The notes beneath the pieces are model-generated. The model made no database searches. It had not been told where the DNA came from and worked only from the letters and a program-made list of their open reading frames with translations. A DNA stretch of 34,004 nt from Macrostomum lignano (Eukaryota): NCBI GenBank assembly GCA_002269645.1, contig NIVC01004829.1, positions 1 through 34,004 of the forward strand, given 5' to 3'. Below are positions 1 through 34,004 of the stretch, in pieces. Each line of letters begins with the position of its first letter. Positions within the stretch are counted from its first letter, which is position 1. The position numbers and the translations under genes are program-made.

Positions 1-2119
1 GCATTTGAGCCCATGGCAGCCTGGGTAGGCACACTGTTTATTTAAATGGACAATATATGGCTTGTTAGTATTAGTAGGATACAAAAACAACAATATAACG
101 CATAAATGCATATCAACTCTGAAGTGCATCATTTCTTATTTTGATCACAGATATACTGATAAAACCATATTGAGCCAATAAAAGACTGTCTAGGCGTCTG
201 CACCATGTTTTAATTGCAATTAAAAACTATTTGAAACTCATACTTGTAGACCAGCTGCAGATTTTGCAACTTTTTATTCAAGTTGTGATTGTCAAGAAAC
301 TGGAATTTATAAAGTGAATTGCACTTGTACTTTTCACTTCAAGCTTGCAGCTAGTTATAGCTTGCAATTATATTTTATTTGAAAATTTATATTAAATGAG
401 TTTCAATCTATTTTATTATTCATATAGATATAATGGTCTTTAGCCCTAATAAAGGCAATGGATATTTTGAAGATAAACATAAATTTATGGTTTGTTATAG
501 TTTGATATTAACTAAGGCTTTGGCTTAGTCAGACTTTACTTTGAAACATTGTGCAAAGCTTATAAGATAACAGTGCCTTGCAATACAAACATTCAGCCTT
601 ACTTAAATTGGCTATTAACTTGTGGTTAATAAAGAGTCAATAAATTAATTTGAAGCCACTAAAGTTTGGTGGCAAAAGATATAGGACCATAGAACAATGT
701 TTACAACTGATATTATTTCAATTTATAGTAATAGTTGAAAAATATAAAAAAAATACTATTCTAATCTAATTATCAAACAAATTGAAAAGTTTAATTTATA
801 ATCATTAATAAAAATTATTTATCATGCCCTATCTTATATTGAAGTGTCTGAAGTGTTTGAAGTCTAAAGTAATTTAAGTATCTGAAGTATTATATATTTT
901 AGTAGGTTTTGTATGCAAATTTTCTTTTTAAATTAAAAATTGATCATTACTACTAGTACTATTATTGCCTTAACCTTGAATTCAAAAATTAAAGCAAGCA
1001 AAGAAGGCATTTTAGTTTTTGTATTAATTTATATGTATTACATTAATGTTAGTAGTTTATTAAATTAATCTCATAGTTTGGATCATGACAAGCATATACC
1101 AAAATGAAAATTCTTCAATTTTATGCCAACATAATTTTTTTATACTAAGCATAAAATTATTTATACTTTTTAAATATTTTTTTTAAATATGACTTATTAA
1201 ACTTTAAAATGTCTGTTTTTTCTAAAAACTATTATTCTTTGTTCTATTTTTTCCTTATAAATTGCATTGTTGTTATCTATTTTTGTTTTTGATTATTATT
1301 AAAGGAATTTTCTTTTGATAATATTAAACTACACCATATACACTAAACCTAAACTAGGCTATCTTTATATATCAACTGTGTACACTATGTTGAACCTAAA
1401 AATTCTATGTACCATTACCGAGTATACACCAAGTTGGTCAACAAGGGCAAAATATACCAAATTTTCTAATATAAAGGCTAATTTCTAGACTAAAAAATTA
1501 ATAAAAAATACTTTTTTAAACTGAATAACTTTTAATAATAATTAATACCTAATATAGTTTCTGCTTATTTTTATTTTTATCAAGAGATATTGCTTTTTGA
1601 ACTTGCTTAGCCTTAGGACTTGGTTTCTTTATATATTATCTATATTGCAAAAGGTTTTGTGTATGCCAACACATTTTTATTGAATTTTCAATTGTACACC
1701 AACAGATTTTAAATGTATGCCAACTTAAAAATGGTTTAAAAAATCAATGAATATTTAAATTTAAATTTAAACTACAAAAAATTGATAATGACATGACGAT
1801 TATCGTGACAATTCCGGAAATTAAAATGATTGGTAAATGAGAAAATAGTAGCAGAAAAAATGGCTTTTGAAATAACTTAATACAGAAAAAGCAGGAAAAA
1901 TTCTTTATATTAATTTCTACACTAGTTGCTATACACCACACTGTATGCCACACTATACACAGCCAAGAAATGTACGCTGGTGTACACCATGGAAATCAAG
2001 TGTATGCCGGAATTCTTTGGTGTACACCCCACCATCCGCAAAATGGTATATTATTTTTGGTCAAAAAGTAAGTTGCATTAGGCCTACTACTGCTAATATA
2101 AATCAGAGGGAGGCTAGGT

Positions 2120-3387
2120 GGTAATCTTTCCTTACCCAACCGTAAATTATTTTCGGCTTCCTGTTTCAGTTTCTTTTAATTTTTTTGGCTGAAGTTGTAT
2201 ATATATGTGGGGCGCACATTTTAAGAAAAGAAAAAAATGTTTTTAATTTTAGATTTTTTAATTTTTTAATAATTTTTTCTCAAAAATTATTTCTCATGTC
2301 TTTAACGTGTTTTCCGCATCCTTTCAGCAATGGCTGGTCGACCTCAAGCCCCAACAACCATTGTACCCCAGAATTCGGTCATTCCGGCTGACCAGCTGCT
2401 GCAGGCCCTGGCCCTGAAGCTGCAAGATGTCCACAGGAGGACGGACACAATGGACGATACAATAAACTGGCTGGCAACCCTTGGCCTGCTCCATAACACC
2501 ATGCAGTGCTGCCACACGCCTATGGGCTTTGTCAATCGCGCACGCAATACAATGGATGGCCATGCTTGGTACTGCAAAGAGTGCAAGGGGTACAAGTCAT
2601 TGCAACAAGACTCATTCTTCTATAATAGTCACCTGCCACTGGACAAGATCATCCAGCTAATGTACTGGTGGACACTTGATGTCAAGTACGACGTTGTCAT
2701 GCGAGAGGTTGGCATAGGTTCAACTGAGACAATAGTTGACTGGTTCAACTATTTCCGCGATGTCTGTTGCCAGTGGGCAATCGACCATCCCCAGCAGCTG
2801 GGTGGTCCCGGACATACTGTGGAAATTGATGAGTTGAAATTCATGCACCACAAGTACCATGTTGGCCAGTACCGAAAGCCGGCAAGAGGGTCACTGGGTA
2901 CTCGCATGATTGAGCGTGACTCAAGAAACTTTGTCATGACGACAGTCGAGTCCCGGTCAGCTGCCGTTCTACTGCCTCTAATTTAACAGCACGTGCTACC
3001 CGGCACACGCATCCTAACTGACCAGTGGGCTGCGTACAACCAGCTGCCGAACCATGCCACTGTCAACCACTCCCTCAACTTCATCAACCCTGCGGACCCA
3101 ACTGTGCACACCAGAACATCGAGGGAATGTGGGGTCATGTCAAGGCCAAGCTAAGACAGATGCGTGGCACGTCAGGCGCACTCTTTGACACATACCTCCA
3201 GGAATTTATCTGGAGGCGCCATTGGGGAGGAGAGCATCATTTTGAAAATTTCATTTACTGGGTCCGGCACTACTACCCATGCTGACTTTTAGCTTTTATC
3301 GTAAGCCTGTAAAAATATTTACATTTTAAATATAAAAAATTCAAAAAACTTAGAAAATAATTTACAGTTGGGTAAGGAAAGATTACT
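2120..3387 (+). mobile_element. Merlin-superfamily (IS1016/IS1595-like) DNA transposon, full length, defective
   Basis: 34-bp terminal inverted repeats: 2121-2154 GTAATCTTTCCTTACCCAACCGTAAATTATTTTC vs 3353-3386 (33/34 match as reverse complement). Degenerate 8-bp flanks GGCTAGGT (2112-2119) and AGCTAGGC (3388-3395) are consistent with an aged TSD. Encloses an ISXO2-like transposase. Confidence 0.88.
2330..3285 (+). pseudogene. ISXO2-like (DDE_Tnp_IS1595) Merlin transposase, disrupted
   Basis: N-terminal zinc ribbon (CC..TPM ... WYCKEC), VEIDE catalytic motif, then HVLPGTRILTDQWAAY and HTQNIEGMWGHVK. In-frame TAA at 2984-2986 and a 1-bp frameshift near 3110. Confidence 0.9.
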
Positions 3388-5052
3388 AGCTAGGCTAGGG
3401 GGAGATGCCAATTTCACATATATAAGATTAGCTATTTAAGCTAGAAACTTACCTAAATCCAGTTGCAGCAGTTGGATATCCAAAATAGCCACTCATGTTA
3501 CAATATAACTCTTATATGACTTATTAAATTTTAAGGCAGATTAATAATTTGATTTTGACTAGGCCTATCTACCTATCAAGCTAAAACTAATAAAAGTTAG
3601 AATTTCTTATTTGCTTTTGTATAGGCCTATTATTACTTTAAACCTTAGTCCAATTCCAAGCTCAATTTTTTGACTAGGTCAAAAAATACAAAATATAGGC
3701 CTATTGCCAAAGTTAGGCCCAAGATTAATTAAGTTGGTATTTTGTGTCTTTGCATTTGAAAAGTAGGCCCTTGTCTAGGCTAGGCCTATTATCAACACTA
3801 TTATTTATTAGGCCTAATTGTTTTAGGCCCTAATTAAAATTTTATATTAATATCCAGTTATTATTGAATATCAAATATTTAGTAGGCCTATATTAATATC
3901 TATAGCTGCCAGTATAAGGCTCAGTTGATTATACTCTATAGGCCTAAATATTTTATCTATAGTATATGTATTTTTCAATAGACTCGTGCAAAACTAGAGT
4001 AGGGTAGGGGTCTACAGCACAGCAAGCCAAGGCATAGCGCCAAGGCTAGGGCCTAGTCTATTGGTTGGAAGAAAGCCTTACTCCTAATGTAGGACTAACA
4101 CTGGAATAAAATGCGATTTTCCAACTATTATGGCTTAAATTGCACCGGATTTACTTTTGTATGCGATTTACGAAAAGGCTACGGCCTAGTCGGTCGGATA
4201 GTCTGGTCTGCGCTAAATTAAGCACCACTCAGACTGCTCATTGACTTAACCTTAAGCTAGATTAGGCTTATTGGGTATTGCCTTGAATTGTCAAGTAATT
4301 TTTGTGTCCTTTCAACTAGTCATTAACATAGGTTTTAAGATTTAACCTGGATTAACTAAATTTATAAACACTGAAAAACCAGCTCCAGTTCCGTGCCGGG
4401 CGAATGCTGGCCAGTTTTAGCATGCGACGAGCGCGAGTGTGATTTAAGTGAGAATTAATCAAGACAATTTAAACTGTTTTTAACTGTCATGTTAAACAAA
4501 GTTGTTCTTGTTTGTTTTTTTTCTGCTAAAAAACATAAAATAAATTCTTGAAATTCAAGATTTTTACTCTTAATTGTTGATAAGCAGATAAAATAATGCT
4601 CACACCGGTGCTGCTCACACCGACGAGACGGCCGGGCCGTCTCAGCCTTTGAGTGAGATGCAAACTGACATCTTCGGGGAGCTGACGGTTCCGGCACCAC
4701 AGAGACCTGTCGGTTGCTTTGGCAGTTAACGATTCGCACTTCAAGTGGCCACCCTAGAAGACATTGACTTGTTGATTCTTAGATCTTATCTATCTTCTTG
4801 GGTTGCTGCGCAAGTACTTGCAAGAACGTGCAAGATCTTTGCAATGATATAACTTTGCTATTGCTCAGTTGCCGCGTCTGGACCAATTAGATAGGCACTG
4901 AATGCGCATTGGCTCTGAAATCCACCTCACCGCCAAAATCAACGAATTCTGCGCGTTAAGTTGTCGCACTGCAGCTTGCGACACAGGCAGGAAGGACAGA
5001 GACAGACAACTGAGACAGACAACAATAACTCCACTCCAGGACAGTCAATGCA

Positions 5053-6319
5053 ATGAGAACTAACCAAAATTTAGTACTTGTGGCATTGCGAATGTGTACT
5101 AATCACTGTGGCGTATCTACTTCGGAAACAAAACTGGACCCATTCAAAGTGTACTAATATCACTGTGGCGCATTTACTTCGGTAACAAAACTGGACCCAT
5201 TCAAAGATGCAACTGCTTGGGAGAAAAAATTTGGTAGCTTCAGAGTCACTGCCAACAAGGCCCAACAATTTGACCGCTTCAAAAGTACATCTCATTCGAA
5301 ACAAAGGCCTGACCGCTGCAGAGTCGCTGCCAACGCTGATCGATGTCGAAATGATCAAGAACTGTCCTCCGTTCAACGAGCTCCACAACGTCGACTTCAC
5401 GAACCCCAGCCTGCGGCACCGGCTGTGTCAGGAGACGCTGGCCTACCAGTTAGTCAGGGGCAAGTTTCCTCTGTGTGAGCTGAACAGGAACTTACCGCAG
5501 CAGATGTACACCATTGTCAGACAAGGGTCTCCTCTAGCCAATGTGGCCCGAGCGATGGGCGGCGGCCGAATGCCGATATTCACATTCGGCAAGTTAAGGA
5601 GGACATGATTTCCAGACTATTGATAAAAAACGGCGCATGGGAAGCTGACTCTATTCGGACGATGCTCAACCTGTTACAGAAGCTTCCGAAAAACTCTGCG
5701 ACGTTCCTCGATATCGGCAGCAACATTGGCATCTACAGCCTGCAGGCCAGAGAGCTCGGGTATCCCGTGGTGGCCATCGATGCAAACATTCGCACACTGG
5801 TCAGGCTGCAGATGTCAGCGAAGCAGCTGAACTTGCTTGACGACAAGCTGAGGCTCTTCTGGGGCTTCATCAGAGCGACGACGTGGCAGTCAAGCGGATC
5901 AGTTGGGACGCTGACAGCATGAATTGCAATGTTGGAGGCGGCTCGGGCGGATCGACTGACTGGAAATGGCAGGCCACGAAGTTAATCGAGGACACGATTT
6001 CCGTGACCACTGTTAAAGCGGACGAGCTTCGAGCGCACATCGGCACCAAGAATGTGGTCATCAAGATGGATATCGAGTCTGGTGAGCACCTGTTCATGAA
6101 GACTGGTGAGAAGCTGTTCAGAGAGCGATCAACATCATGGCGCTGCAGATGGAGTTCTGGAGGAAAAAAATCAGTAACCGACCGCAATTGTCCGAACATT
6201 ACGAGTTTGTGACTCACTTCATGACCTCGAGGAACTTCTCTCTGCTGTCCATGAGCTTCCAAGTGCAGAACATCGCTATATTCAACGAATGGGACGGACT
6301 GTGGGTCAGAAACGAATTT
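5053..6319 (+). pseudogene. FkbM-family (Methyltransf_21-like) SAM-dependent methyltransferase, type II membrane form, decayed
   Basis: Consecutive overlapping ORFs give FLDIGSNIGIYSL (SAM motif I), VVAIDAN, VVIKMDIESGE and ALQMEF. Upstream hydrophobic anchor MRTNQNLVLVAL/CVLITVAYLLRK. Frameshifts near 5088, 5600, 5875 and 6130, and a stop inside a duplicated segment (5149-5205). No introns. Confidence 0.8.
5094..5205 (+). repeat. Tandem duplication of a ~55-57-bp segment
   Basis: GTGTACTAATCACTGTGGCG...GGACCCATTCAAA at 5094-5148, repeated with small changes at 5149-5205. Confidence 0.9.
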
Positions 6320-6519
6320 CAGCAAGACACGGAGGCCAGATCTCAGATTTCTATGGCTCAGCCGAGACAATTGCAGCAAGACACGGAGGCCAGATCTCAG
6401 ATTTCTATGGCTCAGCCGAGACAATTGCAGCAAGACACGGAGGCCAGATGTCAGAATTCTATGGCTCAGCCGAGACAATTGCAGCAAGACACGGAGGCCA
6501 GATGTCAGAATTCTATGGC
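6320..6519 (+). repeat. 54-bp minisatellite, left part (~3.7 copies)
   Basis: Unit CAGCAAGACACGGAGGCCAGATGTCAGAATTCTATGGCTCAGCCGAGACAATTG (QQDTEARCQNSMAQPRQL), in frame with the last methyltransferase ORF. Confidence 0.97.
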
Positions 6520-6616
6520 CATAGACTAAAAAATGGAATATCAAAATGAGAATAAGACGCATTTTATCAAAATGATATAAGAATAAAATGAGAATCCGCC
6601 TGGGTTACCAAAGACT

Positions 6617-7717
6617 GTGTTCAAAAAGTTGTTAGGCTTCGCTACCTCTGGCATCTTCATGTTTGATGACAAATATTATCGCCAGATTGATGGTTGTGCC
6701 ATGGGAAGCCCGCTTGCTCCTACTCTGGCCAATGTTTGCATGGCGCACTGGGAAACGGAGTGGATGTCGCTTGAGTGTGCGCCAACTTTCTACAAGCGCT
6801 ATGTTGATGACACTTTTGTCATTTTTGATGACCGGGCTAAGTACCAAGAGTTTTTTCGGGCTCTGAATTCAACCCACAGCAACATCCAATTCACCGTTGA
6901 GATGGGAGGTAAAAAACTTCCGTTTCTCGATGTTGAGGTTGATCTGAGCAGTGGCCAAGTCTCTACTCGGGTTTATCGCAAGCCCACGTTTACTGGTTTA
7001 CTGTTGAATTTCAATGCCCTCTGTCCGAAACAGTGGAATATTGGCCTGATCCATTGTATGCTGCACAGAGCTTACTCTCTGTGTAGTTCCTGGGCTGCGT
7101 TTGATGAGGAGGTGAAAAATTTGACTAGGATTTTCAGTATGAACGGATACCCAAAAAATCTCATTAGTCGGTTGATTTTCAAGTTTGTCACTGATAAGGT
7201 TACTGGCAGACTGCAACAGAATCATAGTAAAAAGCCGGATGACCCCGTGATGATCTTGCCGTTCTATGGTATCCCGTCTATCTTGTTGAAAAAGAAGCTT
7301 GAGAGATCTTTTCGGAAATGGTACAACACTCCGATTAGGATTGTCTTTCGCACTGCCAAGGTGGGTCAATTTGTCAGCAATCTCAAGTCCCATGTTCCTC
7401 GTGCTCTAGTTGCAGGTGTCGTCTATAAATTTTGTTGTTCTGAAGATCAGAATATCTCTTACGTGGGAAAAACCAAAAGACACCTGCACACCAGAGTTAG
7501 GGAGCATTGGCTGAAAAAATCTGCTATCCAGGACCACCTTCTGGAATGCAAGGGCTGCTGTGACAGAGAACAGATTGAATTGTTTAAAATTATCGACCGT
7601 GCTAACTCTGAATTCAAGCTTAGCATTCTTGAAGCGCTGCACATCAAAGCTCAAAATCCCAGTCTCAATGTGCAATTGCTACATAGTGGTGCGGGCCACC
7701 TTCTTAGGGTGTTTTGA
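6617..7717 (+). CDS. Penelope-like reverse transcriptase C-terminal half plus GIY-YIG endonuclease (truncated ORF)
   Basis: GCAMGSPLAP (RT motif B'), YKRYVDDTF (motif C), LPFLDV, YRKPTFTG, and VVYKFCC...SYVGKTKRHLHTRVREH (GIY-YIG). Uninterrupted 366 aa. Confidence 0.93.
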   Translation: MFKKLLGFATSGIFMFDDKYYRQIDGCAMGSPLAPTLANVCMAHWETEWMSLECAPTFYKRYVDDTFVIFDDRAKYQEFFRALNSTHSNIQFTVEMGGKKLPFLDVEVDLSSGQVSTRVYRKPTFTGLLLNFNALCPKQWNIGLIHCMLHRAYSLCSSWAAFDEEVKNLTRIFSMNGYPKNLISRLIFKFVTDKVTGRLQQNHSKKPDDPVMILPFYGIPSILLKKKLERSFRKWYNTPIRIVFRTAKVGQFVSNLKSHVPRALVAGVVYKFCCSEDQNISYVGKTKRHLHTRVREHWLKKSAIQDHLLECKGCCDREQIELFKIIDRANSEFKLSILEALHIKAQNPSLNVQLLHSGAGHLLRVF

Positions 7718-7767
7718 GTTTGACTGTTTTTTGTTGCGCGTACATTTTGTTTTTTTACATCTGTTTG

Positions 7768-7770
<3 letters not shown>

Positions 7771-7802
<32 letters not shown>
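7771..7802 (+). repeat. (TC)16 microsatellite
   Basis: Direct reading. Confidence 0.98.
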
Positions 7803-7805
<3 letters not shown>

Positions 7806-7940
7806 GTTCTCGCTTAACTCCAACCCCTAGTTTTTTTATGTTTTTCGTACATTGGTTACCCTCCCGTTTTCAATTTGACACTTGAGATAGTACAATCGTT
7901 TGCTTATTTATATTGAGTGTTTCGTTCAGTGATAAAATAT

Positions 7941-7978
7941 ACCCTGACGACGGCCCTAGTGGGTTGAAACGCGTTGGT
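7941..7978 (+). ncRNA. Minimal type I hammerhead ribozyme motif (Penelope-type), partly degenerate
   Basis: ACC-CTGACGA-C-GGCCC-TAGT-GGGTT-GAAA-CGCG-TT-GGT. Contains the CUGANGA and GAAA cores, stem II with two G-U pairs, palindromic stem III AACGCGTT and a 3-bp stem I (ACC/GGT). Lies in the Penelope 3' UTR, where such motifs are expected. Confidence 0.72.
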
Positions 7979-8211
7979 TTTCGCCTTAAATGTTGATCTT
8001 AAGCTTTATTTAAAATCGTTGTTAAACTAGATATTAGACGTTAGACTGATGAACTGCATAATTTATATATTTTGCTTTCAAACTTGTATACATGCGAATG
8101 CGAATAACCGTCAAAAAGTTGGAGTAAAAACGGTTTTTGTCAAACTGCTAAACTGCAAATATTTCAGTATCAAATTTTTCACTGACTGGCTTTATATTGG
8201 CTAGCAAATTT

Positions 8212-8400
8212 TGGCTGGCAAACTTCCGGCAGGCAAACGTCGGCTGGCAAACGTCCCGCAGGCAAACGTCCGGCAGGCAAACTTCGGCTGGCAAACGTCC
8301 CGCTGGCAAACGTCGGCTGGCAAACGTCGGCTGGCAAATGTCGGCTGGCAAACGTCCCGCAGGCAAACGTCGGCTGGCAAACGTCCCGCAGGCAAACGTC
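8212..8400 (+). repeat. Short-unit GGCAAACGTC(GGCT/CCGCA) repeat, probably a subterminal array of a non-autonomous DNA transposon
   Basis: About 13 copies of GGCAAAC(G/T)TC spaced 14-15 bp, ending at GCTATCCC next to the 54-bp array. Confidence 0.85.
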
Positions 8401-8408
8401 GCTATCCC

Positions 8409-8830
8409 CAGAATTATATGGCTTAGCCGAGACAATTGCAGCAAGACACGGAGGCCAGATGTCAGAATTCTATGGCTCAGCCGAGACAATTGCAGCAAGA
8501 CACGGAGGCCAGATGTCAGAATTCTATGGCTCAGCCGAGACAATTGCAGCAAGACACGGAGGCCAGATGTCAGAATTCTATGGCTCAGCCGAGACAATTG
8601 CAGCAAGACACGGAGGCCAGATCTCAGAATTCTATGGCTCAGCCGAGACAATTGCAGCAAGACACGGAGGCCAGATGTCAGATTTCTATGGCTCAGCCGA
8701 GACAATTGCAGCAAGACACGGAGGCCAGATGTCAGAATTCTATGGCTCAGCCGAGACAATTGCAGCAAGACACGGAGGCCAGATGTCAGAATTCTATGGC
8801 TCAGCCGAGACAATTGCAGCAAGACACGGA
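8409..8830 (+). repeat. 54-bp minisatellite, right part (~7.8 copies)
   Basis: Same unit as 6320-6519. Ends on CAGCAAGACACGGA, the motif with which the left array starts. Confidence 0.97.
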
Positions 8831-9732
8831 AAGACTTAAAAACAATACGTGGTCGAACTGCACACACCAACTTGCCTCCCTTCCCACTCCACTCACCAAT
8901 TCGCACACATTTTCCATAGCTTAGCGGCACTGGGCAAGCGAGTGAATGGCAGACTGTGTTCCAATCATAGTTCTAATCGATAACTGTATCCGTACAGTCT
9001 GGTGGCGTGAAACTCCAATTCTTGTTCTCCATGTTAGACACCCAATAATATGTAGGCAGCTGCAAGTTTCCCGCTTGGACAGCTGTTTCCAGACGTTTAA
9101 CAGACGGATCAACTCATCCGGGAATTCTCCCAACTCCATTTTCCAAACTGCGTCCGCACTTTCAATTGCAGCCCAGTTACTCGTATTCCATTTTCATTCC
9201 GTGTCCTCCCGTGCTTTATGAAGAAATTGCCCCGACTTCTGGGACACCTCTCGAAGTTTAAATTTAAAGCATATTTCAAATGAGTAATTTTAATTGCTGG
9301 AGGGAAAGCTTTTCACGCGGATGAAAGCGGGTCAATGAAACGTTTCAATCGCTTTTCGTTCGAGCTACCGCGTGCAGTGAGTTTTGTGTCTTAACTATTT
9401 TGTACACCTGCCTTGTTGTTTTTATTCTGCTGAAGCTTTTTGGGTGTTCATTTTACTGCTTTTGCTTTCCTCAAATAATGTGTGCTCGTCACTTGCCGGG
9501 GCGTTTAGCTCGAATTCTCGTCTCGTTCGGCAGCCTGCAGTCTGATTTCCTCCTATCGGTGAGTGCAGTATACGGATAAATATAAAATTGCACAGTGCAC
9601 GAAATAACAATAGAGGATTAAATGTCGCTGTACAGTTCAGATCAAAATGGGCCGGGAGGTGGTGAGCAAATCGAGGGCAGTCAGAGTCCAAGAGTCGCAA
9701 ATTTAGGAATAGAAATATATCAAATGTTGATT

Positions 9733-10740
9733 TTAAGCTTTCTTGGCAGATTTGACCACGCTCACGGGGCGGCCCGCTAGGAGCTGGTCAATGAGCGCAG
9801 CATCGATGGTGCTCCAAGTCCAGACACTGTCGAGCTCATCGGCAGCGAGGTCTTGCTCTTCCCCGAAGACGATGACCACCGGTTGGAGCTTGATCGCCGG
9901 TTGGAGCTGCACCTTTGAGGCGTTGTTGATTGCGGCGGTTCCCGAAGGCCCGGCCGCGCTGGTTGCGGGTTTGCTGAGTGGCTCACCAGCGGGGGTTGTA
10001 TCCTGGGGGCAGGGGTCACTGTGGCTCCTTTCGGCCCAACAGCAGCCTCGCCTCCCTTGGTTCCCCCTCCGCTGGTGGCCGGCTTCCCGTTGACGCCGTC
10101 GCCGCTCATTGTGGCGTTGGTTGCGAGCACGTCGGCCCGGGTGCGCGTGTGGGCTTGTCGCCAGACGAGCCGGCGGCAAGCCCATCTGTGCCAGGTGGGC
10201 GGCGCTGGCTCCAGAATCACCGGCCGGAGTTGCCGGGGTCCCAGCTTCAGCGGGATTTTTAGAGGCGGAGGATGCCATAGCTGAAAGCGGGAAGGAGTGA
10301 GCTGAGTCACAAAAGAATGAGGAAAGAAGAGAAGAGAGAGAAGGACCGCTAGCGACCGGACAACCCCCCCCCCGGCCTTCCAGCCCATCGGCACGGTCAA
10401 ACACCTTAGGCATTTGGGGGTATGTTTAAGCAGTACCACGGCCTGCAGGCTGGCAAGCCAGACCCGCATACCCAAGTTCGGCAAAAGCCACTGGATGGGT
10501 CCCCAGCGCCGGAGCCCAGTCTGTCCAGCAGCCCTAGGGTCTGCCTTGAACACACGCGGGGACGAGTACCCCTGGGTCGACTTGCGAGACAGCGTGGGGG
10601 AGTCTGCGGCTGCCAGAGGCAAATACCGTAGAGGGTGCAGACCTCCCACCAGCCTTGACCTGCTGAAGATAGGGGCAGGCGTGAAGCATCGTAGATCTTA
10701 GCCCATAGGCCTGGTCTGTCTCATACTTCACTGGCGTGCT
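9733..10740 (-). mobile_element. GC-rich leader plus ORF (ATG near 10278), possibly the 5' end/ORF1 of a non-LTR retrotransposon, 3' part missing
   Basis: Sharp GC-rich island with a basic/Ala-Pro-rich ORF (MASSASKNP...RRARNQRHNERRRRQR...VVKSAKKA*). The leader is homologous to 11647-12140 on the opposite strand. No diagnostic domain recognised. Confidence 0.35.
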
Positions 10741-10925
10741 GAATACACCTTTGCATGCTTTTTAGCTTTTTGTTACTACATTATTTTTCGATACTTTTGT
10801 ACACATATGAGCTAGTGCCCTTATTTTTAAAACTACCAGGTAGCTATCCCAGTACAATACTTTTATATACAATGCTCTTATGTCTAGAATTCTAGAGTAC
10901 AAAATCTTCACTGCGATTCCACCTC

Positions 10926-11227
10926 GAGGCCAAGTTCCTTTCAAAACTGGCCTCCGCTGATGGCCAAATTCCTTTCAAAACTGGCCTCCGCTGATGGCCA
11001 AATTCCTTTCAAAACTGGCCTCCGCTGAAGGCCAAATTCCTTTACTAACTGGCCCCAACTGGAGGCCAAGTTCCTTTACTAACTGGCCCCAACTGGAGGC
11101 CAAGTTCCTTTACTAACTGGCCCCAACTCGAGGCCAAGTTCCTTTGCAAACTGGCCCCAACTCGAGGCCAAGTTCCTTTGCAAACTGGCCCCAACTCGAG
11201 GCCAAGTTCTTTCCTCAGCTGGCCTTC
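10926..11227 (+). repeat. 34-bp minisatellite (~9 copies), each unit an imperfect hairpin
   Basis: Unit GAGGCCAAGTTCCTTT(N4)AACTGGCC(N)6. The GGCC anchor recurs at 10928, 10962, 10996, 11030, 11064 and 11098. GGCCAAGTT/AACTGGCC is self-complementary. Confidence 0.95.
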
Positions 11228-11247
11228 GCTCGGCTAAATCTCTCTCC

Positions 11248-11646
11248 CAGTAGCGTAGCTAGGGGGGTAGACGGGGTAATATCCCCCATTTTGATGATTT
11301 ATAGGAAACGAAAGTGAGGTTTTTTTAAAAATGCAAAATAAGCGGCTCAGACTTAGCAAAATTGCCAAAACGGGCCTATTTCACTCGTAAATTGCTACGC
11401 TCGTAATAAAATGTTTTAAACGATATTTCCGCAAATCCCTAGTTACTAAACTGCCCTAGTTAGGACAGACGTCTGCCGGCTTTATTCTGATTTTAACAAA
11501 GTAAAGTTTTTTTAGCCTAAAAAACATAATTTTGATACTTTTTAAATGCATTTTTTTCAGGAAAAAATGAAAAAAACTATTTTATCAGTCAATTGTTTTG
11601 TCCCTAAAAGTTATCCCCCCTTTTCAAAATCCTAGCTACGCCACTG
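11248..11646. mobile_element. MITE with CAGTGGCGTAGCTAGG-type TIRs (hAT-like, family uncertain)
   Basis: Left CAGTAGCGTAGCTAGG (11248-11263), right CCTAGCTACGCCACTG (11631-11646), 15/16 complementary. AT-rich non-coding interior. Flanks TCTCTCTCC and CGTCTCTCC (7/9). Confidence 0.8.
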
Positions 11647-12140
11647 CGTCTCTCCCCATGCACGCGGTCCCACGCACGTCCCGCATTTGTTCCAGGCAGC
11701 CCTATAGGGATGCTGGACTGATTCAGCTCCGGCGGCAACATCCTCGCCGTGACCTTGCATGGTTTGTCTTGGTCGTGTTGTGGGTACATGTGCAACATGC
11801 CGGTTTTACCCAGAAGTGCACCTGTGCGTATCAGGTACCTCTGGCCACAGCTATAAGGAACAGGTTTTTACCCTCTGACCTCTGACTGGGTATGTGGCCA
11901 GTCCGCAGGCTTTAATCCTTGTATCTCCAAGGGGCCCAATGCGGTAGCACCGCGCAGTACGTGGCTCTTAGCCGAGGAGCTTCTCAGCTGCTTTTGGTGG
12001 GGCCGTTAAGGGCTAAGGTCACCCCGGTCGCTATCTTTTGGCTAGCTCTTGAGGCCTGGACGAAGGAAAAAGGTAAGACCCCGAATTATTCCTTGCACTG
12101 TTTTTTGCTGTTTTCAGGACCCTCTCGATTCCCAGGCTAG
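11647..12140 (+). other. Structured GC-rich segment homologous to the 9733-10740 leader
   Basis: Three colinear homology blocks with the minus strand of 10350-10563, strong local stems, and a 45-nt GT-AG intron-like sequence at 12073-12117. Confidence 0.5.
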
Positions 12141-13048
12141 AGCTGGAATACTCGTACCCGACCCTAAAACTTAGCACAGGCGGACCTCTCTGACAGAAAC
12201 ATCTGTGCCATTCAGTCCAATCATTGTATAGTGGAAGATACACGAATTCAAACGGCTGCAAAAAACCGTAAATGTTCATTCAAAGTAGCAGCGTAAATAT
12301 TTTAAAAGTTTGCTTAGCGCTTCAAATTTTCGTTTAATTTAGTGCGAGTACCCGTTCACACATGTATCGGTCTCGCTAGCGCGGAAACAGCTATTATACT
12401 GTAACTGTATGAACCAAAGGTAGCGTAAATGAATTTGAAAAGCAAGTCCAGGAAGGAACTGACAGAAACAGCTGAAGTAAAAAATTACAGAAGAGGCGCA
12501 AAGCTGCAAAGATACTCATAGCATATCAGATAATAAACTATAGCTAGCTGTATTTTCCTTCTTTCAATCTGAAAATAATCGAAAACCATACAGCCTTTTG
12601 TTGGATTAAGGAAAATTGTAAATAGTACTTGAGCTCCATGATAATCCCCAAGCCCCTAGCCTTGTAAAGGGGGAGTTAATTTACTCCCAAAATGGAAGCG
12701 CCAGAAAAACCGGGGTTTAAAACCCCCCGGCACTCAGCGGAGAGGGGAGGCGCGGAGGAGAGGAGGGCGCAGGGGTGTGGAATCATAAAAATCCGGCCCA
12801 CTTCATCGCTTTTCATTCTGGAACCTTGAGTAGGCATAAAATGCACATTTATCCCATGTCATACCATTGGAGTCTAGTGAGACATAGAGAGATGGGATCT
12901 ACACTCATTGCCGGTCCAATAAGGATCCGATAGCGAAAGCGCCCCTCTGGTACATTGCTTCCATTTCGGGACTAAGTTGACATTCCCTATTGGCAAAATC
13001 ATAACAAATCTGATGCTGAGCCCTCACCCTCACCAGTGAATTCTGCTG

Positions 13049-14803
13049 TCAGGTTTGGCAGCTCGGCATGGCTTTCACTTCAACGCCGGTCCCCGTGTCG
13101 CAGTTTGTCGGATTGTTTACTTCGTCGATGCGCGCCTTCCCACTACGTCGCAACCAGGCCAGGATGAAGTCGTGCAGCAGCTCGATCAGCTCGCACATAG
13201 TCAGGAGGGACATGCCGAGGTACATGCCCATGATGCCGCCAACGTCGCCAAAGAAGCTGTCTATCGAATACGCGTAGGAGAAGGAAATCCGATTGGCGGT
13301 GCTTTTCTGGCTGGTGACGCGCAACTTCAGCCAGTTCTCGCGCACGTATCTCTGCACATCTGCAGCAACGTCCGTGCTGGCATTGGCGGCAGTAAGCAAG
13401 GAGTTGGCGAATTCCAACGCTAAAAGTTGCTCGCCAAGAGGCGCATTCTTCAGTCGCAGTTTCACCAACGCAAGCACCATGCTGGTGTCACCACCTGGGG
13501 GCCAGGGAACGCTCGATGCGGTGGTGACCTGATAGCGGCGCTGCACGCACAGCATTTGGTGTTCGCACTTGGCGCTGTCGCTTGAAGGTGCTTTGCTGCC
13601 CGTCTCCAGGGTGCCGCTGGTTGCATTCGGCAGGAGGATCTGCGTGTTGAAGAAACCGTCGCTCTCAGAGAGATTCCAGATGGATTTCTTGCTGCTGCCG
13701 AGCCACGGCTGCGGCATGTAGCCCAAGCTGCCGTTGATGGCTTGTTCGAGATCCTCCATCTGTGACGCATAATAGCAGTACTCCTTGCTGTACTTAAACC
13801 TGTAGGCGGAATTGTTGTACGGATTCAAGAAGTACACGTCGCTGTGGCTGGGCAGGCACTTTTTATTTCCAAACTGGTCAATATCGTAAGCCTCCTCCTG
13901 CATGCTGAGCTGAAGTGTGTGAAATTTACCCCCTTCAAGCAGCTGATTTGTGTCGAACGGATTTGGATAACGCCCAGGCGATACGATGTAAAGCCGAACC
14001 TCCGGCTGGTTCTTGGAGGTGAACCAGACCTCTGGGGCGAGCATCCACCTGGGCGGTCGCAACTGCTTGCCATAGAAATCCGTCAGGCTCGGCAAGCTGG
14101 CATTCTGCGCCGGCTTCGGCATTCTATCGTCTGGGGTGTCCATCATCAGAGTGATGAAGACGCCATTGAAGGGACCGGCGGTTTTCAGCAGACCACGCTG
14201 TGTGTCTGTCAGACGCAGCCGGAAGCAGCGCAGGTGATACGGATGAAAGAACTCTTCGAGTTGGAGATCCATCACAGTGGTCTTCAGTCCCGAGCCAACA
14301 GCCATCTTCGCCTCCATCACAGTCTGGGCCATGGTGCGTCCCAGCTTGTCGATGGCCAGGTCAAAGGGCAGACAGTTCGTGTAGAGGAACTGCGCCAGCA
14401 GCGGCAGCGCCGAGCACGCGAGTGGCTTTCCGGTAGAGTTTGCGGGACACCAGCGCTCAAGTGCTGCGGTCACGTCAGCGAACCTGGCCTTCACCTCTGC
14501 CGCCACCTGGGCTCCGGCTGCCAGGTAGCGACTGCCGGAAAACGGACTATCAAAGCAAAAGTACAAATCGGGGAACTCGAATTTAAGGCTGTCGGCCTCG
14601 TAGCTGCTGGACACAGAGACGTGGCGCAGCTGGTTGATGAAAGTGGCGCAGTTCCTGGCAAACAGGACAGCCATGGCGAGGAACAGCAGCAGCCAGAAGA
14701 TCCTAACGGCCAGGGATCGATCGCTGACGGTTCTGGCCAAGCCGTGGGCGGAGGTGCTGGCGATGCAGCGGCTGACGATCTGGCCAGAGGTGACGGCTGA
14801 CAT
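13049..14803 (-). CDS. Divergent DEG/ENaC (ASIC/degenerin) family sodium channel, 584 aa, intronless
   Basis: N-terminal STSAHG motif, TM1 RIFWLLLFLAMAVLF, post-TM1 FEFPDLYFC, and TM2 signature FFGDVGGIMGMYLGMSLLTMCELIE with the GxS filter. Confidence 0.93.
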   Translation of the reverse strand: MSAVTSGQIVSRCIASTSAHGLARTVSDRSLAVRIFWLLLFLAMAVLFARNCATFINQLRHVSVSSSYEADSLKFEFPDLYFCFDSPFSGSRYLAAGAQVAAEVKARFADVTAALERWCPANSTGKPLACSALPLLAQFLYTNCLPFDLAIDKLGRTMAQTVMEAKMAVGSGLKTTVMDLQLEEFFHPYHLRCFRLRLTDTQRGLLKTAGPFNGVFITLMMDTPDDRMPKPAQNASLPSLTDFYGKQLRPPRWMLAPEVWFTSKNQPEVRLYIVSPGRYPNPFDTNQLLEGGKFHTLQLSMQEEAYDIDQFGNKKCLPSHSDVYFLNPYNNSAYRFKYSKEYCYYASQMEDLEQAINGSLGYMPQPWLGSSKKSIWNLSESDGFFNTQILLPNATSGTLETGSKAPSSDSAKCEHQMLCVQRRYQVTTASSVPWPPGGDTSMVLALVKLRLKNAPLGEQLLALEFANSLLTAANASTDVAADVQRYVRENWLKLRVTSQKSTANRISFSYAYSIDSFFGDVGGIMGMYLGMSLLTMCELIELLHDFILAWLRRSGKARIDEVNNPTNCDTGTGVEVKAMPSCQT

Positions 14804-15147
14804 TCTTGCTGAACTGTACTTTCCGCTGCAAGCTGGCGTGTGTTCAAACGTTAGCGATCAATGTTTCTCTTGAACCCAGTCAGGGATCGGCTGAAATTCA
14901 GGGACCGGGTCAGACTAGTAAGTGGCGATTTTTATGAGCGCTCGAGGGCACCGACTGTTCAAATAGAGCTTCACCCAATCCAAACACGAAGTAGCAAAGG
15001 GCACAAGAGGAGCTCAGCTCTTCAATCAACTGAACTTATGTTGACACCAAAGTCATGCATTAATCAAACTGACAGGTAAAAAGCCATTGTTGCAAGTCTA
15101 TCAACATTAACTGTTGCTTGTAACTGGGATCCCAGCACACTAGAAAT

Positions 15148-15480
15148 AGGATCTGGTCACTACGGGAATGAGATCTGGTCACTACAGGAATGGGATCTGG
15201 TCACTACAGGAATGAGATCTGGTCACTACAGGAATGGGATCTGGTCACTACAGGAATGAGATCTGGTCACTACAGGAATGGGATCTGGTCACTACAGGAA
15301 TGGGATCTGGTCACTACAGGAATGAGATCTGGTCACTACAGGAATGGGATCTGGTCACTACAGGAATGGGATCTGGTCACTACAGGAATGAGATCTGGTC
15401 ACTACAGGAATGGGATCTGGTCACTACAGGAATGGGATCTGGTCACTACAGGAATGAGATCTGGTCACTACAGGAATGGG
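15148..15480 (+). repeat. 22-bp minisatellite (~15 copies)
   Basis: Unit (G/A)GATCTGGTCACTACAGGAATG, lying between the divergent channel and tetraspanin genes. Confidence 0.97.
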
Positions 15481-15936
15481 GCACCCCAAAAACGGCTGAG
15501 ACGGAGATCAACTCGCCCTGGAGCCGAAGAAAGTTTTGAGTCGCATTGGATCGCAGACCCAGCTAGCGGACTGACTGTTCGCACAGTTAAGCCGAGCCAT
15601 TCCTGTCGATTATTCGCTCAGCACTCGGCGCCAAATATATCTGAATATTTTTTATCTCGCAGAATGATAAGTCAGGCAGGCAGGCAGGCCGCTCCACACA
15701 CGGCCACTCAGGTGTTTTGAATAAAAAGCTGCTCCGTTGCTAGGATACGCTGTTATCAGCTGCATTCCAGCTTGTACAGTGCCTCTGTTGGTCACAATGC
15801 ATGGCGAACTCAACATTTAATCCTCCGAACTTTCGAGCTTGTAACGGAGAGGCTTTTTTCACCCGAGCGCGGATTCAAGTCGGAGTCAGTCGCAAACTTT
15901 ATTCGCCATTTAGAATTGAGTCATCGGTGAGTCATC

Positions 15937-19103
<3,167 letters not shown>

Positions 19104-19467
19104 AGCAGAAACGGCGAAAAGGCGGGTTTCTGCTTTCCAAGGCACCAAACGACAGCACAATTATCGATTCTATTTACTAATGTACAAATAATCTTGTTGA
19201 AAAAAAGAACTTGAACGAATTTGAGTTGTAATATCAAGTGCTACAACAAGTACGCTACTGTACTATTGTATCGCAAATAAAATCGATTAACACCTTTTAA
19301 ATAATATAAACACGCACCATCAGAACCAGAGTCCCCGCTCTATTCACAATAGAAAAAATTCCTTTCTGCAGAGTGCGCAAAAGGTTGCGCTCAAAATATT
19401 CATATAAGATTTTTGCAGCATAAAGAGTCATTAAAGAACAAGCCATCTACGAGCAACTTCTGTCACT

Positions 19468-19665
19468 CAGTCCTTCATCCAGTGGATTCCCAGCCTCCGA
19501 ATTCCCCATCAGTTAGTCCTTCATCCAGTGGATTCCCAGCCTCCGAATTCCCCATCAGTTAGTCCTTCGTCCAGTGGATTCCCAGCCTCCGAATTCCCCA
19601 CCAGTCAGTCTTTCATCCAGTGGATTCCCAGCCTCTCCATCAGTCAGTCCTTCATCCAGTGGATT
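19468..19665 (+). repeat. 46-bp minisatellite (~4 copies)
   Basis: AGTCCTTCATCCAGTGGATTCCCAGCCTCCGAATTCCCCATCAGTT-type units start at 19469, 19515, 19561 and 19607. Confidence 0.93.
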
Positions 19666-22600
19666 TTGATCCTCACAGGCGCCGCCACTGCCGCAGTCTC
19701 GGCGCTGGGGGCGGCCGATACTCGCCGCTGCCTAGACAAAGCGGGTCCCTTTGATCTCGCCGCCCTGGCCCTGCCTTTGGAGGCGGCGACTCTCAGCCGG
19801 TCCTGGCGGAGCTGCTCGAGCCGGTCCAGCTGGCGCAGGTTGCGCCTCAGGTCCACCTGCTTCTCGATGGGCAGGCGGTCCAGCCGCGCCGTGGTCACTA
19901 GGCGGATGCACTGCGTCAGCGGGGTCGGCGCCACCTCCTCGGCCGTCACGTACTTCGCCGCGTCCTCACCGTCGATGATGGGGTGCATCCAGGTGGACCG
20001 GCGGTCGCCGCTGAGGCCCGTGCCCGCCGGCTTGAAGATGTGGAAGAAGATTTCCACAGCATCCGACTTGCTCAGCGTGGCGGCACCGCTGACTCCCCGG
20101 CCCCTCCTGCTGTGGAAGGCTTCCAGGGTGTCCGACACCTCCCGGTGCGCCGGGAAGAAGCCGCAAACGTTGAACAACTTCATGAGGTCGCGCTCGCCCA
20201 GGCTGCCCTCGAAAGCCGTCGCATCGAATCCGATCTCGAGGCCTGCGAGCGACGATTGAGCACGGCTGAGCACAAGTTCCACATCCCAGTCACCCACATC
20301 CCAGTCACCCACATCCCATTCACTCTCATCCCCAGTCACCCTCATCGCCAGTCACCTACATCGCCAGTCACCCGGCCACGACCCCAACTCACGCCGCTTG
20401 TCCTCCATAAACTGGTCGAGCTGGTCCATGTCGAATCGAACCTCGGGCCGCTTCGTGGCGCCCGTGGCGGCCCGCACGATGCGGTGGATCAGTGCGCAGT
20501 AGTAGGCGAGGAACTCGCGCAGGCCGGGGAAGCCGTGCAGCCGGGCTTTGGCGGTCAGCCGGCGGAGGAACCGGCGGACCAGGTGGCCGCGCACCGTCTT
20601 CTGGATGATGACGGCCGCGATGTGCCTCTGGCGCTGCGTTGGACCGCGCCTGGGCGGATGGAAGCTCCTGAGAGGGTGTCACGGGGTCTTCGACAATAAT
20701 GGATAGCTGCTGGGTCACTAGCTGAGATTAAATGGATAAAATTTGAAAAATCAGGTGGCTTTGAAAAGTGCAGGTTTTAATAGGCCGGGATTAGCAATAA
20801 AAAAATCAGGATCAAATATGAGTCTCGCTAGCGATCAACCACAAAAATCGCCAAATATCTGCACTGAGAATCGCCAATCGTCTATAAAGACGCCAGAAAT
20901 TTTCCTAAGGAAGCGATGCAAGCCGGACACTCACTGATAAACTTCCACGTGCGGCCCAATGACCTCCAGCTTGGACTCCAGCTTTGCCGCGTGCTCAGAC
21001 GTTCTGAAACGGTTGAATAAGTTGTTGCCAGCTTGGTTTCGGGCCTCGGATCATGACTCCTACATGCATGTATAGGAGAATGATTGAATTTCGAGTAGGG
21101 GCAGAGTAGGAGCAGGAGTAGGAGCAGAGCAGAGCAGGAGCAGAGCAGAGCAGAGCAGAGCAGAGCAGAGCAGAGCAGAGCAGAGCAGAGCAGGAGCAGA
21201 GCAGAGCAGAGCAGAGCAGAGCAGAGCAGAGCAGAGCAGAGCAGGAGCAGAGCAGGAGCAGAGCAGGAGCAGAGCAGGAGCAGAGCAGGAGCAGAGCAGG
21301 AGCAGAGCAGGAGCAGAGCAGGAGCAGAGCAGGAGCAGAGCAGGAGCAGAGCAGGAGCAGAGCAGGAGCAGAGCAGGAGCAGAGGAGGGGAAAGCCAAGA
21401 GAACAGGAGCAGAGCAGACAAGGCCCACCAGCAGCACACGCGGCTCACTCTGTCTTCTTCTCCTCCAGCTTGGCCCGCCTCGCAGCCGCCTCAGTGCGCA
21501 GCCGCCTGTCGCAGCCGTCAGTCCAGTCAGTCTTGGCTGACGCAGGCCTCGACTCGATACGCTTCTTGCGCTGAAGGTGCCGGCGAAATTCGCTGCCTCG
21601 GGAGGGGGTTTTGAATGTACGATAGAATGTCCCAGTTTACATTTAAATGTCACAATGAAGAAATGTACCCCAGCATATTGGTATTTCCGATGCGGTACAT
21701 CGAATCGATAAAAGTTCCTTAGACTATTCAAGATGAAAACCGGTGCTGTAGGAACAAATTTCAAGATTATGGAACTGAATTTAGAGTCGTTCAGTGGTTT
21801 TAAGTTCGCACAATGGAGTCTTCAATTCATTTTTGAACTTTAATTATCGGTAGCAAAGTTACTTTAAATAAAGCAAGTCTGTCGAAACATGTTTGGTAAG
21901 TTAATTTAAATAGAAAACTGGTTTATTTCAAAAACAAACTTTGCTTAAGTCTTCACACATTCAAATAAGCAGTCTATCGCACGCATTAAACAATGCTACA
22001 AACAGTCCGATAAGTGTCGGGCGCTTTCAAGTCTCGTTCCAGGTTGCGGCAGGGCTGCTTAACGGCGGTAGGAGCCCTTGCCGCGGGGGCCGGGACCATA
22101 GTACTCGTATTCTGGCTCGTAGCCATAGCCGCCGTAGCCGTAGCCGCCGTAGCCGGGACCATAGCCGGGACCATAGCTGGGACCATAGCTGGGACCATAG
22201 CCGGGACCATAGCCGGGACCGTAGCCGGGACCGTAGCCGGGACCGTAGCCGGGACCGTAGCCGGGGCCGTAGTCACCGTAGCCATATTCGGGGCCATAGC
22301 CACCATAGCCGTAGTCGTAAGTGTCATAGACCTCCACAGTGTCATAGCCACCACCGTAGGCCACGGCGATCAGAGCGGCGAGGAAGAGCAGGCACTTCAT
22401 ACTGACGCTGATTGAGATGTCGATCGGTTTGTCGAGTCAATGTAGAGGCTTCTTGATTGTAGCTTGAGTGACGTCTCAGGCTGGCTGAGACGCTTTGTAT
22501 TTATAGGCGTTGGGCCAGTGGAATTTCAGCTTAATCTGCAACCCCCCAAATTCTCCACCCCAACAGAATTTCAGCAGAGCCGGTAGGTGGGGGGTAGAAA

Positions 22601-25600
22601 TTTACAGGCCAGATAATTAAAGTCAGTTTGCACGAGCCAATCAGCATCGAGATAAGGGGTAGGGTGGCAAGAAAGGCCTCTCAGCCGCGCGCCCGACAGT
22701 CTAACCCCCCCCCCCAAGTCTAGTACCCCACACCCCCTCTAAGATAATGACCCTCACGATCACACCACCAACCTTGCAATCAAAGCTGCCCCCCCACCAA
22801 TTGCTATACGGCATAAACTGATAAAGCTCTTACCTATTATAATTAAATTGTCTGATATTGTCAATGCCTAACTCTAGACCAATGGCTCAGACAAATTAAT
22901 TACACCATCGCTTGTGCTACTGTCTGTGAGCCAATAACTTTATACTGACCGATATTTAGAATAGAGCAGCTACTAAATAATAAAAAATTAGCCAAGTCAC
23001 ACTGTGCACTCTTAAATTTCAGCCTCTTCCAAGTTTACTAAATCTATATAACTAAAATGAAACAAATTTTACCGTTTTGGACAGAAATTAAAAAGGGAGA
23101 AGTTTCATTGTTGAGCGAGATTCTTCGAGAAACCTTAATGAGAGTTTCTAGGAATCTTTGTTTCGAATCTAAGCTCGTCGTTACACGGAAAATCAAATAA
23201 ACAGTTGGAACGATACCTATTTTTACTTAGCAAAATTGAAAACAGCCACCCTAAGACCCAGTGCGCCTGAGCGTGAGTTGGAAATCTTGCGTCATTGTTT
23301 CAAGTAGTGAGCTGAATTCAATTGTTCTGCCAGTGCTCTGAGGTGGCGGGTTTCAATGTTGCTGAGTACAACTGCCAAGTTGAATCAATATTCAATCACT
23401 TTCGGTTATAACTATTATAAGTTAAAATATGACTCAAAATCCCATTCCATGAATACTTGGATATGAATGAAAATTGTGAGCAAAAGCTCTGATACTAGCA
23501 GTATATGCTATCCCCGATGCTAAGAAGAACATAAAAGTCCCAAGAGCAAAGTGCGTAACACAACAAATTCACAACGAAACAATGAGAACTTGATAGTTGC
23601 AAGATTAGGCAAAGCTCGATGCTGGATATTGGCTCTCTTTATACCTGTTGCGTACGAGCTAGTAAGCCCGCAATTAAAATATTCTACACTACAGTGTAGA
23701 GGCTTTGTCAGCCTCAGTCTGCTTAATAAGACTACTTAGTGCAATTAGCCTGAATAATCAGTCTGCCTTAGCCTGCCTTAATAAGTCTACTTAGTGCAAT
23801 TAGTTTGACTAATCAGTCTGCCTTAGCCTGCCTTAATAAGTCTACTTAGTGCAATAAGCCTGACTAATCAGTCTGCCTTAGCCTGCCTTAATAAGTCTAC
23901 TTAGTGCAATTAGTTTGACTAATCAGTCTGCCTTAGCCTGCCTTAATAAGTCTACTTAGTGCAATAAGCCTGACTAATCAGTCTGCCTTAGCCTGCCTTA
24001 ATAAGTCTACTTAGTGCAATTAGCCTGACTAATCAGTCTGCCTTAGCCTGCCTTAATAAGTCTACTTAGTGCAATTAGTCTTGGACTAATTAGCCTGCCT
24101 TAATAAGTCTACTTAGTGCAATTAGCCTGACTAATTAGTCCGCCTTTGCCAACTTACCGCTGAATCTTCAAGGCGGCCATTCGCTCTCGCAGAGCCTGCT
24201 CAATCACGGAGCTGTCAAACTTTCTGACGTGATCCGGGGCCAGGTAGGGATGCTTGAAAATCCTGCAATGGTAAAAATGAGTAGCATTTTAAAGTTTGAA
24301 CTCAAACTTGGTTAGATGGGCAATGGCGGAGACTGCAAGCCAGCAGCTTACTTGTGAATGTCAACCTCGTCCACAGCCCGCTGCCAGCGCTGCAGCTTCT
24401 CAGCCTCATCGGCCGGGTCGGGGACTTCGAAGTCCTCAGGAATCGGGCGACCCGTCTGGGCGGTCTTGGCCGAAGTGGCTGCTGAAAAACAGAGCGGTAA
24501 ATGCGCCATTCATAGAAGCTGTTTTTTCGAATACGGCGAGGCTGGGGGGGGGGGTGGGCAACTCACAAGTCCTCCTTCCAGCAGATCTCCCTGCAGTCGA
24601 GCCACGGGCGCCGAAAGCCGATCTCGGAACCTTGCTGGACCGCGCGCTGTGCGCCGATGCGCATCTTGTTGGACATTCTAAAAAAGTGCCAAAAACGCAT
24701 ATTACTCTACTGTCCAGTAGAGAAGTAAAGAAAACCGTGCATCTATTTTAATCAACGGTGCAATGAAAGTGAATATGATACTCGTACTTTTTTTCAGATG
24801 AATTGATTCGTGCGCAAAAAGTACTGCTTGCAAATCAGAGAGAGTCCGCAATTTCACTTTCTAGGAAAAAGATGCCATAACCGGATGCTGAATAGCAAAT
24901 TACAAATGTCGTAAAAGCAAACTTCTTGTTGAGGAGGGATCTAAAAGTGAGTTACCTTCAATTTCCAATGCCCTACCAATGCAACTGGAAGCAGAAAGGC
25001 AGAACATGGGTCGAATTATTTTAGTAGTTTAATTTGGCACTTTTTAGTATTTTATCTGTCTGAAAAAGCATGAATAAATTAGTTTATTCCTAGCTCATAC
25101 TACTCGCAGTAGACTTTTAGTGATATAAATGGCCTTTTGCGGTCTAAAACTGGGATAAAAATCAATAACTCAATAATTTTGTTTGACACTCGTGGCTGCT
25201 AGATGACTCAATCCAAAGCCAGGCTCCTTCTAGAGCTTCACCTGAGACAATTTTGTTGCCGGTCAGCTGGAAGCTGCAGGCCTCCGGGCTCGCCGCACCG
25301 CCGCCGCCGCCGCTGTAGGTCGACTCGAGCTGGTCGCCACGGCGCAGTCCGTGCACTGCAATGAACCTTGCTGTGACAAAACCAAGAAACAGCCCACACT
25401 GACACCCACACTGACACGCACACTGACATCCATACTGACACCCATGAACTGACATCCACACTGACACCCACACTGACACGCACACTGACATCCATACTGA
25501 CACCCATGAACTGACACCCACACAGACATCCTACACTGACACCCCACACTGACACCCACACTGACACCCATGAACTGACATCCACACTGACACCCACACT

Positions 25601-28600
25601 GACACGCACACTGACATCCATACTGACACCCATGAACTGACACCCACACAGACATCCTACACTGACACCCCACACTGACACCCACACTGACACCCATGAA
25701 CTGACATCCACACTGACACCCACACTGACACGCACACTGACATCCATACTGACACCCATGAACTGACACCCACACAGACATCCTACACTGACACCCCACA
25801 CTGACACCCACACTGACACCCACACTGACACACATGAATTGACACCCACACTGACACACATGAATTGACACCCACACTGACACCCACACTGACACCCACA
25901 CTGACACCCATGAACTGACATCCACACTGACACCCACACTGACACCCATGAACTGACACCCACACTGACACCCATGAACTGACATCCACACTGACACCCA
26001 CACTGACACGCACACTGACATCCACACTGACACCCATGAACTGACATCCACACTGACACCCACACTGACACGCACACTGACATCCATACTGACACCCATG
26101 AACTGACACCCACACAGACATCCTACACTGACACCCCACACTGACACCCACACTGACACCCACACTGACACACATGAATTGACACCCACACTGACACCCA
26201 CACTGACACCCACACTGACACCCACACTGACACCCATGAACTGACATCCACACTGACACCCACACTGACACCCATGAACTGACACCCACACTGACACCCA
26301 TGAACTGACATCTACACTGACACCCACACTGACACGCACACTGACATCCACACTGACACCCATGAACTGACACCCACACAGACATCCTACACTGACACCC
26401 CACACTGACACCCACACTGACACCCACACTGACACCCATGAACTGACACCCATACTGACACCCATGAACTGAAACCCACACAGACATCCTACACTGACAC
26501 CCACACTGACACCCATGAATTGACACCCAAACTGATTACCCACACTGACATCCACACTGACACCCATGAACTGACACCCACACAGACATCCACACTGACA
26601 CCCCACACTGACACCCACACTGACACACATGAACTGACACCCACACTGACACTCACACTGACACCCCACACTGACACCCATGAACTGAAACCCACACAGA
26701 CATCCTACACTGACACCCCACACTGACACCCATGAACTGAAAATAATGAACTGACACCTACACCCACACTGACACCCATGAACTGACATCCAAACTGACA
26801 CCCCACACTGAAAGACTGCAGCTCAGAGACATCCCAGGATTGTAAAACGCTGCAGCACCGCAGACATATCAAAGCTCACGCACCGTGGCTGATGAAGTCC
26901 CTGCCATTGGCCAGCTGCCTGGCGTGGTACTCGAACTCGGCCCTGAATGTGGCCGCGGCTCCGCCGTCGCGAGACGATGGCACCGAAGGCGGAGCCCGCC
27001 GGAGAGCGGACTGAGCTCTTGCTGCCAGGGAGGCGGCGCTGGCTGTCCTGGCAGGCGTCGCTGTGGCCGGCCTTGAGCGAATCGCAACGGCGGCGAGAGC
27101 CGGCTGTTGTTGAGGCCGCCGCTCCAGTTGCTGCTGCAGCAAGCGCTGCACATGCTGCTGCTGCTGGTGCCGTCTCTGGGCAGTTGTTGGGCGGGACAGA
27201 CTGACGGAAGATCGCGGCCTACATGTGTATGCATGAAATCATTTGTGTTTGCAATGGTTTCAGAATTTGTGCTTTATTTGTGGAGCAAAGCACTGTTTGG
27301 GGAAGGCCTTCCAAGTATCCTTGAGGAAAGCTGGGCTAAGCAGTGATAAGGGAGGCCGTCCAAGTGACCTTTGAGGAAAGCTATAGGCTAAGCAGTGATA
27401 AGGGAGGCCGTCCAAGTGACCTTTGAGGAAAGCTAGGCTAAGCAGTGATAAGGGAGGCCGTCCAAGTAACCTTGAGGAAAGCTAGGCTAAGCAGTGATAA
27501 GTAAGCCGTCCAAGTGACCTTGAGGAAAGCTAGGCTAAGCAGTGATAAGGGAGGCCGTCCAAGTAACCTTGAAGAAAGCTAGGCTAAGCAGTGATAAGTA
27601 AGCCGTCCAAGTGACCTTTGAGGAAAGCTAGGCTAAGCAGTGATAAGTAAGCCGTCCAAGTGACCTTTGAGGAAAGCTAGGCTAAGCAGTGATAAGGGAG
27701 GCCGTCCAAGTAACCTTGAGGAAAGCTAGGCTAAGCAGTGATAAGGGAGGCCGTCCAAGTGACCTTTGAGGAAAGCTAGGCTAAGCAGTGATAAGGGAGG
27801 CCGTCCAAGTAACCTTGAGAAAAGCTAGGCTAAGCAGTGATAAGGGAGGCCGTCCAAGTGACCTTGAGGAAAGCTAGGCTAAGCAGTGATAAGTAAGCCG
27901 TCCAAGTGACCTTGAGGAAAGCTAAGCTAAGCAGTGTTAAGGGAGGCCGTCCATGCAAGTGACCTTGAGGAAAGCTAGACTATGCAGTGCTAAGGGAGGC
28001 CGTCCAAATGACCTTGAGGAAAGCTAAGCTATGCGTGCTAAGGAAGGCCGTCCAAGTAAGAGAGACAATTGCAGAGTGAGTCGACTCACCGTCCAATAGC
28101 GGACTGCTCTGCGCCCTTGCTAGACGAAGGAACTGAATCAGTTAAAAGGGCATTGCATGTTTCAAGTATCAGAAAATCAGCTTAGATACATGCGCAGAAT
28201 TTACATAAGAATAGAAACTGCGAACTTCCAACCTGGCCAGTGCAGCCTGGGACCCAGCAGATCAACGTAGGAAAGGCTCTGCTGCGCTTCTCTGCTGTCG
28301 CTTTGTGCGTCGGATTTCTGCCGAAAATGATTGAACATGAGAAACTGTGAGTTATGAGTTGAAATCTCTGAGAAGGTCTGTAGGAATGAAATTAGAAATC
28401 AATTTGCCCCAGTCAGGTTTCGGAAGTTTCCCAATTGAGGCCTGGAACTGGAATTCAGCCTAAAGTCGGCGCCCCGCATCGAAGTCCGATAGCGCCCGAT
28501 ATGCAGAGAAAACAATTTCTCATCACTGCGGTAGCCAACTAGGATTAGAATTGGGACTCGAACCCAACATTGTGACTAATTGTCACTCAATTGATGGGCC

Positions 28601-29019
28601 TCATCGTCAAGCAGTAAAGATTCTTTTTGGAAGACACGGTCTTTTAGTCCACGAATCAAAGGAGCTGTAGAGAAGTTAGAGACTCGTACACGCACATCAA
28701 GTCTGAACGATGCCAAATGAAACTTAAATTTGTCACCCTTGATTGAATGCATGAAGGCATGAGTTTAGCAAGTGCTGCACAGACAGACAGAGAGTACAAG
28801 CATAGATGCTGGCCCAGCCGAGTGGTGCAGGGTGAGGAAGACAAGTAGAAAAGACAGTCGAACAGCCTGCGATTCCCTCACCGGGTTTTCAACCGCGCCC
28901 AGTCTCGGTTCGGGCTGAGCTGCAGGCTTTCGGTTTCGGAGGCGCCTGGCTGACTCGGCCACCAAGCTGTGGCTGCTGAAGGACTTGCTGGCTAGCCTGT
29001 GGTGAATCGATGTTTTCAT
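19644..29019 (-). CDS. IQCM: IQ-motif protein, IQCM-like, 11 reconstructed exons (~680 aa)
   Basis: Phase-consistent GT-AG exons: 29019-28882, 28317-28233, 28132-28090, 27200-26880, 25366-25242, 24677-24567, 24481-24352, 21592-21449, 21003-20935, 20667-20393 and 20242 to 19677/19644. IQ motif AAVIIQKTVRGHLVRR. C-terminal LFNVCGFFP...STWMHPIIDGED resembles the IQCM C-terminus as I recall it. The 3' end is uncertain and the symbol needs BLAST confirmation. Confidence 0.75.
20280..20372 (+). repeat. 15-bp repeat (CCCAGTCACCCACAT) in short IQCM-like intron
   Basis: About 6 degenerate copies. Confidence 0.8.
21107..21417 (+). repeat. (GAGCA)n / (GAGCAGAGCAG)n satellite in IQCM-like intron
   Basis: Direct reading. 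Confidence 0.96.
21922..21927 (-). terminator. AATAAA polyadenylation signal of the nested GYGP gene
   Basis: TTTATT on + strand, 132 bp downstream of the stop codon. Confidence 0.6.
22059..22400 (-). CDS. Secreted Gly/Tyr/Pro-rich repeat protein (GYGP)n, 113 aa, eggshell/structural-like
   Basis: Signal peptide MKCLLFLAALIAVAYG, about 11 (G/S)YGP repeats, basic C-terminus. Single exon with GC-rich codon usage, upstream TATA and downstream AATAAA. Confidence 0.88.
   Translation of the reverse strand: MKCLLFLAALIAVAYGGGYDTVEVYDTYDYGYGGYGPEYGYGDYGPGYGPGYGPGYGPGYGPGYGPGYGPSYGPSYGPGYGPGYGGYGYGGYGYEPEYEYYGPGPRGKGSYRR
22498..22505 (-). promoter_or_regulatory. TATA box (TATAAATA) of the nested GYGP gene
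   Basis: About 100 bp upstream of the ATG. Inr-like TCACT near 22471-22467 and a CCAAT box (AGCCAATCAG) near 22636-22645. Confidence 0.7.
23735..24140 (+). repeat. 55-bp minisatellite (~7.5 copies)
   Basis: Unit CTTAGTGCAATTAGCCTGACTAATCAGTCTGCCTTAGCCTGCCTTAATAAGTCTA. Confidence 0.96.
25394..26810 (+). repeat. CACTGACACCCA / ATGAACTGACAC 12-bp-based compound satellite filling an IQCM-like intron
   Basis: Direct reading. Higher-order blocks of ~118 bp recur around 25500-25800. Confidence 0.96.
27300..28058 (+). repeat. 49-50-bp minisatellite (~15 copies) in IQCM-like intron
   Basis: Unit GGGAGGCCGTCCAAGTGACCTT(T)GAGGAAAGCTAGGCTAAGCAGTGATAA with a GTAAGCC variant. Confidence 0.96.
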
Positions 29020-31346
29020 TTAAACATCTTTTTAATTATTTTTTATCTAATAGGAAGCAGTTAATTAACAAATGTGAATAGCTGTCTGTGTGCACTAGAT
29101 TGCCTCTTAGTAGGTTTAACTATTTAAAAGATAATAAAAAGTTTTTTCAATCTTTATATCACTTTCTATTTACTTTAAAAAGAAAATTTAGTCTTTAGCA
29201 GCAAGACTGTGGCTGGTAGACTCACAGAAATTGGTGATTCTCCAAATCAATCTGGGATGTTACTTTGCCACGCCAATCAACCAGCGACTCAAACTCTTGT
29301 TTGTAAACACCATCACTATTCAAACTGCAATAAGCATAAGAGGTACACAGTTGAGCTCTTCCTTACTTAAAACCAATAATATTATTATAGCAAGATAGCA
29401 GGACAACTTTGAGAGCTGCCAGATGTTACTTACCAGTCTGTATTTTCTGGAGGCATCAATGATGCCATTTAATTTTTTAAAGATGTTTTCAAGATCTTTA
29501 GATAATTTTGATTTTTATGTAGCCTATAGTTCAAGTTTATCTATTTAAAAATGGCTTTGTGCCACAAAAATGTAAATAAGCTTTTGGCCAACGCTTTCTG
29601 CTAAATAGATACAATTTAATTTACAGAAAAGTAGGTATCTGCAGGCAGAATTCATAAAATTCTCAAATTTATCATCAAAAGTATAAGCTCATTTATTAAG
29701 CCTATTTGCTATTTATTAGGAAACGTTTGAATTTTATAACTGACTAATATCAGCCCTGTAAAATTAGCTAACGGCTAGTGGCAGTTAAATGAATGAGACT
29801 TTCTATGGCTTTAAAAATACTATTATTGTTGCCTATTTACGAGCACACGTGTTTTCATAAAAACACGAACGGCATTTTAAGATTAAATACTATTTATCTT
29901 AGCAACGCCACGTTAGTTTCTTAGAAAGACCTGTCGTTAGTTTGAACTATGAAAATGATGACGAAAGGAAAACTTACTTTACTTTTCTACTCATAAAGTC
30001 GACCAACTAGGAAACCAAACAATTCAAAACTTTTTGTAATTACCTAAAAAGTACAAACATTTGTGTGCTGCGTCGAAATTTTGCTGTGACGAAAGCACAT
30101 GCACTGTACATGTATGTCTAGTTCCATTTCTAGTACATGCGTGCATTATACCATACTTAACCAAACCAAGGAGTTGTTTAAGCTTAACTTATATAGAACA
30201 GTAGAGTGGAAGTCCAAGTCTTGTACGAGTACGTAGCTGAGCAGGAAAACTTAAAGAGCAGTAGCTAGTTCGCTCAGCTCAAGTGGTTATATGCACATAC
30301 TGTATTTATAATTACAGACGGAGCTTGATCGCCACAGAATACATTCGCATAAAAACTGCACGATTTTAAACTGAATATACAATTATTACAATTAGCATCT
30401 TCTGTTTTCTGGTACATATAAATTAAGTTCATAGTAGTATATAAGTTTATCTATCAATATAATAATATTGTTTAACTTCTATCAATATACTATTCCTATT
30501 GTAGAATGAGAAGGAAAATATAACTGTCAATAATCGATACAAACAAAATATATTTTACTTTAATAGACTACTACTACGCTCGTACGCTCTTATAGTAAAT
30601 TAGTTTTGGGTCATATAGCGAGTGTGTCATGCTACATACAAACTTAATTTTTGTTTTCCGTGAATATCGATATATCAATATCATTTTTTCCGAGATGGAC
30701 ATGTGACGATGAGGACGCACTTTTTCCAAATTTCACGCTCGCACACATGGGCTCCAAACTTGCTAGCCTACTAACAGCAGGCTATGGGCATTTTTCTCCT
30801 TTTTATGTAATTTTCTCAGCATTCATACTAGTAGGATTTTTGTAGCTATATGATTTTGCCATACTTATAGTTATAATAACGTAGGCGCGGTTTTCGCTAC
30901 TTTTGGGGTCATAAATCATTGCTTTTGAGCTGGTCTGACAGCCACCTGTGCCTCACTCAGTGTTGAGGCTGGCGCCAGATGTGAGAGGATGCGGGCGGTA
31001 GCTTTTTTTCTCATCATTTTTGACAGGCCATCAGATTTATGAGGCCAGAGGCTATTGTTCGTGTTCACTCGAGCGTTTGACAGCTTTGACAGCTATGCGT
31101 TTTACCCCTAAAAGTACTTTGGGATTAGCGATTAGCGATTCCTCTTCACCATCTTCACTTTCTACTTAATGAGATCTTTCTAATGTATATTTTTCATTAA
31201 TTTTTGTAATTCCAACGCGAAAGGTCATAAATCATTATGTAGCGATTTTGAGTGATTTATGCAGACGGCACCTGGCGAATTTTTATGGCCCTGAGGGAAC
31301 TGATAGGATCTTCTGGTCACGTGAGTTTGGGTGGCAACAAGCTCAG

Positions 31347-32935
<1,589 letters not shown>

Positions 32936-32938
32936 CAA

Positions 32939-33048
32939 GCTCAGCCAATCAGAAAATTCGACGTCAGTTATAACAAATCGGCTCAGCCAATCAGCCTCGA
33001 GGTGTTCCATTATAACAAATTGCGGTCCAGTTGGCGCGGTATTTAACC
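32939..33048 (+). promoter_or_regulatory. Duplicated CCAAT-box module with CRE-like and TATA-like motifs
   Basis: GCTCAGCCAATCAG...TTATAACAAAT occurs twice (~42-bp period), GACGTCA near 32961-32967, GTATTTAAC near 33038-33046. E-box CACGTG at 31318-31323 lies on the other side of the LINE. Confidence 0.5.
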
Positions 33049-34004
33049 GGTGTTTTTGGGCCGCTCGGACCTCAACCTCCTGGGACCTTGGCCTAACTTA
33101 GACCTCCCGAGCTCGACCGTCGTCTCTTGATTCCCGGATCGCAACTTCCCCCCGTCATCATCAAGGACGAATTCCCCCGGTCGTCAGCGGCGAACATCAA
33201 GGTTAAGATCACCACCTGCTAGCTATCTGCGAAGATTGTGACATCAGCATCATCCCGGGTCTACAGCTGCGAAGCACTAAGCCGATTCGGTCACTGTGCA
33301 TTTTCTTGTCTCCGGCTGTTGAGTTTCTGATTAGTTGGGTGAGAGGCTACCTAGACTTGCTTGATTGGGTGATCCCCTATCTGTCCCTGTTTCAGTAGCT
33401 GGATTAGGCGCACACTTTTGCTCATTTTGTTCAGTAGTGCTGTAATCGAGGCAGAAATCACTTAATAACAATACTAATAGTAGTCGATACTCCAATTCAA
33501 TCTGAAGTGTGAAGTGATTTAGTGAGAAGGTTAAATCTGACAGTTATTGTTATCGGTTTTGTTTCTTTGTTCGCCGATGGCTCAGATGAGTAGCTAAGCT
33601 AGTAGGCGCCGGTCACAGTGGACCAATGGCAAGGCAGTTCTCAGTCGATCAATCTATCAAATCAGTTAGCGAAATTGCCAATGGTGCAAAAACGGCGCCA
33701 GAGATGTACTCTGTGCACTCTAGGTTCGCCAAGCGGCTCGGGTAATGAATCATGCGGCCTCTGAAGTTCGAGTTAGTCTATCATCAGCGCTACGAGAGGC
33801 TGGTTGGCGCGTTGAAGGCCAAAAGTACATATCTTCGTATTTAGCAATGTAATAGTACATGTAGCTACCCCATAGACTCGCCACTGCAAGAATCCTGCAC
33901 AAGTCCCTCTGTACCTGCATGGCCAATGCGATCTAGTCCCAGCAGTGTCCTTATCATCGGCTATGACTTCGAGATTGACAGCAAAAAGACACTAGTTAGC
34001 AGGT

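Follow-up and report, generated by a model that had tools for sequence, protein, structure and literature searches.

In Drosophila melanogaster, 71% of nested genes lie on the strand opposite to that of their host (Lee and Chang, 2013; PMC3814207), whereas same-strand and opposite-strand cases are described as "broadly similar" in mouse and human (Montibus et al., 2024; PMC11694760). Nested genes that share the strand of their host form a minority class, mostly of single-exon genes located in long introns (PMC3814207; PMC11694760). A first, sequence-only reading of the locus described here had stated that most nested genes are antisense, which overstates a bias that is only moderate. Flatworms offer a second point of comparison, the eggshell precursor Smp14 of Schistosoma mansoni, which is tyrosine-rich and cross-linked by tyrosinases (PMC4014452).

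The window analysed, from Macrostomum lignano (assembly GCA_002269645.1), covers contig NIVC01004829.1 from end to end (34,004 bp). The RNA-seq-based annotation in GenBank calls a separate gene (the guest) within the limits of another gene (the host), and both have the same orientation, on the minus strand. Taken as a whole, the locus probably consists of two separate same-strand Pol II transcription units, with the guest inside host intron 10. The host features that define this arrangement are the following:

19644-29468, minus strand: CDS span of the host gene, BOX15_Mlig010218g1 / PAA46504.1, from the GenBank record and gene call.
24352-24481, minus strand: host exon 9, the upstream exon of the sequence-only reading, which matches the annotated exon exactly.
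24351-24263, minus strand: host intron 9, 89 nt.
24158-24262, minus strand: host exon 10, 105 nt, seen in protein models P0001, P0002 and P0004.
23707-24150, unstranded: 55-bp minisatellite of about 8 copies, which begins 7 nt inside intron 10.
21593-24157, minus strand: host intron 10, 2,565 nt, GTAAGT...GGCAG, the longest host intron, which encloses the entire guest gene.
21449-21592, minus strand: host exon 11 (EFRRHLQRKK...), an exact match to the annotated exon, with the remaining half of the IQ motif that begins in exon 10.

The host protein PAA46504.1 has 752 aa and is encoded by 14 coding exons separated by 13 GT-AG introns (CDS GC content, 64%), and its sequence (P0002) was rebuilt exactly from the exon coordinates. 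Its only recognisable features are IQ motifs, with a Pfam IQ match at E=3.4e-6 in two matched stretches. The sequence-only reading had called the host IQCM-like, a tentative label for which these motifs are the only shared trait seen. Relatives at E<=0.001 are limited to one cluster, made of M. lignano models, and no relative was found in the PDB; an AlphaFold2 single-sequence prediction of the C-terminal 361 aa was unusable (pLDDT 43.7).

Exon 10 codes for IFKHPYLAPDHVRKFDSSVIEQALRERMAALKIQ (IFKHPY...AALKIQ) and for parts of two split codons, K and R, which are completed by exons 9 and 11; the first half of an IQ motif also lies in it. The reading DIHK-IFKH...AALKIQR-EFRRHLQRKK is found in P0002, the transcript-based GenBank protein, and in two UniParc models, P0001 and P0004 (the latter a paralogue or allele model of the host protein). 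The junction between exons 10 and 11 is spanned by a weak match of the Pfam IQ type (IQ_SCN5A_C, E=0.0052), which falls short of the curated cutoff. Since intron 10 splits the IQ motif AALKIQR-EFRRHLQRKK, both flanks of the guest belong to one gene. The sequence-only reading had placed the guest in a single 2.76-kb intron, 24351-21593, between exons 24481-24352 and 21592-21449. The guest does lie inside one intron and the two exons are real and part of one gene, but the span proposed is in fact intron 9, exon 10 and intron 10, and the direct DIH-N-EFRR join does not occur, exon 10 having been missed; that join appeared to be in frame only because the length of exon 10 is a multiple of 3.

The locus resembles catalogued same-strand nested genes in that the guest is a single-exon gene in the longest intron of a multi-exon host and, like many nested genes, the guest is small and apparently lineage-restricted. 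It differs from the Drosophila, mouse and human cases in that it belongs to a free-living flatworm, which also has spliced-leader trans-splicing and operons. The claim that the guest is a complete, separate gene on the host's own strand agrees with the host mRNA model, which skips it, and the GYGP ORF is absent from the annotated host protein. The nesting is real but ordinary, and the pair is already public as two overlapping gene calls in the M. lignano annotation. The arrangement itself carries little weight, same-strand single-exon nested genes being a documented class. Literature and supplements queried with the host identifier, the GYGP peptide and a DNA string gave no match, and no intronic RNA gene emerged when the window was scanned from end to end with Rfam and for tRNAs.

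The guest is described by the following features:

22635-22642, minus strand: inverted CCAAT box GATTGGCT, a putative promoter element about 130 nt upstream of the TATA box.
22498-22505, minus strand: guest TATA box TATAAATA, 98-105 nt upstream of the ATG.
22472-22492, minus strand: palindrome CGTCTCAG-CCAGC-CTGAGACG, a perfect 8-bp stem just downstream of the TATA box.
22465-22471, minus strand: candidate Inr-like site TCACTCA, whose A follows the first T of the TATA box by 36 nt.
22059-22400, minus strand: GYGP-frame ORF of the guest, 113 aa and a stop codon, from the first ATG after the TATA box; proposed true CDS.
22353-22400, minus strand: MKCLLFLAALIAVAYG, predicted to be a signal peptide, its -3 residue being A and its -1 residue G.
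22147-22272, minus strand: 12-bp tandem array of GGCTACGGTCCC, read as GYGP, 10.5 copies, 95% matches.
21986-22345, minus strand: CDS given to the guest by GenBank, MTLWRSMTL...ATVPATVP... (119 aa), which is not in frame with the GYGP ORF.
21922-21927, minus strand: guest poly(A) signal AATAAA, 131 nt past the stop codon and followed by T-rich sequence.

These elements span 22505-21922 (from 22642 if the CCAAT box is included) and fall wholly within intron 10 (24157-21593). The elements named by the sequence-only reading, TATAAATA, the Inr-like site, the signal-peptide ORF and AATAAA, were all recovered on the minus strand, with TATAAATA at 22505-22498 and AATAAA at 21927-21922 as it had stated. 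Four copies of TATAAATA are present in 68 kb (both strands of the window), against 0.54 expected from shuffles. The usual distance from TATA box to Inr is approximately 28-33 nt, and the 36 nt of the guest lie slightly beyond it. The palindrome at 22492-22472 came up in a scan for bacterial-type promoters and terminators, otherwise irrelevant to a eukaryote. A search for flanking direct or inverted repeats, for further copies in the window and for a poly(A) tail found none; with neither flanking repeats nor a tail, the guest bears no mark of transposon or retrocopy origin.

According to the arrangement favoured here, transcription of the host, an IQ-motif gene of 14 coding exons, would run straight across the guest, and splicing of the 2,565-nt intron 10 would remove the guest sequence from the host transcript. 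The guest would be an intronless gene of approximately 0.55-0.6 kb with a putative TATA-box promoter and an AATAAA of its own and, lacking introns, would therefore offer no competing splice sites to the host. The internal poly(A) signal had been regarded as a special burden on the host. This view does not hold, given that the sense strand of the host introns contains eight AATAAA/ATTAAA hexamers, seven of them besides that of the guest (introns 5 and 7 contain two further AATAAA), so that the guest signal would be just one among several that the host pre-mRNA passes. Transcriptional interference or mutually exclusive expression, also proposed, finds no sign in the sequence.

The guest would make a 113-aa secretory precursor, which begins with MKCLLFLAALIAVAYG followed directly by GGYD..., and from it a 97-aa mature protein made up largely of (GYGP)n (Gly 37%, Tyr 28%, Pro 14%). 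Among the 71 ORFs of the window that start at a first ATG and reach 60 aa or more, only two have an N-terminus resembling a signal peptide, and the guest scores highest, its mean Kyte-Doolittle hydropathy of 2.23 being the top value among the 71. No ATG occurs between the TATA box and the ATG at 22400, which has A at -3 and A at +4. The ORF forms an island of 63.7% GC, resembling the host CDS, within intron DNA of 37-40% GC. Exact look-up of the GYGP protein in a contig index and a cluster collection gave no match. Homologues were then sought among 1.84 billion representatives by a word-indexed search and a full HMMER search, which returned only low-complexity or repeat matches (bacterial proteins, circumsporozoite repeats) and no credible match across the N- and C-terminal parts, so that conservation lends no support to the frame or to a function.

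Judged by its composition, the guest product most likely has a structural part outside the cell and lends itself to cross-linking through its tyrosines, and a role in eggshell, gland secretion or another hardened matrix is possible. As in trematode eggshell precursors, short tandem repeats dominated by Gly and Tyr in a small flatworm protein with a predicted signal would make a plausible substrate for tyrosine cross-linking. The likeness is one of composition only, since no homology was detected (the match lists are unnamed, and a schistosome protein may be among the weak repeat hits), and the GYGP tetrapeptide, unlike the trematode precursors, is Pro-rich. Macrostomum is not known to have vitellaria, and its eggshell granules form in the oocyte. 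The first reading had speculated that host and guest might serve opposite germ lines of a hermaphrodite, and M. lignano is indeed a simultaneous hermaphrodite. There is a slim chance that the guest is a Macrostomum-restricted gene born in place from a 12-bp intronic minisatellite, which later acquired both a TATA promoter and a signal peptide and came to make a tyrosine-cross-linkable (GYGP)n protein (e.g. for eggshell or gland secretion), expressed apart from the host in tissue or sex function in a mutually exclusive use of the DNA. If the tissue specificities of host and guest prove to be opposite, the locus could become a small model of the interplay between a host and its nested gene, for which M. 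lignano is suited because transgenesis works in it.

The annotated guest CDS is a different matter, and the new point of this analysis is that the public annotation most likely reads the guest in the wrong frame. The M. lignano annotation rests solely on RNA-seq data and de novo transcripts, in which ORFs were called with TransDecoder (PMC5730564). The guest call resembles mis-framed CDS calls of the TransDecoder type, in which a repeat unit that is a multiple of 3 stays open in all frames: all three are open across the guest repeat, and a 119-codon frame was picked over the first-ATG frame of 113 codons. The annotated CDS is thus probably a longest-ORF artefact. The GYGP frame is favoured because of its first-ATG position, its signal peptide and its codon usage, which fits the host CDS better (mean ln RSCU 0.167, against 0.009 and -0.253 in the other two frames), although this last argument is a weak one, as just four codons make up most of the repeat.

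The opposite case, in which the GenBank frame (22345-21986, with an ATVP/AMVP repeat) is the real product and the GYGP ORF stays untranslated, is unlikely. In its favour are its deposition as the CDS and its greater length (119 codons against 113); nevertheless, its ATG is preceded, 55 nt upstream, by another in good context, its codon fit is poorer, it has neither a signal peptide nor any other recognisable feature (mean hydropathy 0.55 against 2.23), and it has no homologue support, a search with the annotated ATVP frame having returned nothing. Moreover, the longest-ORF choice of TransDecoder accounts for the call without any biology. With the deposited CDS very probably out of frame, a likely secreted Gly/Tyr/Pro-rich protein is missing from protein databases, and screens of the secretome, seminal fluid or eggshell that rely on predicted proteins would miss it. 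Other repeat-encoded secreted proteins in the M. lignano annotation may share this artefact.

How the guest transcript arises admits other explanations. In M. lignano, 30% of genes are trans-spliced and 15% lie in operons (PMC8629364), so that an independent guest promoter is not guaranteed. As with those operon genes, two same-strand genes may share one primary transcript (PMC8629364), and the guest mRNA, having no promoter of its own, could be cut from the host pre-mRNA by spliced-leader trans-splicing and polyadenylation, each transcript giving either host or guest mRNA. The annotation pipeline uses spliced-leader and poly(A) signals to divide transcriptional units (PMC8629364; PMC5730564), and AG dinucleotides closely precede the guest ATG, at 22409-22408 and 22403-22402. 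We consider this origin improbable, in view of the canonical TATAAATA, which is suitably spaced from the ATG and is itself preceded by a CCAAT box. A trans-splice acceptor YTNCAG does not occur between TATA box and ATG, the nearest one (22541-22536) being upstream of the TATA box. Furthermore, the spliced leader of M. lignano ends in ATG and, by our own reading, joining it at 22407 would open a short out-of-frame ORF. Unlike the operon genes, the guest is intronic rather than past the host poly(A) site, has a TATA box of its own and lacks YTNCAG before its ATG.

It is more doubtful still that there is no real guest gene and that reads from unspliced host pre-mRNA over a 12-bp minisatellite open in all frames gave rise to the gene call. 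Minisatellites are abundant in the window, some with 12-bp periods and long open frames, and no guest homologues were found. Against this, the guest combines a TATA box and a poly(A) signal with a signal peptide at the first ATG and with GC content and codon usage like those of coding sequence. The rough joint chance, from the frequencies of the TATA motif and of signal-peptide-like ORFs in the window, is approximately 2e-5, and the non-repeat N- and C-terminal parts of the guest are in frame and likewise rich in Gly, Tyr and acidic residues. Least credible of all is an alternative 3'-terminal exon of the host, joined from exon 10 to the AG at 22409-22408 and terminated by the guest poly(A) site, so that an IQ-GYGP chimera would result: exon 10 does end in phase 2, and an exon from 22407 would continue in the GYGP frame as R-V-S-MKCLLF..., but such a phase match at any single site has a 1-in-3 chance, the acceptor has a poor polypyrimidine tract, the junction is absent from all protein models, the signal peptide would be internal and useless, and the TATA box and the separate gene call point to an independent guest unit.

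The GYGP-repeat gene (the guest) is a small intronless gene nested on the same strand within an intron of the IQ-motif gene BOX15_Mlig010218g1 (the host), a placement that had been proposed by a sequence-only reading and that is borne out by the host gene model, by an IQ motif split across the intron and by a separate GenBank gene call. When the host protein PAA46504.1 (P0002, 752 aa) is mapped onto the window it occupies 14 minus-strand coding exons, 29468-19644, separated by 13 introns, every one of them GT-AG, and the translation of the joined exons is identical to P0002. The elements of the host that surround the guest are the following.

24481-24352, minus strand: host exon 9 (annotated), the upstream exon of the sequence-only reading
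24262-24158, minus strand: host exon 10, 105 nt, with the borders cattgcag/G...CG/gtaagt
24157-21593, minus strand: host intron 10, 2,565 nt, which contains the guest
21592-21449, minus strand: host exon 11 (annotated), the downstream exon of the sequence-only reading

The limits originally given for the intron (24351-21593) were wrong, since they overlooked exon 10; because this exon lies between the two flanking exons, the intron that bears the guest is intron 10, 24157-21593. The two exons, 24481-24352 and 21592-21449, are indeed annotated as exons 9 and 11 of one gene, but the direct DIH-N-EFRR join proposed for them does not hold, given that the three available protein models all read DIHK-IFKHPYLAPD...AALKIQR-EFRRHLQRKK. 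The join seemed valid because the omission of exon 10, whose 105 nt are a multiple of 3, preserves the host frame. The stretch AALKIQR/EFRRHLQRKK is an IQ motif interrupted by intron 10 (supported, independently of the annotation, by a Pfam IQ match and by an IQ-type match across the junction), and therefore both flanks belong to one gene and not to two neighbours. The label IQCM-like, which the sequence-only reading gave to the host, is tentative: IQ motifs were the only features found in it, the search with its exon translations gave one cluster with M. lignano members and no relatives beyond this species, and its AlphaFold model is unusable. A second M. lignano protein model of this gene, P0004 (UniRef100_A0A1I8IV56), lacks exon 7 and shows a small number of substitutions relative to window exons 6-13 (among them IFKHLYLAPD, RIQSRPAS and PPKRGPT); it represents an allele, a paralogue or an isoform that skips exon 7.

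The TATA box, Inr-like site, signal-peptide ORF and AATAAA previously described for the guest were all found, at minus-strand positions 22505-21922, together with two further elements.

22642-22635, minus strand: inverted CCAAT box, approximately 130 nt upstream of the TATA box
22505-22498, minus strand: TATA box TATAAATA (motif match)
22492-22472: perfect GC-rich palindrome CGTCTCAG-CCAGC-CTGAGACG, 6 nt downstream of the TATA box, in the expected start region
22471-22465, minus strand: Inr-like TCACTCA (motif match)
22400-22059, minus strand: 113-codon ORF in the GYGP frame, ATG at 22400, TAA at 22061-22059
21927-21922, minus strand: AATAAA, 131 nt beyond the stop codon

The question of which frame of the guest is translated arises because the GenBank record, which places a second gene inside the host and on the same strand, assigns to it the CDS 22345-21986 with a product of 119 aa; this translates as MTLWRSMTLTTTAMVAMAPNMATVTTAPATVPATVP..., a different frame (ATVP) of the same repeat. 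None of the three frames meets a stop codon within the 12-bp array GGCTACGGTCCC, which reads as GYGP, has 10.5 copies with 95% matches and encodes most of the mature guest protein. The GenBank annotation of M. lignano derives solely from RNA-seq and de novo transcripts (StringTie/TACO), which were split wherever experiments had located spliced-leader or poly(A) sites; its CDSs were picked by TransDecoder (PMC5730564). A predictor of the longest ORF would choose the annotated frame, since its 119 codons exceed the 113 of the GYGP frame. No ATG intervenes between the TATA box and 22400, where the GYGP ORF begins; this first ATG has A at both -3 and +4, and the ATG of the annotated frame lies 55 nt downstream of it. 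A signal peptide is predicted in the GYGP frame only (mean hydropathy of 2.23 versus 0.55), and this frame also agrees best with the codon usage of the host CDS (mean ln RSCU of 0.167 versus 0.009 and -0.253), which is weak evidence because four codons dominate. Finally, the make-up of the GYGP product fits known secreted structural proteins, while the ATVP product resembles nothing. The GYGP frame is thus likely the true one and the deposited CDS probably a longest-ORF artefact; that the annotated frame is correct seems unlikely. This probable error, which hides a likely secreted GYGP-repeat protein, is a useful by-product of the analysis, and further repeat-encoded secreted proteins of the same annotation may be affected likewise.

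The N-terminus of the GYGP product, MKCLLFLAALIAVAYG/GG, resembles a classical signal peptide, with a basic residue 2, a 12-residue hydrophobic core and, in the predicted peptide, A at -3 and G at -1. The six frames of the window contain 71 first-ATG ORFs of 60 aa or more; a simple signal-peptide filter retains only two of them, and the guest has the top score. The mature protein (97 aa) consists of 37% Gly, 28% Tyr and 14% Pro, and its Lys and Arg residues are confined to the last 8 positions. It has no Pfam match, it is missing from the protein collections searched, and no homologues emerged when 1.84 billion representatives were scanned in full with HMMER or in a word-indexed search; the matches were confined to the repeat or driven by composition (for example, bacterial proteins), and a search of the PDB led to circumsporozoite repeats. 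In composition it comes nearest, among proteins of known function, to tyrosine-rich ones that undergo extracellular cross-linking. The textbook flatworm example is Smp14, an eggshell precursor of schistosomes on which tyrosinases act as cross-linkers (PMC4014452); the likeness to it is one of composition and not of membership, and the test of homology failed. Eggshell is one of several candidate roles for the product, the others being shell or cement gland, adhesive or other gland secretion, and hardened structures.

With regard to transcription, TATAAATA occurs only 4 times in 68 kb (both strands) versus 0.54 expected from shuffles. The palindrome may bind a transcription factor or form a hairpin at the mRNA 5' end. 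The guest ORF has 63.7% GC, near the host CDS (64%), in intron DNA of 37-40% GC. Marks of a transposon or retrocopy (repeats on either side, a poly(A) tail, a second copy) were not found. Given a suitably spaced TATA box, the CCAAT box, the palindrome, an AATAAA of its own and the lack of such marks, the guest is read as an autonomous intronless unit. It could in principle be cut instead from the host pre-mRNA by spliced-leader trans-splicing, since 30% of M. lignano genes are trans-spliced to a spliced leader (PMC8629364), but the consensus acceptor YTNCAG is absent from the TATA box to the ATG and is next met only beyond the TATA box, on its upstream side, which makes this origin improbable. 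That the guest call is a pure minisatellite artefact is very unlikely. Splicing of exon 10 to the AG at 22409-22408 would be in frame (R-V-S-MKCLLF...) and give a chimeric host-guest isoform, but nothing supports it and its probability is minimal.

During host transcription the autonomous guest would be a mere part of intron 10, removed by splicing, and it offers no competing splice sites because it is intronless. The proposal that its internal poly(A) signal forces interference was overstated: the host introns hold 8 sense-strand AATAAA/ATTAAA hexamers, including AATAAA in introns 5 and 7, and the guest signal is not exceptional among them. Interference can be relevant solely in cells in which both promoters are active. 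For M. lignano, a free-living flatworm that is simultaneously hermaphroditic, the use of host and guest in opposite germ lines, as suggested in the sequence-only reading, is speculative.

The notion that same-strand nesting is unusual also went too far. In Drosophila, approximately 10% of genes are in nested structures, and 71% of nested genes are antisense to the host; the 29% that share its strand are mostly single-exon (72.5%) and of narrow expression (PMC3814207). For mouse and human, same-strand and opposite-strand nesting is described as "broadly similar", and nested genes prefer long introns (PMC11694760). The pair described here fits this profile (same strand, single exon, and the longest host intron, the remaining ones being 85-1,528 nt) and belongs, as an ordinary case, to a known class; the public annotation already records it.

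Elsewhere in the window, the host introns and 3' flank are dense in minisatellites, with periods of 12, 11 (also readable as 5), 55 and 46 bp.

25240-26830: minisatellite, host intron 6
23707-24150: minisatellite, host intron 10
21093-21418: minisatellite, host intron 11
19463-19665: minisatellite that crosses the host stop codon and extends into the 3' flank

The period-12 array of intron 6 has an open reading frame of approximately 519 codons on the host strand, without coding annotation. An annotated tetraspanin gene (15937-18600, plus strand, 279 aa) lies on the opposite strand approximately 1 kb downstream of the host stop codon; it overlaps a minisatellite of great length (~16000-17500) in which both GC skew and AT skew are strong. 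Upstream of the host, near the contig end, RNase H and reverse-transcriptase-like ORFs (31445-32948, minus strand) constitute a retrotransposon remnant. An ORF at 6587-7714 (plus strand) contains a reverse transcriptase (RVT_1) followed by a GIY-YIG nuclease, both just below the Pfam curated cutoffs, a domain pair typical of Penelope-like retroelements; long minisatellites that are themselves open reading frames lie on either side of it (5873-6604 and 8151-8972). Lastly, an uninterrupted 602-aa ORF (13052-14857, minus strand) with a full-length Pfam ASC match (DEG/ENaC amiloride-sensitive sodium channel, E=3.6e-32) is not among the genes listed for that part of the record and may be an unannotated single-exon channel gene.
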